64,000 nt of DNA, taken from an uncultured Bacteroidia bacterium (GTDB taxonomy: Bacteria > Bacteroidota > Bacteroidia > Bacteroidales > CAJPTX01). A model generated the notes under the pieces. That model did no database searches, was not told the DNA's origin, and saw only the letters and a list, made by a program, of their open reading frames with translations. The DNA lies in assembly GCA_965240855.1 (NCBI GenBank), contig CBDEMG010000038.1, positions 18,226 through 82,225 of the forward strand. Reading direction: 5' to 3'. Of the stretch, positions 1 through 64,000 are shown in pieces (positions within the stretch are counted from its first letter, which is position 1; every line of letters starts with the position of its first letter). The position numbers were made by a program, and so were the translations under genes.

Positions 1-315
1 ACGAACACTTTCGTCTATCTTGATCCCCCATACCATCCCTTATCCGAGACATCCAACTTTACTGGCTATGTACAGGGCGGCTGGAAAGCTTCAGACCAAG
101 AACGTTTGTGCGAGGCTTGTCAAAATCTTGATGCGCGAGGGATCGCTTTCATGCAGTCAAACTCCGATACTCCCCTCATCCGTCAACTCTATGCCGATTT
201 CCACATTACTGTAGTACAAGCTCTCCGTGCGGTTAATTCGAAGGCAGAAGGACGGGGGGCTATTAACGAACTCATAATCCGTAATTATGACAAACACTCA
301 TCCCTCAAAAAATGA
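1..315 (+). CDS. N6-adenine DNA methyltransferase, Dam/D12 class, C-terminal part (5' end lies outside the window)
   Basis: Frame 1 is open from nt 1. The translation TNTFVYLDPPYHPLSETSNFTGY... carries the DPPY catalytic motif at nt 22-33, followed by ~95 aa, which is the usual Dam spacing. Stop at 313-315. Confidence 0.8.
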   Translation, partial: TNTFVYLDPPYHPLSETSNFTGYVQGGWKASDQERLCEACQNLDARGIAFMQSNSDTPLIRQLYADFHITVVQALRAVNSKAEGRGAINELIIRNYDKHSSLKK

Positions 316-1621
316 CCGTGCTTGGCTACACCTCTTTCGGAAATACAAAATATTAGAACAACTACAACACGCTCCATTCTTTGAGATCTCCGCCACACAA
401 ATCAATACCGAACGCGAGGCGAGACTCATGACCAAGTTTGACCATGCAACACAACTCCCTACTCCTTTCCGCGAAAATAGACTTGGGATTCTCCCACTCA
501 CTCGCGGCACGTATGCCATTGGGACATTCCATATTTTTCATACCATAGAGGACCTTCCTACAGCTACCTACTACCTTCAACCTCATACATTCCTGCAGAG
601 CTTAGATCTCTCCCTTGTGACCAACGAAGCTACGGCTATACACCTAGCACATACCTCGGGAATCCTCGCTCATTTTACCAATGAAAAGGTTCTCTATCCC
701 ACCATTAGTGGTCGGATGGGGACAAGTACATTCGAATTCGATATCAACCACACCTCCCAAACCACAATAGCACTACAGGTAGAGAATGCACAGATAGAGA
801 TTGATGCGGGCTATGAGTCGCCCAATGCACTCTACCTAATAGAAGCTAAAAATCACCTAGCAAACGATTTCAATGTGCGGCAACTTTACTATCCCTATCG
901 CCTCTGGCGAGAACGTCTCTCAAAACCCGTACGACTTATCTACCTCACCTACTCCGATGCCACCTATTCGCTCCGAGAATATCAGTTTATCAATCCTAAA
1001 CACTACAATTCGCTTGCACTCCAACGACATCTTTGCTACCGTTTCCTCTCTGGTCATCTTACTCTGGTAAGGCTTAAGGAGCTCATAGCTAGCACTCCTA
1101 TACACCCTCTCCCCCGCGATCCCTTACCACAAGCCGATAGCTTCGAAAGAATTGTAAATCTCTGCGAGCGTTTGCTACAAGATGGTAGCCTTACTAAGCA
1201 AGCAATTGCTCAACAATATGATTTTACACCTCGACAGGCAGATTACTACATCGCTGCAGCAAAATATCTTCAACTCGTTGCTGAAAAAAAAAGTCAACAC
1301 GAGTATCAGCTAATCCTCTCCGAGCTAGGACTCGAAATCTTCTCGATGCCCATCCCTAATCGTCGCATCGCACTGATTCAGCAGATACTTAGTATTCCTC
1401 CCTTTCGCGGCTGTTTTGCACTTTTCCTCACATGCGAACTACAACGGCCACCTCTTACCTCTGTACTGGAGGTTCTCGCGCGGTACTATCCTGAACTCTC
1501 TGCTATCACATTACAACGACGCACAAGTACCGTCGTCGCTTGGCTCGCTTGGATTTGCAGTTGGTGCGAAACACCCAACGGACTAAGACTCTATTGTGAA
1601 GAGCATCACAATTCTGAATGA
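287..1621 (+). CDS. Putative Type II restriction endonuclease partner (PD-(D/E)XK-like, with a C-terminal helical/HTH-like region)
   Basis: 444-aa ORF whose ATG overlaps the methylase 3' end by 29 nt. IEIDAGYES..LYLIEAKN fits a D..(E)xK nuclease core. The C-terminal half (QAIAQQYDFTPRQADYYIAAAKYL) looks like a DNA-binding helix. I cannot name a family. Confidence 0.5.
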   Translation: MTNTHPSKNDRAWLHLFRKYKILEQLQHAPFFEISATQINTEREARLMTKFDHATQLPTPFRENRLGILPLTRGTYAIGTFHIFHTIEDLPTATYYLQPHTFLQSLDLSLVTNEATAIHLAHTSGILAHFTNEKVLYPTISGRMGTSTFEFDINHTSQTTIALQVENAQIEIDAGYESPNALYLIEAKNHLANDFNVRQLYYPYRLWRERLSKPVRLIYLTYSDATYSLREYQFINPKHYNSLALQRHLCYRFLSGHLTLVRLKELIASTPIHPLPRDPLPQADSFERIVNLCERLLQDGSLTKQAIAQQYDFTPRQADYYIAAAKYLQLVAEKKSQHEYQLILSELGLEIFSMPIPNRRIALIQQILSIPPFRGCFALFLTCELQRPPLTSVLEVLARYYPELSAITLQRRTSTVVAWLAWICSWCETPNGLRLYCEEHHNSE

Positions 1622-1632
1622 GACTTAAAGCA

Positions 1633-1640
1633 TAACTTTG
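1633..1640 (+). promoter_or_regulatory. Bacteroidota -7 promoter box (TAACTTTG = TAnnTTTG)
   Basis: Exact match to the TAnnTTTG consensus, ~33 nt upstream of the ATG at 1673. Confidence 0.35.
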
Positions 1641-1672
1641 TAAGCATCTAATTTTTAAGAAAATTCGTACCG

Positions 1673-2278
1673 ATGAGTGTGACAACCGAGTTCAACCGCA
1701 TCTTTTGGGCGACTACCCTAGAATTCCGACGTTTACGCAACCTCACTGCTCTCCCACCTTCTAGTTATCCACAAAATACCTTAAACGATCTCCTTTTCAA
1801 AAAGAACTGGATAGATAACATCCAATGGGATCTCGAAGATATTATCCGCGATCCCCATATCGATCCCGTAAAAGCTCTCGAAATTAAACGAAAGATTGAC
1901 TACTGGAATCAACAACGTACGGATACTGTCGAGCAGATCGATACCCTTTTCTTCAATCAATTTGCGACCATACAACCCCAAGAGGATGCTACTCTCAATA
2001 CCGAGAGTCCAGCCTGGGCGATAGACCGTCTCTCTATTCTCACCCTCAAAATCTACCACATGCAACTACAAGCTACCGATCTCACGGCTACGCAGGAGCA
2101 CCGCGATCGTTGTCAAAATAAGCTCGACATTTTACTCACTCAACGTGTTGATCTCTCTACTGCGCTCGAACAACTCCTAGATGCTTACCAACGAGGCGAA
2201 AAAGTGATGAAAACCTACAAGCAGATGAAGATGTACAACGACCCATCGCTAAATCCGATACTAAGAGGGAAGAAATAA
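1673..2278 (+). CDS. DUF4254 family protein
   Basis: 201 aa. NIQWDLEDIIRDPHIDP..KRKIDYWNQQRTDTVEQID resembles my recollection of DUF4254, which typically precedes a GT9 heptosyltransferase, as it does here. Confidence 0.6.
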   Translation: MSVTTEFNRIFWATTLEFRRLRNLTALPPSSYPQNTLNDLLFKKNWIDNIQWDLEDIIRDPHIDPVKALEIKRKIDYWNQQRTDTVEQIDTLFFNQFATIQPQEDATLNTESPAWAIDRLSILTLKIYHMQLQATDLTATQEHRDRCQNKLDILLTQRVDLSTALEQLLDAYQRGEKVMKTYKQMKMYNDPSLNPILRGKK

Positions 2279-2348
2279 CGAATATTTAGCGCCCTCCCCC
2301 CTTTATACCCACTATACAAAAATAGAGAAACAAAACTGGCACTAAGCA

Positions 2349-3443
2349 ATGTCCACACTAGAAATAGCGAGTAAGCAGGCGCAAATACGTCCGCCCCATG
2401 TCCTACTCATACGGCTTAGTGCACTTGGCGATGTAGTGATGCTCCTACCCGTAGTAAAAGCTCTACGCGAGACATATCCCGAAATCGCAATCACGATCCT
2501 TTCATCACCCTTTGTACGTCCACTCTTTGAAGCTCTACACGAAGTCCGTTTCGTCGCAGCAGATACTCGCCACAAACACAAGGGTATTGTAGGGATTTGG
2601 CGCTTGGCAACAGCGCTTCGGCAAGAACATTTTACCCATATTGCCGATACGCACAGTGTATTACGAACTTGGCTACTACGTTTTTTCCTACGCCTACTCT
2701 CCCTTTTTCAGCCCTATAAACTTGCAGCAATAGACAAAGGTCGCAAAGAGAAAAAAGCGCTCACGCGTCCTACAGACAAAAGACTTATCCCCTTGGAACA
2801 CTCTGTAAAACGCTATGCAGACGTATTATCACACCTCGGGTATCCTCTCCACATCCCCTATCTACTCGGAGGACTCCCAGATCTTCCGCTCCCCTCCCCA
2901 CTCCTTACACACTTCGAGGCGACTCGGCTTCGTGTAGGCATTGCTCCCTTTGCTAAGCACCGCGGCAAGATATACGACCTAGATCGAATGCGGCTACTTA
3001 TCGACCGACTTGAACGAAACGGAATTCTGGTTTTTCTCTTCGGATCGCAAGGCAAAGAAGCTGAGCTACTGCAACAATGGGCAACTTCTCGCAATATTAT
3101 TGCATTACCAACTTATCAACTTAATCTCCTGGAAGAGATCGCTGTGATACGCCACCTTGATTTGATGCTAACCATGGATTCTGCCAATATGCACCTAGCC
3201 TCGTGGGCTGGAACACGCACACTCTCCATCTGGGGCGCTACACATCGCTTTGCTGGGTTTTATGGTTGGGGACAATCGGAGAACCTAGCGGTGGAAAAAG
3301 AGGAACTTTCGTGTCGCCCTTGCTCTGTATATGGCAATTCGCCATGTATGCGGGGCGATTACGCATGTCTCAATATCTCGGTAGAGGAACTCTACAAACG
3401 GATCTTACTCGAACTCCCCACATCGCAGACCACTAAATCGTAA
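2349..3443 (+). CDS. Glycosyltransferase family 9 (LPS heptosyltransferase-like)
   Basis: N-terminus ILLIRLSALGDVVMLLPVVKALRETYP is the typical GT9 motif. Length is 364 aa. Confidence 0.8.
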   Translation: MSTLEIASKQAQIRPPHVLLIRLSALGDVVMLLPVVKALRETYPEIAITILSSPFVRPLFEALHEVRFVAADTRHKHKGIVGIWRLATALRQEHFTHIADTHSVLRTWLLRFFLRLLSLFQPYKLAAIDKGRKEKKALTRPTDKRLIPLEHSVKRYADVLSHLGYPLHIPYLLGGLPDLPLPSPLLTHFEATRLRVGIAPFAKHRGKIYDLDRMRLLIDRLERNGILVFLFGSQGKEAELLQQWATSRNIIALPTYQLNLLEEIAVIRHLDLMLTMDSANMHLASWAGTRTLSIWGATHRFAGFYGWGQSENLAVEKEELSCRPCSVYGNSPCMRGDYACLNISVEELYKRILLELPTSQTTKS

Positions 3444-3457
3444 AAAACGCGAGCAGT

Positions 3458-4240
3458 ATGTACAATGTGCGTCACCTAGGAAACCATTCTACTCTCCCAC
3501 AAAAATACGACCCTACAATACTCGAAGCAATTCCGCGCCTCAACGCTATAGAAGCAGAAGGTTACGATGTTTGGCACGCCTATGAAATCTGTTGTCTGTG
3601 TGAGAATGGACTACCTGCCACAGGTATCCTAAAAATGCGGTATTCTCGCTCGAGTCATTGGATAGTAGAGAGTAAATCACTCAAACTTTACTTATACTCC
3701 CTTACAACACACTGTTGCGGCGAAACTCCTGCACAAGCACTTCTGCAATTACAAGAAATCGTAGCCGCAGACCTCTCACAACTTCTCCAAACCGAGGTTC
3801 ACTGCAAGATTCACACTGCCTACAACTTAAATGAAGATTGGCTAGCAGCATATCCTCTTCTCGAGACGTTGCACGAATTGCCTCAAACCTCAACACTACA
3901 AGTGGCCTCTCACTTATTAGGGTCGTTATGTCCCGTAACGCAACAACCCGACTGGGGAACGTTCGTACTCCAACTAAGAGGCGAACACCTACCTACACGC
4001 CAAGAACTTCTTGCACTACTACTCTCCAAACGCGGGAATCTGGGATTTCATGAAGAAATTACCGACCAACTTTACAACACTTTGCAAGAGAGATACGCTC
4101 CTACACATCTTTTCGTTACTTGCTTATACACACGACGCGGAGGAATAGATATTTGTCCCGTACGAGCCAGCGAACTCCGTATTATACCCGAGCATTTCGT
4201 TCATGAGGCACTCCTACCACCACCATCATTTCGTCGTTAG
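3458..4240 (+). CDS. queF: NADPH-dependent 7-cyano-7-deazaguanine (preQ0) reductase, two-domain type
   Basis: QueF motif ESKSLKLYL and catalytic-Cys motif LCPVTQQPDWG. At 260 aa it is comparable to E. coli-type QueF. Confidence 0.85.
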   Translation: MYNVRHLGNHSTLPQKYDPTILEAIPRLNAIEAEGYDVWHAYEICCLCENGLPATGILKMRYSRSSHWIVESKSLKLYLYSLTTHCCGETPAQALLQLQEIVAADLSQLLQTEVHCKIHTAYNLNEDWLAAYPLLETLHELPQTSTLQVASHLLGSLCPVTQQPDWGTFVLQLRGEHLPTRQELLALLLSKRGNLGFHEEITDQLYNTLQERYAPTHLFVTCLYTRRGGIDICPVRASELRIIPEHFVHEALLPPPSFRR

Positions 4241-7200
4241 AGTCTCTCTTACTCTTGCATTCCTTTGTTTTATATCAATTTTACAGACTTGGGCTCAACA
4301 TCGTATCAATATCGATTCTATCGCACGAGCAATCAATACACAGTTTGGCGATTGCAGCCGTTCTATCCCTCTAACCACCAAAGAGCTCGTACTTGACGAT
4401 ACGCCTATCCTTCCTTCCTCCTTGCGTATCGTACGTTGTACACTCCCAGCAAATCAGCAACCGAAACTATTGTTAGATAGTACCGCGACCCATCTTTATA
4501 TCGATGCGCCATTTGCTACCGAGCGGGATACACTCTGGATAGAATACCGCAAACTCCCTCGTAAAACTTCCGAACAATTCTCCATCTACGAACTATTAGA
4601 CTCAGTAAGCCCTTCTGAAAAGCCTCGTTGGAAACAAATACAAGAACAACAAACCTCTTCGACTCCCAGTGCTCAATGGCTTGCACCTCTCACTCTAAAA
4701 GGCTATGCTGAACGAGAAGCGACAATAGGCGAAAGTGTACAAGCACCCTTTGCTGGACGTATGCACCTCGAATTGGAGGGAGTCCTCGAATCAAATCTTC
4801 GTATACAAGGCGAACTCTCCGATCAATCATTGCCTTTCCAACCCGATGGGACTACGACACAGATCTCTGCACTTGATCGTATCTACCTCGGCGTCTCCGA
4901 CTCCCTCTGGAAAGTAGAAGCTGGCGATATCACTATCGGGAGTGCAAATCATTTTCTACACTTTCAAACTCCGATACAGGGACTGCGCTACCAATACCAG
5001 AGCCTATACAAGCATCGCGATTCCCTCCTCTTCGACCTCGCTGCAGGGATAACCAAAGGCGAATATGCAGAGATTGCTCTGCAAGGCATTGAGGCTATAC
5101 AAGGTCCCTATCGGATCTATCCGAATGCTACCTATCTACAAGTTGCCGCGATAGCTGGCTCAGAGCATGTCTACCTTAACGGTATACTCCTCTCGCGAGG
5201 GTACGATAAAGACTATACGATCGACTACAACCTCGGGGAGATCTATTTTACTATCCGTCAACCTATCCATGCAAGCTCACGTATCCTTGTGAAATACGAA
5301 AAGGCCTCGAAACTATACACTCGCTATCTCTTTCATTCCAAAGCTAAGGCAAGACTTCACAATGGGTGGTTACTTGATGTTCAAAGCTATATTGCACACG
5401 ACGATCGAAGTTCGCTAGCTCTCACCGAAAATAAAACAGAAGCCCTCGAACAACTCTCTCGCTTGCCTAGCAGCGACTCTTTATTGCAGTATATTGCTCC
5501 CCCAGAGCAAATTGATGGCAGAAAACGGAGCGGCTACTTATTAGTTGATACTTTGATCGACAAGCGATCCTATTCTATTTTTCGGTATGTAGAAGCCGGT
5601 AAATACGACTCGGTATATAACCCCTATTTCCATTACAACCCTTCGAGCGGTAATTATATTCAAATGCAAGCCGCTAACAACGAACTGATATATGTATGGC
5701 AAGCTCCTCAGAATGGCAAGAGCATCGGTAATTACAGTATTGGGCAACAACTAAAGCCCCCGAGCACTCACCAACTCGTACAAGCCACTCTTGGCTACAA
5801 TACCTCGGCCTCGCGAACCCAAGTAACATTCGCTTTGAGTCATCAAAATAGCAATACACTAAACCTCTCGCAAAAACAACACACTGGGCTAGCAGCAGAA
5901 CTCTATCACGAGAACCGGTTATTTTCGCTCGGTAGTCTCACACTTTGGGTAGGAGGAGAATCTCGTATTGTACTGAAAGATTTCCGCCCTGCTCAGAATT
6001 TTCTTGATTTCAATTTCCTACGCAACTGGGGGCTAGAACATGGGCTCGCAGCAATAAATTGGGGCGACGGCGCGCTTTGGTTTGCACTGAAACACAAAAT
6101 GGGGCATTCACAACTCGGAGCCAAAACCTTCGTAACACAACAGCACAAAGGGCTAGCACTCGAACTACAACAACAATACCGATGGCAAAATATCTATTAT
6201 AAAACGAATATTAGTGCTCGCCAACTCCGAACCGATTCGCTGCGACGTTGGACAGGGCAACTAACTAGCGAGTTAGCCTACCAATGGCAGAAATGGCGAC
6301 CAGCACTTTTCATCGAAGGCGAACTTCAACACAGTAAGCAAGATAACACCATCAAGAGTAATGACTACCGATGGTTTCGTACGGGAGCAAAATTGCACTC
6401 TAGCGATTCGGCTCTGTATTCCTTTGCAAGCGAGCATACCTACCGCTACGATGCAGCAACACTCCTACCAACCCTACAATCAGAGCGTCAGACGTTAGAA
6501 CAAACTCTACAAAGCACTCTTAACCTTCAACACTGGGGCACATATTCTGCACACATCAACTATCAATATCAATCTGCCTTGCATCTTCATACAAAAACTC
6601 GTAGCACTACCAATACTCTCCTTACCCAAATTTCTAGCGCTCTCGCTTTTTGGAAAGAGCGTATCCGTTGTCGCCTCGTGCAAGAGCTCTCTACCGAACA
6701 AACGCCAGAGTGGCAACAACGCTTTATCCGAGTCCCTGATGGGCAAGGGCAATACCGCTGGATAGATGCAAATGGTGATGGGCAACAACAACTCGAAGAG
6801 TTTGTACCTGCAGCCTTTCGAGATCAAGGACAATACGTCCTTCAACTTACTCCCACAAATAAAACGCATACTACCAAAAGTAGCAAGTATCAACTTTCCC
6901 TGAACATCTCTGCACGAGAGAGGCTACAGGCTATCGATTCCTCTACCGTTTGGTGGCAACGCTGGGATCTGGAAGTTAATGCCCAAACAGAGCAAAAATT
7001 AGAAAACGCCCCGTTGTACAAATCCTTACTCCCCATTCACTGGCAACCTCACACAGAAGGACTAAGACAGAGCTTCCATACAACCCTATGGCTCAACAAA
7101 GATCACGCACCTCTTACTTATTTTCTTAGTGCAACATACAACCAGCAAATACAAAACCTCTCACAAGGCAAAAACACACTCTTGGATCTACAATACAGGG

Positions 7201-7706
7201 GGGGAGTACAATCTCCACACTCTACACCTTGGATATCAATATTAGAAGGCGAGTGGCAAATAAAACAATTAGATGCCCCCTACAACAAAACAACGAAACT
7301 CGAGGCTCGGCTTTGGAAACTACATGCAACCCTCGGATGGCGTACGTCCAGTAGTGGTGAACATCGTCTCATTTTTCAGCACTCATGGCTTACACTTTTG
7401 GCGCATCGCTCCACCCCTGCACGAATTCTCGAACTGGAATATTCACTCACATTTCCCATTGTAAAAGAATGGAAGGGCGAAGGACAACTCACCTATGCTC
7501 GTACAAAACTCCAAATACTAAGCAATAACCCACTCGCTTACAGTCTGACACAGGGTTATCTGGATGGCAACAATTTTATAGGAAATATTTCCCTCCGCTG
7601 GCAACTCTCCTCAAATATCGCGATCGTAGGCTCATACGAACTCCGCTCGCTCGGCACTGCACCATTCCAACAAGCGGGTAACCTTGCTATTAGATCGCAG
7701 TTTTAA
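4203..7706 (+). CDS. Large hypothetical outer-membrane protein (probable beta-barrel)
   Basis: 1167-aa ORF with signal-like N-terminus (VSLTLAFLCFISILQTWAQ). The C-terminal half is rich in alternating aromatic/polar strands and ends ...LAIRSQF (terminal Phe). The start overlaps queF by 38 nt. Confidence 0.6.
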   Translation: MRHSYHHHHFVVRVSLTLAFLCFISILQTWAQHRINIDSIARAINTQFGDCSRSIPLTTKELVLDDTPILPSSLRIVRCTLPANQQPKLLLDSTATHLYIDAPFATERDTLWIEYRKLPRKTSEQFSIYELLDSVSPSEKPRWKQIQEQQTSSTPSAQWLAPLTLKGYAEREATIGESVQAPFAGRMHLELEGVLESNLRIQGELSDQSLPFQPDGTTTQISALDRIYLGVSDSLWKVEAGDITIGSANHFLHFQTPIQGLRYQYQSLYKHRDSLLFDLAAGITKGEYAEIALQGIEAIQGPYRIYPNATYLQVAAIAGSEHVYLNGILLSRGYDKDYTIDYNLGEIYFTIRQPIHASSRILVKYEKASKLYTRYLFHSKAKARLHNGWLLDVQSYIAHDDRSSLALTENKTEALEQLSRLPSSDSLLQYIAPPEQIDGRKRSGYLLVDTLIDKRSYSIFRYVEAGKYDSVYNPYFHYNPSSGNYIQMQAANNELIYVWQAPQNGKSIGNYSIGQQLKPPSTHQLVQATLGYNTSASRTQVTFALSHQNSNTLNLSQKQHTGLAAELYHENRLFSLGSLTLWVGGESRIVLKDFRPAQNFLDFNFLRNWGLEHGLAAINWGDGALWFALKHKMGHSQLGAKTFVTQQHKGLALELQQQYRWQNIYYKTNISARQLRTDSLRRWTGQLTSELAYQWQKWRPALFIEGELQHSKQDNTIKSNDYRWFRTGAKLHSSDSALYSFASEHTYRYDAATLLPTLQSERQTLEQTLQSTLNLQHWGTYSAHINYQYQSALHLHTKTRSTTNTLLTQISSALAFWKERIRCRLVQELSTEQTPEWQQRFIRVPDGQGQYRWIDANGDGQQQLEEFVPAAFRDQGQYVLQLTPTNKTHTTKSSKYQLSLNISARERLQAIDSSTVWWQRWDLEVNAQTEQKLENAPLYKSLLPIHWQPHTEGLRQSFHTTLWLNKDHAPLTYFLSATYNQQIQNLSQGKNTLLDLQYRGGVQSPHSTPWISILEGEWQIKQLDAPYNKTTKLEARLWKLHATLGWRTSSSGEHRLIFQHSWLTLLAHRSTPARILELEYSLTFPIVKEWKGEGQLTYARTKLQILSNNPLAYSLTQGYLDGNNFIGNISLRWQLSSNIAIVGSYELRSLGTAPFQQAGNLAIRSQF

Positions 7707-7750
7707 ATATGCTTATCTTCTTTAAGAAAAGTTTAGTTTGAAAAAGACAC

Positions 7751-7824
7751 AAAAAAGTGGAGCTTACACACTTTTTTCATGGAGAGTCCCCCGCAACTTC
7801 TTTGCGTTACGGGGGCTCTATTTT
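7751..7824. terminator. Hairpin pair between convergent genes (probable bidirectional terminator region)
   Basis: AAAAAAGTG-loop-CACTTTTTT (7751-7777) and GAG.CCCCCG..-loop-..CGGGGGCTC (7784-7818) followed by TATTTTAT. The region lies between stops at 7706 (+) and 7828 (-). Confidence 0.45.
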
Positions 7825-7827
7825 ATC

Positions 7828-10800
7828 CTAATAATCCTCTGTTTCCTCTTCCAAGGCTTCCTTTTCAAACTTCGCCTCCACAGTTATTGCATAGCCAGGC
7901 ATTGAGAATTGAAACTCGGAGTCACTTAGTTTGAGATAATTAATCTTTCCCTTTTTCTTCGAACCACTCTTATAGATTAGAAGACTGGAAAGACGGTAAT
8001 CTTCCTCTGGTTCTATCTCTAACATTACCCAAGTATCCTTTTCCTGTCCCTCATTCCCATTGACAATCTCAATTGTGCCATGTTCTGTGGGTTGGATTGT
8101 AATAGGATATGTTGTGGGTTCTGCTAGCAAAGGATTTCCATCGTCTTCTATTTTATCATCATCTCCCTCATCTATCCTATCCTCGTTTATCTTATCATCA
8201 TTATCATTCGCATCCTCATTCTCCTCATCTCCATTTTTTTCATCTTTCTCAAAAATCACTTGTACTTCTACCGCGCAGGCCGGCATCTTAAAACGATACT
8301 CGGTATCGCTTACCTTATTCGTGCTAACTGTTACACTCTCCGCACCACTTTTGAAGACCTTAAGACTCGCGAAATGATAATCGGCGTCTGGCGTGAGAGT
8401 TAAGGTTACCTGCGTATCGGCTTCTAACTCGCCTTCTTTATCTGCTTCTAACGTACCATTGGAAGGAGACTGTAACGAAAGTAAATAGGTTGTTGGAACT
8501 TGGGGGTGCGATTGCTGTGTTTTGTTCTTCTCAAACACCACTTTCACCGTCACATCATGCGCGGGCATCGTGAAATGATAATCGGTATCGCTGTCCTTGG
8601 TAGTAGCTATCGTAACCTTCGAATTGGTGAGCTTATACACTTTGAACGTTGCAAGGTGATAGTTCTCGTTTGGTATTAATGATAACCGTACCTCGGTATT
8701 AGACTTCACTTCGTCTTTCTTGGATATCTCTACTTTGCCATTAGGGGTGTCTTCCAATTGAAGCCAATATGTCCCTTGAGGCACATCCTTTTCAAACTTC
8801 ACCTCCACCGTTACGTCGTGGGCAGGCATAGTGAAACGATAGTCCGTGTCGTTATCCTTAGTGGTAACGACTGCGACTCCAGGATTATTGAGCTTATAAA
8901 CTTTGAAAAGCGCGAGACGGCAGTTTTCGTTGGGTATTAACGATAACTTAACCTCCGTATTGACTGGCACATTACCTTCATTAGATATCTCAACTCTACC
9001 ATTAGAGGTAGATTTCAATTCTAACCGATAAGACTTTGAGGCTTGCGGATTATCCTCTCCAGGTGTTTGTGATGACTCTTTCCCAAAAGTTGCCTGTACG
9101 GTTACCGAATAGTCTGGCATTACGAAACTATACTCATTGTCTCCGACCTTAGTCGTGCTAACAATTACTCCCTCCTCTCCTCTCTTATAGACTTTGAGGT
9201 TTTCGAGGTGATAAGAATCGTCAGGGGTTAATCTTAAAAATATCTCTGTTTCGCCAGCATCTCCTACAGATTTAAAAATATCTACTTTCCCGTGTGGCGA
9301 AGGTTTTAGGGAGATTGATGGCGGTTGCGAGGTTGCATTCTTTTTCTCAAATACCACCTTCACCATTACGTCGTGGGCAGGCATAGTAAAACGATACATT
9401 GTTTCACTATCCTCGGTGGTTGCAATACTTAAACTTTCATCACCGCTCTTGTATACTTTGAGAATTGAGAGGTTGTAATCTTTCTCGGGCGCAACAGTTA
9501 TAGTTACCTGCGTAGCAGACTTCACATCTTTTGTCTCTGAGCACTTTACCGAACCGTGGGCTGTAGGGGCAAGTGCAACAGAATGTTTGGTAAATTGGTA
9601 GGTTGGGATGGGTAATTGTGTCTCACCTCCTTCCACAACAAAAGGATATTTACTAAAACTCTTAAGTGTGTGATCTTTCAGTTCCGCTAAAACAAAGGCA
9701 GATTTAGTCCCCTTGGGTAGGTTAACAACTTTTCGGAGCGTGATCTCAATACTCTTACCCGGTTCAATGATATAGGTGCGGAGATGTTCAAATTCTCCAG
9801 GAAAACCTTTAGGATCTAGGAAATAAATCAACCAGTTATCAATATATGCACCAGCGTTGCCCTTGGCGCTGAGCCTAAAGCGTGCAGTATAGTCAGATCC
9901 CGCCTTTACATGTTCTGTTTTTTCGATGAGCTGAATATCAGGCAAATCTAACTCATAATGTGCTGCAGGAGTAATAGATATACTCGCTATAGGAAGTTTA
10001 CAGATCTTACCCTCACTATGCTCGTTTGCAAAGAAGTGGAGATATTTTTTCGTCCTACTCTTAGGACCCATAATCTGGGTGCGGAACATCGTCACTTCTC
10101 CAGGAGCTATATCTACTAGCTCATTGATTGCGCACTCGTCTAGCGATGAGGGGGGCATGGGCGATTCCGAGTCGCTATAAACAGCTTGTATATAGGATTT
10201 GTATTGTTGCGATCCCTTACTCCCCACACTCCATTCTACTGCATTGTAATTGTTCTCGTGAAGAGTGGTGGTGCTCTTCCATGTAACTTCCAACTGCGGA
10301 GTTTGGGTAACTTCCCTCACTTGTAAGGTTCGATGGGAAGCGGCTATCTTGATTTGTAGCCTTTTCCTATCCCTAGAGGTTACGGGATAGTACGTTTTGT
10401 TATCCTCCTCGTAAATATACGGACGGAGAGTATAGAGACCATTTGACACACCCGAGCAGTTGAACCCTTCACATAAGAGTTTATTGATACCCGGTTTTAG
10501 TAGTGTAGCCCCTTTCGATAGAAACCGGCTTACTTCCTCCCCTTTTTCATTGATAAAAGCAAATGCAAGACGTATAAAGCGAGACTCCGTGGAAGAGGTA
10601 AATACGCCACCAAGCCCGACCTCTCTGAAAGGAGTAGTAACTAACTCTGGTTCCAGATCCCACGAATGTACCAATAAGTCCAAGTAGGTGTAGTTATGGA
10701 CGTCTGGAGTGCCGCTATATTGCACTGCAGGGCAAATCCCAATAATTGCATCCTGATAGAAACTATAATTCCCATTATTGGATTCTAATTTATGCAATCT

Positions 10801-11793
10801 AAAGTATCCATCACATTGTCCGTTCCATCCCCAGTTTACATGGAAGTAACCATTTCCATCATATCCATCTATGACAAAGGTGTGTCCAGCTCCTTGTAAT
10901 GGCACACCACTGTAAATCACAGGACGCCGCGCTTGTAACTCCGATATAAGGAGCTGTTCCCACACTAATGAAGAATAGTCGCTAGCATGTACTAGCTGAA
11001 GCGATGGTGCATAAGCAAAATAAGAGCGAAGTGCATTAAAAGCATCGAACGAAGAACTCGCACCCCCCGAAGCGCTATATCGCATTCTTAATGCCTTTCC
11101 GAGTTCGCGCATTAAATAAGCCACTGCTTCCTTTTCTTCTTGCGTGCCGTCGCTAGCAGGATTGTTGGGCATCTTTTTCCAATCAAAGGATTTCGTACAG
11201 AATTCGTTCTCGCCCGCTATCGTCCCTTTCCCTTGCGGAGGCCATGCATAGTAACGCATCAATTGGGCACAGGCTGTTGCCACACAACCTGTTGGGTATT
11301 TATTAGGTGTATAAAGGTTGTATGGGTACTCCTGCCCCCAGGCAAGGTTACGCAGGAGTGGAGTAACCACCTCTGCAGCATTACGGAAGTTCTGTGAGGA
11401 AGGAACGCTCCTTGTATTACGAACCTCCTTAACCCATGCCGAATATCCGTCAAGGTATTGGGCAATCTCCCTAGGCATTGCCTGGGTGGAGAAGTTATCC
11501 TGATCCGAATAAGCAAGAATTGGGGGGAGGGCGTCGTCTCCTGCCACGACCACAAATCCAGCCCCAGTCTTGTTGCCAAAGACATAGTAATCTTTCCCAT
11601 CGTTACTCCCTTTAGTGGGTAATCCAGAGCTCGTATAGAGCAGTTCAACGGGCTGAGCTCCTCTCACAAGCTCCAATTTGAAATGTTGTTGTGCGTAGCT
11701 TGCCGCTTTTTCTTGTGAAATGGGGGCAGCCCACACCCTTAGGGTACTAAAAAGTAGTAACCCAAATAGAATTAGGATAGTGTTTTTGTTCAT
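7828..11793 (-). CDS. Peptidase C10 (streptopain/PrtT-like cysteine protease) with seven C-terminal tandem beta-repeat modules
   Basis: Signal peptide MNKNTILILFGLLLFSTLRVWA (ATG at 11793). Catalytic Cys context TGCVATACAQLMRYYAWP and His context GAGHTFVIDGYDGNGYFHVNWGWNG. The C-terminal ~590 aa consists of 7 repeats, each ending ..Y(R/H/S)F(T/V/K)MP..DV.V.V.FEK. Confidence 0.85.
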   Translation of the reverse strand: MNKNTILILFGLLLFSTLRVWAAPISQEKAASYAQQHFKLELVRGAQPVELLYTSSGLPTKGSNDGKDYYVFGNKTGAGFVVVAGDDALPPILAYSDQDNFSTQAMPREIAQYLDGYSAWVKEVRNTRSVPSSQNFRNAAEVVTPLLRNLAWGQEYPYNLYTPNKYPTGCVATACAQLMRYYAWPPQGKGTIAGENEFCTKSFDWKKMPNNPASDGTQEEKEAVAYLMRELGKALRMRYSASGGASSSFDAFNALRSYFAYAPSLQLVHASDYSSLVWEQLLISELQARRPVIYSGVPLQGAGHTFVIDGYDGNGYFHVNWGWNGQCDGYFRLHKLESNNGNYSFYQDAIIGICPAVQYSGTPDVHNYTYLDLLVHSWDLEPELVTTPFREVGLGGVFTSSTESRFIRLAFAFINEKGEEVSRFLSKGATLLKPGINKLLCEGFNCSGVSNGLYTLRPYIYEEDNKTYYPVTSRDRKRLQIKIAASHRTLQVREVTQTPQLEVTWKSTTTLHENNYNAVEWSVGSKGSQQYKSYIQAVYSDSESPMPPSSLDECAINELVDIAPGEVTMFRTQIMGPKSRTKKYLHFFANEHSEGKICKLPIASISITPAAHYELDLPDIQLIEKTEHVKAGSDYTARFRLSAKGNAGAYIDNWLIYFLDPKGFPGEFEHLRTYIIEPGKSIEITLRKVVNLPKGTKSAFVLAELKDHTLKSFSKYPFVVEGGETQLPIPTYQFTKHSVALAPTAHGSVKCSETKDVKSATQVTITVAPEKDYNLSILKVYKSGDESLSIATTEDSETMYRFTMPAHDVMVKVVFEKKNATSQPPSISLKPSPHGKVDIFKSVGDAGETEIFLRLTPDDSYHLENLKVYKRGEEGVIVSTTKVGDNEYSFVMPDYSVTVQATFGKESSQTPGEDNPQASKSYRLELKSTSNGRVEISNEGNVPVNTEVKLSLIPNENCRLALFKVYKLNNPGVAVVTTKDNDTDYRFTMPAHDVTVEVKFEKDVPQGTYWLQLEDTPNGKVEISKKDEVKSNTEVRLSLIPNENYHLATFKVYKLTNSKVTIATTKDSDTDYHFTMPAHDVTVKVVFEKNKTQQSHPQVPTTYLLSLQSPSNGTLEADKEGELEADTQVTLTLTPDADYHFASLKVFKSGAESVTVSTNKVSDTEYRFKMPACAVEVQVIFEKDEKNGDEENEDANDNDDKINEDRIDEGDDDKIEDDGNPLLAEPTTYPITIQPTEHGTIEIVNGNEGQEKDTWVMLEIEPEEDYRLSSLLIYKSGSKKKGKINYLKLSDSEFQFSMPGYAITVEAKFEKEALEEETEDY
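7831..9600 (-). repeat. Seven tandem ~85-95-aa coding repeats (InlB-B-repeat/Listeria-Bacteroides-repeat-like) with an embedded D/E-rich linker (about 8130-8260)
   Basis: The motif TMPAHDVTV.V.FEK recurs at roughly 270-nt spacing. The acidic stretch is GDEENEDANDNDDKINEDRIDEGDDDKIEDDG. Confidence 0.75.
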
Positions 11794-11835
11794 GACAGTT
11801 CTGTCTTCTAATTTGCTCAAATGCCTAAAAATATT

Positions 11836-11843
11836 CAAAAATA
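11836..11843 (-). promoter_or_regulatory. Bacteroidota -7 promoter box (TATTTTTG on the minus strand)
   Basis: CAAAAATA on the plus strand, an exact TAnnTTTG match, ~43 nt upstream of the C10 protease ATG. Confidence 0.35.
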
Positions 11844-11997
11844 ATAAAAGGAATCCGTCCCTGTTGCATTAAGGTTACATCCTTCTTGCTCCCTAAGTAA
11901 TCAATATTTGTAGAGGCGAAACGTGATTCGCACATTGAAGGTGCGTCAAAATGTAAATTACGAGAGATATAAAGCAAGTATACCATTATCTTTTCCA

Positions 11998-12060
11998 GAC
12001 AGGGCATGCCCTGTCCTACATAACACCCTCAGCCCAAAGTTTCTACATTGGGCTGGAGTC
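11998..12060. repeat. REP-like element, unit 1 (18-nt palindrome GACAGGGCATGCCCTGTC, CTACATAA tail, then a hairpin)
   Basis: Perfect palindrome at 11998-12015. Tail CTACATAACACCC. Hairpin CAGCCCAA-agtttctac-attGGGCTG. Confidence 0.7.
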
Positions 12061-12080
12061 TCATTTCAGAACTCCTGATA

Positions 12081-12235
12081 GGGCATGCCATGTCCCTTCA
12101 TAACACCCCACAGCACGGGGTTTCTACCGCCGTGCTAAAAAAGACTCGCCCCACAAGGGGGCTTAAGTAAGACCCGCTTGTCGCAAATTCCGCCCCTCTG
12201 GCGCAAGGACCGTCTGCTAAGACCGTTAGGAGCAG
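12081..12235. repeat. REP-like element, unit 2; left copy of the direct repeat flanking the Type ISP cassette
   Basis: Degenerate palindrome GGGCATGCCATGTCCC, hairpin AGCACGG-ggtttctaccg-CCGTGCT, hairpin GCCCC-acaa-GGGGC, then ..GTCTGCTAAGACC... By eye it aligns to 18741-18872 at roughly 80% identity. Confidence 0.7.
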
Positions 12236-12251
12236 TTCTCCCCTTTTGCTT

Positions 12252-12259
12252 TAAATTTG
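12252..12259 (+). promoter_or_regulatory. Bacteroidota -7 promoter box (TAAATTTG)
   Basis: Exact TAnnTTTG match, 42 nt upstream of the Type ISP ATG at 12301. Confidence 0.4.
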
Positions 12260-12300
12260 ACATATGCATGTGCAATTCGTAAGTAGCTCAGGTAAAGAAA

Positions 12301-15300
12301 ATGACTACCATCCACGAAATCTTAACGCGAGTCCGAAAAGAAGCACTCACCGAAACTGAAAAAGGGACACGATTCGAAAGGCTTATGTGTGCATGGCTCA
12401 AAACCACGCCTATGTACGCGAACCTCTTCGAGGCTGTGTGGCTCTGGCGCGAGTTCCCTGCACGCAGCGAATTCGGTGGTAAAGATACGGGGATAGATAT
12501 CGTAGCAAAGACCAACCTAGGCGAATACTGGGCAATCCAGTGTAAGTGCTATGCCGAAGATACGCACATCAATAAGCCCGAGGTCGATACCTTCCTCTCC
12601 ACCTCTAGCAAAGGGTTTACCGACCCGACAAGTGGCGCGAGCTGCTCGTTTGCACACCGTCTCTGGATTGCAACAACCTACCACTGGGGGCGCGAAGCCG
12701 AGCTCGTGATTCAAAACCAGAACCCACCCGTTACGCGCATTCAACTCGCCGATCTGGATGCCTCGCCCGTCGACTGGGGCAAACTCTGGGAAGGGCTTGA
12801 GGGCTCTGCGGCGCGTATTGCGAGAAAAGAGCTCCGCAAACACCAAATCGAAGCACTGCAAGCGGCACATGCCCACTATGCTACTGCTGATCGGGGCAAA
12901 CTCGTTATGGCATGCGGCACGGGAAAGACCTTTACCTCGCTTAAACTCGTCGAACAAGAGCTGAGTGGCCACGGGCTTGTACTCTTTCTCGTACCCAGTA
13001 TCGCACTGCTCGGTCAGTCGCTTAACGATTGGATGGGCGATGCCGAAAAGCCCCTGAAAGCCATCTGCGTCTGCTCGGATGCGCACGCCTCGCGCAAAAT
13101 GAAGCGCAATGAGGACGACGCCCCCTCCGATACCCCTGTCGACCTAGCCCTCCCTGCCTCGACGCACCCCGAAACGATAATCCGTCAGCTCGAGGCCTAC
13201 CAAAATTACGAGGGGCTTGTGGTCGTGTTTTCTACCTACCAAAGTATCGACATTGTCGCAGCGGCGCAAGTGCAACTCCTCGAAAAGAGCGAGGGTACGT
13301 ACGGGACTTTTGACTTCGTAGTATGCGACGAGGCGCATCGCACCACGGGCGTGAAAATCTCGCAAAGCGACGAGAGCAACTTCACCAAAATCCACAACAA
13401 CGAGATTATCCGCGCCTACAAACGACTCTATATGACCGCCACGCCGCGCATCTTTGGCGAGACCTCCAAAATAAAAGCCAGCAAGAACAACTATATCCTC
13501 TGTTCGATGGACGATACCTCGATTTACGGCGAGGAGTTCTATCGCGTGAACTTCGCCTATGCCGTACGCGAGGGCATCCTGACAGACTATAAAGTGCTGG
13601 TGCTGACCGTCTCGGAGGATCAGATCCCAGACGAGCTCCTTCAACAAATAAAAGAGGACGACCTGCACGAACTCAACTACGACGACACGGGGAAGCTCAT
13701 CGGGCTTATCAACGGACTCTCGAAAAAGCTCTATGGCGACCACGGCATCACTTGGCTCTCCGACCCACGACTGATGCGACGTGCACTCGCCTTCACCCAC
13801 AAAATCGGTAAGACGGACGAGCCTGGCACCTCAAAAAACATAGAAAAGGTCTTCCCACAAGTTTCGCAAACCTACAACGCGAGCCTCTCTGCGGAAGAGC
13901 AACAGCAAGTGGTGCACATCGCTACGCGCCACGTGGACGGAAGTATGGGCACTAGCGAACGGCATGCAGCCCTTGCATGGCTTGCAGAAGAAGCAGAAGA
14001 CCCACAGGAGTGCCGCATCATCTCGAACGTACGATGCCTTTCGGAGGGAGTGGATATCCCCGCCCTCGATGCTGTAATTTTCCTCTCGGCGCGCAGCTCG
14101 CAAGTAGATATCGTACAAAGCCTAGGGCGCGTGATGCGCTCGTTTCGGCGCGGGCAGCTTGGCGAAAAGAAGTATGGCTACATCATTATCCCCGTCGTTG
14201 TGCCCGAGGGTGTAAGCCCAGAGAAGGCTCTGGAGGACAACGCTTTTTCCACGGTCTGGAGTACGCTGAACGCCCTCCGTGCGCACGACGACCACTTTAA
14301 CGCCATTGTAAACTCGATTGCACTGAACCAGAACAAGTCCTCTAAAATTACCCTCGCAACCCTCGGGATGGGGCAGACGGGCGTAGGACAAACTGACCCC
14401 GTGCCAGCACGTCACGAGGCGCAGCAGATATCGCAACAGACGATTATCAGCCGACTTCACCTCAAATTTGGCGACGCACAGCAAGCCATCTACGCAAAGC
14501 TCGTTGAGAAGTGTGGCGACCGTTTCTATTGGGAGGACTGGGCTGCCTCCGTGGGCGAGATTGCAAAAAAGTACATTGCGCGCATCGAACGACTGGTTCT
14601 AAAGAAAGAGAGCGAGCTAGCCGCTGAGTTTCAACGCTTTGTAAGCACCCTGCAGCAGAACCTGAACCCGAGTATAGCACCTGAGCAGTGCATCGAGATG
14701 CTGGCGCAGCACCTCATTACGCGCCCCGTGTTCGAAGCCCTATTTACTGAATATCAGTTCGTTAGCAACAACTCGATCTCCTCCTCAATGCAGCGAATGA
14801 TTGAACTGCTGGAGCGCGAGGCCGTGAATAAGGATCTTGCCCCATTACACAATTTCTACGAATCGGTACGCGCCAATGTGGGAAATATCGATAACCTCGA
14901 GGGCAAACAGACCGTAATCAAAAATCTCTACGAGAAGTTTTTTAAGCGCGCCTTCCCCCTTACGGTCGAAAAACTGGGGACGGTCTATACTCCCATCGAG
15001 TGCGTCGATTTTATTCTCCATTCGGTCGACGATGTGTTGCGCAAAGAATTCGGTACAGCCCTGACAAACAAAGGGGTACACGTGCTCGATCCCTTTGCTG
15101 GCACGGGTACATTCATTACGCGCCTCCTGCAATCGGGGCTAATACGTCGCGAAGATATGGTGCGCAAATATCGCGAGGAGCTCCACGCCAACGAGCTTAT
15201 TCTTTTGGCATATTACATAGCCGATGTGAACATCGAGAGCGTCTTTCAGCAGCAATACAACCCCGAGGAATATATGCCCTACGACGGGATTTGCCTAACC

Positions 15301-17211
15301 GACACCTTCCAGCAAGGTGAAAATAACGAAGGCGACCTCTTCACAGAATTCTTCCGAGAGAACTCCGAAATTGTGGAGGCGCAGCGCAAGACCCCTATAC
15401 GCGTAATTGTGGGCAACCCGCCCTATTCGGTGGGGCAGAAATCGGCTAACGACAACGCGCAAAACCAAAGGTATCCAAAGCTTGAAAGGCGAATAGAGGA
15501 GACCTATGTAGCAGCATCCTCTGCAGTCAATTCTAAAAGCCTTTACGACTCCTATATTAAGGCTTTCCGCTGGGCTACCGATCGTTTGCCTGAGAACGAG
15601 GGAGGGGTAATTGCCTTTATTTCGAACGGAGCGTGGATAGACGGCAACTCGCAGGACGGCTTTCGCGCTTCGCTCCGAAAAGAATTTGACAAAATTTATG
15701 TTTACAATTTGAGGGGAAATCAACGTACAAGCGGCGAACTCTCGCGCAAAGAGGGGGGTAAAATCTTCGGAGGCGGCAGCCGTACGCCTATAGCCATAAC
15801 CATTTTAGTGCGCTATCCTGCTGAGCGGCGACTACCACAAGGGCAGATCTTCTATTACGACATTGGCGACTACCTTAGCCGCGAACAGAAACTCGCCACC
15901 ATTCGTAAGACAAAAAGCTATGTCAACCTAAAGTGGACAGAGATTACCCCCAATGCGAAGCACGACTGGATCAACCAGCGAGATGGGCTTTTCGATACCC
16001 TACTCCCCCTTGCGCCTGAAAAGAAGTATAACAAAGAGACCAAGAGTGTGTTTGTGACGAATGCAATAGGGATTGCAACAAATAGGGATGCGTGGGTCTA
16101 CGGCTTTTCTAAAGAGCAAGTAAGCGCTAATATGCAGGCGATGATTGCTTTCTATAAGGCGCAAATTGGGCAAGAGAGACCATCTATTGATGAAACAAAA
16201 ATAAGCTGGACTAGGGCGTTACGAAAAGATTTAGAAAAAGAGAAAATCCACTCGTTCGATATTTCAACATTTGTAGAAAGTTCTTATCGGCCATTCACTA
16301 AGTATGCTCTGTATAATCATCGACCTTTTATCGAATGTCCAGGTATTTTTGAACAGCTATTTCCCACGCCAAAGCATGAAAACTTGCTCATTGGAGTATG
16401 TGGAGTAGGAGCAGGAAAAGGATTCTCTACGCTTATTTTAGATAAAGTTCCTTCTCTTGATATTTTAGACAAAACTCAATGTTTCCCCCTCTACTACTAC
16501 ACCGAAAGTAAGGACACCGTAACGCACGACCTATTCGGGAAGGAGGTCGCCTCCCACTGGGAGCGGCACGATGGGGTGTCCGATTGGTTCTGGACGGAGG
16601 TGCGCTCGCGCTACGGCTATGCGCACAACCTCACGAAGGAGGATATCTTTTACTATGTCTATGGTTTGTTGCACAGCCCAGACTATCGCGCTCGTTTTGC
16701 CGACGACCTGCGTAAAAGTCTCGCACGCATCCCTATTGTAGACTCCGTAGACGATTTCATCGCCTTTAGCAAAGCGGGTCGTGCCCTTGCTGCCCTCCAC
16801 CTAAGTTATGAGGAACACGCCAACGAAGCCCTTCAAATGGGCGTTACGCTCCTCGAGCGCGACAAGGCCGATCAAGACCCTTACGACTACTACGCCGTCC
16901 AGAAACTCCGCTTCCCGAGCAAGACCGAACGTGACACCATAATCTACAATGCGCACATTGAAATCGGGAACATCCCCCTTGCGGCGTACGACTACGTAGT
17001 GAACGGCAAATCGCCCATCGAATGGGTGATGGAACGCTATGCCATCACGACAGATAGGAAGAGTGGAATCCCGAACAACCCGAACCTCTGGGCCAAAGAA
17101 CACTCCGCTCCGCGTTATATCCTCGATCTTCTCCTCTCGCTCATCTATGTGAGCGTAGAAACCAATAAAATTGTGAAAGTACTACCCAAAGTGGAATTTG
17201 AAAAAGCATAA
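12301..17211 (+). CDS. Type ISP restriction-modification enzyme (Mrr-like nuclease, SF2 helicase-like ATPase, N6-adenine methyltransferase, C-terminal specificity domain; LlaGI/LlaBIII architecture)
   Basis: 1636 aa. The nuclease core is GIDIVAK...WAIQCK. The helicase has Walker A ACGTGKT (12916-12930), DEAH (13327-13338), TATPR and QSLGRVMR. The methylase has the AdoMet motif LDPFAGTGTF and NPPY (15415-15426). The C-terminal part carries RDAWVY, YRPF and CFPLYYY motifs, which I recall from Type ISP C-terminal domains. Confidence 0.9.
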   Translation: MTTIHEILTRVRKEALTETEKGTRFERLMCAWLKTTPMYANLFEAVWLWREFPARSEFGGKDTGIDIVAKTNLGEYWAIQCKCYAEDTHINKPEVDTFLSTSSKGFTDPTSGASCSFAHRLWIATTYHWGREAELVIQNQNPPVTRIQLADLDASPVDWGKLWEGLEGSAARIARKELRKHQIEALQAAHAHYATADRGKLVMACGTGKTFTSLKLVEQELSGHGLVLFLVPSIALLGQSLNDWMGDAEKPLKAICVCSDAHASRKMKRNEDDAPSDTPVDLALPASTHPETIIRQLEAYQNYEGLVVVFSTYQSIDIVAAAQVQLLEKSEGTYGTFDFVVCDEAHRTTGVKISQSDESNFTKIHNNEIIRAYKRLYMTATPRIFGETSKIKASKNNYILCSMDDTSIYGEEFYRVNFAYAVREGILTDYKVLVLTVSEDQIPDELLQQIKEDDLHELNYDDTGKLIGLINGLSKKLYGDHGITWLSDPRLMRRALAFTHKIGKTDEPGTSKNIEKVFPQVSQTYNASLSAEEQQQVVHIATRHVDGSMGTSERHAALAWLAEEAEDPQECRIISNVRCLSEGVDIPALDAVIFLSARSSQVDIVQSLGRVMRSFRRGQLGEKKYGYIIIPVVVPEGVSPEKALEDNAFSTVWSTLNALRAHDDHFNAIVNSIALNQNKSSKITLATLGMGQTGVGQTDPVPARHEAQQISQQTIISRLHLKFGDAQQAIYAKLVEKCGDRFYWEDWAASVGEIAKKYIARIERLVLKKESELAAEFQRFVSTLQQNLNPSIAPEQCIEMLAQHLITRPVFEALFTEYQFVSNNSISSSMQRMIELLEREAVNKDLAPLHNFYESVRANVGNIDNLEGKQTVIKNLYEKFFKRAFPLTVEKLGTVYTPIECVDFILHSVDDVLRKEFGTALTNKGVHVLDPFAGTGTFITRLLQSGLIRREDMVRKYREELHANELILLAYYIADVNIESVFQQQYNPEEYMPYDGICLTDTFQQGENNEGDLFTEFFRENSEIVEAQRKTPIRVIVGNPPYSVGQKSANDNAQNQRYPKLERRIEETYVAASSAVNSKSLYDSYIKAFRWATDRLPENEGGVIAFISNGAWIDGNSQDGFRASLRKEFDKIYVYNLRGNQRTSGELSRKEGGKIFGGGSRTPIAITILVRYPAERRLPQGQIFYYDIGDYLSREQKLATIRKTKSYVNLKWTEITPNAKHDWINQRDGLFDTLLPLAPEKKYNKETKSVFVTNAIGIATNRDAWVYGFSKEQVSANMQAMIAFYKAQIGQERPSIDETKISWTRALRKDLEKEKIHSFDISTFVESSYRPFTKYALYNHRPFIECPGIFEQLFPTPKHENLLIGVCGVGAGKGFSTLILDKVPSLDILDKTQCFPLYYYTESKDTVTHDLFGKEVASHWERHDGVSDWFWTEVRSRYGYAHNLTKEDIFYYVYGLLHSPDYRARFADDLRKSLARIPIVDSVDDFIAFSKAGRALAALHLSYEEHANEALQMGVTLLERDKADQDPYDYYAVQKLRFPSKTERDTIIYNAHIEIGNIPLAAYDYVVNGKSPIEWVMERYAITTDRKSGIPNNPNLWAKEHSAPRYILDLLLSLIYVSVETNKIVKVLPKVEFEKA

Positions 17212-17216
17212 TAATA

Positions 17217-18581
17217 ATGTCAACTATCGAAGAAATTCACAAGTCGCTTTTAACATTAAAAGAAAGCCTTCCTTCATTCCGACAATATCTTAATGATACC
17301 TACAAGAATCGGATGGATGAGGGAATATGGGGGGAAGAGTTAGAATATAGCCCCAAGGGATTATTAAAAGAGCTCGTACATATCATTGTAGACACAACTA
17401 GTCTGGTCCAAAATCAAGATTACTTCATCCGTCTTTCTACTTATAACGAGAGGGAAAATGTTAGAGCTAATCTGAGCAATATAATCCATTTTTCATCTTC
17501 TCTGCAAATTGATCATTTAATATTCAACTTAAATAATCTTAAGATATTATTGCGACCATATAATCTTCGCTCAGATAAAAAGCGTATGATAGCCTTTCAA
17601 AATGTGCTTGATGAGCAAATAGGACGCTCTGAAGAACTTAAGCACCTAGAAGCAGCGATAAAAGAGCAAGAAAGTAAAATCAACCACATTGTTTCTGAAG
17701 TTTTGGCGCAATATGACGATATTTCTCAAAAACAAAAAAAGATAGTTGAGCTACTAGAAAATAGTCAGGCAATCAACAAGGCTCTTAACGCGATAAAAGA
17801 AGACTCGCATAAAATAGAAAAGGAAATTCGTTCTGCCCAGTCAGTGATTTTAAATTCAGAAGAAAAGTGTAACGAAAAAGTAGAATCTATTGCAGCAATC
17901 ATAAAGGAGGTAAATCAACATGAACAGCAGATAAAACAACAAAATGAACGCTTTGAAATATTCAATCAAACATTAGCGGAGAATGAAACTCAACAAAAAA
18001 AATATCTGGAAGAAGCTCTCAATCTTATTGAGAAGGCAAAAACAGCTTTAAGCTATACGACTTCTGTAGGGTTAGGCGCCTCTTTCGATACTCAATACAA
18101 AAATCTTACAGGCAAGTTTGGCTATAAATTGTGGATTTGGATTGTTGCTGCGGTAGTTACTATAATTGGGGTAGTGTGCATTGGTATTTGGTTAATAAAT
18201 GGTAATCACCAAGTTCAAAGCGATTCGTATATGTGGACTCGAATTGTCGGCAAGTTAAGTATGATACCATTACTTGTAACTGCCACGCTCTTTTGCGCTA
18301 AACAGTATACTAAGCAAAAAAACTTGCTCGAAGATTACGCCTATAAGCGCTCTCTTGCGCAATCTATGATAGCTTTTTCAGAAGAATTACGAGAAAAAGA
18401 TGCAGAGAAGTACCGAGAATATCTTTCCATGGCACTAACTCAAATACACCAAGATCCTCTTCGCCACAGAGTAAATCCCAATGCAAAAGTAGAGGCTAAG
18501 TCAAATTATTTAATTAACGAAAGTATTTTGAATTATATAAAACAAATTCTTGCATTGGTTCAAAAGAAAGACGAAGAATAA
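17217..18581 (+). CDS. Uncharacterised coiled-coil protein with two C-terminal transmembrane helices
   Basis: 454-aa ORF starting 5 nt after the Type ISP stop. The first ~290 aa are E/K/Q-rich heptad-like sequence. TM1 is LWIWIVAAVVTIIGVVCIGIWLI (~18127-18198) and TM2 is IVGKLSMIPLLVTATLFCA (~18243-18300), followed by a ~90-aa charged tail. The gene is strongly AT-rich compared with its neighbour. Confidence 0.75.
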   Translation: MSTIEEIHKSLLTLKESLPSFRQYLNDTYKNRMDEGIWGEELEYSPKGLLKELVHIIVDTTSLVQNQDYFIRLSTYNERENVRANLSNIIHFSSSLQIDHLIFNLNNLKILLRPYNLRSDKKRMIAFQNVLDEQIGRSEELKHLEAAIKEQESKINHIVSEVLAQYDDISQKQKKIVELLENSQAINKALNAIKEDSHKIEKEIRSAQSVILNSEEKCNEKVESIAAIIKEVNQHEQQIKQQNERFEIFNQTLAENETQQKKYLEEALNLIEKAKTALSYTTSVGLGASFDTQYKNLTGKFGYKLWIWIVAAVVTIIGVVCIGIWLINGNHQVQSDSYMWTRIVGKLSMIPLLVTATLFCAKQYTKQKNLLEDYAYKRSLAQSMIAFSEELREKDAEKYREYLSMALTQIHQDPLRHRVNPNAKVEAKSNYLINESILNYIKQILALVQKKDEE

Positions 18582-18740
18582 TTTTTACTACTGTTTGCTA
18601 ACGTTTTATTTAGAGGTAAAAATAGAATTGTTACATAACAATATCAATAATAATCCTATCAACTATATATGCAGTAGACCAAGAAGCGAATTATCATCGT
18701 ATATGTTAAGTATTGATTATAAAGCCATAAAATTTAATAA

Positions 18741-18872
18741 GGCATACCCTGTCCCTACAAACCTGCAGCACGGGGTTCCCACCGCCGTGCTAGAAATACT
18801 CGCCCCGCAAGGGGGCTTAAATAGAACCGCTTGCCGCAAGGGTGTCGTCTGCTAAGACCCCGCCTAGTGCAG
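18741..18872. repeat. REP-like element; right copy of the direct repeat flanking the Type ISP cassette
   Basis: GGCATACCCTGTCCCTACAA, hairpin AGCACGG-ggttcccaccg-CCGTGCT, hairpin GCCCC-gcaa-GGGGC, then GTCTGCTAAGACC. Same order and orientation as 12081-12235. Confidence 0.7.
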
Positions 18873-18917
18873 GGACTACAGCCCCCATCCTCTCTACAAG
18901 ACCATCGCTTCTCACTA

Positions 18918-18950
18918 TAAAAAAAGAGCGAGACTCTCGCCTCGCTCTTT
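18918..18950 (-). terminator. Rho-independent terminator of the small lipoprotein gene
   Basis: On the minus strand, AGAGCGAG-gcgagagt-CTCGCTCT is followed by TTTTTTT, 27 nt after the stop. Confidence 0.7.
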
Positions 18951-18976
18951 ATCTCTTTGTCTGTTACAAGAACAAA

Positions 18977-19420
18977 TTACTTTGTCATTGTTGCTGTAAC
19001 TTTAACTTCTTTGCCGCCCTTGTCCTTACCATCAAGAGTCAAGGTGTATTCAGCTTTCTTGTCAGCGTTTTCTTTAACTGCGAAATCAGCTTTAGTGTCT
19101 TTCTTCATACCATCCATTACATCAGCATCCAGCATGTACTTTGTGATATCAGCGCCCTTTTTAAATTCAGTTTCTTTCAAACCTAACTGTTCGCAAGTAA
19201 GCTTAACGTTGTCGCCATCAGCTACAACTTTTACAGTTACATCTGCTTGGTCTAACTTACCCTTGTAGTCACCAGCTAAATCAGAAACCTTTTCAATCTT
19301 CAGCTCCTTCTTTGGCTCTTCTTTCTTCTTGTTGTTATCTTTATTTTCGTCCTTCTTGCAAGAAGTGAAAGCAACAGTTGTTGCCAAAGCTGCGAGAGCT
19401 AAAACATAACGCAATTTCAT
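18977..19420 (-). CDS. Small lysine-rich lipoprotein, unknown function
   Basis: MKLRYVLALAALATTVAFTSC lipobox (ATG at 19420), then a K/E/D-rich linker. A terminator follows the gene. Confidence 0.7.
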   Translation of the reverse strand: MKLRYVLALAALATTVAFTSCKKDENKDNNKKKEEPKKELKIEKVSDLAGDYKGKLDQADVTVKVVADGDNVKLTCEQLGLKETEFKKGADITKYMLDADVMDGMKKDTKADFAVKENADKKAEYTLTLDGKDKGGKEVKVTATMTK

Positions 19421-19625
19421 GATCCCCAAAATTTTAATTGTTAAACTTCACACGTCAACTCTATTCTGTACACCTCGTCAGAACATCTACAAAATTACAT
19501 GTTTTTCTGAATTGTAAAAAAACTCTACTACACTATCACGGTTAAGCTTGTATAGAAAACGAATAAAAGGGACTACTATACAAGACTTTACATTTTTTAA
19601 GTCAGGAAATCCTAAAATAAACTTT

Positions 19626-20558
19626 TTAGAATCTATACGCTAACCCCAAGCCAAACATCTGACGAATCTGTAGATATGGAACAAGCTTCCCTGTCTTGTC
19701 TGGGAGTTTTTGATCGTCATCGTAAATCAACGTGAGTTGCGCACGCGCAGTGAGCACACTCGTGAGTTTGAAGTCAAGCAGCAGGTCGTAATTCACATCT
19801 ATATTTTGTGGTTTTTCCAAGTAGTTCGAAAATAATTCGAGTTTTGTTGTGAGCCCCAACATATTTTTGAAGAACGAATTCTTGTAGCCCAATTTTATAT
19901 ATCCACCGAGTTCAAACCTCATCTTCTCTCCTGATTTCACGATCGCTCCAGAGACTGGATCATACACTGCCGCTTTTACCCCGAAGGCTCCTGCATTGGC
20001 TAATTCTGGATCGCGTACATAAGTCAACCGAGCTGTTGCAGGCGAGAGCATAGCCGAAAAATGATCGTCTGGTTTAAAATCAGCACCCAACGAAAATTGT
20101 ACGTAGAGTGGTGCTGCAAAATCCGAAATAGGGTGGTCGCGATCCGGATACTTATACCCCGCCGAAAATTGTGTCTTCACCCCTAGGAGTGCACTGTAAT
20201 ACCACGCTTTCGTTGCTTGATAGCCGAACTGCGAAGCAAAGTCTATCTTATCTAAGTTCTTTATTACGCCTTGCTCGCCTTGTTTCATCACGCCATAGCC
20301 TAGCTCTAGGGTATTCTGCCACAGATTCTTACGCTTAGCATACTTCAAATCTAACAAGGCAGTTGCTTGACCTCCTAAGGTATTCTCTCCTCCTGCAACC
20401 CAATGTGTAAGAGCTACTTGGTTGAATGTTGCTGCCAGATTCCCCGAGAAGACCCAAGCACTATCCTGCGAGAGTACTATCCCCTCTGCTTGCACCGAAC
20501 TCCCCCATAAAAGCACTGTAGCAAGTGCGAGCATGACGGACAATTTTTTCTTCATCAT
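19626..20558 (-). CDS. DUF3078-like outer-membrane beta-barrel protein
   Basis: Signal peptide present. The sequence SGNLAATFNQVALTHWVAGGENT..WQNTLELGYG and the C-terminal ...GLAYRF match my recollection of DUF3078. Confidence 0.6.
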   Translation of the reverse strand: MMKKKLSVMLALATVLLWGSSVQAEGIVLSQDSAWVFSGNLAATFNQVALTHWVAGGENTLGGQATALLDLKYAKRKNLWQNTLELGYGVMKQGEQGVIKNLDKIDFASQFGYQATKAWYYSALLGVKTQFSAGYKYPDRDHPISDFAAPLYVQFSLGADFKPDDHFSAMLSPATARLTYVRDPELANAGAFGVKAAVYDPVSGAIVKSGEKMRFELGGYIKLGYKNSFFKNMLGLTTKLELFSNYLEKPQNIDVNYDLLLDFKLTSVLTARAQLTLIYDDDQKLPDKTGKLVPYLQIRQMFGLGLAYRF

Positions 20559-20847
20559 TTCGTTTCCTATTTTTATTTACAACCTAATTCTTCTCTCAAG
20601 ATCCCCACCTTCTCGCACCACTACTGCAATATACGCTATCCTCAGTGGGAATGTTTACACACCCAGACTTCTCAAACTCCCTTGAGTCTTTCAAAATCTA
20701 TGCCGAAGATGCTTACCTCGCACAATTCCTACACTTTTTATGATTAACACTCTACTATCCAATGAGATAGAGCTATAACAAGACAGGTGCTCTCTTGTAC
20801 TGAAATACATTTTGCCTAAATTAGTACCACTATTTTGCATTGCAACA

Positions 20848-22095
20848 ATGTCCGTTGTCGTAAATATTGATGCTCAATCTATCGAAGAGCGCTTCCTGCG
20901 CTACGTTCGTATCGACACACAAAGCGATCCCCTTGCAGAGACCTCGCCTAGTACTGTAAAGCAATGGAATCTCCTCAACGTACTAAAAACCGAGTTAGAA
21001 AACCTAGAGCTCTCTGAAGTCTCACTAGATACACAAGGTTACCTCTTTGCAAAACTCCCTGCACGCAATGCGAGCACTAATACACCACACGTCGGTTTTC
21101 TCGCACATATCGATACATCGCCAGACGCCTCTGGATACGATGTTAAACCTCGTATAATACCCTCGTATGACGGGACGGATCTCCTACTCTCTGACGGTAT
21201 TGTCCTCTCCCCAAATGAGTCACCAGAACTCCTTAATTACATGGGTCAACGACTTATCGTTACCGATGGCACCACACTCCTTGGAGCCGACGATAAGGCA
21301 GGGATCGCCGCAATTATGGAAGCATTACGTTTTCTTCGTCTACATCCCGAGATCTCCCATGCGCCTCTTTGTATTGCTTTTACCCCCGACGAGGAGATCG
21401 GGAGAGGTGTTACACATTTCGATATCGAAAAATTGGGTGCAGACCTAGCCTATACCATCGATGGCGGTGCCCTCGGCGAACTGTCCTACGAAAATTTCAA
21501 TGCTGCTAGAGCAACCCTCCGTTTCCAAGGTCTCAACGTACATCCTGGCGCGGCTAAAAACAAGATGCGCAATGCAGCTCGTATGGCAGTTGAGTTCGAT
21601 TCCATGATTGGCGAAACAGATCGCCCCGAGAATACAGAGGATCGCGAAGGATTCTTTCATCTACACGACATCCAAGGTAACGAAAATACAGCTAGTCTAT
21701 CGTACCTCATCCGCGAATTCGACGGCGAGATTTTCCAACAACGCAAGAAAAAACTCCAAATCCTTACGGCGTTCATAAACCAACGCTACGGCAAGGGTTC
21801 TGCTATCCTTACCCTGAACGATGAGTACCACAATATGCGCGCCTATCTCAAAGATGCAATGTTTGTCGTAGAACATGCCAAAAAAGCTTTTCTTGACGCA
21901 GGGGTTACCCCCAACTACTCGCCCATCCGTGGCGGAACGGACGGGGTTCGTCTCACAGAACTTGGGCTTCCATGTCCTAACATCTTCGCAGGAGGTCTCA
22001 ATTTCCATAGTATCTACGAGTTTTTACCCATTGCGAGCATGGTGAAAGCCTCCGAGATTATTGTCCGTATCGCAAATTCTTTTTCAACGCTATAA
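20848..22095 (+). CDS. pepT: Peptidase T (M20B tripeptide aminopeptidase)
   Basis: ERFLRYVRIDTQSD, GFLAHIDTSPD and GADDKAGIAAIMEAL. The ATG at 20848 is preferred over the upstream TTG. Confidence 0.85.
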   Translation: MSVVVNIDAQSIEERFLRYVRIDTQSDPLAETSPSTVKQWNLLNVLKTELENLELSEVSLDTQGYLFAKLPARNASTNTPHVGFLAHIDTSPDASGYDVKPRIIPSYDGTDLLLSDGIVLSPNESPELLNYMGQRLIVTDGTTLLGADDKAGIAAIMEALRFLRLHPEISHAPLCIAFTPDEEIGRGVTHFDIEKLGADLAYTIDGGALGELSYENFNAARATLRFQGLNVHPGAAKNKMRNAARMAVEFDSMIGETDRPENTEDREGFFHLHDIQGNENTASLSYLIREFDGEIFQQRKKKLQILTAFINQRYGKGSAILTLNDEYHNMRAYLKDAMFVVEHAKKAFLDAGVTPNYSPIRGGTDGVRLTELGLPCPNIFAGGLNFHSIYEFLPIASMVKASEIIVRIANSFSTL

Positions 22096-22097
22096 AA

Positions 22098-22574
22098 ATG
22101 CAAGACAGTCTGATAAAGAAATTTATGCACCTCGCTATCGATCTGGCTACCAACAATGTTCTTAATGGAGGCGGTCCATTCGGAGCCGTGGTTGTACAGA
22201 ACGATCAAGTTGTCGGAACGGGCGTAAATCGCGTCACAGCTAGTTGCGATCCTACGGCGCATGCAGAAATACTCGCTATACGCGATGCAGCCAAGATGCT
22301 TCATACCCACATCCTCTCAGACTGTGTACTTTTCACATCATGCGAACCATGCCCCATGTGTCTAGCAGCTATCTATTGGGCGCGTATCGCCACCGTTTTC
22401 TACGGTAATACCAAAGAACAGGCTCAGCACATAAATTTCGACGACTCCCTCATTTACCAACAGCTTAGCTTACCAATCGATAAGCGTGCTATCATTATGA
22501 ATAGGATTTGCGAGACTGAGGCTCTACAATCTTTCATACTCTGGAAGGATACAGAGAATAAGGTGCAGTACTAA
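22098..22574 (+). CDS. CDA-fold nucleoside/guanine deaminase (GuaD-like)
   Basis: Zinc motifs HAEILAIRDA and CEPCPMC. Length is 158 aa. Confidence 0.8.
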   Translation: MQDSLIKKFMHLAIDLATNNVLNGGGPFGAVVVQNDQVVGTGVNRVTASCDPTAHAEILAIRDAAKMLHTHILSDCVLFTSCEPCPMCLAAIYWARIATVFYGNTKEQAQHINFDDSLIYQQLSLPIDKRAIIMNRICETEALQSFILWKDTENKVQY

Positions 22575-22887
22575 GAGGGAACGAAGCAACGAAATCATAT
22601 TAGGGGGGATACAGAGCTGCGCTTCTGTGCTAGGTCTAGCGTCTACAAAACGCCTACTCTTTTTATAACCTGCCGTATGCAGATATAGTCGTTCTGAAGA
22701 ACTAATTAAACGAGTGCTCGTCAATATCTTGCAAAGTCTTACCGCTTATGCTCTTAACTTCTACAAAATGAAGTAAGGGAATTCACGCACCTCGTTCATT
22801 GTAAACACATAAGATTTCGACAAATAACAAATCGAACAGTAGAAGATCTTATTTAAGATAGGTAGTCGCAACTTTTTTTTTACAAAC

Positions 22888-23811
22888 TCAAGGTGCATAA
22901 GGCAAAACCAACTTTACTCTTTTACCGCGTAATACAACCTCACGTTCTCGTACTTCCTCTACAACAAAGAGCTGCTTTCCCTCCTCTAAATCCGAATTTT
23001 CAAACGCTTGTGCGTCACGCATCGTAATCTCTAATGCAACTTGCTGACCGGTCTCGGGCGATTTCACTTCTGGCGCAATCTTCAGGACTTTCGGAGTAGA
23101 GTATGGGTTTACATTATTTACAAGCCAGACTCCGATCCCCGGACGATGCACAGACATTACCGTATTCATTACTCTAAACAGACTACGCGAGGTTGTACCA
23201 TACACCCCCACTTCCTCGGCCTTACCGTTGCACCGTACCAGGACTTTCACGCTCCGTTCTTCGCCACTAGCGGGCACTACCGTAATACGCGCATCACCCT
23301 CAGCTAGGGCATTGATCTCCATTATCCCTGTAGCCCCATTCCATTTCACCTCTAGTATATTGTCTGGGTCGTCGAGACGTAACTGCGTATCTTCGCCACC
23401 ACCAGCAACGTGCAGGAACTTGCTCTCGTCGCGAGGGAAAAGATGTATCTCTTCCGCACTAAGATTAAGATCGGGCGTCGCCACGCGAATATCAAGGCGT
23501 TTTTTGTAATCGCCCGAGATTATCGTCGCATACGTTTCTCCTACCCAATTACCCGTTACTCGCAGCGTATCCATGCTCGTTTTTACGGTAGCTATTCGCG
23601 AGTCTGCAACACTCGCCGAGTATTTACCGTTTCCTCCCTTCAAAATAATGACACGTGTTGTTGCCTTACCCAGAGAAATTTCCGAGAGATCGTCCTCCGA
23701 AATCTTTATTTCCGTACCCCGTTCCTCCAAATTCTTTTCGCAAGACTGTATAGAGAGTGCAACAAAGGCTGCACACAAAACGATTAGCCAATAATGTCTT
23801 TGTATTCTCAT
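22888..23811 (-). CDS. Hypothetical lipoprotein (Ig-like beta-sandwich repeats likely); last gene of the SusCD operon
   Basis: Lipobox ALSIQSC. 307 aa. The start is 7 nt downstream of the upstream gene's stop. Confidence 0.6.
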   Translation of the reverse strand: MRIQRHYWLIVLCAAFVALSIQSCEKNLEERGTEIKISEDDLSEISLGKATTRVIILKGGNGKYSASVADSRIATVKTSMDTLRVTGNWVGETYATIISGDYKKRLDIRVATPDLNLSAEEIHLFPRDESKFLHVAGGGEDTQLRLDDPDNILEVKWNGATGIMEINALAEGDARITVVPASGEERSVKVLVRCNGKAEEVGVYGTTSRSLFRVMNTVMSVHRPGIGVWLVNNVNPYSTPKVLKIAPEVKSPETGQQVALEITMRDAQAFENSDLEEGKQLFVVEEVREREVVLRGKRVKLVLPYAP

Positions 23812-23818
23812 CGTAGCT

Positions 23819-24919
23819 CTATTTTACGTGTAAATTGTACTCTATATTCCAACGCTGCGTGGGGCTCTCGACGATCTCTATGCGCAGCCGCTGTAACCCT
23901 GCTTTGGGGAATGTTAATTTGTCGCCTACGGGCGTAACCTCCTTACCATCAATCCAGTACTTTATGTTGGCATCTTTTTTTGCCAAATCGTACCAGTGCA
24001 AGAGCAGTGTCCTGTCTGTATAGCCATAATCTTTCATACGGTAGAGATAAGGGATGCGCGACTCATCATTCTCTAGACGACTAAGTGTTTCTGTGCGGAT
24101 CGTTTTCTCTTCGGAGAGTGGCGAACTCTTCGTTCCCTTTACCGTCTGAAACTTGAATTTATAGTTGGTCGCAAGATCTAACCCCGTAACGGTATACGAG
24201 GTTTCTTGCGTAGTACCAAGCAACGCATCGTTCATAAAAACCTTGTACTCTACGCCCTCTGTCCCCACAGAACCCCACGAGAGGTCTATCTCGCGCTGAT
24301 ATGCATTGTACTTTATACCACTGGGCGGCGTAAGCGGCACTACACCACTCCCCGCGTCTGTCATTTTGAACGAGACATCGTCTAGGATCACATAATCTCC
24401 ATGTTTTTCATAAAATGTAAAACCTACACCGCACAAATCGGCATCCGGAGCAACGAACTTCACCTTTTTCTCTTGCCAAGTATTCGTGAGTGTTACTATC
24501 TCGGAGTAACGCTTATCATCGTCTCCAACCTTCGTGTCACCTTTATACCAAACCACTGTTGGGATAATGTTCTTCCTGCTCCCCATCCCTTTATACCAGT
24601 AGGTTAGTTCGTATTCTGCCCCTGGAGTCACCGGAATACAGTTAATAGCTTTACCTGTTGGCCATTGATATACGGTGATTTGGGCATCCGAGGCGCCCAT
24701 ATACAGCTTCAGAGCAAACGAACCACTGTGTGGTTCATACGACTTGCTTTGTTGCAGAACGGTATTAACAAACCATTTTTGCGGCTTGTCGTACAGACCA
24801 GACTGCCAAAGTTCGAACCCTCCATTTTCAAGTAATTCTACGCCCACTTGCGCCCTGAGAACTCCTGCGCAGAGAAGCAAAGAAAAAGCTGTTATCAATA
24901 ATAATATTACTCTTCGCAT
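23819..24919 (-). CDS. Secreted protein with a CBM-like jelly-roll N-domain and a fibronectin type III domain
   Basis: The signal peptide is followed by ELLENGGFELW, a typical CBM4/9-like start. The FN3-like segment is PPSGIKYNAYQREIDLSWG...YKFKFQTVKGTKSSP. Confidence 0.6.
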   Translation of the reverse strand: MRRVILLLITAFSLLLCAGVLRAQVGVELLENGGFELWQSGLYDKPQKWFVNTVLQQSKSYEPHSGSFALKLYMGASDAQITVYQWPTGKAINCIPVTPGAEYELTYWYKGMGSRKNIIPTVVWYKGDTKVGDDDKRYSEIVTLTNTWQEKKVKFVAPDADLCGVGFTFYEKHGDYVILDDVSFKMTDAGSGVVPLTPPSGIKYNAYQREIDLSWGSVGTEGVEYKVFMNDALLGTTQETSYTVTGLDLATNYKFKFQTVKGTKSSPLSEEKTIRTETLSRLENDESRIPYLYRMKDYGYTDRTLLLHWYDLAKKDANIKYWIDGKEVTPVGDKLTFPKAGLQRLRIEIVESPTQRWNIEYNLHVK

Positions 24920-24921
24920 GA

Positions 24922-26115
24922 TTAATTTCCTTGTCTTCTTATATCCTCAAGTTTCAGATCAAACCGTGTGGCAATCTCCTGCGCAATCTGTTCTAACGAC
25001 CCATCAACAGCAGTATCGCCGCGGAGACGCTCAACATCCCAAAGCCCTGTGCTGGTCAAAAGTTTTTCGTAAAGCGCTTGTACCTCCGCGTACGAAAAGT
25101 AAGGATCGCCCTCAGCCCTTCGTGCAAAACAGAGCGTATACAAGTTGCCACACGCTTGCGATAAAAAGAAGAGTGTGTTACGTATCTCCTCGCGCAGATT
25201 AGCTGTCACACTCTCGCCTACCAACGATCGGATGGCACGTACAGCCACAACCATCGAAAGCTCCGTGCGAATATTTTTTATCTCTAACTCGACCGAATCG
25301 TACCGATACCGCGTTAGTGCACCTCGCCCACGCGCAAAGGCGTTGTAGAGATTGATCCTGCTATCGCGCAAGAGAGCAAGTCCAGTGCCTTGTGTATGAC
25401 CTTGCCAAAATTTGTAGTAACCATAAGCCAGATCCCAGTGGTGCTCGAGTGCTGTATAGTTCCGCCCAGGTAGGACATCTATATTACGGTTCGCTTTCTG
25501 AAGCTCAGGGTTGTTGTATAGCGCATGGTCGAGGTGTACATTCAAGATTTTATCCAAATAAATTGCCCCCTCAGCTATTCCCTTGAAAAGCTCGGCTACC
25601 GAAACTCCTTTCGCATCCACAAAACAGAGATTCTCATCTCCGAAGTTGCGTCCCAGATAGCCCCCTTGTCCCACCACAGCTGGCGTTTTACGGATATCGG
25701 CACTATTAGGTTTACCATACCCCGAGAGTTCACATGTGGTATTAAAAACCTCCTCTACTCGCGCAAGCAACACATCTCGTTCTGAAGCATGCAAACTCGA
25801 GAGTGCAATCTCGTCTTTAGGGTGCAACCCAAAAGCACCAAGCTCGTAATAATTTCGCGCCGCTTGATAATTTGCCTCAACGGTAAAATTCGCCTCGTGC
25901 AGATATCTATACGCTTGATCCACACCCTCTTTAAGCAGCGAGCACTCCAGCACATCCACACTACTCATGCCGCCGCGCTTAAAACTATAATTAGGCTCTG
26001 GGGGCAGAAGCCCTAGATAGGTACTCTCGACGGTCTCGTTTTCCCATTTAGTACAGGAAAAAACGAGAAAACTACTTACGAAAATACCCAGTAATATTGT
26101 AGCTCTGTTTAACAT
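24922..26115 (-). CDS. DUF4856-like lipoprotein
   Basis: Lipobox FLVFSC. YSFKRGGMSSV and YTALEHHWDLAYGYY resemble my recollection of DUF4856. Confidence 0.5.
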   Translation of the reverse strand: MLNRATILLGIFVSSFLVFSCTKWENETVESTYLGLLPPEPNYSFKRGGMSSVDVLECSLLKEGVDQAYRYLHEANFTVEANYQAARNYYELGAFGLHPKDEIALSSLHASERDVLLARVEEVFNTTCELSGYGKPNSADIRKTPAVVGQGGYLGRNFGDENLCFVDAKGVSVAELFKGIAEGAIYLDKILNVHLDHALYNNPELQKANRNIDVLPGRNYTALEHHWDLAYGYYKFWQGHTQGTGLALLRDSRINLYNAFARGRGALTRYRYDSVELEIKNIRTELSMVVAVRAIRSLVGESVTANLREEIRNTLFFLSQACGNLYTLCFARRAEGDPYFSYAEVQALYEKLLTSTGLWDVERLRGDTAVDGSLEQIAQEIATRFDLKLEDIRRQGN

Positions 26116-26135
26116 TTCTTCTCACCTCGCCCTCC

Positions 26136-26750
26136 CTAGGGGAGGATTACATAATTACAATAGGGTTCTGGTACGTTGTTCACCCCCTCCTGATTGAGAA
26201 ATTGTACACTCTCGAGCGTTTTTACCACAGTGTACCCATCTGTGCATTTTCCTCCAATACGAGCCTCAATCTGCGAGCCACGAACTCCACTTCCCGAGAC
26301 CGAGAGGTACATCGGGAAGCCAGATTTTACGCGAAAGGACACGGTATATTCCGAATCCTCCTCCATTACAACATCCTTATTCTCCGTGTTAGGGTTCGAG
26401 ACTACGTAATGAAGCTTCTGATCCTCGCCGATATATTTCACAACAAACGTAGGTTTTTGATTATCCTCGCCTTTTTTGTAGGAACAGGTAAGGGTAAGGT
26501 CATATTCTCGTACGTTTTCAGTAATATTCACTCCAGGGTAGCGAAACCGTATTTTATCAATCTGTGGATCGCAGTGCAGGAGGTTCTGTTCCTCAAATGA
26601 GATGAGGGGTTTTTCGATGCCCTTGAATGGGAAAAGCGTGTCGTAATCTTCTTCGGGGTCGTCCTTAGGTTTCGTACATGCTACGAGCAATAGTCCCGCA
26701 AGGCCGCACGTAAGCAACGCGAGGGTGGTATAATTCCATCTATTTTTCAT
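26136..26750 (-). CDS. Hypothetical lipoprotein
   Basis: Lipobox LLLVAC. 204 aa. Overlaps the upstream gene's end by 11 nt. Confidence 0.6.
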   Translation of the reverse strand: MKNRWNYTTLALLTCGLAGLLLVACTKPKDDPEEDYDTLFPFKGIEKPLISFEEQNLLHCDPQIDKIRFRYPGVNITENVREYDLTLTCSYKKGEDNQKPTFVVKYIGEDQKLHYVVSNPNTENKDVVMEEDSEYTVSFRVKSGFPMYLSVSGSGVRGSQIEARIGGKCTDGYTVVKTLESVQFLNQEGVNNVPEPYCNYVILP

Positions 26751-27759
26751 CCCAAATCTCAGCTTTATATCCAGTGTATTCCCCTTCGGGGTGCAAATGT
26801 TTACTTACCAAACGCGTGGTACGGAGTAGTGGGTCGTATACCGAAACGAGCTCTGCCACAAAGCGATCGCCCTCGCGCACAAAATCGTAAAAAATATACT
26901 TGTTATTATAGCGCAAACCCGAGTGGAAGGTTATGCCCTGCGCTGTGCCTGCATACCCCGAACCAAGCCCTACTTGTTCTTTAGGAGGATCGCTAGGCAA
27001 CGGGGCTTTTTTCTGTGCAAACATGAAAAGATAGTATCGCTTAGCGCGTATCTCTTTCAGATAGAACTGGTTCGTAGGCACATCGTTCTTTACATACATA
27101 TCGCTCAAAAAGAAAGTACGTGCCCCCTGATGGATGCGCAACTGAGGGTTCTTCATCTGCTCAAAAAACTCGCGGTTCTCTTGTGCTTTAAGTACTGTTT
27201 CAGAAAAATCACCTTCTGCCTTCAACTTACGAAGTACGAAATACTCACGCGCTGGTTCTAGGTTGCGTCCTGTGCGAAAAAGAAGATCGCCATCCTCATT
27301 TTTGCGTAAAAAAAGGAAGTCGCTAGACCCCATATAGCTATCGTTTACAAGGCGGTGGAGATAATTGTAGGTAACAAAGCTAAGCTGTGTGAAACTATTC
27401 CTTCCCACGGCATACTCGCTCTCGCGTACGGTGGTGGCACTCGCTGCGTCAAGATCTGCTAACATCACGAGTTTGTTATTCTCAGCAAATTTCACGGTGA
27501 AAAGTACGCCTCCATACCCCAGCTGCCCACTAAAGAAGGGGATGAGCTCTGCGGGGTTGGAGAACAACAACGAATCAGTGCGAGGGAAATAGAGCAGCTG
27601 CCACCCATACGGCGCTCGTACGAGCTCCCGTTGTAAACTATCGATACTCGCCTTACTGCGCGCTGCAGGAGTATCACGAAAAACACTCTCTTGCTTTTGG
27701 CAGGCCAAGAAACTTAAAGCGCAGAACAATATTGATATAGAAAGCGGTAATCGCTGCAT
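26740..27759 (-). CDS. DUF4302-like lipoprotein
   Basis: MQRLPLSISILFCALSFLAC lipobox (ATG at 27759). APYGWQLLYFP...GGVLFTVKF is DUF4302-like. This family commonly accompanies SusCD-linked metallopeptidase-like lipoproteins. Confidence 0.55.
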   Translation of the reverse strand: MQRLPLSISILFCALSFLACQKQESVFRDTPAARSKASIDSLQRELVRAPYGWQLLYFPRTDSLLFSNPAELIPFFSGQLGYGGVLFTVKFAENNKLVMLADLDAASATTVRESEYAVGRNSFTQLSFVTYNYLHRLVNDSYMGSSDFLFLRKNEDGDLLFRTGRNLEPAREYFVLRKLKAEGDFSETVLKAQENREFFEQMKNPQLRIHQGARTFFLSDMYVKNDVPTNQFYLKEIRAKRYYLFMFAQKKAPLPSDPPKEQVGLGSGYAGTAQGITFHSGLRYNNKYIFYDFVREGDRFVAELVSVYDPLLRTTRLVSKHLHPEGEYTGYKAEIWDEK

Positions 27760-27760
27760 C

Positions 27761-28741
27761 TTAGTGATTCTTAAGGTATATATCCATTCGGCGCACACTC
27801 AGCAACTGCAAACGGAGCATATCTACATGCCACTCCTTGCGTAAGTATGCATCGACGAACGCTTTTTTCGTTGTGAGCTCCTTGTGCGCTTGCTCTGCCT
27901 CTTTTACATAGCGCTGATGCACCTCGGGGTTTGGGTCGGGGTAATCTGCATCCTCGGGGGTAGCGGCACGTACTGCAGCATCCTCGATCTCTTGTTGCGA
28001 ACTCACAAGTGTGGCACTAATGATCTCGGCAAAATCGTCTTCTGCAGAAAGAAAACCAAGCATTGTATACAAGCCACGCACATTAGCCCAACCATTCAAG
28101 CCGAGCTTCTCTTTGAGAGCTGCCGTATTGCCTAGAGGCGAGGCAATGAGCTCCGTAGATCCGCGAGTATACCGAGGCGCACTAATCTTTAGGAACGCAT
28201 CCCGATCATAAGGCAATAACTCGATAAGCCGCCTTGCCATTTGGTGGTAGATGCTACGTGCCAAACGATATACCTGCTCAGGCTTTTTGGGGTCGTATTC
28301 GTTCACGTTGTAGATACTCATCTCTGCACTACTGGTTGCTGGGTTATAGAGCAACTCTACGCCATTGTGGTCGGGGTTACCGCCGCCATAAAGCACAATG
28401 CGAAGCGGAGCACGTCCTTTCAAGAAATTCTCTAGTCCGAGGTCTGGATGCGTAAATAACTCTAACCCCAACTCCACCACCGCTTCTAAAACCTCTTGTA
28501 CCTTATCCACTTGTGGGGGATATACCAATGCACTCGTGCCCACCACATTCTTATCCCACCGATACTGTACATCCACGTTATAGGGTTTTACGAAGTTCGC
28601 GGCAATCCACGCATCCAATTCGGAGGGTTCTACTACGCGCCGATTAGCCTCAACCACACTCTCGGGCGACAACTTTTCTTTACACCCCGTACACAATAAT
28701 ACAGGGATAATAATACTCAACAATAAAATCTCTTTTCGCAT
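27761..28741 (-). CDS. SusCD-associated zinc-metallohydrolase-family lipoprotein with a degenerate active-site motif
   Basis: Lipobox VLLCTGC. LDAWIAANFVKPYNVDVQYRW and GFLSAEDDFAE fit the substrate-import-associated metallohydrolase family as I recall it. At the position where I expect HHEFAHIL, the sequence reads IYHQMARRL. Confidence 0.55.
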   Translation of the reverse strand: MRKEILLLSIIIPVLLCTGCKEKLSPESVVEANRRVVEPSELDAWIAANFVKPYNVDVQYRWDKNVVGTSALVYPPQVDKVQEVLEAVVELGLELFTHPDLGLENFLKGRAPLRIVLYGGGNPDHNGVELLYNPATSSAEMSIYNVNEYDPKKPEQVYRLARSIYHQMARRLIELLPYDRDAFLKISAPRYTRGSTELIASPLGNTAALKEKLGLNGWANVRGLYTMLGFLSAEDDFAEIISATLVSSQQEIEDAAVRAATPEDADYPDPNPEVHQRYVKEAEQAHKELTTKKAFVDAYLRKEWHVDMLRLQLLSVRRMDIYLKNH

Positions 28742-28781
28742 TGGGCTAATAACATCAATAGATATATATGTGTGTGTAAAA

Positions 28782-28850
28782 TTTTACCTCACCCGCTGTT
28801 GACGGTCTCGTGGGTTAGGGGGAAGCCCACGGCGTTGTGCCTCGACGGGG
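28782..28850. repeat. 69-bp direct repeat, copy A (orphan copy of the susD 3' end)
   Basis: 69/69 identical to 29569-29637, compared base by base. Confidence 0.95.
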
Positions 28851-28907
28851 TAACTGAGCGTTTCAAAAAAACAATTATTTATGCATAGATATCAAGGAAT
28901 ATTTACT

Positions 28908-28927
28908 GGACAGGGCATGCCCTGTCC
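28908..28927. repeat. REP palindrome GGACAGGGCATGCCCTGTCC with a CTACATAA tail
   Basis: Perfect 20-nt palindrome with the same tail as the copy at 11998. It is followed by TAATCAACAATTTATAGAGGCG (28944-28965), which also occurs at 11898-11918. Confidence 0.8.
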
Positions 28928-29059
28928 CTACATAAAAGCCATATAATCAACAATTTATAGAGGCGTATCAAGGAGAACTCATTGAGCCTACGGCTCGCTT
29001 TTATCAAAACAAAGGCTGTAATGTGCGTTTTAAGAAACGCGCCTACAAAAGACCTGCTT

Positions 29060-29566
29060 TTATTCGTAAAATTCATCTCGCTCCCAGTTTATAGGGTTAT
29101 CTAATATGTATTGTGCAACATTTATATACTCTTGCCGTGAGCGTAATATCCGATCATAAAATCGAGGTTGCCATACAAAAGTCAAATCTAGACGATGTGC
29201 TTCTCTACTTACAGCCGCTTTGTATGAACCTACGATTGCAGATAGCGTTTTACGACCTATATTCTGATATCTATTGGTTCCAACTGTAGGGACAGGGCAT
29301 GCCCTGTCCGGTAGTAACGTTAATAGTCCATGAATGTGATTGGGCATTATAACAAACTCCGCTAATTGTACATTGGAGAAATGCTCTGGTATTTGTTGCC
29401 ATAATTTCATAGCAAGTTCACCAATTTGCGAGAGAAGCATTTTACCATTCTCAATTTTACCGAAATAATGAAATCGTTCATGTGTGCAGAATGTAACATA
29501 ATAGATACCTTCTTTACTATAATCCCAGTTCTGTAGTCGATGTGACGTTCTATCTCTGTACGACAT
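29060..29566 (-). CDS. IS200-like Y1 (HUH) transposase, REP-associated tyrosine transposase (RAYT)-like
   Basis: 168 aa. HUH motif MPNHIHGLL, Tyr-helix IVGSYKAAVSRE and WQPRFYDRI. The ATG lies 4 nt after the susD stop. Confidence 0.8.
   Translation of the reverse strand: MSYRDRTSHRLQNWDYSKEGIYYVTFCTHERFHYFGKIENGKMLLSQIGELAMKLWQQIPEHFSNVQLAEFVIMPNHIHGLLTLLPDRACPVPTVGTNRYQNIGRKTLSAIVGSYKAAVSREAHRLDLTFVWQPRFYDRILRSRQEYINVAQYILDNPINWERDEFYE
29290..29309. repeat. REP palindrome GGACAGGGCATGCCCTGTCC inside the RAYT ORF
   Basis: Perfect 20-nt palindrome, translated in frame as PDRACPVP between the HUH and Tyr motifs. A CTACA tail is present on the minus strand. Confidence 0.85.
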
Positions 29567-29568
29567 TT

Positions 29569-29637
29569 TTTTACCTCACCCGCTGTTGACGGTCTCGTGG
29601 GTTAGGGGGAAGCCCACGGCGTTGTGCCTCGACGGGG
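29569..29637. repeat. 69-bp direct repeat, copy B (functional susD 3' end including the stop)
   Basis: Identical to 28782-28850. Encodes ...PVEAQRRGLPPNPRDRQQRVR*. Confidence 0.95.
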
Positions 29638-31106
29638 ATTTGGAGAACCTTCCTAAGATCGTCCTTTTCGAGAGGAAAGTAGTAGGGGCTCTTCGATGTG
29701 CGCTTTACTGCTATATGAAAGCGGCGAATATCGAACCAACGGAGGCCCTCCTGAAAGAATTCCTTGCGACGGAAGTCTAAAATTAGGCGCACCATAGCAA
29801 GCTGACCAAGCGAAAGACCATACCACGGCGAAACCTTATCGTAGTTTGCTATGCTGGTGGAAGTATATAGCGCTCGCTCCATAGTGGGCGCATAGCCAAA
29901 TTTCGCCTCACTGTATTCCACAAAATCGTCAATTGCCTTGTCGTATTCTTGCAACATAACGTAGGCTTCCATCCTATTGAGAAGTACCTCATCTGTGCTC
30001 AGCAATACGTTCGTTACATAGAGTCCACGAGGCTTTGAGCCGATACTCTCGGTGGTCGAGAGCTCATCAAACTTAGCCATGTACCTACCATTTGTAACAG
30101 GCGCAGAGGAGTTGGAAAAAGTGTAGAATTCTTCAAAACGAGTTGATACATCCCCCAAGTGCTCATGATACCGCTTGTTAAAAGCATCGTGCACTGTACC
30201 AAGTTTTGTACTCGTTGCTCCGTAACGCTCGATGGGTTGTTGCCGAGCAAGTCGCGATTCGGTTGTAGTGAGTAGTAGGTTAGCTTGCTCAGTTGGGGTG
30301 TTATAAATTTTGTGCAAATCTTCGTGGTGAAACTCTAGGTTGCGCATATATTGTACCCAAGGGCGCAGAAATGGCTGTGGTTTCACCCCTAACACAAAGT
30401 TGGCATACTCTACTACAGTGTGCCATTCGCCTTTGAAAAGATAAAAACGTGAGGCAAAGGCATAAGCTGCACGTTTGTTGAAATGAAACTTAGGCTGCTT
30501 GTAGTAGGCATCGTTTACGAGCGAAATTCCGCGTTTTAGATCGGCCTCAATCTTTTCATACACCTCGTTTACTGTACCTCGGCTGTAATCGACTAATGCA
30601 TGCTTCTCTGGCTTTGTAATATAGGGGATGCCCATGTTCACAGCAGAGCCTCCATAGGGTTCTGCCCAAATATTTACTAACATAAAATGGAGGTAGGCGC
30701 GGAGCAAAAAAGCCTCGCCATACAGCGCCTTTACACGCTCGGTCTTCTCATACTTCTGGAGTAGCTCTAGGGCTTTATTGGCTTGAGCAATACCGCGATA
30801 GCACTCGTTCCAGTAATTCAGTGGCGTATCGATATCCTCCTGTGCATAATCCTCCCAAAAGTACATAGCCTCGTTCAAGCTGTTTTGTACGCCATTGGGG
30901 CGCTCTGCTACGTTATCTGTACGAGGTTCAAGAAAGGGGATATAGCTTGCCTCAGGGTAGGCTCCCGTTAGAAGTTCTGCAATACGATCCTCACTATCGA
31001 TATCTATCGAAAGATCGGAATCGGGGTTTTTATCCAAAAACTTGTTGCAGCTACTCGCCAGTCCAAGAAACAGGAGTAGAGCTATAGGATAGACAAGGTA
31101 TCGCAT
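29571..31106 (-). CDS. SusD/RagB family nutrient-binding outer-membrane lipoprotein
   Basis: Lipobox GLASSCNKFLDKNPD, TPR-like helical content, 511 aa, immediately downstream of the SusC-like gene with overlapping stop and start. Confidence 0.85.
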   Translation of the reverse strand: MRYLVYPIALLLFLGLASSCNKFLDKNPDSDLSIDIDSEDRIAELLTGAYPEASYIPFLEPRTDNVAERPNGVQNSLNEAMYFWEDYAQEDIDTPLNYWNECYRGIAQANKALELLQKYEKTERVKALYGEAFLLRAYLHFMLVNIWAEPYGGSAVNMGIPYITKPEKHALVDYSRGTVNEVYEKIEADLKRGISLVNDAYYKQPKFHFNKRAAYAFASRFYLFKGEWHTVVEYANFVLGVKPQPFLRPWVQYMRNLEFHHEDLHKIYNTPTEQANLLLTTTESRLARQQPIERYGATSTKLGTVHDAFNKRYHEHLGDVSTRFEEFYTFSNSSAPVTNGRYMAKFDELSTTESIGSKPRGLYVTNVLLSTDEVLLNRMEAYVMLQEYDKAIDDFVEYSEAKFGYAPTMERALYTSTSIANYDKVSPWYGLSLGQLAMVRLILDFRRKEFFQEGLRWFDIRRFHIAVKRTSKSPYYFPLEKDDLRKVLQIPVEAQRRGLPPNPRDRQQRVR

Positions 31107-34100
31107 CAGAAAACAACATTCATAGTTATGGTATACTGTTTCGGGGTGGGTAAGGAGACGCCGCCCGATTTGTAGTATTCGGGGTCTTGCCCCTTAAGGC
31201 GCTTATCGGAGTAGATGAGGAACGGGTTCGTGATGTTTAGGCGGAAATCAACCGAGCGCAAGTGTAATTTCTCTAAAACACGTTCGGGGAGGTGATAGGC
31301 TAGCGAGATGTTTTTCATACGTACGAAGCTGCCGTCTGCTACTCGCTTTTGCGAATAGTTGTAGGTATTGTAGGCACGCTCAATATTTTCACGACCAACC
31401 TTTGCTACCAATTCGGATGAGGGAAGCACAGGTACATCGGTTCGTAACTCGTCGCCAGGGTTCAACCAGCGGTCGTAATACTCGGAAGAGAATACGTTGA
31501 GGTCGGCAAAATTGGGGTCGAACGTCGGGTTGAGGCGTATTTTATTGCCTGCCTGCATAGTGATAAAGAACGAAAACTCCCAGTTATGCCATTTGAAGGA
31601 ATTCGAAAGTCCTCCAGTAATGGGAGGTTCGATCGGTCCGTGATAAAGGAGGTAGGTTTTAGAATACTGCGTATCAGAGAAATCAGCGCCCGCACTTTTC
31701 GCATACGCTCCACTGTTAAGAGGATAAGAACCAAAATCGTAGGTCGGGAGTCCATTAGCGTCCAGTCCCTGATAATTAAAGGAGAATAACGAGCCTTTGG
31801 GATACCCTAAAATATTGCCGCGCCCCCTGCCTGCTACCATATCGAATGTGTTGGGAGCATTGAGCAAACGGGTAATTTCCTGATGCATTACCGCAAAGGT
31901 GAGGCTCGTATTCCAGCTAAAATTCTCCCACTCGATATTGCGCGTGTGTAACCCTAGTTCTAATCCTCGGGTGCGCATGTCGCCAAAGTTGGCATACTTG
32001 TAGTACTGCCCACCAACGCCCGAGGTTCGCACAAGGTCGATCAGATCAAAAGAATTGCGCTGATAGAGATCCACTGTTGTACTAATGCGGTTGTCTATCA
32101 AACCGAGCTCTAACCCAATGTTGAGTTCGTACATCTTCTCCCACGTAAGGTCTCGGTTTTCCAGATGGCTAATAGAGAGTTTATCTTCGCGCCATGCATA
32201 CTGATTGCGGTTAACAATTCCCCCCGTATATATCGAGTTCGCATTGATAGCCTCCTCATTCATCTTAGCCGTCAAGCCGTAGCTTGCCCTAAGCGCCAAA
32301 CGCGAGAAGGTCTTTTTATCTTGGATGAACTCTTCTTGGTCGATATTCCACTTCACCCCAACGTTCCATGTAGGTAGCCAAAGAGCTTTTGCTCCGCGAC
32401 CAGAGGCATTTGACCCTTCGTAATTCAGTACACCATTTATCACATAGCGCCCCCTGTAACCATACGTACCATTGAGCGAGAAAGTCACTCCTCGTTCATC
32501 GCGCTCGCGAAGACCAAAATAGGGGGTATTCTCCTGAAATAGCTTAGAAAAAATTGTGGGTGGGGTATACACCTGATTTCCTTTATTATATTGTATACCA
32601 TAGCCAGCGAATGTGTTGTTTAGGCGGCTTGTTTGGCGCACCTCGGCAAAAGCAAAGGCTTTGATATCGTGATCGTCGAGTCGTGTGTCATAATCAAGTG
32701 CTATGCGCCCAAGGTAACTCCGTAGCGTAACCTCCGTTTTATTGAGAATGCCACCATGCGTAAGTCCAACCTGTGGTTGCGCTTGGGGGTTGTCGCGATC
32801 GTGCAAAAGATAGATATTCTCACGCGCAACCCATGGAGTCTCATTCGCTCGGAGCGCTTGTACCAGATTAGAACGCTCCGCTATTTCGTGCACTGTACTC
32901 GTAGAGGCTTGTCGTGCGGAGAGTAAGGTACGCACCTCAAGCGACTTCAAGATCTCGTACGAAGCATCGGCTTGTACTTTAAAATCTTGCACTCCGATGC
33001 GCATACGGTTGTTTTCGTATTCATTGAAAATATTGAAGGGCGCCCAATTGTTACGGTAATATTCTCTTGCTCCATTCTCGCGATACGGGCGTAGCGTGCG
33101 GCTCGTTCCCAAGGCATAAGAAAAGGGGTTTATATCAAAATCGCGCTCAAAGCTCCCCACAGCATGGTTCTTTTTCTGGGGTAGAGTGCCTGGGGCATTT
33201 TGCGAGCGGAAGTTGCCTTGCGCAGCGAGTGTAGCTTTCAGCCGCTCTGTTATATAGAACGTACTCTTCAAATTGGCTGAGATTTTTTGTACCCTATCAG
33301 CAATAGTCCATCCCCCGTCATAATAAAAACCGAGCGAAGCATAGGTTGCAATATTTTTGCTACCACCCGTGAATGTTAGCGAGTGGCTTGTTGTGGGACG
33401 ATAGGTAAAGAGTAAATCGAGCCAATCGGTATTGGCATATTCGCCCCGTTTTAAGAACTCCGTGCGCGCCTCTTGCGAGTTTTCAAGATAGTAGCGCCCC
33501 GTGTGAGGATCAATCGTACTCAGATCGCGATACATCTGATAATAGATACCACTGCGACGACCATATAAAGCATCGCGGAGCGAGAAATAGCCCTTATCCG
33601 CCATCTCCTGATAGAGGGCCATCGTTTCTTGGGAATTGAGCAAATCAAAATCGGCATATCGGGGTTTAAGACGAAAAGTATTCTCGGTAGAGTAGGTTAC
33701 GCGCAATGGCTGTTCGCGACGCCCAGATTTCGTGGTAATAATCACAACGCCGTTCAAAGCTCTTGCGCCGTAAACCGAGGTCGCCGATGCATCCTTTAAC
33801 ACCTGAATATCTTCGATATCTGCAGGATTTAACCCCGCAATGGCTGAGCTAACTAACGTAATGGCATCGCCCGAAGCAAGCTGATCCAAGCTCAACTGCA
33901 CAAGGTCTTCGTACACAGCACCATCGATAACCCAGAGGGGTTGCACATTCCCTAAGATAGAGGCTCCGCCCCGTATATTGATGCGTGGTGCTGCGCCAAA
34001 CGAGCCTGAGATATTTTGAATGTTTAGACCAGGCAAACGCCCCTCGAGCATGCGCGACACATCGGTTATACCTTCCAACTTAATGTCGTTCATACGTACC

Positions 34101-34468
34101 GAAGCCGTTGCACCCGTATATACTCGGTTACGTACTTTTTGGTAGCCAGTGATGACCACCTGATCCATCTGTTTACTATCGTCTTCAAGCACTACATTCG
34201 TACGTAAGGAGCGTATCTTCATGCGCTTAGTGAGCATCCCGATGTAGGTGAATTCTAACGTTTGTCCAATCGCTCCAGCTATCTTGTATTGCCCGTTGAC
34301 GTCGGTTACAGTACGCTCGCCACTCTCCACCAAAAGAACGTAAGCGCCTATGAGTGTCTCGCCTTGCGCATTCGAGACTGTGCCCGTAATCACACCACCG
34401 CCTTGCGCCCAGAGGGCGTAAGGTATCAAAAGAAAAAGTAGAAATGCTGTATATTTTCTTCTAAACAT
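31106..34468 (-). CDS. SusC/RagA family TonB-linked outer-membrane transporter
   Basis: Carboxypeptidase-regulatory-like N-domain (ITGTVSNAQGETLIGAYVLL), plug (DQVVITGY...), ~1120 aa, C-terminal ...TMNVVF. Confidence 0.9.
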   Translation of the reverse strand: MFRRKYTAFLLFLLIPYALWAQGGGVITGTVSNAQGETLIGAYVLLVESGERTVTDVNGQYKIAGAIGQTLEFTYIGMLTKRMKIRSLRTNVVLEDDSKQMDQVVITGYQKVRNRVYTGATASVRMNDIKLEGITDVSRMLEGRLPGLNIQNISGSFGAAPRINIRGGASILGNVQPLWVIDGAVYEDLVQLSLDQLASGDAITLVSSAIAGLNPADIEDIQVLKDASATSVYGARALNGVVIITTKSGRREQPLRVTYSTENTFRLKPRYADFDLLNSQETMALYQEMADKGYFSLRDALYGRRSGIYYQMYRDLSTIDPHTGRYYLENSQEARTEFLKRGEYANTDWLDLLFTYRPTTSHSLTFTGGSKNIATYASLGFYYDGGWTIADRVQKISANLKSTFYITERLKATLAAQGNFRSQNAPGTLPQKKNHAVGSFERDFDINPFSYALGTSRTLRPYRENGAREYYRNNWAPFNIFNEYENNRMRIGVQDFKVQADASYEILKSLEVRTLLSARQASTSTVHEIAERSNLVQALRANETPWVARENIYLLHDRDNPQAQPQVGLTHGGILNKTEVTLRSYLGRIALDYDTRLDDHDIKAFAFAEVRQTSRLNNTFAGYGIQYNKGNQVYTPPTIFSKLFQENTPYFGLRERDERGVTFSLNGTYGYRGRYVINGVLNYEGSNASGRGAKALWLPTWNVGVKWNIDQEEFIQDKKTFSRLALRASYGLTAKMNEEAINANSIYTGGIVNRNQYAWREDKLSISHLENRDLTWEKMYELNIGLELGLIDNRISTTVDLYQRNSFDLIDLVRTSGVGGQYYKYANFGDMRTRGLELGLHTRNIEWENFSWNTSLTFAVMHQEITRLLNAPNTFDMVAGRGRGNILGYPKGSLFSFNYQGLDANGLPTYDFGSYPLNSGAYAKSAGADFSDTQYSKTYLLYHGPIEPPITGGLSNSFKWHNWEFSFFITMQAGNKIRLNPTFDPNFADLNVFSSEYYDRWLNPGDELRTDVPVLPSSELVAKVGRENIERAYNTYNYSQKRVADGSFVRMKNISLAYHLPERVLEKLHLRSVDFRLNITNPFLIYSDKRLKGQDPEYYKSGGVSLPTPKQYTITMNVVF

Positions 34469-34486
34469 TATTGCAGATTTCAAAGC

Positions 34487-36853
34487 TTAGAAAACGAGTT
34501 GTACGCCACCATAGATCCCAAAAGGATGCCCTGCGCGTACGCCTGCTGGATGGCGCGAGACTAGATACTTTCGATTGAGGAGATTTATGGCATTCGCTGT
34601 CACAGTTACGTGCTTATAAACATGTACCCTGAGCGAGGCATCCAGAATATAGTGTGCGGGGATTAACTCGCGCTTGGCTATACGCCCTTGTCCTGGGGTC
34701 GTACGCATGTCGCTATTGTAACGTATGCTCACCGAACCATCAACCCACTTAGACTCAATCCCAATCTGTGCATTCAAGGCGTGACGGAAAATGTATGGAA
34801 TCTCATCGCCCACAAAGACAGAGCCCCACGAGAGGCTTGTAAAGTTGTTCAACATATGCGTGTCTGTAAACGTATAGGATAGTTGTATGGGTAAACGTAT
34901 CCGCCAGCGTGCTGGGAAGGGTTGATATTGCACAATACTTTCCACCCCTCGCACCATTGCCTTACCAATGTTAAACTGATCGAGAGTTCCTTGCCCACCC
35001 TGTGCAGCGAGGTCGCTCCCCAACATATTGCTATAATGGTTGTAGAAACCGATCACCTCCGCACGTAAACTTTTCCAGCCGAGGCGGATTCCTGTTTCGA
35101 TGTTCCAACTGCTTTCAGGCTTCTGGCCAAGCACTGCACTCGGAGGTGCAAAACCTTTGTGCACGCCAGCAAAAGCAGATAAGATCGGGAGAAGCTTGCA
35201 GTTTAGTCCCACACCCGGCAAGAGCCCCCATGCTGCATTAGGCGTCTCTATACGCAGATGTCCTGTGCGCCGCGGATCTGCCTTGGTATAATCGCGATCC
35301 ACCAAATGTACATTCTCGTAGCGCACACCGCCCGTAATGGTGAATATATCTTTTACCCATTTGGCGAGCAGATAACTAGAGAATGCGTGCGCCGTTGTAA
35401 TACGATTAGAACTACTCCTAGGCATCCCTGCGAGAAAGAGCTCCATCTTACCATCGCGCATCGAATAGCCATCGTCGTGTTGGTAGCGATCTTCGAGATC
35501 GGCATGGTAGCGCAAACCGAGCTCTGTAGTAAAGAACCCTCCCAAAAGATCGAACCGATATTCAGCCTTGGTTTGTGCCCCACGGGAATGGTAGGTTCGC
35601 TTATTGGCGCGTACCATAAGCGCTTCCCCTATAAAATTGCGAACTCCCGTTACGATATCGAAATAGACGCTATTGGTTTCTGGATCACTAAGAACCTCGG
35701 AGATGTTTCGACGTTCTGGGCGTGTATGTCCTGCTCGCACCTCATTGAGCTTATACCAATTCCGGAAAAAGAAGTTGTAATAAAGGCTCGTGGTAATCTT
35801 GAACCCGTTGTCTGCCGAGATTTGGTAACTAAGCACATTTTGAAAATGGCGCGTAACTAGGTTATCTACTTGTGCCCCAGCATAGCGGTAGTATGGGCGA
35901 CGCTCGAAGTCTGCCTCCGAAAGCCCCAAATAGCTCTCGTCCGAGTGCTCGTTAGCAAACCCAAATTTGTATTCGAGGCGATGTACCAAGTCCTCATCAG
36001 GGTCGCTACGTACCATCCATTTCGTAATGAGGTCGTTGCGTTGAAACCCTGTGCGTCGATCGGGGCTATCGCGCTTAAAACCCTTGGACTGATGGCGTAG
36101 GTATTCCGCCATAAAACCAAAGTGTCTGTAGGAGTCGCCCACCATCACATGCCCCTTAAGAGTATTGTATACCCCGTAGGATGCAACGAGTTTTGCTTTC
36201 AATTTATCAGGGATAGGGGTAGAAACCATATTTATTGCACCTCCCGTAGTAAACGGTCCGTACTGTACCTGGCTACTACCTTTCAAGACCTCAATGGCAT
36301 GCATACGTGCTGCTGTCGGAAAATAGTAAGCCGCTGGAGCAGAATATGGTGCTGGAGCGGCAAGTATCCCATCCTCCATGAGGGTAATGCGCTCGCTTCG
36401 TTCGGCTTTTGTACCACGCAAACTAATATTAGGGCGAAGACCGAAACCATCCTCCTCGTAGATATTCACCCCTGGCACGCTCTTGAGCATTCGGTTAATG
36501 TCGGTATGCCCACCAAGAGTAATCTCCTTGTGCGAAACAAAATACGCCGATCCCGTGCGGTTGCGGGCTTCGAACTTCGAACCGAGCATAGAGCTTGCAC
36601 TGACAACGACCTCGTCTATCGAGTCCGTCACTTGGAGCGAGTCGGAAAGGCGCAACTGTTCCACTTTTCGCAAAGAGTCTGCCTCTCGTCCCGTTGCCAT
36701 CTGTATGCGCGTTTGTGCCATCCCTAAAAATGGGGATAAGAATATTTGTAGAAAAAAAACTACATAACTCCATGCAAACGCCGATTGCAACAAGACTTTA
36801 CGATACTTGCAACACTTTACAGACGCATACATCCTATTCATAATTCTCCCCAT
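34487..36853 (-). CDS. TonB-dependent receptor (classical ~790-aa siderophore/metal type)
   Basis: Plug region VVVSAS...LKSVPGVNIYEEDGFGLRPNISLRGT and the C-terminal GGVQLVF. The exact start is uncertain. Confidence 0.85.
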   Translation of the reverse strand: MGRIMNRMYASVKCCKYRKVLLQSAFAWSYVVFFLQIFLSPFLGMAQTRIQMATGREADSLRKVEQLRLSDSLQVTDSIDEVVVSASSMLGSKFEARNRTGSAYFVSHKEITLGGHTDINRMLKSVPGVNIYEEDGFGLRPNISLRGTKAERSERITLMEDGILAAPAPYSAPAAYYFPTAARMHAIEVLKGSSQVQYGPFTTGGAINMVSTPIPDKLKAKLVASYGVYNTLKGHVMVGDSYRHFGFMAEYLRHQSKGFKRDSPDRRTGFQRNDLITKWMVRSDPDEDLVHRLEYKFGFANEHSDESYLGLSEADFERRPYYRYAGAQVDNLVTRHFQNVLSYQISADNGFKITTSLYYNFFFRNWYKLNEVRAGHTRPERRNISEVLSDPETNSVYFDIVTGVRNFIGEALMVRANKRTYHSRGAQTKAEYRFDLLGGFFTTELGLRYHADLEDRYQHDDGYSMRDGKMELFLAGMPRSSSNRITTAHAFSSYLLAKWVKDIFTITGGVRYENVHLVDRDYTKADPRRTGHLRIETPNAAWGLLPGVGLNCKLLPILSAFAGVHKGFAPPSAVLGQKPESSWNIETGIRLGWKSLRAEVIGFYNHYSNMLGSDLAAQGGQGTLDQFNIGKAMVRGVESIVQYQPFPARWRIRLPIQLSYTFTDTHMLNNFTSLSWGSVFVGDEIPYIFRHALNAQIGIESKWVDGSVSIRYNSDMRTTPGQGRIAKRELIPAHYILDASLRVHVYKHVTVTANAINLLNRKYLVSRHPAGVRAGHPFGIYGGVQLVF

Positions 36854-37183
36854 AAAATTTTCTCCACGCTGTTTATTGACTCCTTTTCCGGGAGAAATCT
36901 AAACACTATTATCTCTCAAAAAACGACTCATTAATAACTCTAAAAAACATAAATGCAGCCTCACAATAAGGAAAGAAGGCATCAAAGTTTAAAACGATTC
37001 GCAAAACTCAAGTCATAAAGATGTGTTGTTTAGATTTAATCTACAATCACCAAAACTTAGTATTTCATTTTTTACTTCGAGTGGTAAATCAGACATCTTA
37101 TTAAGACTTACAACAAACAAATATTTTTGTTCAATGTTGTAACATATAAAATTTTGTACCATCGAATCTTAACATCATTGAAA

Positions 37184-39553
37184 ATGAGAAGAGCATTTCT
37201 ACTATTCATTGTGTTTTGCATGGGGGTCACTACCGTGCTGGCACAAGAAAACTTCCTTTCATCTTGGCGTACAGGAGATGACGGAAAACTGTCACTCCCA
37301 GTAAAAGGCACTAATTGGAGTTACCACATACTTAAGAGTGGCGAGACAGAGAAGAAAAAGGAAAACGTAGTCTCTTCTAGTGAAACAACACCACACGAGA
37401 TCACAGGGCTCTCCCCAAAAACTAACTACACGATAGAAATCGAACCTGCGGGCGTAGAGTATATCCGTTTCGGAAATAGAAATGGTGAAAAGTATGGAAC
37501 TCCAGAACGTCTCACGAAAATAACAGACTGGGGAAAAATTCAATGGACAAGTATGGAATATGCCTTTGCTAATTGCAGCGCTCTTGAGAAGGCTACCCAA
37601 GGAGAACCCGATCTTTCGAAGGTTACCACCTGCGAGGGGATGTTCAAGGGGTGTACTAAATTCAATAGTGCGCTCAATACTTGGAACATGGAGAATGTCG
37701 AAAACCTCGAAGATATGTTCGACGGTTGTACTAAGTACAACTTCCCTATGCAGAGTTGGACGCTCGCTAAAGCCAAGAAAATCAGTTTTGGAACGATAGG
37801 GCTTTCTAAAGAGAACTACGAGAAGACCCTTATCGGATGGGCTGCTAATGCGAAGACTGCACAGAATGTTACGTTTAAGGCAGATGGTTTGACGTATAGT
37901 ACAACTGCTGCCGAAGCTGCTCATAAGAAACTGACGGAAGTGCTCCACTGGAATATTATGGGCGATCATTACCTCCTCTTCAAATTCAAACAAGCTACTT
38001 ATTACTGCAAAAAAGGCGAAACAGTAATAGTGGATTTCGATCTCGCTAGTGGGATTACTGCCTCTGATATAAAACTGAGTGTGCCAGGCGAATATGAAAC
38101 GGGAGCAGGAGTAATAAAAGTTGAAAACAAGGATGAAAGAAAAATCAAAGGGCTGAAAATTGGCGAAGCTCCACTATCTGCTGAAGTAACCACAAATGGC
38201 ACAAAGCTTAAAACGACCTGCCAAATCGTTGTAAACGAAACGGGCGAAGAACCAAAGTTTAACTTAACTCTTGAAAAGAGTGGAAATGGCGAGGGGACGT
38301 TGGTTGTTGCTACAGCTAAGGGAGGTGCGCCATTAGCTATGGGGACGCATCCGTTTGCTGCCAACACAAAACTCTATGTTCGTATAGACTACAATCAAGA
38401 TAACGCGACGGCACAGTTAAAAATAGATGGTATAGACGTAACTGGGCAACTCCAAATTGGCGATTTAGAGATTGAGTTGAATAAAGACAAGAAGATCGAA
38501 GCCATTTTTACCAAAATCCAGCGCTGGAAAGTAGAGTTCGAGCAGTCTACCAACGGAACTATGACGGTGTTCGGAAAAAATAGTCAGCCCCTTACTGCTG
38601 GGCAAGAGAATCTTACTCCGGAGGGGACTTTGGTCATCGTTAGTTTTGCTCCACAAGCCCCCAACAAACTCCTAAAATTTGAGATCAATGATGAGGCGGT
38701 TCCAGTTACTGGAGATTCGCACAGTTTTGAACTGAAGAAAGACGTGAAGCTAAAAGCAAAGTTCGGGCAAGAAACTGTAAAAGCTACGCTGACCATTGAA
38801 GGCGAAAATCATGGCAAAGTAAAAGTAGGGACAACTGTACTTAACGCTGGGGTAAATGAATTTGTAAAAGGTACAGCAGGGAAAGTTACTGTAGAGGAGA
38901 ACGCAGGTTATCGTGTTAAGAAATTTATGGTTGCAGGTAATGACGAGATAGCGAAAGCAAAAACTGGGGTAGATGTAACCTTCGATAAGAATATCGATAT
39001 TGTTGTCTCGTACGAAAAAATACCAGCCGATTCCTATACAGTAAACATAGTACAACCCCAGAATGGTACGATTACTGTGAAAGACGCAAAAAATACAACA
39101 GTAAGCAGTGGCGCTAAAATAGAAAAGGGCACGCTAACCGTTACAGTAAAGCCCAACGAAAAGTACAAGCTCGAGTGGCTAAAGGCTAATGATGAGAATA
39201 TTACCACCAAAGTAGATGCCACAACACATACCGCAACTTATGAACTGAAGGGCGAGGTAAGATTCACAGCTAAGTTCAAGAAAGATGACGGTGCTCCTGT
39301 AGAAGACGCCTTATTACGCACTATTTCTGTAGAACCCAATCCGTTCAATGATCTACTACGTATACGAACTCGTGGCGAGGTGCAAAATATACACTACAGA
39401 CTCATTTCTGCACTCGGACACGAAATTACTAAGGGCGTTTTGCAAGAGAGTGAAACCATAGTAAGGACTGCAGAGCTTCCCTCTGGGTTATACTTTGTTC
39501 TACTCTCTGCCCCCAACGGCGCAAAAGAGACCTTACGCATTATAAAACGATAA
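37184..39553 (+). CDS. BspA-type leucine-rich-repeat (DUF285) surface protein with tandem beta-repeat modules and a T9SS C-terminal sorting domain
   Basis: Signal MRRAFLLFIVFCMGVTTVLAQ (ATG at 37184). DUF285-like repeats (MEYAFANCSAL..CEGMFKGCTKFNS..LEDMFDGCTKYN). At least 5 modules of ~85 aa. The CTD is VEPNPFNDLLRIR...GLYFVLLSAPNGAKETLRIIKR. Confidence 0.85.
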   Translation: MRRAFLLFIVFCMGVTTVLAQENFLSSWRTGDDGKLSLPVKGTNWSYHILKSGETEKKKENVVSSSETTPHEITGLSPKTNYTIEIEPAGVEYIRFGNRNGEKYGTPERLTKITDWGKIQWTSMEYAFANCSALEKATQGEPDLSKVTTCEGMFKGCTKFNSALNTWNMENVENLEDMFDGCTKYNFPMQSWTLAKAKKISFGTIGLSKENYEKTLIGWAANAKTAQNVTFKADGLTYSTTAAEAAHKKLTEVLHWNIMGDHYLLFKFKQATYYCKKGETVIVDFDLASGITASDIKLSVPGEYETGAGVIKVENKDERKIKGLKIGEAPLSAEVTTNGTKLKTTCQIVVNETGEEPKFNLTLEKSGNGEGTLVVATAKGGAPLAMGTHPFAANTKLYVRIDYNQDNATAQLKIDGIDVTGQLQIGDLEIELNKDKKIEAIFTKIQRWKVEFEQSTNGTMTVFGKNSQPLTAGQENLTPEGTLVIVSFAPQAPNKLLKFEINDEAVPVTGDSHSFELKKDVKLKAKFGQETVKATLTIEGENHGKVKVGTTVLNAGVNEFVKGTAGKVTVEENAGYRVKKFMVAGNDEIAKAKTGVDVTFDKNIDIVVSYEKIPADSYTVNIVQPQNGTITVKDAKNTTVSSGAKIEKGTLTVTVKPNEKYKLEWLKANDENITTKVDATTHTATYELKGEVRFTAKFKKDDGAPVEDALLRTISVEPNPFNDLLRIRTRGEVQNIHYRLISALGHEITKGVLQESETIVRTAELPSGLYFVLLSAPNGAKETLRIIKR

Positions 39554-39574
39554 ACCTCTCTTTTGAGAAATATA

Positions 39575-39607
39575 AAGCCTAGTCGCGAAGTGTGGCTAGG
39601 CTTTTTT
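39575..39607 (+). terminator. Rho-independent terminator
   Basis: AAGCCTAG-loop-CTAGGCTT followed by TTTTT, 22 nt after the stop at 39553. Confidence 0.7.
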
Positions 39608-39684
39608 ATGTCAAGCATCCAAGAAAAAGTGAGCACCATAGCGAGACACCCTAGTGTATTTATTCCAAGCCCCCTAAAATTCGG

Positions 39685-39692
39685 TAGCTTTG
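39685..39692 (+). promoter_or_regulatory. Bacteroidota -7 promoter box (TAGCTTTG)
   Basis: Exact TAnnTTTG match, 41 nt upstream of the ATG at 39733. Confidence 0.4.
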
Positions 39693-39732
39693 TGGGAGAA
39701 TCTATATCAGAAATTCTGGAGAGGACATAAGT

Positions 39733-41790
39733 ATGGTAACAAAAGAACTTATATCGCCCAAGAGCATTGTTGTTGTCGGTGCTTCTGACGATGTTTACAA
39801 ACCTGGGGGACGCGCCCTCGAAAATCTCATCCAATACAAATTCGCAGGGCTGCTTTATGCCGTGAACCCCAAGGCTGAGAGTGTGCAAGGGCTGAAGGCA
39901 TATAAAAGTGTAGAGGAGCTGCCGCAAGTCGATCTCGCGATTATTGCTGTAGCAGCTAAATTCTGTCCACATATTGTAGAGGTTCTGGCAAAAGAAAAAG
40001 GCACAAGAGCGTTTATTATCCTCTCGGCTGGTTTCCACGAAGAAAATGAGGAAGGAGCAAAACTGGAGCGAGAAGTGGTGGATATCGTCAATAGTGTAAA
40101 TGGCTCGCTCATTGGTCCGAACTGTATCGGGATGATGAATTCGAACTATACGGGAGTCTTCAGTCGTCCTATCCCCAAATTCGATCCTAAGGGAGTCGAT
40201 TTCATTACGGGGTCGGGGGCAACGGCCGTCTTTATTCTTGAACTCGGCATGCAACAGGGGTTACAATTCTCCTCTGTATTCTCCGTAGGGAATAGCGCTC
40301 AATTGGGCGTAGAAGAGATTCTTGAATACCTCGACGAATCGTTTGATCCTGCTACAAGTTCGCGCGTAAAATTGCTCTATGTCGAGAGTATTACTAAACC
40401 CGAAAAACTACTCAAACACGCCCGTTCGCTCATTAACAAGGGGTGCAAGATTGCTGCAGTAAAGGCTGGCTCGTCCGAGGCGGGAAGTCGTGCCGCAAGT
40501 TCGCATACGGGCGCTATGGCTAGTAGCGATGTAGCGGTGGATGCACTCTTCCGCAAAGCTGGTATTGTACGCTGCCGTGGTAGACAAGAGCTCCTAACCG
40601 TCGCAAGTATATTTATGCTCCCAGAGCTCAAAGGGAAGCGAATCGCCATTATTACACATGCTGGTGGCCCTGCGGTTATGCTAACCGACTCGCTATCGAA
40701 CGGCAAAATGGACGTGCCCCACATTAGTGGTCCTAAAGCTGAGGAGCTCCTCGCAAAACTTTTCCCAGGCTCGTCAGTAGCAAACCCTATTGATTTCCTT
40801 GCAACGGGCACTGCAGAACAACTCGGCTATATTATAGATGCCTGCGAAAAGGATTTTGATGTGGATGGGATGGCTGTTATCTTTGGTAGCCCTGGACTTT
40901 TCCCTGTTTACGACGTATACGACCTACTTTCAGAACGTATGCGCACTTGCAAGAAGCCGATATACCCAATACTACCTTCTGTTGTAAACGTCGCAGACGA
41001 GATCGCGCAATTCGTTGCAAAGGGAAATATATACTTCCCCGAGGAGGTTGTCTTTGGCGATGCGCTCTGTCGTATTATGCAAACTCCAGCACCTCAACCC
41101 GAGAATGCAGCCTTGCCAACAATAGATACTAAGACAATACGCGCCATTGTTGATGCTGCGCCTGAGGGATACTTACAGCCCGAACAAGTACAAGCTCTTC
41201 TAGACGCGGCTGGAATTGTTCGCGCAGGCGAGGCTGTAGTTACCTCAGCAGATGAGGCTGCGAAAGCTGCAGAGCGATTGGGCTACCCAGTGGTGATGAA
41301 GGTAGTAGGTCCTGTCCATAAATCGGACGTAGGGGGTGTAAAACTCAATGTAAAGGATGCTGCTACCGTACGCGCTGAGTTCGAACGGATGATCAAGATT
41401 AAGGATACCACAGCTATTCTACTCCAACCCATGCTCAGTGGCTCGGAGCTATTCGTAGGCGGTAAACGCGACGAGCGTTTCGGTGGTATGGTGCTCTGTG
41501 GTATGGGAGGGATCTTTATCGAAGTGCTTAAGGATATACAAGCAGGTCTCGCTCCCATTGCTGTTCCCGAGGCTATGGAGATGATAAGCCGCCTCCGTAG
41601 TGTTAAGATTTTGGACGGAGTACGCGGACAAGCCGCTATACCTCGCGAAAAGTTTGCAGAGGTGGTCTCTCGCGTATCGCTACTTTTGGATGCTGCCCCC
41701 GAGATCTTCGAGATGGACTTAAATCCCCTCCTAGGCACAGAGAAGGGCGTAGTGGCCGTCGATGCACGCATTCGCATTGCTCGAAAATAA
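39733..41790 (+). CDS. ADP-forming acetyl/acyl-CoA synthetase family protein (CoA-binding, ligase-CoA and ATP-grasp domains)
   Basis: PKSIVVVGASDDVYKPGG, GPNCIGMMN, and a C-terminal ATP-grasp domain (GYPVVMKVVGPVHKSDVGGVKLNV). Confidence 0.85.
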   Translation: MVTKELISPKSIVVVGASDDVYKPGGRALENLIQYKFAGLLYAVNPKAESVQGLKAYKSVEELPQVDLAIIAVAAKFCPHIVEVLAKEKGTRAFIILSAGFHEENEEGAKLEREVVDIVNSVNGSLIGPNCIGMMNSNYTGVFSRPIPKFDPKGVDFITGSGATAVFILELGMQQGLQFSSVFSVGNSAQLGVEEILEYLDESFDPATSSRVKLLYVESITKPEKLLKHARSLINKGCKIAAVKAGSSEAGSRAASSHTGAMASSDVAVDALFRKAGIVRCRGRQELLTVASIFMLPELKGKRIAIITHAGGPAVMLTDSLSNGKMDVPHISGPKAEELLAKLFPGSSVANPIDFLATGTAEQLGYIIDACEKDFDVDGMAVIFGSPGLFPVYDVYDLLSERMRTCKKPIYPILPSVVNVADEIAQFVAKGNIYFPEEVVFGDALCRIMQTPAPQPENAALPTIDTKTIRAIVDAAPEGYLQPEQVQALLDAAGIVRAGEAVVTSADEAAKAAERLGYPVVMKVVGPVHKSDVGGVKLNVKDAATVRAEFERMIKIKDTTAILLQPMLSGSELFVGGKRDERFGGMVLCGMGGIFIEVLKDIQAGLAPIAVPEAMEMISRLRSVKILDGVRGQAAIPREKFAEVVSRVSLLLDAAPEIFEMDLNPLLGTEKGVVAVDARIRIARK

Positions 41791-41931
41791 ATGACGACTA
41801 AGAAACGTAAGATTACGACAAACGAATGGATACTCATCGCAATGATTGCGGTGGGTATCCTCCTTGTTATACTTCGGTGGAAGAGTATTGCTCCCATTGT
41901 GACCGAAGCCTTTAAAGCATATTTTTGTTAG
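41791..41931 (+). CDS. Possible 46-aa single-pass membrane peptide (below the ORF-track cutoff)
   Basis: The ATG directly abuts the preceding TAA. The translation is MTTKKRKITTNEWILIAMIAVGILLVILRWKSIAPIVTEAFKAYFC, a basic N-terminus followed by one hydrophobic helix. Confidence 0.35.
   Translation: MTTKKRKITTNEWILIAMIAVGILLVILRWKSIAPIVTEAFKAYFC
41920..41927 (+). promoter_or_regulatory. Bacteroidota -7 promoter box (TATTTTTG)
   Basis: Exact TAnnTTTG match, ~73 nt upstream of the recF ATG. Confidence 0.3.
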
Positions 41932-41999
41932 TTATGCAACTTTTTAACATCCATTGCGTTATACAAAACTACTCGCTTAGAGAGTAAGGCTTGCACTTT

Positions 42000-43103
42000 A
42001 TGTATATCCAAGAATTACAAGCTTTTAATTTTAAGAATTACGAATTCCTCAGTGTACAATTCCGACCTCGCATCAATATTCTAATAGGGAACAATGGTCA
42101 GGGAAAGACCAACGTATTGGATATGTTGTACTACCTGAGCCTTTGTAAATCACCTACGCACCACCCAGATTCAGCCTCTATACGTCACGAGACGCCCTAT
42201 GCTACTCTCCGTGGCGTCTATTCTGACAACGCACAAACGTTCCATGTCGCACTAGCCCTTAAACGTAATGCTCCGAAAGAACTACTCTTCAACGAGACTG
42301 CATACTCACGCCTTGGAGAGCATATTGGGAAAATCCCTCTCGTGGCCATCTACCCTCAAGATATCGAACTAACTTGCGATGGGGGTGACCTGAAGCGTCG
42401 TTTCCTAAATGCGACGATCGCGCAATACGAAAAGGAGTATCTCACCGCGATTCAACATTACGAGCTAGCTCTTGCACAACGCAATGCACTGCTAAAAACG
42501 AGAGGACATCTTGATCTCCAACTCCTCGAAATGCTAGAACAGCGACTTGTATCCAGTGCAGCAATTATCTTTCGCGAGCGCAAATTACTCTGTGAGCGCA
42601 TTGCTCCACAGTTCGAATATTTCTACAATCTCATTGCCCAAAACCACGAGCAGCCTAATCTAGTCTATCGCTCCCAACTAAGTGAGGGTGATTTTCTCGA
42701 ACTCCTCCAAAAAGCTCGACCTACAGACACGCACCTTGGTCATACTACTATCGGGATACACCGGGACAATATAGATTTCTATCTTGCGGGCTACCCGCTA
42801 CGTCGTGAGGGATCGCAAGGACAACAAAAGACCTTCGTGGTAGCACTACGCTTGGCACAGTTTGCCTACATTGCGGAAATTACTAAGCTAACTCCGATTT
42901 TACTACTCGATGATATTTTCGATCGTTTTGACGCTCAACGTGTGCAGAATCTCCTCCAACTCTTCTCTTCGGATACCTTTGGACAAGTTTTCATCACCGA
43001 TACGAGCCCTGCTCCACAACTTGCACAGATGGGCATCTACCGTAATGCAACGAGCATATATCGCGTAGAAGACCAAAACCTTACACTTGTAGGCGATGTT
43101 TGA
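42000..43103 (+). CDS. recF: DNA replication and repair protein RecF
   Basis: MYIQELQAFNFKNY, Walker A GNNGQGKTN, signature GSQGQQKT, Walker B LLLDDIF. Confidence 0.9.
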   Translation: MYIQELQAFNFKNYEFLSVQFRPRINILIGNNGQGKTNVLDMLYYLSLCKSPTHHPDSASIRHETPYATLRGVYSDNAQTFHVALALKRNAPKELLFNETAYSRLGEHIGKIPLVAIYPQDIELTCDGGDLKRRFLNATIAQYEKEYLTAIQHYELALAQRNALLKTRGHLDLQLLEMLEQRLVSSAAIIFRERKLLCERIAPQFEYFYNLIAQNHEQPNLVYRSQLSEGDFLELLQKARPTDTHLGHTTIGIHRDNIDFYLAGYPLRREGSQGQQKTFVVALRLAQFAYIAEITKLTPILLLDDIFDRFDAQRVQNLLQLFSSDTFGQVFITDTSPAPQLAQMGIYRNATSIYRVEDQNLTLVGDV

Positions 43104-43428
43104 TAACGATCGCGACTTTGATTACCGCGTATATAGTAATCGTCGTTCACTACGTTCGCTTGGAGAGGCTATTACACGTTTTATGCGCAACAATCCCACC
43201 CTCGCACAACAACTCACCCTCGAGCTTGCCAAAGAAATCTGGTTTGCCAACAATACTGAAACGATTCTTAAGGCTACTGGCGAGATCTCGCTATACAAAG
43301 CCGTACTTTATATTCAAATCTTCAATCCCTCGCTACGCGCAAATCTTACCAATATGCGCGAGACAATTTGTACGCAGTTCAACGAACAGATGGAGTATGT
43401 GAAAATCCGCGAGGTGAAATTTGTGTAG
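43096..43428 (+). CDS. DUF721 domain protein
   Basis: 110 aa, overlaps the recF stop, in the conserved position downstream of recF. Confidence 0.65.
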   Translation: MFDNDRDFDYRVYSNRRSLRSLGEAITRFMRNNPTLAQQLTLELAKEIWFANNTETILKATGEISLYKAVLYIQIFNPSLRANLTNMRETICTQFNEQMEYVKIREVKFV

Positions 43429-43435
43429 TAATACC

Positions 43436-44527
43436 ATGCAAGATCAAGAAGTCCTCTCCGTCGTAAATCCATTTGCAATAGAACGCCTTCGCAGACTACT
43501 TACAGGCTCTTTACGTATCGGGATATTCTGCCATGCTCGCCCCGATGGCGATGCGATTGGTTCCTCCATTGCTCTCGGCAACCTTCTCTCAGAGCTCGGT
43601 CACGAAGTAATGTGTATAGCTCCGAATGCCGCTCCAACACACATTGCATGGACTGAAGGAACAAACGAATTGCTCCACATCTTTGAGACCCAAGGGGAGA
43701 AAATACGACGATTTATACTTCAGTGCGATCTCCTATTTTGTCTTGATTTCAACGACCTTGCTCGCCTTGACGAACCGCTCAAGATCTTCCTTGCACCACT
43801 CCCCATACCGAGAGTTATGATAGATCACCACCCAGACCCCACCTCGCAATTCGATCTCTACTTCTCAATGCCCAATGCTAGTTCTACATGCGAACTGCTT
43901 ACTGAGATAATTCTTACTATGTGGGGACAAGAATCTATCTCTAAACGCATTGCCATTCCCTTATATATGGGCTTAATGACTGATACGGGCTCTTTTAGCT
44001 ACTCCTGTGCACGCAAACGCACCTTCGAGATTGCAGGCATTCTCGTAGAACAGGGCGTAGATGTCCCTTACATTCAGGATTGTGTCTATAACTCTCGCTC
44101 CTACAATAGCCTTCGTCTACAATCCGCACTCATTCTGCAACACACTGCTTTCTGTTGCAAAGACACGAAGGGGCTACCTCGTGTTGCTATTATATCCTTC
44201 TCGCTCCGTACTCAAGAGGAGTACTCTTTTCAACCTGGCGATACTGAAGGAATTGCAAACCTTCCTCTTACAATCGATTCAGTACAGATCGGAATTTTGC
44301 TTTCCGAGCGGGGTAATGGTACAATTAGGGTCTCTACACGAGCCACTAAGCGCTATACTATCAACCAACTGATGAGGCAATATTTCAACGGCGGTGGTCA
44401 TCCTCAGGCCTCTGGCGGGACGCTCCACATGTCGCTCAAAGAGGCATTCGAATACACACGAACCTGCTTCGAAAAGTTTGTAAAAACTCAGCCGATTACG
44501 CAAAATCTTGGTCAGCTATCCCTGTAG
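43436..44527 (+). CDS. DHH/DHHA1 phosphoesterase (NrnA-like)
   Basis: HARPDGDAIGS, MIDHHPD, and the C-terminal GGGHPQASG. Confidence 0.8.
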   Translation: MQDQEVLSVVNPFAIERLRRLLTGSLRIGIFCHARPDGDAIGSSIALGNLLSELGHEVMCIAPNAAPTHIAWTEGTNELLHIFETQGEKIRRFILQCDLLFCLDFNDLARLDEPLKIFLAPLPIPRVMIDHHPDPTSQFDLYFSMPNASSTCELLTEIILTMWGQESISKRIAIPLYMGLMTDTGSFSYSCARKRTFEIAGILVEQGVDVPYIQDCVYNSRSYNSLRLQSALILQHTAFCCKDTKGLPRVAIISFSLRTQEEYSFQPGDTEGIANLPLTIDSVQIGILLSERGNGTIRVSTRATKRYTINQLMRQYFNGGGHPQASGGTLHMSLKEAFEYTRTCFEKFVKTQPITQNLGQLSL

Positions 44528-44648
44528 AGGTCTCTGATAGAACAACGACATTCAATGGTAAACAGAATCCAATAGTGCAGGACTATTGCATACAAAAAAT
44601 GCGAGATGTGCGTATGGCAGTAATCTGTTCGGCTTGAGATCTCACTTG

Positions 44649-45986
44649 CTAGTTTTTAAGCCACTTTAGGATATCCCGCCAACCAAATTTCTTGCCGTAC
44701 TGCAAAATTCCATTACGATAGACACGAGAAGCTAGCCCTGTCATCAAGATGAAGGTTATGAGTAGGATGATGCCCGAGAGGAGAATCTCCCAAGTATCAA
44801 CACCATAGGCAACACGAGCAGGCATTACTATAGGAGACGTAAATGGGATCATCGAGAACCAAAACGAGATAGCACCATCAGGCGAACGACCTGCAACGAA
44901 TAGAACAAAGAAACCAAGCAATAAGGGGATGGTTACTGGCAAGACAAGTTGTTGTGCATCTGAGGCATCTTCTACAGCCGAACCGATTGCTGCATACATC
45001 GATGCATACAAGAAATACCCTCCAAAAAAGAAATAAATAAACACTACGATTAGCTGCAAGAAATTTACGCTCTCTAACGGTCCTAATATTGTACTTAAAC
45101 CTCCGGTCTTGAGCTGTGCCATGAGTCCATGACTCGTACCCGTCATCTCCAAGCCTCCCATTTGCGAAGCAACTTGCGAGAGTTGGTCGCTCGAACCCAA
45201 ATCTATGAAACTCCCCATTGCAGAAACTAGCACCAATGTGACAACAATCCATAAAAGAATCTGTATTAAAAATACCGAGGCTACTCCTAGGATCTTTCCC
45301 ATTAATAAATCGAATGAGCGAACACTCGAGACCAGTACCTCAACAATTCTATTATTTTTCTCCTCTACTACTCCACTCATTACCATTCCCCCAGAAGCTG
45401 CGACCAAACCATATATTAGCCCTCCGAGGAGATAACCTATCATTAACGACAAGCCCGAACTCGTTTCTTTTTCCTCGCCCGCCTCATTCAAAATTACGGC
45501 ACGCATATCGACATTCACGTCAGCTTTTTTCAAAATTTCCTCTAAGCCCTCAATCTCAAAGCTCGCGATGCGCTCCTTACGTACAATTTTTGTGAGATCT
45601 CGCTGCACACGATCAGAAGCATCCACGGCCAAAGTTCGTAGGCTATATACCACCACATCATTGGGTTGCTCTGCTATCTTATCTCCTATCACCAAGAGAC
45701 CCGCATAACCCGTACGTTGGAGGTATCCTTGCATATCGGCAATGGTGTCCTGCTCTTTGACATAAGTAAGTATCGGAGAGGAGTGCAACGAATCGATGAG
45801 TAACCCACTCTTATCTACTACGCCTACGGTATAATGCTTCCCCGTGTCCCATAAAATCAGGAGGGAGGGCACAACCATGAGAAGCGCCATGAGAACGGGC
45901 ACAAGGAAAGTCGTAAGTAGAAAACTCTTCTTCCGTACTCGGATCGCAATTTCGCGACTTATTATCAATAATATATTGTGCATCAA
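44649..45986 (-). CDS. ABC-2 type transporter permease (NatB-like)
   Basis: 445 aa. One N-terminal TM helix, a large loop, then a cluster of about 5 C-terminal TM helices. Downstream of the ATPase gene. Confidence 0.75.
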   Translation of the reverse strand: MMHNILLIISREIAIRVRKKSFLLTTFLVPVLMALLMVVPSLLILWDTGKHYTVGVVDKSGLLIDSLHSSPILTYVKEQDTIADMQGYLQRTGYAGLLVIGDKIAEQPNDVVVYSLRTLAVDASDRVQRDLTKIVRKERIASFEIEGLEEILKKADVNVDMRAVILNEAGEEKETSSGLSLMIGYLLGGLIYGLVAASGGMVMSGVVEEKNNRIVEVLVSSVRSFDLLMGKILGVASVFLIQILLWIVVTLVLVSAMGSFIDLGSSDQLSQVASQMGGLEMTGTSHGLMAQLKTGGLSTILGPLESVNFLQLIVVFIYFFFGGYFLYASMYAAIGSAVEDASDAQQLVLPVTIPLLLGFFVLFVAGRSPDGAISFWFSMIPFTSPIVMPARVAYGVDTWEILLSGIILLITFILMTGLASRVYRNGILQYGKKFGWRDILKWLKN

Positions 45987-45997
45987 GCGCTTCTTCC

Positions 45998-46942
45998 TTA
46001 AATATTAGTGTCAGAACTTTGGGTAGACGACTCATTTACAACACGTATAAATATATCGTTCATGGTCGCCATCTCTCGTGAGAAATGTCCTACCTCAACA
46101 TGAGGTAGGATCTCATGCAACAGTTTATTGCTCTCTTCTGCATTCTCTTGGCTTATGAGCATTGCCCATTGCAGTGTTTCTGTAGCAGGGAGCAGATCTA
46201 CTGTCCAGTGCGGAGTCAATGCCTGTTTTAAGGTCTCTAAATTGCCCTTATAGCCCAGCTTGAATCTTGACCCTGAGAACTGCTCGCGAATCGAATTTAC
46301 CGTGCCTGTAAGCACATTTAAGCCTTTATTGAAAAGGGTGATCGAGTCGCAAATCCGTTCTACCGAATCCATATTGTGTGTCGAAAATAGCACTGTCGCT
46401 CCCTTCTCTCGGAGTTCTAATATCTCATTCTTTAGTAGCTCTGCATTGATAGGATCGAAGCCACTGAAAGGCTCGTCAAATATCAACAGACGAGGTTCGT
46501 GCAAGACCGTGACAATAAATTGCACCTTCTGCGCCATACCCTTCGACAGCTCCTCTACCTTTTTGTTCCACCAGCTCGAGATCTCAAATTTATCGAACCA
46601 ATATTTCAGAGCTCGCATTGCATCTCTTTTCGAGAGTCCCTTCAATTGGCTAAGATAGAGCGCTTGATCTCCGACCTTCATTTTTTTGTACAAACCTCGC
46701 TCCTCGGGCAAATAGCCAATTCTACGGACATCCTCGCGCTGCAACGGTTTACCATTCAAAAGTATTCGCCCCGAATCGGGTCTGGTAATCTGATTTATGC
46801 AACGGATTAGTGTTGTCTTTCCTGCGCCATTAGGACCTAGCAATCCATGAATACACCCCTCTGGTACGTTAAAGCTTACACCCCTTAATGCTTGAAACGC
46901 TCCGAAACTCTTGCGCACGTCCTCTATTGCCAGAATATTCAT
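45998..46942 (-). CDS. ABC transporter ATP-binding protein (NatA-like)
   Basis: Walker A GPNGAGKTT, signature LSKGMAQK, Walker B LLIFDEP. Confidence 0.9.
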   Translation of the reverse strand: MNILAIEDVRKSFGAFQALRGVSFNVPEGCIHGLLGPNGAGKTTLIRCINQITRPDSGRILLNGKPLQREDVRRIGYLPEERGLYKKMKVGDQALYLSQLKGLSKRDAMRALKYWFDKFEISSWWNKKVEELSKGMAQKVQFIVTVLHEPRLLIFDEPFSGFDPINAELLKNEILELREKGATVLFSTHNMDSVERICDSITLFNKGLNVLTGTVNSIREQFSGSRFKLGYKGNLETLKQALTPHWTVDLLPATETLQWAMLISQENAEESNKLLHEILPHVEVGHFSREMATMNDIFIRVVNESSTQSSDTNI

Positions 46943-46951
46943 TGCAACGAC

Positions 46952-48013
46952 TTATTGTACCGTTCCCGTCAACTCAACCGAGCGAGTGGCTTCTACAGGA
47001 TCATTCACTATTATATACACCGTACGCGACTGCTCTCCACGGTAACCTTCTGTATTGAATTCTAATGTAAGCTTTGCACTCCCTCCTGCAGGAATAGGAG
47101 CTTTATCTAATTTGTATGTAATACACGTGCAATTGGTTATAACGCGACGCACCTCCAGAGGACTCTTCCCCACATTCTTCAGGTCAAATTCGCGTACCAC
47201 AGTATCGCCCGAGCTACAATTGCCAAAAGCAACTAGAGGCGAAGGAATCTCAAGATGTGGTGCATTCTCTCGCTGTTTGTGTGTTAACTGCGAAAAATCT
47301 TCCACTCGTGTAAAATGAAGATAAAACGCCCCCACTGCTGCCCCACTCTCTATTTTCATTTCCACACTTATTGCCCCCCACTCTTTCACCTTGTTCATCT
47401 TTATTTCTAACGAGATGGCTCCTGTTTCTCCAGGCTTAAGTTTTATTTTGCTCTTACCCGATATATACTTCGGCAGATCTTTAAATTCCACAGTTTTAGG
47501 CTCTAGAGAAAAGTTATGGACAGGGATCACTACTTTTTGTACCGTATGACTCGCAACCTCCCCCATCATTTGATAAAATGAACGAAAACCGACGTCGCCT
47601 AAACGTTGTGCATAGAGATCTTGATCTGTTGCATTGCGGGGTATTACATAGCCGCGAATGGAAAGCGTTATATTGCTTGGCTCTGTATTCGTGCGCACTG
47701 TTAATGTTTTCGAGAAGCTATAGGGACGTCCCATAGGATCAAAGACCGCAGTTACCATCCCTTTCTTGCCCGGCAAAACAGGCTCTTTTGTCCATTCTGA
47801 AACAGTACAACCACACGAGGTTGATACACCATAAATTATTACTGGAGCATTGCCCTTATTCGTAAACTCAAAAGTATGACGCAGCTGACCGCCATCCTCT
47901 CTCGCATCTCCAAACTGATGTTCCAAACTCTTGAAAGCGAGTACGCCCCCTCCCTGTGCCAATACCCAAGTCGCGATAAACGAGAAGAAGAGCACTAAAC
48001 TAATCCTTTTCAT
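46952..48013 (-). CDS. DUF1573 domain protein (two copies)
   Basis: FEFTNKGNAPVIIYGVSTSCGCT and FDLKNVGKSPLEVRRVITNCTC. Signal peptide present. Confidence 0.75.
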   Translation of the reverse strand: MKRISLVLFFSFIATWVLAQGGGVLAFKSLEHQFGDAREDGGQLRHTFEFTNKGNAPVIIYGVSTSCGCTVSEWTKEPVLPGKKGMVTAVFDPMGRPYSFSKTLTVRTNTEPSNITLSIRGYVIPRNATDQDLYAQRLGDVGFRSFYQMMGEVASHTVQKVVIPVHNFSLEPKTVEFKDLPKYISGKSKIKLKPGETGAISLEIKMNKVKEWGAISVEMKIESGAAVGAFYLHFTRVEDFSQLTHKQRENAPHLEIPSPLVAFGNCSSGDTVVREFDLKNVGKSPLEVRRVITNCTCITYKLDKAPIPAGGSAKLTLEFNTEGYRGEQSRTVYIIVNDPVEATRSVELTGTVQ

Positions 48014-48141
48014 TATACGAATCTCCCTAATAAATACGATATCCCTACAAAAGTACTGTTTCTTAGCGTTGCAATCAGATCTAAAGAGTATAAGAACTCA
48101 TGCACTCACTCCTTTAGACTACGGCTGCGGCAACAAGAGTG

Positions 48142-50496
48142 CTAAAACAAAATCCTGTAGTTGAACATGGGCATAAAGCCTTGTTGATAGCGGTACGTGA
48201 CTCGCTTATTCGTTCGATCCCAGCTCTTGTTATAGATGTTCGCTTGATTCGTGACATTCTGTAGGTCTAGTGCCCATTCTTGCGCCACTCGCTTCAAATT
48301 CTGTCGATAGGCGAGACGCACATTCAGATTGAAATAAGGGGGCGCTTTCTCTACAAAGGGTTGCGCCCAATCCTCAATCAGTTCGTTAGCAGCAGAAGAA
48401 GCACTCTCGTTAATACGATTGAACCATTTTCCCCCCGCATATACCGCACGTACATCGGCTAAAACAATGTGTTGCTGATTGAATGCGTACTCATAGCCAG
48501 CTAAGATATTCAATGCGTATTGCCCATTGAACTTAGCATTGCGCCAACGCCCATCGTGCGCACGCACTTCCGACTGAAACAAAGAGCCCGTCAGCAAAAA
48601 ATAGTAGCCCCCTGCAAGAAATTTTTCTAGGGTGAGTTCCACTCCATAATTACGCCCATTCCCCTCGTTACGTAAATCGCGAGGAATAGAGGTATAATAG
48701 GTATCGCCAAAGTCCAAAATAGAAAGAGTCGGGATCGCGCCTTCTGATACTGGAATAGCGTAAAGCCACTGGTAGTAAAGTTCTGTTTTTAAGCGGATAT
48801 CTTTCGTGAGTCGGAAATCGTATGCCAATACTGCATGAAATGCACGACTTAGGTCTAGATTATGTAAAGAGGTCACGTTCGTATTTCTCGTTTTGAGAAA
48901 GTAGTAGAGAGGCGGCTGCATCTGACTATGCAAGCCCACTGCCATCGAAAGAGTCTGACGCGCAGCAAGATGCCACTGTACTCCAATACGCGGCTCTATT
49001 GCCCACGTATTGTTTAGATGCAAATATAAGCCATGTGCACCAGAACTCATTGTTAGTGCATTTGTGGGACGATAGCGCCACGCGATGTGTCCCTGCGTTA
49101 GGAAATAATCGCCTCCCGCATCAATCGAGTGATAATACGTATCATTGGCAATGAGTACCGAGTCTTGTACTTTCAAGCGATTCCAAGCTGTTGATATCCC
49201 CACCTCCAAGTAATGTTTTGAAGAGATTCGCTGCTCATAATCAGCATACAAAGCAGGTACATAGCGCCCTATCTCCCTTGTATACCACGACCATTTCTTT
49301 GAACGGTCGGCTGCCAAGGAATCAATCTGCGTACGTGCATTATGGATAGTGCCCGCAAGTTTGAATATTAGGCGCGCATTCTCCGTAATTCTGCAGGTAA
49401 ACTTAGTACCTAATACCCCCAGTTGTGTCGCAAAATCGAGATCGCTATTGGTGGGTTGGTCGCTTTGCGCATTACGCTTATCCCACTTAAAAAATATGCT
49501 GTTCAGACCACCTAAACCAAAGAGAGCAAAAGTAATACGAGAATTAATCGGGACATTGACCTTAAAAGTCAAATCCTGATAATACGGAACAGCTGTACCA
49601 GTCCCCACATTAAAATGTAAACCAATGCGATCCAACAAGCCGAGTACCGAATAGCGGTATCCCACTAAAAAGGAGGCTGCATGCTTTTTTGAGAGGGGGC
49701 CCTCAGCACCCAATTCGAATCCGCCCCACCCAATTTGCCCGACAAATTCGTAGCGTTCCGGATTTCCATTTCGGAGCTTCAAATCAAACGCACCAGCCAA
49801 TGCATTGCCATACATTGCAGGAAAAGCACCTGTAAAGAAATCTGACTGCGCTAAATGATTCGCACTTAACATCGAGACAGGTCCGCCCGTCAATCCGTCG
49901 CTTGAATAGTGGTTCGGGCTAGGTATATCTATCCCCTCCAAACGCCAAAGAACTCCGTTAGGAGAGTTACCTCTTATTATAATATCATTTCTCGCGTCCG
50001 ATACACTCAAAACCCCCGCGTAATTAGCCACCATACGCGAAGGATCGCCAAGGCTACCAGCATAACGTTCTGTTTCTGCAATGGTGAAAGCTCGCGCCGA
50101 AGCTAAAGCAAATTCGTTGGCTGGAATATCTTTACGTTGTGCGTAAGTAATCTGCACACTTTCTAGCTCAGTTACCAATTCCTCCATCTCCACACGGATG
50201 TAAAACTCCTTCCCCGATTGTAAGAGAATACCTCGAACCTCCCAAGGGCGATACCCTAGATACGTTACCACCACATCATACCGCCCAAGAGGCACTTCCT
50301 GTAGAACAAACTTCCCTTCTCCATTGGTTGTTGTTGCACGCACTGGCTCAAAATCTGCAAGAGAGACAACAGCTCCGACCAACGGTTCGCGTGTTTGTGC
50401 ATCTAGCACAACGCCACGAATAGTCTGTGTATAGATTTCGGCTAAAGAACAATACGAACAAAGAAATAAAATAAGAAATAGAACACTTCGCTTCAT
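48142..50496 (-). CDS. TonB-dependent receptor with a carboxypeptidase-regulatory-like N-domain
   Basis: IRGVVLDAQTREPLVGAVVSL, then plug and barrel, ending ...MFNYRILF. Confidence 0.8.
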   Translation of the reverse strand: MKRSVLFLILFLCSYCSLAEIYTQTIRGVVLDAQTREPLVGAVVSLADFEPVRATTTNGEGKFVLQEVPLGRYDVVVTYLGYRPWEVRGILLQSGKEFYIRVEMEELVTELESVQITYAQRKDIPANEFALASARAFTIAETERYAGSLGDPSRMVANYAGVLSVSDARNDIIIRGNSPNGVLWRLEGIDIPSPNHYSSDGLTGGPVSMLSANHLAQSDFFTGAFPAMYGNALAGAFDLKLRNGNPERYEFVGQIGWGGFELGAEGPLSKKHAASFLVGYRYSVLGLLDRIGLHFNVGTGTAVPYYQDLTFKVNVPINSRITFALFGLGGLNSIFFKWDKRNAQSDQPTNSDLDFATQLGVLGTKFTCRITENARLIFKLAGTIHNARTQIDSLAADRSKKWSWYTREIGRYVPALYADYEQRISSKHYLEVGISTAWNRLKVQDSVLIANDTYYHSIDAGGDYFLTQGHIAWRYRPTNALTMSSGAHGLYLHLNNTWAIEPRIGVQWHLAARQTLSMAVGLHSQMQPPLYYFLKTRNTNVTSLHNLDLSRAFHAVLAYDFRLTKDIRLKTELYYQWLYAIPVSEGAIPTLSILDFGDTYYTSIPRDLRNEGNGRNYGVELTLEKFLAGGYYFLLTGSLFQSEVRAHDGRWRNAKFNGQYALNILAGYEYAFNQQHIVLADVRAVYAGGKWFNRINESASSAANELIEDWAQPFVEKAPPYFNLNVRLAYRQNLKRVAQEWALDLQNVTNQANIYNKSWDRTNKRVTYRYQQGFMPMFNYRILF

Positions 50497-50579
50497 TTCT
50501 TCCTTACATCTATTGGTTGTACAAAATCGTGGTACCAGCGCACCAATAATCTTGAGTGTTCACACTCTTTCTCGGGTCT

Positions 50580-50587
50580 CAAATTTA
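50580..50587 (-). promoter_or_regulatory. Bacteroidota -7 promoter box (TAAATTTG on the minus strand)
   Basis: CAAATTTA on the plus strand, ~85 nt upstream of the ATG at 50496. Confidence 0.3.
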
Positions 50588-50729
50588 CAGAACTGACAAA
50601 AGCGCCAGCATTAAATTGCAATGAAAATAGCTCGATGAGATTCCATACTATTGCAAGAGTATGCACCGCCTATTCAAGGAGAATTGCAAGACAAAGAAGC
50701 AAGTGGTAAAAATGAGTATTACCACATTT

Positions 50730-51500
50730 CTACTTTGTGGTAAGTTCTTGTTCAAAACGTTCAATAAAGGGTCTGGAGGTCCTAGAATATTCCTTCTTTG
50801 CCCGTTGCAAGAGCTCGAGCATTCTTTTCTTATTATTCTTCTTACGATAGAATTCTAGCAGAAGTTCGTAAGCATTTTCCTTCCCCCAAGAAGGATAAAA
50901 TGGATTTGTAAACTCTTGCGAAGGTAATGCGATTACTTTGAGTAAATATTTCTCTACTTGTAGCAGAGACGCTTCTGATACCTGAGGTGTGTAGTAATCG
51001 TTATGAGCAAGAGCATACCAACCACGCAAATTCAATGAGTCCAATGCGAGAGCTCGCTGGGCATTCTTTGCAGACTCGTTTACAAGCTTCGCTGCTTTCT
51101 CTCCCATCGCATAACGAGTCGAAAGACTTTGAATAAAAGCCAGCAAAGCATATTCCTCCGAGTTCTTATTTTCTACATCGCTCAAGGCGTCATACGCATA
51201 TTTTAGTGCTTTCTTCCCCAATCTATTCTCTGCAGAATCTATTTGAGTATAAACAATATGTTTCATACAGAGTGTATAACTATTCCAGTAGATTACAAGC
51301 GTATTCGCACGGGGGAGCGTTTCCAACGTATTTAGGATAGAATCTAGTGGAGCAGGAGTTCTTTGTGCAATCGAATGAACAAACGCATTGTCCACTCGCT
51401 CCTGCATATCGCGCAAATACGACAACTCTTGCCCCTGTACATACACTTGTAGACTAAATACAAGAAAGAGGAAAGTCACGAATCTTTTCTTCCCAAGCAT
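50730..51500 (-). CDS. Hypothetical secreted helical protein
   Basis: Signal peptide FVTFLFLVFSLQVYVQG. 256 aa. No motif recognised. Confidence 0.55.
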   Translation of the reverse strand: MLGKKRFVTFLFLVFSLQVYVQGQELSYLRDMQERVDNAFVHSIAQRTPAPLDSILNTLETLPRANTLVIYWNSYTLCMKHIVYTQIDSAENRLGKKALKYAYDALSDVENKNSEEYALLAFIQSLSTRYAMGEKAAKLVNESAKNAQRALALDSLNLRGWYALAHNDYYTPQVSEASLLQVEKYLLKVIALPSQEFTNPFYPSWGKENAYELLLEFYRKKNNKKRMLELLQRAKKEYSRTSRPFIERFEQELTTK

Positions 51501-51740
51501 TTTCTATTCTATTTGATTTGCTCAAAATTATCAAAATGTCTTTTTCTACTTGGAGTACTACATCAACTGAGCTTGCTATACGATCTCCCTTACACTCATT
51601 AATATTGTAAAAAAGCAGGATACTACGCACACTGTACGTTGATTTACTGTGTCTGTAGAATAAATCGTATCCAATACCGAAACGATTACTTATTTCGATC
51701 TAATACTTTAATATGCACACAATTCTTAACACCCAGTTAA

Positions 51741-51773
51741 CAAAAAAGGAGATCTCACGTTTCATGAGATCTC
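51741..51773 (-). terminator. Rho-independent terminator
   Basis: On the minus strand, GGAGATCTCA-7 nt-TGAGATCTCC (10-bp stem) is followed by TTTTTT, ~30 nt after the stop at 51802. Confidence 0.8.
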
Positions 51774-51801
51774 CCTTATCAATTATCACAAAATCCTACA
51801 C

Positions 51802-53517
51802 CTACTTAAGCAAACTAGCAAACACGTCGTTGTGTATAAATTTGATGAACTCTACATCTTTCGCCGCACGAGCCTTAAAACTTGCATCCATCTGAATTGC
51901 AGTACGGAGGTTGTCCAACAACATCTTTTCATCCTGCGTACGTGCGCCCAAGATTGCTAAGCCATAGTACGCCTTAGCTGTCTTAAGGTCAGTAAATACA
52001 TTCTTTGCAGCCTCGTTGCGATCGGTAAGCATCAACGCTAGACCATGATTGAAAACACCCGTTCCTGTTAAATAGTCTACTGCCGCTTGATATTGACCAC
52101 GTAGTATTGCACAAGCGCCTAAGTTCGCACGTACTGCAGGTCCCGCATCTGTTGCGCGCACAAAGTACTTTTCTGCCTCTTCTGCATTGCCATCAACCAT
52201 AGCCAAAACGCCTAGGTTGTTTAGCACGAAGGGATTTTTGTCGTCAAGTGCCTGTGCTTTATTCAACTGTTCGCGAGCATCTGCAAACTTGCCTTGCAAT
52301 AAATAGATACAAGCCAAATTGTTGTAACCACGGAGGTTGTTGTATTTGCCTGCTAACTCCTTGTACATCGACTCACGCTTGCTCATATCCTTCTCGATCT
52401 CTGCTGCGTAGTAAGCTTCGTTTTCAGGAAGATCAAGAAGTTTTCCGTCAGCAACTTCCTTCAAGATCTCTTCCCCTGAACGTCCTTCAAACTTGTAGTT
52501 TGCTACCATTTCCGAACGACGCAATTTAGGGAGAATCCTCTCTGCTACTTCATGGAATATCTTAGGTAAGCTATGCATTTCGCGGTTACGAACGTCAGGA
52601 TCGGAATACATTGCTAATACGCGCAACATCATATCCTTGTCTTCGATATTGGATTCTTCCAACGACTTCTTGAATCCCTCCCAGTCCGTAGCCGCATCTA
52701 AAGAGATTGCATCTACTTCTACCTTCAACTTATTCTTTATGATCTGCTCTTGCAACCAGCTCTTAGAACTTCTTCCTCGCCCTTTAGACAAATTGTCGTT
52801 CAGAGCCACTGGACCATCTGGCGAAGCATAAGCTTTAACAGAGAAACCTTGCAACTTGGCACGCTCATCCGCATTCAGCTCCTTTAGCGCTTTTTGGAAC
52901 TCCTTTATATCGTCTTCAGTATATTCCTTGCTCACAATCTCTGCACTAGTCATTCTATAATTAAACTGCGCATTCTTTTGCTCATCGCGAGTACGAACAT
53001 AGTTGTGTGGCATCCACGCTGGCGCAGCGAGGAGATCTACCAAATTCTGGGTCTCATTCACACCCTCTCCGAGCTTATAGTCTAAACCGAAAGGAACTTT
53101 CTTGTCCTTATAATATAAGGTCATCCGCAGCTCCATAGTCGATTTCATCATCTCGGGTTTATACTCAAACTTGAAGTCGTGCGAGTATACTCCCCCCAAA
53201 TCCGAATTGATCACTGTATTATTCTCTGTGACCTTTTCTCCTTGGAAAACCTTAGATGGCAAAACCAACTCGCGCCCCTCATACTTCAAGACTGGAGTCA
53301 ACTCCAACTTCGCATTCTTATTAAAGTATTTTGGTGGGAAGGTTCCCTTTATTTTACCTTCAACCGTTTTCCCAACCAATACCAGCGGATTGGGATCCAT
53401 CTTCGGGAGCGCTTCTTTAGGGACATCCTTCATCTTCTCAGGATTGTCGCACCCTACTAGCACTGCCGAAAGACCCAATGCTAACGCTGCTGCAACCAGA
53501 TTTATTCTACTCATCAT
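51802..53517 (-). CDS. TPR-repeat lipoprotein, unknown function
   Basis: MMSRINLVAAALALGLSAVLVGC lipobox. C-terminal TPR-like repeats (YNNLACIYLLQGKFADAREQLNKAQALD..). Confidence 0.65.
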   Translation of the reverse strand: MMSRINLVAAALALGLSAVLVGCDNPEKMKDVPKEALPKMDPNPLVLVGKTVEGKIKGTFPPKYFNKNAKLELTPVLKYEGRELVLPSKVFQGEKVTENNTVINSDLGGVYSHDFKFEYKPEMMKSTMELRMTLYYKDKKVPFGLDYKLGEGVNETQNLVDLLAAPAWMPHNYVRTRDEQKNAQFNYRMTSAEIVSKEYTEDDIKEFQKALKELNADERAKLQGFSVKAYASPDGPVALNDNLSKGRGRSSKSWLQEQIIKNKLKVEVDAISLDAATDWEGFKKSLEESNIEDKDMMLRVLAMYSDPDVRNREMHSLPKIFHEVAERILPKLRRSEMVANYKFEGRSGEEILKEVADGKLLDLPENEAYYAAEIEKDMSKRESMYKELAGKYNNLRGYNNLACIYLLQGKFADAREQLNKAQALDDKNPFVLNNLGVLAMVDGNAEEAEKYFVRATDAGPAVRANLGACAILRGQYQAAVDYLTGTGVFNHGLALMLTDRNEAAKNVFTDLKTAKAYYGLAILGARTQDEKMLLDNLRTAIQMDASFKARAAKDVEFIKFIHNDVFASLLK

Positions 53518-53672
53518 CTTTGGGTTTATGCATTCAACCAATAATCGTAAACGATCACAAAACTAATACAAATAACAAAATTATCTTCGCCTCCACTTAA
53601 CTAACAACCAGTTAAACACTCCCGTGGTACTCTCCGAGTATACGAAAACGCTCAGCTCTACGTTGCACTGCC

Positions 53673-55790
53673 CTAGTTAAACTTCGGCGTCTCGCCTAGG
53701 TTATAAAAGATAAACGAATACATGTCAGCCAGTTCGGCTATGAGTAGCGAGGTGGGTTTACCTGCACCATGACCTGCTCTTGTCTCGATTCGAACTAATT
53801 TCGGAGCGCCGTCCGGCTGCTTATACTGTAGCTCTGCAATATATTTAAACGAATGTGCTGGCACCACACGATCATCATGATCTCCTGTCATTACGAGTAC
53901 TGCAGGGTAGGCAACATCGCTGCGGATACTATGCAAAGGCGAATAGCTGTATAAATACTTAAACATTTCCTCCGAATCTGTACTCGTCCCATAATCTCCT
54001 GCCCAAGCCCAACCTATCGTAAATTTCTGGTAACGCAACATATCCATCACCCCAACTTGTGGCACTGCTACTTTAAAAAGCTCTGGTCGTTGGTTTACAA
54101 CAGCTCCTATCAGCAATCCTCCGTTCGAACCACCCTGAATTGCTAGTTTGTCCGAACTCGTGTATTTCTCTGCGATCAAGTATTCAGCTGCGGCAATAAA
54201 ATCGTCAAATACATTTTGTTTGTTCAATTTCGTACCCGCCAGATGCCAAGTTTCGCCATACTCGCCACCTCCTCGTAGGTTCGCTACTGCATAAACACCT
54301 CCTTGCTCTAACCAAGCCAAACGCGAAGTACTAAACCACGGAGTCAAACTTATATTAAACCCACCGTAACCATACAGGAGTGTGGGATTCTTACCATTCT
54401 TGTGCAAATCCGCACGGTGAACTATAAAAATCGGGATCTTTGTTCCATCACAACTCGTATAGAATTGTTGTTCGACTGTGTACTTCGAAAAATCGAAATC
54501 CGAAGCTGGGCGGAATACTTCTCTTTTTTCTCCCGTATTCACATCGCACGAATAAACTACCGAAGGGACAATAAACGAAGAGAAACTGTAGTAGAACGTT
54601 GCTTGATCCTGGCGTCCACGTATGGCACCTACTGTGCCATAGACCCCTAGGTCGATATCCTGTTGTTTCTTACCTGTGAGCGTATATATAGCCATACGAG
54701 AGGCAGCATCTACCATATAGGTTGCGACAAACTTACCGCCAACCAATACAACCTCCGAGAGTACAGATTCCTGCTCTGGTAAAACTTCTACCCAGTGTTC
54801 TTTTTCAGGTTTTGTAAGATCTATCTTTACGAGGCGATAGCGTGGAGCTCCTTCATTGGTCACGAAATAAGCATTATTACCCACGCTCCCGACCAAGTTG
54901 TAGGAATACTCAAAACCCTCTGCAATCTTCTCAAAACTACTTCCCTTTTTCAAATCCTTCACATAGAGCGAATTCCCTTCTGTAGTTTCTGTTTCACCAA
55001 CAAAGAGATAATGCTCATCTTCGGTTGTCTGGCCAAATAAAGTCCGCAACGGCGCTTCTCGATCTTCATATACCAAGCGATCACTCGCCTGCGGAGTTGC
55101 TATAGCATGATAGTAAAGTTTGTGATATTCGTTAATATTACTCAATTCTTTCCCTTCCTCTGGCGCATCGTAACGGCTGTAAAAGAATCCTTCGCCATAC
55201 CAAGCAATCGAAGTAAACTTCGCCCACTTGAGCTCATCTTGAAGCGTCTTACCTGTGGCTATCTCCAAAACATAGATTGTATTCCAGTCCGAGCCTGCAT
55301 CTGCTACTGTATAGGCTAAATAACGCGAATCGTGCGAGACCGAAATAGTGCCTAACGCTACTGTACCATCTGCGGACAGCTTGTTCGGATCTAATAATAC
55401 CCGCTCTTCTCCTTGCAACGAATCTTTTACATACAACACACTCTGATTGCTCAAGCCCTCCTTGCGAAAGTAGAGATAGTACTGCCCCGTATACTGGGGT
55501 GGTGTTTCTACATCAAAATTGAATTGAGCACTTATCCGTTTGCGCAGTGCCTCTCGAAATGGGATCTTCTCTAAGTACGCATTGGTAAATGCATTCTCTG
55601 CCGCCACCCATTCTGCAACACGCTTTGAAGTATCGTTCTCTAACCAACGGTAAGGATCGCTCACCTCCGTTCCAAAATACACATCCTTCACCTCTTCACG
55701 CGCAGTTTGAGGATACTTAATTCCTCGGCTACATGCCTGCCATACAGCAGCTGCTCCACAAATCATCCCTACCCAAAATATTTTTTTCAT
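53673..55790 (-). CDS. Prolyl oligopeptidase (S9A)
   Basis: VSDPYRWLEND at the N-terminus, catalytic Ser context QGGSNGGLL, and C-terminal GHGAGKP. Confidence 0.9.
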   Translation of the reverse strand: MKKIFWVGMICGAAAVWQACSRGIKYPQTAREEVKDVYFGTEVSDPYRWLENDTSKRVAEWVAAENAFTNAYLEKIPFREALRKRISAQFNFDVETPPQYTGQYYLYFRKEGLSNQSVLYVKDSLQGEERVLLDPNKLSADGTVALGTISVSHDSRYLAYTVADAGSDWNTIYVLEIATGKTLQDELKWAKFTSIAWYGEGFFYSRYDAPEEGKELSNINEYHKLYYHAIATPQASDRLVYEDREAPLRTLFGQTTEDEHYLFVGETETTEGNSLYVKDLKKGSSFEKIAEGFEYSYNLVGSVGNNAYFVTNEGAPRYRLVKIDLTKPEKEHWVEVLPEQESVLSEVVLVGGKFVATYMVDAASRMAIYTLTGKKQQDIDLGVYGTVGAIRGRQDQATFYYSFSSFIVPSVVYSCDVNTGEKREVFRPASDFDFSKYTVEQQFYTSCDGTKIPIFIVHRADLHKNGKNPTLLYGYGGFNISLTPWFSTSRLAWLEQGGVYAVANLRGGGEYGETWHLAGTKLNKQNVFDDFIAAAEYLIAEKYTSSDKLAIQGGSNGGLLIGAVVNQRPELFKVAVPQVGVMDMLRYQKFTIGWAWAGDYGTSTDSEEMFKYLYSYSPLHSIRSDVAYPAVLVMTGDHDDRVVPAHSFKYIAELQYKQPDGAPKLVRIETRAGHGAGKPTSLLIAELADMYSFIFYNLGETPKFN

Positions 55791-55970
55791 GATTCTTTCC
55801 TCTCGCCCCTAATTTTCACACACATAAAAGTAATACTCATTAGCGAAATCCTATTAGACAAATAATACAGGAGGTTCCTATTCCTCGCAAAATCCTGATC
55901 TAAGACCCTATCTATCGCTTCCTATCTGAAACTTTAGGTATCTTTCGAAGACCTATAGGAGACGCAAGCA

Positions 55971-58007
55971 ATGGATCTTTTTCAACTCGTTGCACCCTTT
56001 GCACCCATGGGAGACCAGCCCGAGGCCATCCAACAATTAGTAGATGGGTTTCAAAACGGTGTTCGTAGCCAAGTACTCCTCGGCGTAACGGGGAGCGGAA
56101 AGACCTTTACAGCCGCCAATATGATTGCACAACTCAATCGCCCAGCTCTCATCCTAAGTCATAACAAGACGCTGGCAGCACAACTCTACAGCGAGTTCAA
56201 AGGTTTCTTTCCACACAACCGCGTTGAATATTTCGTTTCCTACTACGATTATTATCAGCCCGAGGCTTACATCCCGTCTACTGATACCTATATAGAGAAA
56301 GACCTCGCCATCAACCAAGAAATCGAGAAACTCCGCTTGAGTACGACCTCAGCACTCCTCTCGGGGCGTACAGATGTTATAGTTGTCTGCTCCGTTTCTT
56401 GTCTGTATGGTATTGGTAACCCCGAGGATTTTCATGAAAATACCCTCACGCTACGAGTCGGACAAGCCGTCAACCGAGATCAATTTTTACGACACCTTGT
56501 AAACTCGCTCTACACACGCAACGAAGTTGCATTTGAACGTGGGAACTTTCGCGTAAAAGGAGATACCGTCGATGTCGCAGTAGCATACGGCGACTATGCC
56601 TATCGTATCATCTTCTGGGGGAACGAAATCGAAGAGCTACAGAGCTTCGATCCCATTACTGGCGAGAGCATCGATCTCAATCTGGAAGAAATCGTCATCT
56701 TCCCTGCTAGCATTTTTGTGACAACAAAAGAGCGGCTTAAACGTGCTATGTACGAGATACAAGACGACCTCGTACGACGGATCGACTACTTCAACAGCAT
56801 TGATAAACCCATCGAAGCCAAGCGCATAAAACAACGCGTGGAAAACGACCTCGAGATGATGCGAGAGCTCGGCTATTGCAAAGGAGTAGAAAACTACTCA
56901 CGCTACTTTGATGGGCGACCAGTTGGGTCGCGCCCATTCTGCCTACTGGACTATTTCCCTGACAATTTCATCACCGTAATAGACGAGAGTCACGTTACCA
57001 TCCCACAAATTCGAGCAATGTACGGTGGCGATTTTGCGCGCAAATGCAACCTTGTAGAATACGGCTTCCGACTCCCTGCAGCACTCGACAATCGCCCCCT
57101 CAAATTCGACGAATTCACCTCGGAGATCGGGCAAGTCCTATATGTTAGTGCCACACCCGCAGACTACGAACTAAAGGAGTGTGGAGGCATTGTGGTTGAG
57201 CAGCTAATTCGCCCGACGGGCGTGCTCGACCCTCCTATCGAGGTACGTCCAACAAAGGGACAAATAGACGATCTCCTCAACGAAATCAAGAGACGAGCAG
57301 AAAAGAACGAGCGCATTATTGTTACCACCCTCACCAAGAAAATGGCGGAGCATCTCACCGATTTCCTCCGTGGTGTATGGGTTCGCTGCGAATACATCCA
57401 CTCGGACGTAGATACTCTCGAACGCGTACGTATCCTAGACGAACTCCGGGCAGGCAACTTTGATGTGCTGATTGGAGTAAACCTACTCCGAGAAGGGATT
57501 GATCTACCCGAGGTCTCGCTGGTGGCTATTTTAGATGCCGATAGCGAGGGCTTTCTCCGTTCCGCACGCGCACTCACTCAAACAGCGGGGCGTGCTGCAC
57601 GCAATGTGAACGGACTCGTAATTATGTATGCCGAACGCATTACAGACTCCATGCAGATTACAATTGACGAGACCAAACGGCGGCGCGAGAAACAAATGAC
57701 ATATAATAGCGAGCACAATATCACCCCCCGCCAACTCCACAAAAAAGAGCGGCGTTCTCTCCTTGAAGGGAGCGTCGTCGAATTCCTCTTTGAGGGAACA
57801 AACCCCGAGATATCCTCTCAAAATTCTACGACAAAAAAAGAGAAACTCAACCTCCCTACCAATATCACTACACTACGCAAAGAAATACAACAACAGGAGA
57901 AGATGATGAAACAAGCTGCGAAGGAAAAACAGTTCAAACTCGCAGCAGAATATCGCGATAGAATGTTTGCTTTGCAAGAGCAACTTCTTGCGATCGAATC
58001 TAAATAA
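55971..58007 (+). CDS. uvrB: Excinuclease ABC subunit B
   Basis: GVTGSGKTFT, YYDYYQPEAY, helicase motifs, and a C-terminal UVR domain (AAEYRDRMFAL). Confidence 0.95.
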   Translation: MDLFQLVAPFAPMGDQPEAIQQLVDGFQNGVRSQVLLGVTGSGKTFTAANMIAQLNRPALILSHNKTLAAQLYSEFKGFFPHNRVEYFVSYYDYYQPEAYIPSTDTYIEKDLAINQEIEKLRLSTTSALLSGRTDVIVVCSVSCLYGIGNPEDFHENTLTLRVGQAVNRDQFLRHLVNSLYTRNEVAFERGNFRVKGDTVDVAVAYGDYAYRIIFWGNEIEELQSFDPITGESIDLNLEEIVIFPASIFVTTKERLKRAMYEIQDDLVRRIDYFNSIDKPIEAKRIKQRVENDLEMMRELGYCKGVENYSRYFDGRPVGSRPFCLLDYFPDNFITVIDESHVTIPQIRAMYGGDFARKCNLVEYGFRLPAALDNRPLKFDEFTSEIGQVLYVSATPADYELKECGGIVVEQLIRPTGVLDPPIEVRPTKGQIDDLLNEIKRRAEKNERIIVTTLTKKMAEHLTDFLRGVWVRCEYIHSDVDTLERVRILDELRAGNFDVLIGVNLLREGIDLPEVSLVAILDADSEGFLRSARALTQTAGRAARNVNGLVIMYAERITDSMQITIDETKRRREKQMTYNSEHNITPRQLHKKERRSLLEGSVVEFLFEGTNPEISSQNSTTKKEKLNLPTNITTLRKEIQQQEKMMKQAAKEKQFKLAAEYRDRMFALQEQLLAIESK

Positions 58008-58039
58008 GATTTGTACCTTTCGCTAAATTCTTTCTACAG

Positions 58040-58606
58040 ATGGATTGTATTTGTTACTACACCACTCTCCATATAGGGCTTTGGAATGCTTGGATTCCCT
58101 CGTTCGGACTGGTGATCCTCCAATTTCTTTTCATGGGACTCTATCGCACAGCCGGGAAGCGTGCAACAGATACGTCGTGGTACACACCCAGCGATAAAAT
58201 ACATGCTCGGTGGAGTTTTTTCTGGCAAGCGGCGATTCTCCTTCTCTCTCTCTTTGTTCCCTTGCGGCTTGATACCTTCTTCTTTCTCATTGGAGGAGTT
58301 CTATTCTTACTAGCTCTGATAGGTTTTCTTGCAGCATTTGTTGCCTACAAACAAACCCCTAGCGATAAAACCGTGACAAAGGGTGTTTACAAACTCTCGC
58401 GCAACCCTATGTACTTTTTCTTTTCCGTAGGAATGCTGGGCGCATGCATTGCAAGTGCCTCGTTATGGTTACTCTTTACCACAGGAATGCTCATCTACGA
58501 GACTCACCTCGTAATCCTAGGAGAAGAACGTTACTGCGCTGCGCAATATGGTCAAGAGTACCTTAGCTACAAAGCACACACTCCTCGCTACTTTCTTTTC
58601 TTTTGA
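58040..58606 (+). CDS. Isoprenylcysteine carboxyl methyltransferase (ICMT/PEMT)-family membrane protein
   Basis: Multi-TM protein with GVYKLSRNPMYFFF and EERYCAAQYG motifs. Confidence 0.65.
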   Translation: MDCICYYTTLHIGLWNAWIPSFGLVILQFLFMGLYRTAGKRATDTSWYTPSDKIHARWSFFWQAAILLLSLFVPLRLDTFFFLIGGVLFLLALIGFLAAFVAYKQTPSDKTVTKGVYKLSRNPMYFFFSVGMLGACIASASLWLLFTTGMLIYETHLVILGEERYCAAQYGQEYLSYKAHTPRYFLFF

Positions 58607-58644
58607 CATAAGGAGGCTCACCGCCTCATAACACAAATACAACA

Positions 58645-60081
58645 ATGCGTAAAGAAACAAAAAAAGCAATCTATCCCTCCGAATGCACCACAATGATCGT
58701 GGGACGCAAGATGACTGCCGATGGTTCAATGATTGTAGCACGCTCGGAGGACTGGAATGCGATGTATGCTAAAAATCTAGAGATATATGTCGATACCGAG
58801 TTCGGACCTGAGAGTTTCATAGCGCGAGATAGTCCCTTCCGTTGCGACCTCCCACAAAAGGCACTTGGCTATACTGCTATGCCAACTTTCGATCTCCCTG
58901 GGCATTGGGGGAGTGCAGGCTTCAATACGGCTGGAGTAGGGATGAGTGCGACCGAAAGTATTTTTAGCAGCGACAAGGCGCTTGCTGCCGACCCACTGGT
59001 AGAATCAGGCGTAGCTGAGAACTCCGTATTTAACATCGTACTTCCCTACATTCACACTGCCCGCGAAGGGGTAGAGCGTCTCGGAAAACTCATTGAACAG
59101 TTTGGCGTTGCCGAAGGATTTGGCATCGGCTTCTTAGACAACAAGGAGATCTGGTACTTGGAAACAGCTTCTGGACATAGATGGCTCGCGTGCAAGATGC
59201 CCGAGACAGAGTATTTCGTAACCGGCAACCAAAGCCGTTTTCGCAAGTACATCCCCGAGGACAAGGAAAACTATTTAGCCTCGCCAGATCTCATAGATTT
59301 TGCCATTAAACACCAACTATACGACCCAAAGCAAGGCGAGTTCGATTTCCACGAAGCCTACATTCGCGATATTGCCCTAGACACCACCTACAACTACCCG
59401 CGCGTTTGGGGATTACAAGGTATGCTGAGTCCGGATATCAAAAACGATGTGACAAAGAACACCTTCCCCGTATTTGCCAAAGCGAAGTCGCCCATTACAC
59501 TCGACGACATGCGCCGCGTATTCCGTTTCCACTATAATGGAACAGAGCACGACCCGTATCTACACAACAATCCTAAAGAAAAATACCGCCCCGTCTCCAT
59601 ATTTCGTACTACGCAAACACACATTTTGCACGTACGCCCCGAGTTACCGCAGGCTATTGGTTGTGTAGATTACTATGCCATGGGGATGGCTGCTCTCGGA
59701 GCATTCGTACCACTGTACCAAGGAGTAACTTCTTATCCAAGAGCGTATCTGCTGGGGACGGATCGTTCAAGCGTAGAGTCTGCTTACTGGAAAATGCGTA
59801 AGGTGATGACGCTCGGAATGGTTAATTTCAATGCTTACGCACCACTTATTCAAAGCACTTACGCACAATACGAGCAAGAAACTGCTCAGCGACAACAAGA
59901 GATGGAAGCGCAATACCTAGCATGCTACAAAACTCTCCCCTTACATGCGCAGGATTTGCTACAAAACTTCTCCGATCGCATGCTAATCCAAGCACTTGAT
60001 GTAGCCGATAAACTACAAGAAGATCTTTTTACTCGCCTTACCAGCGATATCCAAGCAGAATATAAATTTGCTGGAGCTTAA
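58645..60081 (+). CDS. C69 family dipeptidase
   Basis: N-terminal nucleophile context SECTTMIVGRKMTADGSMIVARSEDW. Length is 478 aa. Confidence 0.85.
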   Translation: MRKETKKAIYPSECTTMIVGRKMTADGSMIVARSEDWNAMYAKNLEIYVDTEFGPESFIARDSPFRCDLPQKALGYTAMPTFDLPGHWGSAGFNTAGVGMSATESIFSSDKALAADPLVESGVAENSVFNIVLPYIHTAREGVERLGKLIEQFGVAEGFGIGFLDNKEIWYLETASGHRWLACKMPETEYFVTGNQSRFRKYIPEDKENYLASPDLIDFAIKHQLYDPKQGEFDFHEAYIRDIALDTTYNYPRVWGLQGMLSPDIKNDVTKNTFPVFAKAKSPITLDDMRRVFRFHYNGTEHDPYLHNNPKEKYRPVSIFRTTQTHILHVRPELPQAIGCVDYYAMGMAALGAFVPLYQGVTSYPRAYLLGTDRSSVESAYWKMRKVMTLGMVNFNAYAPLIQSTYAQYEQETAQRQQEMEAQYLACYKTLPLHAQDLLQNFSDRMLIQALDVADKLQEDLFTRLTSDIQAEYKFAGA

Positions 60082-60108
60082 AACTTTTCTTTACAAGAAA
60101 ATAAAGAA

Positions 60109-60142
60109 GCGGACAGGAATACAAATCCCGTCCGCTTTTTTT
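60109..60142 (+). terminator. Rho-independent terminator
   Basis: GCGGACAGG-loop-CCCGTCCGC followed by TTTTTTT, between convergent genes. Confidence 0.7.
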
Positions 60143-60185
60143 ATTTGAAAAAGATTCTAATTACTACTCGTCTCTAATATCGTTT

Positions 60186-60716
60186 CTAAAGATTACTCTT
60201 GAAACTCTTTGTAAAGTCTTCCCACTTTTGTGTTTCGTAAGCACCTGTTGCTATAAAATGCAAAATGGGCTCCATTTGTTCTGGTGTTTGATAGCCAGGA
60301 ATCCCAGTTATTACCGTACCATCCGCCTTTAAATAGATTGTCATAGGATACGAAAGACGTCCATTCGTTAGTTCCATTGCCAATGGATGTACTCGATCCG
60401 ATGCATCGCCTTCATAGGTTTTACCCCGATACTGAATCTTACCTTTCTGCTCCGCATCGAACTTTACGGGGTAGAAATTCTTGTTCAAATAAGCTGCAAT
60501 CTCTGCATTTGTAAATGTATCGGCATCCAGTCGCTTGCACCACCCACACCAATCGGTATACATATCCATAAACAGGGGTTTCGGAGATTTCTCTGCGGCC
60601 TTCAAAGCTTCTGACAACGAATACCATTTCACGGTTTCCGTTTTTTTTGTTTTTGCTGCCTGCGATACAAATACGAACAAGCTTAATAACAACAGGAGTA
60701 CTGCTAGACGTTTCAT
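60186..60716 (-). CDS. Thioredoxin-fold protein (secreted)
   Basis: Signal peptide present. Redox motif YTDWCGWCK. Confidence 0.8.
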   Translation of the reverse strand: MKRLAVLLLLLSLFVFVSQAAKTKKTETVKWYSLSEALKAAEKSPKPLFMDMYTDWCGWCKRLDADTFTNAEIAAYLNKNFYPVKFDAEQKGKIQYRGKTYEGDASDRVHPLAMELTNGRLSYPMTIYLKADGTVITGIPGYQTPEQMEPILHFIATGAYETQKWEDFTKSFKSNL

Positions 60717-60951
60717 TATCTCTATCTCTATATCGTTAGTTCATTATAAACTCTCTAAAGCTGCAATTTGTTGTGTTACTCATCTTGTTTATACTCTATA
60801 ACTCTCTCATTTTGGACGTATATAGCCATATCTAATTCCCCTTTACAAGTACTCCGAACGAAGACGACTATTTATAAAATGCAGGCAAACAACTTATACA
60901 GAACACTCTAAAAAAGAGTGTTACAAGATTCTACATATTCAACCATCTCCT

Positions 60952-61578
60952 CTATGGCTTCTTCTTATCAACTTTGTTAAAATCTCTACTTATTTTTCTA
61001 CCACCTCTTAGTTCTACCTCCAAAAGAAATTCTCCACTTTTTATTTCTGTCTCTAGGGTAAAAAATGAAGGGAACCAGTAATAGTCATTCTCCGTCAGAT
61101 TTGTAAGATCTTTATAGATATGCACAGTTTTGTCTCCTCTTCGGTTCGGAGTTCTTACATAACGCACTAAACGTTCTAAATCCCAAAACTTTATTGTGAA
61201 TTCTTTTGATATATCTTCTTTTTTTTTCTCCCCTTCTCTTAAAAACACCCTTATCCCAGTTATCCAAAGAGGCTTATCAGGAATGGGAGGAAAAGAATCT
61301 CCCCAGAGAAATTCTTTTCCATTATCGCCATACTCTTTTGCCAATTCTAAATAGCGTTCTTTATCATTCTTCAACGTAATACTATTACCAGTTATACAAA
61401 AAATCTGAACATCGTACGATGCTCCCTCGAAACTTATTCGACGGGGCACGATATATTCATTAAAAATATAATTGAGCTCATAACTAAACCCCCCATCTGT
61501 TTTTCTACATCTTGTAGACAACATAGCAAAGGGGATGATTAAAGAGGTAAATACTGCTATTCTCCATCGTTTCATCAT
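60952..61578 (-). CDS. Hypothetical protein in an AT-rich islet
   Basis: 208-aa ORF with a signal-like N-terminus. No motif recognised. Contains an A9 run (61219-61227 on the plus strand as T9). Confidence 0.45.
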   Translation of the reverse strand: MMKRWRIAVFTSLIIPFAMLSTRCRKTDGGFSYELNYIFNEYIVPRRISFEGASYDVQIFCITGNSITLKNDKERYLELAKEYGDNGKEFLWGDSFPPIPDKPLWITGIRVFLREGEKKKEDISKEFTIKFWDLERLVRYVRTPNRRGDKTVHIYKDLTNLTENDYYWFPSFFTLETEIKSGEFLLEVELRGGRKISRDFNKVDKKKP

Positions 61579-61586
61579 AGTACCTC

Positions 61587-61955
61587 CTAATATGTCACAT
61601 CTAATATATTTTCTAAGTGATAACGAAAATATGGACCGGTTTCACTTCTATAGTCATTTTTTACTCCATACTTGTGATAAAATACCCGATCTAGACAATT
61701 ACAGTTACTATGTCCCCACCCCCAGTTACAATGCAATAAGGTTCGGTATTCATACGACACGACTCGCTTTACTACATTCCCAAAACCATCTGTCGTTATA
61801 TCTTCTCTCCGAAGCCGTTGCTCCTTAAAGCCATCACAAATCCAGACATGACCACCTTGTGTGTATATACCTATGTTTATCTTCCAAAAAAATATTCCTC
61901 GCAATTCACTATCTCCTGCCAAAAACACAGGACGATCCCTACGAAGACTTCTCAT
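61587..61955 (-). pseudogene. C-terminal remnant of a C10 cysteine protease (lacks the catalytic-Cys half)
   Basis: QGGHVWICDGF...LLHCNWGWGHSN parallels GAGHTFVIDGY...HVNWGWNG of the intact C10 at 7828-11793. Only 240 nt separate it from the next gene, so there is no room for the N-terminal half. Confidence 0.55.
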
Positions 61956-62196
61956 TTTTTTTCACTTATATTATCTGCTTAATTCTAGTCTCCAATGCGA
62001 CACTGCCGTTGCATTAAACTAACGACTATTCCAAATTTAACAAAAAAATATAGAATAGAAACCCGATACTCCAACACTCATCGAGCTTTTATTACAGCAA
62101 TGTTCCATTGCTACAGAAGTCAACTCTGATTCCTCAATTCTGTCTAAAATACCAGAGTTACAGGATTCTCTTTTCCGTAGACAGATACAGATAATA

Positions 62197-63729
62197 CTAG
62201 AAATCGAAATATATAAAAGGCTGCAAATCAGCCGTTTGTACGCGTAGTACCAGCAAAGCAACAAGTAGTGTTACAGCAAACTTCCAACCCCAGTGCACAG
62301 TTATAAAAGCTCCACGTAAACGTTCTACCCATTGCGATGGCATCCAATGCAAGAAATATCCTAGCAATAGCAATAAGCTAACAACCCAGTAGCCCGTGAA
62401 AAACTGGTTGAAATGAGATATATCGAATGCCCAAGCAATTTGTTCAAGCACATCCAACGCTTGCGAAAAACTGCTAGCACGAAAAAATATCCACAAAAAA
62501 ACAACATAGTGAAAACAAAGCACTTTACGCGCAATAATAACTACTCGGTGTTCCAAAAAGGGGCGCGGCAAGCGATCGATAGATTTACTTACCACGAGTC
62601 CTAAACCATGCGCTGCACCCCAGAAAACGAAAGTCCAATCCGCACCATGCCATAAGCCCCCTAGAAGCATCGTAAGGAGTAAACTCATCCACATCACTGC
62701 CCGTCCGTGTCTGTTACCGCCAAGTGGGATATAGAGATAATCTCTAAGCCACGTAGAGAGCGATATATGCCACCTTCGCCAAAAATCGCTCAAGGAGGTT
62801 GCTTTATAGGGAAAATTGAAATTAAGGGATAGGCGATAGCCGAGCAAGAGTGCTATCCCGATAGCGATGTCCGTATAGCCCGAGAAATCGCAATAAATCT
62901 GGAGTGTATAGCCATACGAAGCCATCAAATTCTCTACACCCGAGTAGGCAAGCGGATTATTAAAAACTCTATCAACCAAATTGAGAGCTAAATAATCGGA
63001 GAGGATTATCTTTTTAAATAAACCCACGAGAATTAGGAATAGTGCATGCGCTGATTCGCGCTGTTGTAATACATTGGGTTTGCTGATTTGTGGGATAAAT
63101 TCGGAGGCACGAACGATAGGTCCTGCAATAAGCTGTGGGAAGAATGAGAGATAGAAGCCAAAATCGACAATTCTTCGTAAAGGTTGAATATCTCCTCGAT
63201 AGATATCTACTACATAACTAATAGCTTGGAAAGTATAGAAGCTAATTCCTACAGGCAAAAGTACTAGTCCCACCCTAGAAGAATCGCCTACAAACCACCC
63301 CAGGAATTGCGCAAATAGATTGGAATACACTAACGAGGTATCAAAAAGATCGTTTAGCGTAGTCACAAAAAACAGCGTATACTTGAAATACGCAAGTAAC
63401 AATAAATTGAGGCTCACGGCAACGACAACCACCGCTTTGCGTTTACGCCTTGTTGCAAACTTACCTAGCAGTAGACCCGCAGCATAATTAAAACAAATAG
63501 AAAGTAAGATAAGAAGGAAAAACAAGCCACAACTCTTGTAATAAAAGAGCAGACTAAAGGTAAAAAGATAAACCACCCGTGCAGTATAACGTCTATCTAA
63601 AAAAAGCAGCCCCAGCCCGAGGACAAGGAAAAAGATCCAAAATTCTACATGCGTAAAGAGTAATGGCTGAAGGTTATTGTAGCTCAAGAAATTGGCAATA
63701 TGCTGCCATAGAGCGTTAGCCATATCCAT
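62197..63729 (-). CDS. MBOAT family O-acyltransferase (AlgI/DltB-like)
   Basis: FYTFQAISYVVDIY, RRWHISLSTWLRDYLYIPLGG, GLWHG. Multi-TM protein. Confidence 0.9.
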   Translation of the reverse strand: MDMANALWQHIANFLSYNNLQPLLFTHVEFWIFFLVLGLGLLFLDRRYTARVVYLFTFSLLFYYKSCGLFFLLILLSICFNYAAGLLLGKFATRRKRKAVVVVAVSLNLLLLAYFKYTLFFVTTLNDLFDTSLVYSNLFAQFLGWFVGDSSRVGLVLLPVGISFYTFQAISYVVDIYRGDIQPLRRIVDFGFYLSFFPQLIAGPIVRASEFIPQISKPNVLQQRESAHALFLILVGLFKKIILSDYLALNLVDRVFNNPLAYSGVENLMASYGYTLQIYCDFSGYTDIAIGIALLLGYRLSLNFNFPYKATSLSDFWRRWHISLSTWLRDYLYIPLGGNRHGRAVMWMSLLLTMLLGGLWHGADWTFVFWGAAHGLGLVVSKSIDRLPRPFLEHRVVIIARKVLCFHYVVFLWIFFRASSFSQALDVLEQIAWAFDISHFNQFFTGYWVVSLLLLLGYFLHWMPSQWVERLRGAFITVHWGWKFAVTLLVALLVLRVQTADLQPFIYFDF

Positions 63730-64000
63730 TACCTCCGCGTTTTTTTATTGGATGTTAGCAGTCTATAGAGAGCCACGCCTAACAACTTCCCTTGTAGACG
63801 ATACCCTTGGGGGGAGAGGTGCAAACAATCATTTGCTGTGAGTCCGTAGTTATACCACGTGACGATACTACCTGTGCCGCCCATAATTCTATTAAAATCC
63901 CATAGTGCGACGTCTTGTTCCACAGCCACATTTCGTATTACTTCTGAGAGCAACTCTACTCGAGGATTCACCTCGCGGCTACGAAGAAGGTGATCATTAG
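63729..64000 (-). CDS. SGNH/GDSL-like hydrolase, C-terminal part (5' end outside the window)
   Basis: The frame stays open to the window edge. NDCLHLSPQGY fits the SGNH block V D-x-x-H motif. The stop overlaps the MBOAT start. Confidence 0.55.
   Translation of the reverse strand, partial: NDHLLRSREVNPRVELLSEVIRNVAVEQDVALWDFNRIMGGTGSIVTWYNYGLTANDCLHLSPQGYRLQGKLLGVALYRLLTSNKKTRR

What the first reader, a model, noticed from the sequence alone, without database searches (positions are those of the whole stretch)
12081..18872. Repeat-bracketed two-gene cassette: a Type ISP restriction-modification enzyme coupled to an unknown coiled-coil 2-TM protein
A complete single-polypeptide Type ISP enzyme occupies 12301-17211. 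It carries an Mrr-like nuclease, GTGKT and DEAH helicase motifs, an FxGxG plus NPPY methylase, and a specificity domain. A 454-aa ORF with no family I can name follows after only 5 nt (17217-18581). As far as I know, Type ISP enzymes (LlaGI, LlaBIII) are described as stand-alone proteins, so a tightly coupled membrane partner is unexpected. The pair is bracketed by ~130-bp direct repeats in the same orientation (12081-12235 and 18741-18872). It sits between unrelated minus-strand genes (C10 protease, small lipoprotein) and has its own TAAATTTG promoter box. This layout fits an inserted defence module. The nuclease-translocase could provide sequence discrimination, with the 2-TM protein acting as an abortive-infection-type membrane effector or anchor.
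Basis: partly seen in the sequence, partly recalled or inferred. Interest (0 to 1): 0.8.

Follow-up and report, generated by a model that had tools for sequence, protein, structure and literature searches.

The report
Restriction enzyme with recurring membrane-protein companion
A normal single-chain restriction-modification enzyme is followed by a gene from a large, unnamed family of membrane proteins that sits beside many kinds of restriction systems and in a known phage defence hotspot, making it a good untested candidate for a new antiviral gene.

Summary
The two genes are real. Window 12301-17211 encodes a complete Type ISP enzyme: a full-length match to LlaBIII/LlaGI with all Pfam ISP domains. 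Five bases later, 17217-18581 encodes a 454-aa protein with a long coiled coil and two transmembrane helices. It matches no Pfam, NCBIfam, PADLOC or PHROG family.

This partner belongs to a large unnamed family (3,380 representative clusters) with one fixed architecture and an invariant FCAxQYxKQKxxxEDYAYK motif after the second membrane helix.

In Prevotellaceae the partner follows Type ISP genes at five or more different chromosomal sites. It also follows or sits inside Type III, Type I and MmeI/IIG operons. 23 of 51 dereplicated lineages have a restriction gene within 5 kb. Proteobacterial homologues sit in the P2 prophage gpA-gpQ defence hotspot.

The partner is therefore not ISP-specific. 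Two same-species strains carry the same ISP at the same locus without it. One has Fic and NYN genes there instead; the other has nothing.

The "bracketing repeats" are species-specific REP-like hairpin arrays of variable copy number, not cassette ends.

Best reading: a mobile, membrane-acting accessory defence module co-transcribed with restriction enzymes. The mechanism is inferred, not shown.

The parts
7828..11838 (-). Left flank: C10-family cysteine protease with Spi inhibitor pro-domain and B-repeats. Unrelated to the operon.
   Evidence: Pfam Peptidase_C10 4.5e-59, Inhibitor_I69, Flg_new_2 x6. The same gene flanks the ISP in same-species contigs L051/L053.
11994..12235 (+). Left REP-like hairpin array: module 1 twice (11994-12016, 12073-12095), then modules 2 and 3 (12111-12136, 12144-12166) and a tail.
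   Evidence: Hairpins fold at -40 kcal/mol, z -2.3. One or two tandem copies occur in L051/L053.
12252..12259 (+). TAAATTTG, a Bacteroidota -7-type promoter-like box 42 nt upstream of the ISP start codon.
   Evidence: Sequence. The motif is not above chance window-wide, 54 vs 46 expected. No such box lies directly upstream of the partner gene.
12301..17211 (+). Type ISP restriction-modification enzyme, 1636 aa.
   Evidence: Pfam domains. PADLOC REase_MTase_IIG 2033 bits. PDB LlaBIII 4xqk 1146 bits over aa 17-1634 and LlaGI 5ffj 1135 bits.
12400..12795 (+). ISP Mrr-like nuclease domain (aa 34-165).
   Evidence: PF13156 Mrr_cat_2 3.5e-45.
12826..14139 (+). ISP SF2 helicase-like ATPase/translocase (aa 176-613) with GTGKT and DEAH.
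   Evidence: PF04851 ResIII 1.8e-21 and PF00271 Helicase_C. Motifs seen in the translation.
14527..14901 (+). ISP coupler domain (aa 743-867).
   Evidence: PF22240 5.3e-46.
14917..15681 (+). ISP N6-adenine methyltransferase domain (aa 873-1127) with FAGTG and NPPY.
   Evidence: PF02384 and PF07669. Motifs.
16048..17130 (+). ISP C-terminal target-recognition domain (aa 1250-1610).
   Evidence: PF18135 Type_ISP_C 1.6e-103.
17217..18581 (+). Partner gene, 454 aa: N-terminal helical domain, long coiled coil, 2-TM hairpin and conserved cytoplasmic C-terminal helices. Member of a large unnamed family.
   Evidence: The 5-nt gap, with no terminator or promoter box between the genes, implies co-transcription.
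18000..18578 (+). Conserved C-terminal domain of the partner (aa 262-454): pre-TM helix with the ALxYxTxxGL..F motif, TM1, TM2, then a long cytoplasmic helix.
   Evidence: Alignments A4/A5/A7. AF2 pLDDT 75, pTM 0.56. hhalign to the proteobacterial clade gives 98.6%, E 9e-16.
18117..18209 (+). Transmembrane helix 1 (aa 301-331).
   Evidence: Kyte-Doolittle peak 2.92. Helix in both AF2 models.
18243..18299 (+). Transmembrane helix 2 (aa 343-361).
   Evidence: Kyte-Doolittle 1.86. K/R-rich flanks on the N and C sides and none in the loop suggest N-in/C-in topology (inference).
18291..18347 (+). Family signature FCAKQYTKQKNLLEDYAYK (aa 359-377). E372, D373, Y374, Y376 and K377 are invariant across phyla.
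   Evidence: Invariant columns in A2, A4, A5 and A7. Conserved in the proteobacterial clade A6.
18737..18872 (+). Right REP-like hairpin array: degenerate module 1, then modules 2 and 3 and a tail.
18923..18950 (.). Bidirectional terminator-like hairpin between the operon and the convergent lipoprotein gene.
   Evidence: 10-12 bp stem, with a T-run on the minus strand.
18977..19420 (-). Right flank: small putative lipoprotein (MKLRYVLALAALATTVAFTSC...).
   Evidence: Sequence only; no family match. Not present next to the ISP in L051/L053.

Best explanation
The locus is a two-gene operon.

Gene 1 is a canonical Type ISP restriction-modification enzyme. By homology to LlaGI/LlaBIII it should methylate one strand of an asymmetric site, translocate on ATP, and cut when two enzymes collide.

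Gene 2 encodes a member of a large, unnamed, horizontally mobile family of membrane-anchored proteins. Predicted topology is N-in/C-in: a roughly 280-aa cytoplasmic helical/coiled-coil part, a 2-TM hairpin, and a highly conserved cytoplasmic helix carrying EDYAYK.

The family behaves as an autonomous accessory defence-type module. It repeatedly lodges immediately downstream of, or inside, restriction operons (Types I, ISP, III, IIG/L) in Bacteroidota. In Proteobacteria it sits in the P2 prophage defence hotspot and on plasmids.

The most likely role is a second-line, membrane-acting effector causing growth arrest or abortive infection. It would be expressed from the restriction operon and act when restriction fails.

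Shown: the gene anatomy, the family, the conserved linkage, its mobility, and that the ISP can exist without the partner.

Inferred: the defence role, membrane action, the trigger, and any physical contact with the enzyme.
For: Type ISP identity.

Co-transcription: 5-nt gap, with no promoter box or terminator between the genes.

Family size and fixed architecture:
- 3,380, 1,320 and 356 representatives at E<=1e-3, 1e-10 and 1e-30. The top 150 all carry the domain at the C-end of a 410-460-aa protein.
- Invariant motifs.

Linkage:
- ISP plus partner at five or more different chromosomal sites: window, L005-10, L043-46, L047-50, L056-64.
- Type III Res plus partner on an ICE.
- Partner between hsdS and hsdR in L021, L076, L085, L105, L109/111/117.
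- MmeI/IIG plus partner in L030/L130, L071, L132.
- 23 of 51 dereplicated lineages have a restriction gene within 5 kb, and 14 have one directly adjacent on the same strand. These are lower bounds.

Modularity:
- An ISP 3'-end remnant was carried with the partner into a Type III operon in L054.
- The window partner's nearest relative is Type III-linked, at 54% identity.

Defence-hotspot evidence:
- True homologues (hhalign 98.6%) lie between gpA and portal gpQ of P2-like prophages in 12 of 29 viral loci and in L163.
- That site is the hotspot defined in PMC9122126. WP_001583354 is listed there as 'hypothetical'.

Interchangeable slot: same-species strains have 338-aa+Fic+NYN, or nothing, downstream of a 90-95% identical ISP.

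Concept: coupling of restriction systems to toxin-like accessory genes is established (PMC12707154, citing Makarova 2012 and PrrC).
Against: - No experiment and no recognisable enzymatic or pore domain.
- No match to any PADLOC model for any family member.
- Structure searches give nothing significant.
- About half of the assessable lineages show no detected restriction gene nearby. Some sit next to housekeeping genes such as PriA, enoyl-CoA hydratase and GyrA.
- Guilt by association cannot separate defence from other mobile-element cargo functions.
- The full-length AF2 model is weak (pLDDT 64.5).
Confidence: 0.5

Rival explanations
1. PrrC-style guard. The partner binds the restriction enzyme through its coiled-coil or N-terminal domain and is held inactive. 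When a phage anti-restriction protein inhibits or stalls the enzyme, the partner is released and permeabilises or depolarises the membrane.
For: - In Type I operons the partner takes the same position as prrC, between hsdS and hsdR. PrrC logic is described in PMC12707154.
- Gaps are very tight: 5-14 nt next to the R or RMS gene.
- ISP and partner co-diverge as a pair across sites (ISP ~65-70% identity, partner 43-48%).
Against: - One protein family would have to read four structurally different enzyme types.
- Partners swap between enzyme types with little change: the Type III-linked one is the window partner's closest relative.
- Many members stand alone, in P2 hotspots, on plasmids or beside housekeeping genes.
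- A near-identical ISP exists without any partner.
Confidence: 0.2
2. Non-defence mobile-element cargo. The partner is a superinfection-exclusion or DNA-entry blocker at the inner membrane, or an addiction/maintenance factor, or another membrane function that merely travels with mobile DNA.
For: - The partner is found on ICEs, plasmids, prophages and next to an integrase.
- It is membrane-located.
- Some contexts lack any defence gene.
Against: - Its position in the P2 hotspot and within restriction operons is typical of anti-phage cargo.
- The large cytoplasmic coiled coil and the conserved cytoplasmic motif are unlike small Sie-type proteins (inference).
- No antitoxin-like small neighbour is conserved.
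Confidence: 0.15
3. Dedicated subunit or membrane anchor of the Type ISP enzyme. It would localise the enzyme at the inner membrane where foreign DNA enters, and would be needed for full restriction.
For: - ISP plus partner pairs recur with a fixed 13-nt spacing at many loci.
Against: - Same-species strains keep a 90-95% identical, intact ISP without the partner.
- LlaGI and LlaBIII work as stand-alone proteins (established knowledge; PDB entries).
- The partner occurs with unrelated enzyme types and alone.
Confidence: 0.07
4. The whole 12081-18872 segment is a mobile cassette that inserted here by recombination at its terminal direct repeats.
For: - Direct repeats flank the two genes.
- GC content differs from the background.
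- ISP plus partner occurs at different loci in other genera.
Against: - The repeats are species-specific REP-like arrays, present in 1-2 copies upstream and 0-2 downstream in other strains. In L053 they bracket the ISP alone.
- No cassette in another genus carries them.
- No empty site was found: the ISP is at this locus in all three same-species contigs.
- Homology to those contigs ends at 17204, not at a repeat.
Confidence: 0.05

Closest known systems
LlaGI / LlaBIII (Type ISP restriction-modification enzymes; PDB 5ffj, 4xqk)
   Same: Gene 1 has the same single-chain domain order: Mrr nuclease, SF2 ATPase, coupler, N6-adenine methylase, TRD. It aligns over its full length at 1135-1146 bits.
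   Different: It is a Bacteroidales enzyme of unknown specificity. Here, and in many Prevotellaceae, a conserved membrane-protein gene follows it. I found no description of that for the lactococcal prototypes in the searchable library.
PrrC / EcoprrI (anticodon nuclease embedded in a Type Ic operon) and RloC
   Same: An accessory gene embedded between hsdS and hsdR, or directly after the R gene. It is patchily distributed and proposed as a suicide back-up when restriction is defeated (PMC12707154; contexts).
   Different: The partner has no ABC-ATPase or anticodon-nuclease domain. It is a 2-TM coiled-coil protein, occurs with four restriction types, and also occurs alone.
SLATT-type 2-TM effector domains (SMODS/SLOG-associated)
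   Same: A helix-TM-TM-long-helix module at the C-end of a conflict-system protein. Seven of the top 50 weak BFVD structure matches are SLATT proteins.
   Different: No Pfam SLATT match. The Foldseek E-values, 0.45-2.8, are not significant. No nucleotide-signalling (SMODS/SLOG/CBASS) neighbours were seen.
Cargo of the P2 gpA-gpQ hotspot (old, tin and the systems of Rousset et al. 2022, PMC9122126)
   Same: Proteobacterial homologues occupy exactly this hotspot. One is listed in that paper's Table S5A.
   Different: It is listed there only as 'hypothetical'. I found no sign that it was among the systems cloned and tested. The homologues are only 23-28% identical to the window protein in the C-terminal domain (the exception is L134, 32%).
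Fic/DOC and other toxin-like genes embedded in restriction operons (Makarova et al. 2012 concept)
   Same: They occupy the same slots. Fic genes sit beside the partner in L021 and L111, and replace it downstream of the ISP in strain L051.
   Different: Different protein family, with no Fic motif.
REP/BIME-type intergenic repeat arrays
   Same: The flanking repeats are short GC-rich imperfect palindromes in modular arrays. They are intergenic, species-specific and vary in copy number between strains.
   Different: Association with a RAYT transposase is unproven. The nearby 168-aa ORF with MPNHIH has no Pfam match.

Membership tests
Type ISP restriction-modification enzymes | Single polypeptide with Mrr-like nuclease, SF2 helicase-like ATPase, coupler, gamma-class N6-adenine methyltransferase and C-terminal TRD, in that order | tested here: met
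   Pfam domains in order. Full-length alignment to LlaBIII 4xqk and LlaGI 5ffj.
Type ISP restriction-modification enzymes | Intact catalytic motifs (Walker A GTGKT, DEAH, FxGxG, NPPY, D...QxK nuclease core) | tested here: met
   Read in the translation: ACGTGKT, CDEAH, DPFAGTGTF, GNPPYS, GIDIV...AIQCK.
Type ISP restriction-modification enzymes | ATP-driven unidirectional translocation and cleavage on head-on collision; hemimethylation of an asymmetric site | not testable with these tools
   Biochemical property, inferred from homology only.
PrrC-type restriction guard | Gene embedded in or directly attached to a restriction operon | tested here: met
   5-nt gap here. Between hsdS and hsdR in L021, L076, L085, L105, L109/111/117.
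PrrC-type restriction guard | ABC-type ATPase plus anticodon-nuclease domains | tested here: not met
   No such domains in Pfam or NCBIfam. So the partner is not a PrrC family member; at most it is an analogue.
PrrC-type restriction guard | Physical silencing by the restriction enzyme and activation by an anti-restriction factor | not testable with these tools
   Needs interaction and challenge experiments.
SLATT 2-TM effector domains | Match to a SLATT profile (Pfam SLATT_1-6) | tested here: not met
   No SLATT hit at E<=0.01 for the window protein, nor at E<=0.1 for ten diverse members.
SLATT 2-TM effector domains | Fold similarity | tested here: inconclusive
   BFVD Foldseek: several SLATT proteins among the weak hits, E 0.45-2.8, TM 0.27-0.42. 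Nothing in the PDB.
SLATT 2-TM effector domains | Neighbourhood with SMODS/SLOG/nucleotide-signalling genes | tested here: not met
   Not among the neighbour families.
Catalogued anti-phage systems (PADLOC-DB v2) | Match to any system protein model | tested here: not met
   Only coiled-coil noise (JetC, LmuB, DruC; E>1e-5) for ten family members.
Unnamed coiled-coil + 2-TM 'EDYAYK' family (defined here) | 410-470 aa; C-terminal domain with the A-L-x-Y-x-T-x-x-G-[LI]-x-x-x-F pre-TM motif, two TM helices, then (F/W)xxxxQxxxxxxxxEDY(A/E)(Y/F)K and PLR | tested here: met
   The window protein carries every invariant column. Profile search. Cross-phylum hhalign 98.6%.
Repeat-bounded mobile cassette | Presence/absence polymorphism of the whole segment, with one repeat copy at the empty site; the same terminal repeats travel with the cassette | tested here: not met
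   The ISP is present at the same locus in all three same-species contigs. The repeats vary independently and are absent from cassettes in other genera.
REP/BIME-like repeats | Short imperfect palindromes, intergenic, multi-copy, copy number variable between strains | tested here: met
REP/BIME-like repeats | Cognate RAYT (HUH Y1 transposase) in the genome | tested here: inconclusive
   A 168-aa ORF at 29060-29566 has MPNHIH and is flanked or interrupted by the module-1 palindrome. It has no Pfam match.

The most novel reading that the evidence does not exclude
The family is a general restriction guard. It would be a membrane-embedded effector whose cytoplasmic coiled coil monitors ATP-dependent or single-chain restriction enzymes of several types. 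An alternative signal is the DNA ends or stalled complexes those enzymes produce. It would collapse membrane integrity when a phage disables or outruns restriction. That would make it a widespread, previously unrecognised second layer built into restriction operons across Bacteroidota, with free-standing versions in P2 prophage hotspots.
Probability: 0.2. Interest if true: 0.8.

Novelty: new variant of a known kind. Interest (0 to 1): 0.6.

Why it matters
Restriction enzymes are usually treated as self-sufficient. Only a few accessory back-up genes, PrrC and RloC, are understood.

This is a very large family: thousands of 50%-identity clusters in at least two phyla. It has no entry in Pfam, NCBIfam, PADLOC or annotated PHROGs. 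It is wired into four kinds of restriction operon and also occupies a validated prophage defence hotspot.

If it is an anti-phage or anti-plasmid effector, it adds a common new gene to the defence catalogue of gut and oral Bacteroidales. It would also give a tractable case of layered immunity, with restriction first and a membrane effector second. Finally, it would explain a recurrent 'hypothetical protein' in P2 prophages of E. coli and Klebsiella. The E. coli/Klebsiella homologue makes the idea directly testable with standard coliphage panels.

Tried and rejected
- **Family searches on the partner.** Pfam, NCBIfam, PADLOC and PHROGs gave only coiled-coil noise.
- **Structure.** The full-length AF2 model was weak (pLDDT 64.5) and Foldseek against the PDB found nothing at E<=0.001. 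The C-domain model was better (pLDDT 75), but PDB and BFVD searches were again not significant. A PDB sequence profile search was negative.
- **First exhaustive-search attempt.** It was redone with recorded sequences.
- **Profile search in the word-indexed database.** It returned mostly gene fragments and gave no alternative architectures, apart from deletion chimeras P0181 and P0222.
- **Exact-sequence look-ups.** P0001 and the flanking lipoprotein were not found, so no empty site could be sought from the right flank.
- **Repeats as cassette ends.** Rejected.
- **Repeats as a known RNA.** No Rfam hit.
- **Sigma-70 promoter scan.** Uninformative for Bacteroidota. The TAnnTTTG count was at chance level.
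- **ISP remnants upstream of lone partners (L038, L012, L055).** None found.
- **Partner remnants downstream of the ISP in L051/L053.** None found.
- **Literature.** Searches for Type ISP plus a membrane partner, for the accession, for the PHROG id, and for RM-embedded TM proteins found no description of this family.

Full report
**1. What is in the sequence**

The + strand carries two abutting ORFs: 12301-17211 (1636 aa, ATG start) and 17217-18581 (454 aa, ATG start). They are 5 nt apart.

The first ORF is a complete Type ISP enzyme.
- Pfam finds Mrr_cat_2 (aa 34-165), ResIII/Helicase_C (176-613), ISP_coupler (743-867), N6_Mtase/Eco57I (873-1127) and Type_ISP_C (1250-1610).
- PADLOC scores it 2033 bits as a fused REase-MTase.
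- It aligns over its full length to the solved structures of LlaBIII (4xqk, 1146 bits, aa 17-1634) and LlaGI (5ffj).
- The translation shows GTGKT, DEAH, FAGTG and NPPY.

The second ORF has no curated family. Pfam, NCBIfam, PADLOC and PHROGs return only weak coiled-coil matches to SMC, Rad50 and JetC.
- It has two hydrophobic segments, aa 301-331 and 343-361.
- K/R-rich stretches lie before the first and after the second segment, and none lie in the short loop. This suggests an N-in/C-in hairpin (topology is inference).
- AlphaFold predicts an all-helical protein with one very long helix, aa 121-283, at pLDDT 64.5.
- The C-terminal 193 aa modelled alone reach pLDDT 75 and pTM 0.56. In that model TM2 runs straight into a 58-residue helix.

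Between the two genes there is no TAnnTTTG box and no terminator-like hairpin. A bidirectional terminator-like hairpin lies at 18923-18950. Co-transcription from upstream of the ISP gene is therefore the simplest reading.

**2. The repeats**

The flanking similarity is real. Each module occurs twice against zero expected.

It is not a clean pair of ~130-bp repeats. About 105-120 nt align at 85-90% with indels. The sequence is a string of short GC-rich hairpins. The first module, GGACAGGGCATGCCCTGTCC-like, also occurs at 11994, 28908 and 29290.

Contigs from the same species (about 95% nucleotide identity over the left flank and the ISP gene) carry the same elements in other numbers.
- L051 has two tandem copies upstream.
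- L053 has two upstream and two downstream, and there they bracket the ISP gene alone.
- None of the ISP-partner cassettes from other genera has them.
- They match no Rfam family.

These are REP/BIME-like intergenic elements of this genome, not the ends of a cassette.

**3. Is the segment an insertion?**

Two same-species contigs show the same C10 protease, the same repeat arrays and a 90-95% identical ISP gene at the same place. Homology to the window stops at 17204, which is 7 nt before the ISP stop codon.

Downstream of the ISP:
- L051/L052 carry a 338-aa unknown gene, a Fic/DOC gene and a NYN gene.
- L053 goes straight into a repeat array.
- Neither contains any trace of the partner.
- Their right flank is rpoC/rpoB, which is absent from the 64-kb window.

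At strain level the ISP is resident. What varies is the slot behind it. The window partner is the only member of its 90% cluster and is at most 54% identical to any other sequence found.

**4. The partner's family**

A first search gave 271 relatives of about 458 aa, 44-54% identical, all unnamed.

A profile of the C-terminal domain was then searched against 1.84 billion representative proteins.
- It found 3,380 proteins at E<=1e-3, 1,320 at <=1e-10 and 356 at <=1e-30.
- The top 150 all have the same layout, with the domain at the C-end of a 410-460-aa protein.

The signature has four parts:
- A-L-x-Y-x-T-x-x-G-[LI]-S-x-x-F before TM1;
- two TM helices;
- FCAxQYxKQKxxxEDYAYK, with E, D, Y, Y and K invariant;
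- a DPLR motif.

A proteobacterial clade keeps these motifs as ...WLATKQIGQRFRLAEDYAYK...PLR. It is homologous by profile-profile comparison: 98.6% probability, E 9e-16, over 147 columns spanning both TM helices.

Ten diverse members also lack any Pfam family, and nine lack any PADLOC model. The proteobacterial members fall in phrog_34659 and phrog_30912, both of unknown function.

**5. Genomic company**

*Prevotellaceae clade.* ISP plus partner, usually 13 nt apart, occurs between quite different neighbours.
- Topoisomerase/ABC and OmpA (L005-10).
- EF-G and S1 (L043-46).
- An ABC transporter and fucose pyrophosphorylase (L047-50).
- Several further metagenome contigs (L056-L064) and L011.

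The pair has therefore moved as a unit. Its members have diverged together: ISP about 65-70% identical, partner 43-48%.

The same clade also has the partner in other settings.
- Right after a Type III Res gene, in an SNF2-DUF4391-Mod-Res operon on a conjugative element (L001-4).
- Alone (L038-42 and L012).
- In L054, an 84-aa ORF sits between Type III Res and the partner at the usual 13-nt distance. It equals the last ~65 residues of an ISP (69% identical to window ISP 1566-1633). This is a footprint of transfer together with the ISP 3' end.

*More distant Bacteroidota members (27-36% identical).*
- Between hsdS and hsdR of Type I operons: L021, L076, L085, L105, L109/111/117.
- After hsdR: L075, L080, L081.
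- After MmeI-type or other IIG enzymes: L030/L130, L071, L132, L125.
- Next to an integrase, Schlafen/AlbA, DUF4062 or Z1 proteins.
- Sometimes next to housekeeping genes such as PriA, enoyl-CoA hydratase and GyrA.

*Counts.* After dereplication at 90% identity, 51 lineages had enough flanking sequence to judge.
- 23 have a restriction gene within 5 kb.
- 14 have one directly adjacent on the same strand.
- These are lower bounds, because detection used only a few reference proteins.
- I did not compute a matched background. From general knowledge, a few restriction systems per genome would put a restriction gene within 5 kb of roughly 1-2% of genes.

*Proteobacteria.*
- The homologue lies between replication gene A and portal gene Q of P2-like prophages. 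This holds in 12 of 29 viral-collection loci and in a Klebsiella plasmid-borne prophage.
- Rousset et al. identified that site as a hotspot of anti-phage systems; it holds old and tin in P2 itself (PMC9122126).
- One such protein, WP_001583354, appears in their Table S5A only as 'hypothetical'.
- Other homologues are lone 'hypothetical proteins' on Vibrio, Xanthomonas, Agrobacterium and Paraburkholderia plasmids and in a Providencia phage.

**6. What it most likely is and does**

*Shown.*
- A canonical ISP enzyme with a co-oriented, abutting gene for a conserved 2-TM coiled-coil protein.
- The family is large, mobile and patchy.
- It is recurrently wired into restriction operons of four types and into a validated prophage defence hotspot.
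- The ISP does not need the partner, since near-identical enzymes lack it.
- Partners move between enzyme types. The window partner's nearest relative is the Type III-linked one.

*Inferred.*
- The family is an accessory defence-type module.
- Its conserved membrane hairpin and juxtamembrane helix are the business end.
- It acts at the membrane, causing growth arrest or abortive infection, as a second line behind restriction.

This fits the established idea that restriction systems are coupled to toxin-like accessory genes, with PrrC as the worked example (PMC12707154). It also fits Fic/DOC genes sharing or replacing the same slots.

A strict PrrC-like guard mechanism, with direct sensing of the enzyme, is possible but less likely. 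The reasons are the promiscuity across enzyme types and the many stand-alone members. A dedicated ISP anchor or subunit is unlikely. A non-defence cargo role, such as superinfection exclusion or element maintenance, cannot be excluded.

**7. Comparison with known things**

Gene 1 is a member of the Type ISP family: every sequence-level defining feature was met.

Gene 2 is not a member of PrrC/RloC, because the domains are absent. It is not a member of SLATT, because there is no profile match and only non-significant fold hints. It matches no PADLOC system. It defines, or belongs to, an unnamed family.

I found no paper describing the family or a membrane partner for Type ISP enzymes in the searchable library. 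That library is incomplete, so prior description elsewhere cannot be excluded.

**8. Verdict**

It is wrong that the partner is ISP-specific and that the two genes form a repeat-bounded insert.

The finding is worth following up as a candidate new, widespread, restriction-associated membrane effector. The mechanism remains hypothetical. I rate interest at 0.6 and novelty as a new variant of a known kind: a restriction-linked accessory effector from an undescribed family.

Noticed in passing
window 29060-29566 (-), with 28908-28927 and 29290-29309: A 168-aa ORF contains 'VIMPNHIHGLL', which looks like the HUH motif of IS200/RAYT-type transposases. The module-1 REP palindrome GGACAGGGCATGCCCTGTCC lies in frame inside it (as 'DRACPV'), and another copy lies about 130 nt beyond its 3' end. 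There is no Pfam match, so the RAYT idea is unverified.
   Followed up: partly
window 12301-18581; L005, L006, L011, L043, L047 cassettes: In every cassette the ISP gene is 50-60% GC and the partner gene 35-40% GC. The host background here is about 45%. This sharp compositional step between two co-transcribed genes is stable across the clade and unexplained.
   Followed up: partly
L054 7944-8198: An 84-aa ORF equals the last ~65 residues of a Type ISP enzyme. It is wedged between a Type III Res gene and the partner on a conjugative element, at the usual 13-nt spacing. This is a recombination footprint.
   Followed up: yes
P0181 (304 aa, 13 member sequences): A chimeric ORF in which the ISP Mrr nuclease N-terminus is fused to the partner from TM1 to its C-terminus. 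It is apparently a deletion product spanning most of both genes.
   Followed up: partly
window 17204 onward, compared with L051 and L053: Synteny with same-species contigs ends 7 nt before the ISP stop codon. Their right flank is rpoC/rpoB, which is absent from the whole 64-kb window. This implies a rearrangement or a large difference at this point.
   Followed up: partly
window 7828-11838 (-); L051 4990-9231; L053 4677-9179: The C10 protease is 1336 aa here but 1413 and 1500 aa in two same-species contigs. Internal repeat (B-repeat) blocks cross-match, so this is repeat-number polymorphism.
   Followed up: no
L021 7949-8812 and 11703-13079; L111 5684-7051; L051 16434-16925: Fic/DOC genes are embedded with the partner in Type I operons. 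A Fic gene plus a NYN gene occupies the slot downstream of the ISP in a same-species strain.
   Followed up: partly
L001 875-13577: A conjugative-element operon reads SNF2 helicase, DUF4391, Type III Mod, Type III Res, partner, then a 714-aa protein with no Pfam match. The 714-aa gene also follows the partner in L054.
   Followed up: no
L031 7420-9909: An 829-aa ORF lies directly upstream of the partner, where the syntenic locus L030 has an MmeI-type enzyme. It gave no Pfam match.
   Followed up: no
L121 7992-11447; Table S5A of PMC9122126: DUF4145 is fused to the N-terminus of the HsdR in a partner-containing Type I operon. A DUF4145 protein also accompanies the P2-hotspot homologue WP_001583354 in an E. 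coli genome.
   Followed up: no
L165 (Vibrio plasmid NZ_CP046164.1) 7001-8389: A proteobacterial homologue sits just after an integrated filamentous-phage-like module (replication initiator, Zot-like protein) and a few kb from a DarT gene.
   Followed up: no

Follow-up and report, generated by a model that had tools for sequence, protein, structure and literature searches.

What does the AT-rich gene behind the Type ISP restriction-modification (RM) gene in this 64,000-nt stretch of DNA (the window) encode, and what might it do there? At 17217..18581 (+) there is an intact ORF with an ATG start and a 454-aa product, and its neighbors in the window are the ISP enzyme and a lipoprotein-like ORF. 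The original prediction, made from the letters and their translations, described an orphan gene of separate origin from the enzyme, encoding a long coiled coil, a two-transmembrane (2-TM) hairpin, and a charged tail; the ORF and all of the peptide strings it quoted are present in the sequence and translation. The segments of the locus are as follows.

12197..17204, + strand: Type ISP restriction-modification module (gene 12301..17211, 1636 aa, intact), from Pfam, PADLOC, and alignment to the copy on another contig, L146
17205..17216, + strand: recombination junction and 5-nt intergenic gap (GCATAATAATA ahead of the ATG), where the alignment of the window with L146 breaks
17217..18581, + strand: the whole gene, for a 454-aa coiled-coil 2-TM inner-membrane protein, from the ORF, AlphaFold2, hydropathy, and family searches
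18923..18950, either strand: bidirectional terminator-like hairpin, from a terminator scan (10-12 bp stem on both strands)

The sharp break in base composition claimed between the two genes is real, both in windowed GC and in the whole-gene values: the gene has a GC content of 0.352, vs 0.518 for the ISP gene and 0.455 for the whole window, and only 0.5% of equal-sized windows in the 64,000-nt stretch are equally AT-rich. The hand counts of G+C behind that claim (15, 25, and 35 of 60) were all exact on recount. Low GC is a trait of the whole family to which the gene belongs, with members at 0.28-0.42 in host genomes of 0.33-0.59, and does not point to a recent local event alone.

The upstream enzyme carries, in order, the Pfam domains Mrr_cat_2, ResIII, Helicase_C, ISP_coupler, N6_Mtase, and Type_ISP_C, and has a PADLOC match to REase_MTase_IIG at 2033 bits; an Mrr-type nuclease, SF2 helicase, coupler, N6-adenine methylase, and C-terminal TRD in a single polypeptide are what define a Type ISP enzyme. 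It is the operon partner of the coiled-coil/2-TM gene and stands outside the family. A copy of the ISP module on L146 has 93.6% nucleotide identity to the window over exactly 12197-17204, with the enzymes 95% identical, and lacks the coiled-coil/2-TM gene; its homology to the window stops at 17204, 7 nt short of where the ISP stop codon ends, which supports the separate origin proposed for the two genes. Three further sampled ISP loci likewise lack the gene, and linkage to RM is facultative.

An operon had also been proposed, and the 5-nt junction is indeed operon-like. No separate promoter is evident for the gene: a sigma-70 scan upstream was empty, the Bacteroidota -7 box TAnnTTTG is absent from the last 130 nt before the gene, and no such box is conserved upstream of the RM-linked homologues. 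We infer that the two genes are co-transcribed, and the hairpin at 18923..18950 probably ends both the ISP-plus-target transcript and that of the convergent gene at 18977..19429. An Rfam scan of 18500-19700 gave no match.

The AlphaFold2 model of the product (a monomer, built from a 119-sequence alignment) is all-helical with a mean pLDDT of 82.8, and its confidence in the TM region is moderate (pLDDT 58-84). A Kyte-Doolittle 19-residue scan (KD19) has exactly two peaks, at residues 309-327 (2.92) and 343-361 (1.86), with values no higher than 0.77 elsewhere; together with the modeled helices, these bear out the two TM helices of the original prediction. The parts of the protein are listed here by their coding coordinates.

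17217..17570, + strand: N-terminal helical bundle and proposed sensor, aa 1-118 (AlphaFold2 helices 2-28, 46-65, 67-73, 76-94, and 98-115; pLDDT >93)
17577..18047, + strand: coiled-coil stalk, one long helix, aa 121-277 (AlphaFold2 helix 121-277; heptad periodicity)
18060..18110, + strand: conserved juxtamembrane helix, aa 282-298, with the motif ALSYTTSVGLxxSFDxQ (AlphaFold2 helix 282-298)
18123..18200, + strand: TM helix 1, aa 303-328, with invariant W308 (AlphaFold2 helix 303-328; KD19 peak)
18201..18230, + strand: short non-conserved periplasmic loop, aa 329-338 (no K/R in 328-340; alignment)
18231..18299, + strand: TM helix 2, aa 339-361, with K346 (R in most members), P351, and F359 (KD19, AlphaFold2, conservation)
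18300..18470, + strand: cytoplasmic post-TM module, aa 362-418, QYxKQKxxxEDYxYKxxLAxSxxxFSEEL...EYL...L..I..DPLRxR (conservation)
18471..18578, + strand: variable C-terminal tail, aa 419-454 (AlphaFold2 pLDDT <50 at 423-434; helix 435-453)

The inter-TM loop of about 10-13 residues contains no K/R and its flanks carry three and five, and this distribution fits an N-in/C-in hairpin with both termini in the cytoplasm. The model has a single helix (339-394) running unbroken from TM helix 2 into the cytoplasm. Residues 121-280 contain no proline, are 43% E/K/Q/R/D, and have a hydrophobic periodicity of 3.5 residues at a strength reached in 0 of 2,000 shuffles. The predicted layout of coiled coil, 2-TM hairpin, and cytoplasmic tail is thus correct, with two amendments: the coiled coil is real in both periodicity and model but spans ~157 aa rather than ~290, since residues 1-118 form a compact helical bundle; and the segment following the hairpin, described as a charged tail, is indeed cytoplasmic and turns out to be better conserved than any other part of the protein. 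At 1.5 Å per residue, the 157 helical residues give an estimated stalk length of ~23 nm, and such a helix must oligomerize as a coiled coil.

The gene is far from being the orphan it was taken for: one homologue search returned 271 sequences at E<=1e-3, and a profile of the C-terminal part returned 835 clusters (at 50% identity) at the same threshold, the best at E 1e-92, nearly all of them with members of 410-460 aa that share the architecture and carry the domain at the C-terminus. The sequence comparisons place it in a large unnamed family. All named members are annotated "hypothetical protein," a cluster look-up returned no names, a search of public contigs for the exact window protein came back empty, and we found no description of the family in the literature.

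Conservation within the family rises steeply towards the membrane and beyond it. Mean pairwise identity is 0.21 across the family for the region of aa 1-118 and ~0.20 for the N-terminal half, which is thus fast-evolving; the post-TM module is conserved best, at 0.83 within the close clade and 0.53 over the broad set, and the C-terminal tail (aa 419-454) falls to 0.14. Among 103-119 diverse members, W308 is invariant, A277, L278, G285, S287, and F290 are nearly invariant, and Q363, Y364, D373, Y374, Y376, K377, D413, P414, and R416 are invariant or nearly so, whereas the periplasmic loop varies in both length and sequence. The window protein carries the full family signature (AL.Y.T..G.S..F, the TM1 W, TM2 R/K...P...F.A.QY, EDY.YK...L..S...F, and DP.R), the residues of which are invariant or nearly invariant in the same 103-119 members.

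Searches against named families offer no identity for the protein. Scans of the window protein with Pfam, NCBIfam, PADLOC, and PHROG gave coiled-coil noise only (Rad50, SMC, JetC, DruC, and tape-measure proteins), no true family recurred when 103 diverse members were scanned with Pfam and PADLOC, PDB searches with the C-terminal and full profiles yielded nothing or coiled-coil matches only, and Foldseek searches of the PDB with two models gave generic helical bundles, the best at E 0.1-0.2. Homology to a known pore-former or defense effector was thus not detected in any of these searches. Against BFVD, Foldseek found a single unnamed viral protein of 415 aa (E 5.5e-5), which is probably a phage member of the family; the remaining matches are insignificant. 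Three specific candidates were also rejected. A phage holin model (Phage_holin_5_2) matches six of the 103 members, with a best E of 0.0025 that falls short of any curated cut-off, and leaves the window protein unmatched; a CorA-type 2-TM channel is not indicated, as the loop (NGNHQVQSDSYMW) lacks a GMN motif and is not conserved, and no CorA is among the Foldseek PDB matches listed; and a reading of the sequence for the HEPN motif Rx4-6H found none.

The original prediction had likened the layout to SLATT-type effectors, and the family does share with SLATT_1-6 a 2-TM hairpin with cytoplasmic helices, a defense context, and a proposed disruption of the membrane. A divergent SLATT-type 2-TM effector switched on by a nucleotide signal would fit this topology of helices, hairpin, and cytoplasmic helical segment, and four SLATT-annotated giant-virus proteins are among the best 50 Foldseek BFVD matches. 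These matches, however, have E values of 0.5-1.2, probabilities of 0.20-0.63, and TM-scores <=0.32, and the Foldseek PDB search contains no SLATT protein. The window protein has no Pfam SLATT match at E<=1, and SLATT is absent from the 25 families most often matched by the 103 diverse members (E<=0.1). The window protein is also much larger than SLATT effectors, has a long coiled coil, and lacks nucleotide-signaling partners, with no SMODS, SLOG, TIR, or cyclase genes found by Pfam among ~40 neighbors from ~30 loci. We regard this reading as very improbable.

Zorya and Kiwa membrane components, also named earlier as comparisons worth making, fare similarly. PADLOC gives coiled-coil noise only for the window protein, which matches JetC and DruC (residues 106-287) and, weakly, LmuB (E 0.24, residues 11-292); ZorA models match 3 of the 103 members, which we read as coiled-coil similarity of the same sort. 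ZorA (PMC11946911) resembles the family in having a membrane anchor, a very long cytoplasmic coiled coil, and a defense context, but the window protein has no MotA/ExbB-type domain and no ZorB, ZorC, or ZorD partners. No ZorB- or KwaB-like neighbors were seen in the neighborhoods scanned.

We assembled a non-redundant set of 52 cellular loci, each with 2.5 kb or more of sequence upstream, and a recognized RM gene lies within three genes at 21 of the 52, or at least 23 when L096 and L108 (Type IIG or methylase) are included, fractions that are only rough because RM detection relied on a limited reference set and our own gene caller, and because the loci came from a motif search. At 15 of the 52, the gene is no more than 60 nt downstream of the RM gene and on the same strand. 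Four kinds of RM system occur as partners (Type ISP, Type III Res, Type I, and MmeI/Eco57I Type IIG), and at Type I loci the gene often sits between hsdS and hsdR. Other defense neighbors include Gabija-like OLD plus UvrD, Schlafen/AlbA_2, NACHT, DUF4062-AAA, AbiH, and RhuM; a recognized defense neighbor is absent from about half of the non-redundant loci, and at some the neighbors are housekeeping genes (PriA, gyrA, enoyl-CoA hydratase, and RNR).

Placement within or at the end of RM operons, seen here in the 5-nt gap and at those 15 loci, is that of PrrC and RloC, the anticodon nucleases of Type I RM loci, and of other RM guardians, second-layer systems for which there is precedent (PMC12707154). 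In the family this placement includes the hsdS-hsdR slot, and the presumed role is that of a backup when restriction fails (PMC12707154). A guardian in the PrrC sense would be silenced by contact with the restriction enzyme and freed to damage the membrane when a phage anti-restriction factor disables that enzyme. Such a role would account for the position between hsdS and hsdR, like that of prrC in EcoprrI (PMC12707154), for the 5-14 nt gaps to the upstream RM gene, and for the co-divergence of the ISP and coiled-coil/2-TM genes at ISP-linked loci (Spearman 0.78 over 66 non-independent pairs). Yet the same N-terminal domain family accompanies four RM types that differ in mechanism, with contexts interleaved on the family tree, and intact copies outlast the deletion of their RM gene: on many contigs, all that remains of a deleted res gene beside a solitary copy is its last 21 codons. 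The prophage relatives lack an RM neighbor, and the closest ISP enzyme (95% identical) and the three other sampled ISP loci do without the gene. The solitary intact copies and these ISP loci disfavor strict dependence on an RM enzyme, and we consider the guardian reading unlikely. The family differs further from PrrC and RloC in being a membrane protein that serves four RM types and also occurs without RM, and Pfam, NCBIfam, and PADLOC detect no ABC-type ATPase or anticodon-nuclease domain in the window protein. Independent defense genes can also be embedded in type I RM clusters, as in the case of TgvAB, which is inserted within the hsd cluster of Vibrio cholerae VPI-2 (PMC12409362). TgvAB are soluble DUF262/DUF1524 Type IV nucleases, unlike the window protein with its coiled coil, two TM helices, and no detectable enzyme domain.

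Distant relatives in prophages occupy two positions, either between the CI/S24 repressor and the integrase or directly after P2 gene A, a slot that we take to be the P2 defense hotspot of Rousset et al. 2022. P2-like phages do possess a defense hotspot (PMC9122126). These relatives match phrog_34659 and phrog_30912 over the C-terminal 2-TM region, with E values down to 6e-71; neither PHROG has a function or name, and the window protein itself is unmatched to either at E<=1. In the Aeromonas prophage relatives, the N-terminal half is 19% identical, vs 69% for the post-TM module. A BLAST search with the Aeromonas-type relative found no match in E. coli genomes and two distant "hypothetical protein" matches in phages.

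Prophage sie genes typically lie between repressor and integrase, and the residence of the protein in the membrane is likewise consistent with superinfection exclusion, in which it would block or intercept incoming DNA at the inner membrane, or tether restriction close to where the DNA enters, while leaving the cell alive. The comparison is with lambda RexAB and the prophage sie genes, exclusion functions of lysogeny modules: the distant relatives likewise lie in the repressor-integrase interval and encode membrane proteins. RexB has four TM helices; the family differs from RexAB in being a single gene of another topology, with no homology detected. A membrane-bound nuclease has recently been reported to cut phage DNA during genome injection (PMC13190303). 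Against exclusion, the exposed periplasmic part is only the 10-13-residue non-conserved loop, conservation is concentrated on the cytoplasmic side, and the Pfam, NCBIfam, PADLOC, and PHROG scans detect neither a DNA-binding nor a nuclease domain; the tether version is disfavored by the facultative nature of the link to RM. We doubt this explanation as much as we doubt a guardian.

Across these settings, the family behaves as a portable one-gene cassette, found behind or inside RM operons, in prophage lysogeny modules, and in defense hotspots. It could nevertheless be a non-defense membrane protein, for example of the envelope or of stress responses, that hitch-hikes on mobile DNA and lies near RM genes through shared variable regions. 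Consistent with this, 31 of the 52 loci have no RM gene by the reference set (though L096 and L108 later proved to be Type IIG or methylase loci), several loci adjoin housekeeping genes, and no defense model matches. Such a passenger would not be expected to recur at 5-14 nt same-strand gaps from RM genes in independent clades, to insert inside hsd operons, or to occupy prophage lysogeny modules, and a variable N-terminus joined to a conserved C-terminus is typical of conflict systems; we hold this account to be rather improbable.

The genomic context strongly suggests a role in defense, and the protein, whose family recurs at RM-operon tails and in the immunity regions of prophages, is a good candidate for a phage-defense protein not described before. 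The reading we prefer, which we judge about evenly balanced between right and wrong, is of a self-contained membrane-acting anti-phage module, with a variable sensor joined to a conserved membrane effector as a second layer behind restriction. The variable N-terminal half would sense a cue of infection in the cytoplasm, upon which the conserved 2-TM and post-TM core would change its oligomeric state and disturb the membrane by ion leak or depolarization, stopping phage growth; co-transcription with the Type ISP enzyme would provide a second layer against phages that escape restriction. There is precedent for TM proteins acting as suicide effectors (PMC9122126). Extending the proposal to the family, we suggest more tentatively, and at somewhat under even chances, a widespread undescribed one-gene anti-phage family, of which this would be the first member noticed and in which a hypervariable cytoplasmic sensor on a long stalk gates a 2-TM plus EDYxYK module, specialized for the 3' ends of RM operons (Types I, ISP, III, and IIG) and for prophage lysogeny modules, as a second layer across Bacteroidota with a divergent form in Proteobacteria.

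Few components of bacterial immunity are understood as poorly as membrane-acting defense proteins, and the Bacteroidota, the dominant gut phylum, are poorly covered in current defense catalogues. With 835 clusters at 50% identity, the family described here is a large one of uniform architecture that has no entry in Pfam, NCBIfam, or PADLOC, and the 3' end of RM genes emerges as a precise recombination slot for accessory defense cassettes. If the gene does act in defense, it would add a common new one-gene system and a clean case of modular layering, in which restriction is combined with a membrane effector, and its short set of conserved motifs (W308, K/R346, P351, Q363-Y364, E372-D373-Y374-x-Y376-K377, and D413-P414-x-R416) would be open to mutagenesis.

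The original prediction of an open reading frame at 17217-18581 (+) was confirmed by translation of the window, which gives the described 454-aa protein (here, the target); its gene starts 5 nt past the stop codon of a 1636-aa Type ISP restriction-modification (RM) gene (the ISP gene; 12301-17211, +), whose product has a PADLOC score of 2033 bits. A 19-residue hydropathy scan upholds the predicted 2-TM hairpin, with exactly two membrane-grade segments at residues 309-327 and 343-361; the 13-residue loop joining them has no Lys or Arg and both flanks are rich in these residues, which indicates an N-in/C-in hairpin. Proline is absent from residues 121-280, whose hydrophobic periodicity of 3.5 residues was reached by none of 2,000 shuffles. 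An AlphaFold2 monomer model (alignment of 119 sequences, mean pLDDT 82.8) comprises the following parts:

aa 1-115, N-terminal compact helical bundle (pLDDT >93)
aa 121-277, stalk, one unbroken helix
aa 282-298, short helix
aa 303-328, TM1
aa 339-394, TM2, running on as a cytoplasmic helix
aa 396-410 and 435-453, C-terminal helices

The coiled coil proposed earlier, of about 290 aa, is retained in this model as a stalk of ~157 aa, and the first ~118 aa fold as the bundle instead.

The gene had been described as an orphan, which proved wrong: a word-indexed search returned 271 homologues, nearly all unnamed, the closest non-self ones being 54% identical and ~458 aa long, and a profile built on the 185 C-terminal residues, searched against 1.84 billion representatives, found 835 clusters at E ≤ 1e-3 (296 at E ≤ 1e-10). 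Cluster members are nearly all 410-460 aa long with the matched domain beginning at about residue 240-270, so the architecture is conserved. Hosts include Prevotellaceae, Bacteroidaceae, Paludibacteraceae, Flavobacteriaceae, Cytophagales, and one Melioribacteraceae MAG, and Aeromonas prophages and others carry remoter forms. Against Pfam, NCBIfam, PADLOC, and PHROGs the window protein gives only coiled-coil noise, and no true family recurs when 103 diverse members are compared with Pfam and PADLOC; a sequence-profile search of the PDB with the family matches coiled coils only, and the best Foldseek E-value against the PDB is no lower than 0.1. Named members are all "hypothetical protein," and the prophage relatives are assigned to phrog_34659 and phrog_30912, PHROGs that both lack an assigned function. 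The suggested likeness to SLATT-type effectors finds no SLATT profile match and fold matches only at E 0.5-1.2, and we regard it as very improbable that the target is a divergent SLATT.

Conservation is distributed unevenly along the protein, with mean pairwise identities among 119 diverse members of 0.21 in the N-terminal bundle, 0.20 in the stalk, 0.36 in the juxtamembrane helix and TM hairpin, 0.53 in the cytoplasmic post-TM segment (aa 362-418; 0.83 within the close clade), and 0.14 in the final tail. Residues W308, F359, Q363, Y364, D373, Y374, Y376, K377, L380, S383, F387, Y402, D413, P414, and R416 are invariant or nearly so, as is a basic residue at 346. Such a pairing of a hypervariable N-terminal half with a conserved core next to the membrane resembles the sensor-effector signature usual in conflict systems. 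Among 65 Aeromonas prophage proteins (P0279-P0346), mean identity is 0.69 over the conserved last 90 aa but 0.19 over the almost unrelated N-terminal 240 aa, a striking within-genus diversification. An exclusion or entry-site protein is an unlikely alternative identity for the target, as the periplasmic loop is tiny and non-conserved.

Three hand counts of G+C in the original prediction were exact on recount. The target has a GC of 0.352, whereas the ISP gene has 0.518 and the window as a whole 0.455, and it falls within the lowest 0.5% of equal-sized windows. Target genes across the family have GC 0.28-0.42 and GC3 0.19-0.42, in hosts of 0.33-0.59 and beside partner genes with GC3 up to 0.71. 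Low GC is a trait of the whole family, regardless of host or partner gene, so its cause is either continual transfer or selection, with a recent local event being at most part of it. The window's second most AT-rich stretch, at 60500-62000 (GC 0.34-0.37), contains small minus-strand ORFs of 122-208 aa, two of which open with hydrophobic signal-like segments as judged by eye; the stretch could be a further acquired island.

The 130 nt upstream of the target contain no conserved Bacteroidota-type promoter box, and positions 18923-18950 form a bidirectional terminator-like hairpin, so the target is likely co-transcribed with the ISP gene. Between the target stop and this hairpin, a GC-rich island (18750-18880; GC 0.56) follows a very AT-rich spacer (0.22-0.25), and 18740-18955 folds as a closed multi-stem structure (MFE -67.8 kcal/mol, z = -3.0, 0/200 shuffles). 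Rfam gives no match to the island, which is found at a single place in the window and at none of the other loci. It could represent a repeat element or a small RNA that has escaped annotation. Adjoining the defence locus, a divergent 1336-aa gene (7828-11838, −) encodes a large secreted cysteine protease, with a streptopain-like Peptidase_C10 domain, a Spi inhibitor prodomain, and six InlB-type B-repeats.

We gathered 145 loci beyond the window using conserved peptide motifs, with home-made gene calling (a simple longest-ORF procedure) and home-made labelling of neighbours, including the RM genes, that drew on clustering, Pfam, and phmmer comparison with reference proteins; 52 cellular loci were left after collapsing targets at 90% identity and requiring at least 2.5 kb of upstream sequence. 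A recognised RM gene lies within three genes of the target in at least 21 of the 52, and in at least 15 the target is ≤60 nt downstream of a same-strand RM gene, these being lower bounds because the RM reference set is small; two more loci, found beyond the 21, are Type IIG or methylase loci. The partners and their spacing are:

Type ISP, 5-13 nt from the target
Type III Res, 11-14 nt from the target
Type I, target often placed between hsdS and hsdR
MmeI/Eco57I-type IIG, 6-29 nt from the target

Further neighbours include Schlafen/AlbA_2, NACHT, DUF4062-AAA, Fic, RhuM, and AbiH genes. Housekeeping genes adjoin some family members, and we consider it quite improbable that the target is a hitch-hiker with no role in defence. 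In one clade (loci L059-L066) the Type III res and target genes have behind them a Gabija-like pair, made up of an OLD-family ATPase/TOPRIM protein and a UvrD helicase. Such a pair also lies 3′ of an ISP gene and a 35-codon ORF in another clade (L152-L154), and the region just 3′ of these RM genes serves as a slot that takes up diverse defence cargo. A conserved ~714-aa protein with no Pfam match, absent from the window, is encoded directly downstream of the target at several loci of the clade nearest the window's protein (L006-L008, L045, L109) and could be a clade-specific partner.

The remote prophage relatives have only 20-30% identity with their architecture unchanged, and lie between the integrase and a repressor (CI or S24), or immediately 3′ of P2 gene A, the latter interval being what we take to be the P2 defence hotspot of Rousset et al. 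P2-like phages do carry a defence hotspot (PMC9122126).

Genomic contexts are interleaved on a quick neighbour-joining distance tree of the family, and the window's ISP-linked protein is 54% identical to Type III-linked proteins versus 45-50% to other ISP-linked ones. The sampled ISP enzymes do not depend on the target gene, since a 95%-identical enzyme on another contig (L146) is followed by unrelated genes, two relatives at 70% stand alone, and a fourth enzyme has a 35-codon ORF and Gabija behind it, all lacking the target. Positions 12197-17204 match L146 85-5089 at 93.6% nucleotide identity with no match beyond, placing the junction 7 nt upstream of where the ISP stop codon ends; this sharp break supports the proposal that the two genes had separate origins and later joined in one operon. 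The match takes in 104 nt upstream of the ISP start, and L146 is from an unrelated sample with different flanks; the ISP gene too is a mobile cassette, sharply bounded. Within it, a patch at 16100-16470 in the C-terminal specificity region has GC 0.35-0.39 compared with 0.50-0.55 around it, and ISP homologues share 52-63% identity over their final 400 aa versus 71-72% over the first 1150 aa, which suggests a swapped target-recognition domain.

Solitary intact target copies are present on dozens of contigs, where an upstream Type III res gene survives only as its final 21 codons. Remnants at individual loci include:

L009, 7918-7983, last 21 codons of res, upstream of a solitary copy
L045, 7721-7975, last 68-85 codons of an ISP gene, behind hsdR
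L002-L005, 9923-10629, fused Type III mod-N/res-C remnant, downstream of the target
L089, ISP gene and target both broken

These remnants are fossils of RM turnover near the target and likewise point to modularity. Across 12 ISP-linked loci, ISP and target divergence are correlated (Spearman 0.78; pairs not independent), so a pair once formed is inherited together, with the target diverging faster (e.g., ISP 88% and target 62% identity). A true guardian dependent on the RM enzyme is nonetheless a doubtful reading, given promiscuous partnering across RM types, the solitary copies, and ISP loci without a target.

The likeliest reading, to which we give roughly even chances, is that the target is a self-contained anti-phage module, sensing through the bundle and acting at the membrane through its core. 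The stalk would drive oligomerisation and the variable bundle would sense a cytoplasmic infection cue, upon which the conserved 2-TM and post-TM core could rearrange, causing ion leak or membrane depolarisation and aborting infection; in the window, co-expression with the ISP enzyme would provide a second defence layer. Accessory defence genes embedded in RM loci have precedents (PMC12409362; PMC12707154), as do TM proteins acting as suicide effectors (PMC9122126). The target shares its genomic logic, that of an RM-embedded backup, with PrrC and TgvAB, and resembles SLATT and RexB-type membrane effectors in its proposed action, but the tests support membership in none of these four. A portable coiled-coil, 2-TM cassette at RM 3′ ends or in lysogeny modules is not described in the searchable literature, and the target is best called a new family inside an already known kind of system. 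At the level of the family the pattern is that of such a cassette, docking at the exact 3′ end of four restriction-gene classes and also in prophage lysogeny modules; the case for it is purely computational, yet broad, self-consistent, and directly testable.

Follow-up and report, generated by a model that had tools for sequence, protein, structure and literature searches.

Comparison of the window (the whole stretch of 64,000 nucleotides analysed here, from a gut-type Bacteroidales bacterium) with related loci confirms, at the level of assembled sequence, that the insertion of a RAYT cassette is real and recent, and that the target duplication going with it is unusually long; the event is a single one, seen in a metagenome-type assembly. 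In this strain only, a promoterless cassette separates susD from the following operon gene, and 69 bp of native target DNA were doubled when it arrived. While the element belongs to a known kind, its 69-bp footprint does not. The features of the locus are listed below.

27761..28741, minus strand: next operon gene, encoding a Peptidase_Mx1-family lipoprotein, with its native 40-nt upstream spacer kept
28782..28850, minus strand: copy A of the 69-mer, an orphan susD end, untranslated, that adjoins the native intergenic spacer
28851..29568, minus strand: inserted cassette of 718 bp, missing from all seven related loci examined
28851..28907, minus strand: conserved tail of about 60 nt following the downstream REP hairpin, common to other REP units of the genome
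28908..28931, minus strand: second REP, with its GTAG on the minus strand, inverted relative to the copy within the ORF and 130 nt past the RAYT stop
29060..29566, minus strand: intact RAYT (TnpA_REP) gene of 168 aa, identified by a REP_Tyr_transpos match, a match to 4ER8 and a 24-sequence alignment
29286..29309, plus strand: REP copy within the RAYT ORF, consisting of GTAG and a perfect palindrome of 20 nt and translated in frame as DRACPVP
29569..29637, minus strand: copy B of the 69-mer, running on from the susD body and comprising the last 21 susD codons, the stop and 2 nt
29571..31106, minus strand: intact susD-like gene of 511 aa (Pfam SusD-like_3, 1.1e-57; SusD_RagB)

Direct comparison within the window bears out the original prediction that 28782-28850 and 29569-29637 are identical: they match at 69 of 69 positions, in direct orientation, with their starts 787 bp apart, and bracket a segment of 718 bp (28851-29568). 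A match of 69/69 cannot be explained by chance. A search of the whole assembly, which had been suggested together with the prediction, finds the 69-mer in two copies only in the 2.11-Mb genome and the 718-bp segment, with its RAYT gene, in a single copy. In folding, the 69-mer does not surpass shuffled sequence (z = 0.1), hence it is not a repeat element in its own right; with two copies and this folding score, its interpretation as a structured or repeated element was rejected. All genes of the susD region are on the minus strand, and the C-terminal tail of SusD, EAQRRGL.PNPRDRQQR, is conserved in congeners. The RAYT ATG was placed correctly at 2 nt past the repeat (ORF 29060-29566 against copy B at 29569-29637), so that 4 nt separate it from the susD stop; the repeat itself extends 2 nt beyond this stop, not 4 nt as had been stated. 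Copy A, described earlier as lying about 40 nt before the next operon gene, ends exactly 40 nt from the ATG (28741) of the Peptidase_Mx1-family lipoprotein gene.

The 90% cluster of this SusD has four other members, all from independent assemblies, and their contigs were compared with the window. The closest relative, a Logan contig of run SRR10276598, is conspecific, 98% identical, and colinear over 21.5 kb; its only structural difference from the window is that exactly the 787 bases are missing. It carries a single 69-mer, and its susD body, spacer, and next gene are base-for-base identical to the window across both junctions. Three contigs at 94–95% identity likewise show an empty site with one copy of the 69-mer, here with 2–3 substitutions, none of which is present in either window copy. 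In three congeneric species (approximately 70% identity) the site is empty, susD and the lipoprotein gene are about 105 nt apart, and a recognisable homologue of the 69-mer forms the end of susD. Judging from these alignments, the 69-mer is native susD sequence coding for the conserved tail, and both window copies carry the resident allele. Since the conspecific, the three near strains, and the three congeneric species are all empty, the insertion and the duplication are evidently the derived, strain-specific state. The empty site with a single 69-mer, proposed as a check when the insertion was predicted, is thus present in the conspecific contig with an identical 69-mer, and in six other relatives. 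Two metagenome scans, with the 69-mer core and with the RAYT 5' end as queries, gave no matches.

Two further observations concern the conspecific contig. It stops at a hairpin mosaic matching the one that borders a Type ISP restriction cassette at window position 18789, hence this strain has these repeat arrays at that site, though it lacks the RAYT cassette at susD. Substitutions relative to this 98% identical strain are also unevenly distributed: 13–19 per 500 nt in the two genes just downstream of the insertion (window 27000-28500), against 1–7 per 500 nt in susD, that is, 3–10 times higher downstream; the raised density may reflect a recombination tract.

The inserted gene was predicted to encode a RAYT, and this assignment holds. 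The protein matches NCBIfam REP_Tyr_transpos at 7.5e-17 (61.6 bits, under the curated cutoff of 80 bits) and, weakly, Pfam Y1_Tnp (0.0042), and its sole meaningful structural match is the E. coli TnpA_REP, 4ER8. The HUH motif is at H77/H79, and Y153 aligns with Y115 of 4ER8. Across the protein and 23 aligned homologues there is no or almost no variation at the HUH histidines, in the WQ motif, or at the YILDNP tyrosine. The signature of TnpA_REP subclass 2.4 consists of NH[IFV]H, WQ, and YIxNNP (Table 1 of PMC6006769), together with a REP within the gene, a published trait of this subclass (PMC6006769). The motifs observed here are PNHIHG, VWQPRF, and YILDNP, the last with D in place of one N of YIxNNP, and by these motifs the gene is assigned to TnpA_REP subclass 2.4. 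It is the only ORF of at least 60 aa in the 718 bp. Among 15 billion proteins no relatives at 90% identity or above were found outside this lineage; the exact protein occurs elsewhere on one 2481-bp JGI contig, its sole other record. The RAYTs of congeners are 30–37% identical and are associated with a different REP. As to a plasmid or phage vehicle, four plasmid matches and one phage match were obtained, all of them distant.

The palindrome within the ORF, GGACAGGGCATGCCCTGTCC at 29290-29309, lies between the HUH motif and the C-terminal tyrosine motif (Y153). The genome contains at least 28 copies of this REP within three mismatches, most of them with GTAG/CTAC heads; several retain the stem by paired substitutions, and a reversed control pattern yields no genome matches within the same three mismatches. 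Seventeen of the 28 copies are at most 220 nt from a contig end, in mosaics of several different hairpin units; the hairpin arrays are fragmenting the assembly, and the true number of REPs is therefore higher than 28. This REP type was not found in 13 other species of the genus. An internal REP is family-wide, many homologues having a VETGHALSL-type insert at the same position, with the palindrome in another frame; in three other families of the order, the palindrome is mostly within the RAYT gene, with one further copy just outside it, in G014.

At our locus, the inverted REP pair consists of the copy in the ORF and the downstream one, and the gene is not flanked by REPs on both sides: none was found between the susD stop and the RAYT ATG. 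The similarity of the cassette tail to other REP units ends about 5 nt short of the cassette boundary (82% over 82 nt for the unit on C83). The other boundary is an A/T run, with an A run 2 nt before the ATG and no REP nearby. The tail end looks enzyme-defined, as it coincides in sequence with the natural end of a REP-tail unit; the end 2 nt before the ATG, in the A run, does not.

A second Y1 transposase gene (152 aa; Pfam Y1_Tnp, 1.8e-21) lies elsewhere in the genome between perfect 43-nt direct repeats (L123:2274-2961, at the end of contig C20). These repeats hold a hairpin, GGAGGGT-N5-ACCCTCC, and such hairpins are dispersed and interspersed with GTAG REPs in BIME-like arrays. With this second Y1 gene and its own dispersed hairpin family, the genome has two Y1/hairpin systems.

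Several known systems resemble the locus in part. In E. coli, e14 and phage 21 are integrase-driven elements that carry the 3' end of their target gene, icd. As with them, insertion here is at the 3' end of a gene that remains intact, with an orphan copy of the gene end on the far side; unlike them, there is no integrase, the 718-bp cassette carries the RAYT alone, and both copies are identical to the resident allele. A further such system is the REPtron, i.e., TnpA_REP with its cognate REPs (subclass 2.4 of Quentin et al., 2018, PMC6006769, corresponding to Bertels group 4). The locus shares with it the NHIH, WQ, and YIxxNP motifs, dispersed GTAG-headed palindromes, a REP inside the gene, a single gene per genome, and near-absence from plasmids and phages. 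It differs in that this strain alone gained the RAYT, the conspecific having an exactly matching empty site, while a REPtron gene sits at a stable, vertically inherited site; in the lack of a REP upstream of the RAYT; and in the 69-bp target duplication. According to the literature, evidence of tnpA_REP mobility is lacking, and the way in which REPs and RAYTs move is still considered open (PMC8266576).

IS200/IS605 elements resemble the cassette in their HUH/Y1 enzyme, which is related, in recognising hairpins, and in their small size, about 0.7 kb with a single gene. They move by single-strand "peel and paste" catalysed by the Y1 enzyme TnpA and leave no target duplication; they have directly oriented hairpins near both ends, many copies, and insert 3' of a fixed tetra- or pentanucleotide (PMC2817692, PMC5027513). 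The RAYT cassette, unlike them, is present in one copy, has a hairpin near one end only, and is flanked by a 69-bp duplication. The remark made at the outset that enzymes of the IS200/IS605 type are not known to produce such duplications agrees with the literature (PMC2817692). Long and variable duplications are otherwise known only for unrelated DDE elements, IS1634 and IS1549 of the IS1634 family, whose target repeats range from 8 to 514 bp, with no mechanism proposed (PMC2266710). The likeness is confined to the long direct repeat of target DNA: in contrast to the large DDE transposase and terminal inverted repeats of those elements, the enzyme of the cassette is unrelated, and its only inverted repeat is the REP pair.

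The duplication does not appear to be a general footprint. Among 16 mid-contig REPs of this genome, the longest word shared between the flanks is 6–12 nt, with a null maximum of 13, i.e., no flanking duplication beyond chance, and a general REP footprint in the genome was rejected. A footprint common to the RAYT subclass was rejected as well: no convincing gene-end duplicate was found at other RAYT loci, either by exact-seed search for direct repeats (9 + 80 loci) or by blastn of the flanks (91 loci). Flanking repeats, where present at these loci, are mostly recognisable REP/BIME arrays.

Gene-end duplications of other kinds occur in the genome. One copy of a 156-nt direct repeat, 98% identical with three mismatches (L122:2117-2272 and L122:3429-3584, G000 contig C7), is the genuine 3' end of a C5 DNA methylase gene; the other is an orphan that follows an EcoRII gene split into separate ORFs for its N and C domains. 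The layout is that of the RAYT insertion, a gene behind a gene plus a duplication of the gene end. A perfect 42-bp duplicate of an intrinsic terminator brackets a gene for a 142-aa lipoprotein without family match (L121:2152-2193 and L121:2811-2852, G000 contig C79).

The reading we put foremost, and the simplest one, with a probability of roughly 0.45 that includes its well-supported descriptive part, is that the cassette was gained in this lineage in one step, with a strict target-site duplication arising from nicks on opposite strands and subsequent fill-in. The target strands would have been opened 69 nt apart, the minus strand after CCAAAT (between 29638 and 29637) and the plus strand after GTGTAAAA (between 28781 and 28782), both presumed cuts falling 3' of AAA(A/T). 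At a nick, HUH enzymes become covalently attached to the 5' side and allow attack by a 3'-OH. As it is the 5' side that they activate, the two 3'-OH ends of the cassette could join the 5' ends of the target; filling of two 69-nt 5' overhangs by host polymerase would then yield exactly the observed structure. We count in favour of such nicking the exact empty site in the conspecific and those in the three near strains and three congeneric species, the resident allele in both copies, the lack of a third 69-mer, and the intact catalytic residues, and also the presence of at least 28 GTAG REPs, the tail match to within about 5 nt of the boundary, the A/T-run junction, and the lack of a promoter motif. 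Against it, the Y1/HUH transposases of this superfamily work on single-stranded DNA and, as described, leave no duplications of this kind (PMC2817692); the REP units of the genome are without flanking duplication beyond chance, and none of the 91 other RAYT loci has a convincing target duplicate. Moreover, that both nicks follow AAA(A/T) was read post hoc from two sites; the true ends are undefined, since neither a donor site nor another copy of the cassette is known; and the dcm/EcoRII locus has a gene-end duplication without a RAYT, which favours a host recombination route. That RAYT-type HUH/Y1 enzymes insert gene cassettes into double-stranded DNA via opposite-strand nicks tens of bases apart, leaving long duplications of variable length, we consider doubtful; if true, it would be an undescribed mode of transposition and would account for the relocation of "immobile" tnpA_REP genes.

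Homology-anchored arrival is the most credible of the alternatives, although on balance we think it unlikely: the cassette, in the form of a circularised fragment or an excised 787-nt circle, would have carried a copy of the susD end when it came in. Entry would have been by a single crossover within the 69 bp, or by an illegitimate join at one side with homologous recombination at the other. The length of the duplication would then be the length of the homology, and not a transposase footprint. A stretch of 69 bp is sufficient for RecA-dependent recombination, and the RAYT ATG just 4 nt past the susD stop looks as if the arrangement had pre-existed. The split EcoRII gene behind the C5-methylase gene, with its 156-nt, 98% identical duplication of the methylase 3' end, and the 42-bp terminator duplication around the lipoprotein gene both lack a RAYT and speak for the same route; in the former, the two methylase ends run into different tails, the signature of an incoming allele. 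At susD, however, there is no difference between the two copies, or between them and the nearest empty allele. A donor with the cassette behind susD is also required, and none of the seven related loci has one, nor is there a record of the RAYT at 90% identity or above outside this lineage; a conspecific donor, sharing both flanks, would have led to an ordinary double crossover without duplication. Recombination with a paralogous susD locus, one of the mechanisms offered originally, has no third copy of the 69-mer in the genome to draw on. Selection for a restored SusD C-terminus, another of them, accounts for the tolerance of the allele, not for how it arose. Tandem duplication followed by insertion was rejected, as the AAAT boundary microhomology would entail a unit of 70 nt with a T preceding copy A, and this is not observed.

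An artefact of assembly or population structure seems distinctly improbable. An empty chromosome plus a 787-nt circle (the cassette and one 69-mer), or two strains that differ in their junctions, might have been threaded into one path; the assembly is indeed a fragmented, metagenome-type one of 86 contigs, and a graph loop at a 69-nt repeat would have the same appearance. Yet both novel junctions must occur in reads, whatever the path, a molecule joining the cassette end to the susD interior is still needed, and a circle with the native 69-mer could derive only from the assembled arrangement. The assembly also traverses other perfect repeats, of 79–117 nt, so that the assembler probably worked with words of more than 69; the word size inferred from contig-end overlaps was not consistent. 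Finally, the separate 2481-bp JGI contig with the exact RAYT protein exceeds the 856 bases bounded by the repeats. We give even less credence to a scheme in which sister lineages independently acquired the cassette, without duplication, at sites 69 bp apart, and an unequal crossover inside the 718-bp cassette came afterwards. Each single step would be conventional, and both sites are 3' of AAA(A/T), as a target-specific Y1 element would require; but three events and the meeting of two alleles in one cell are needed, one of these alleles truncates the conserved SusD tail, and neither single allele is seen among the related loci examined. Hardly tenable, in turn, is an old arrangement from which the empty sites arose by secondary precise deletion. 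Perfect direct repeats do promote such deletion; however, all seven related loci are empty, from 98% down to approximately 70% identity, the repeats are without any difference, and the REP type is absent from 13 congeneric species.

Whatever its origin, the insertion probably has consequences for the operon. The stop-to-ATG gap of 4 nt and the lack of a Bacteroidetes-type -7 promoter motif between susD and the RAYT ATG make it most likely that the RAYT is transcribed with the TonB-receptor/SusC/SusD operon; the same 4-nt distance suggests that it may be translationally coupled to susD. Two stable hairpins and 787 extra bases now lie between susD and six downstream genes, and the REP hairpins may dampen the expression of these genes. 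No canonical terminator was found on the coding strand. As to a promoter in the cassette for the downstream genes, no TAnnTTTG motif was found in its tail, and sigma-70-type matches are at the level of shuffled sequence. For its neighbours the insertion would be nearly scarless, because susD keeps its conserved last 21 codons and the next gene its own spacer. The perfect repeats should permit precise loss of the cassette by recombination.

RAYTs are regarded as domesticated single-copy genes. Two things are new here: a tnpA_REP gene gained at the level of a strain, for which the exact empty site is available, and the 69-bp target duplication at a RAYT cassette. With the before/after pair, empty in a conspecific and filled with a perfect duplication here, both junctions are defined to single-base precision, and the cut sites they imply can be tested. 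An enzyme-made footprint would point to an insertion chemistry new to HUH enzymes; a recombinational one would make the locus a record of how a small gene enters a Bacteroidales operon with neither neighbour damaged. Either way, a transposase has probably come under the control of a nutrient-uptake operon, and REP activity may thereby be coupled to substrate availability.
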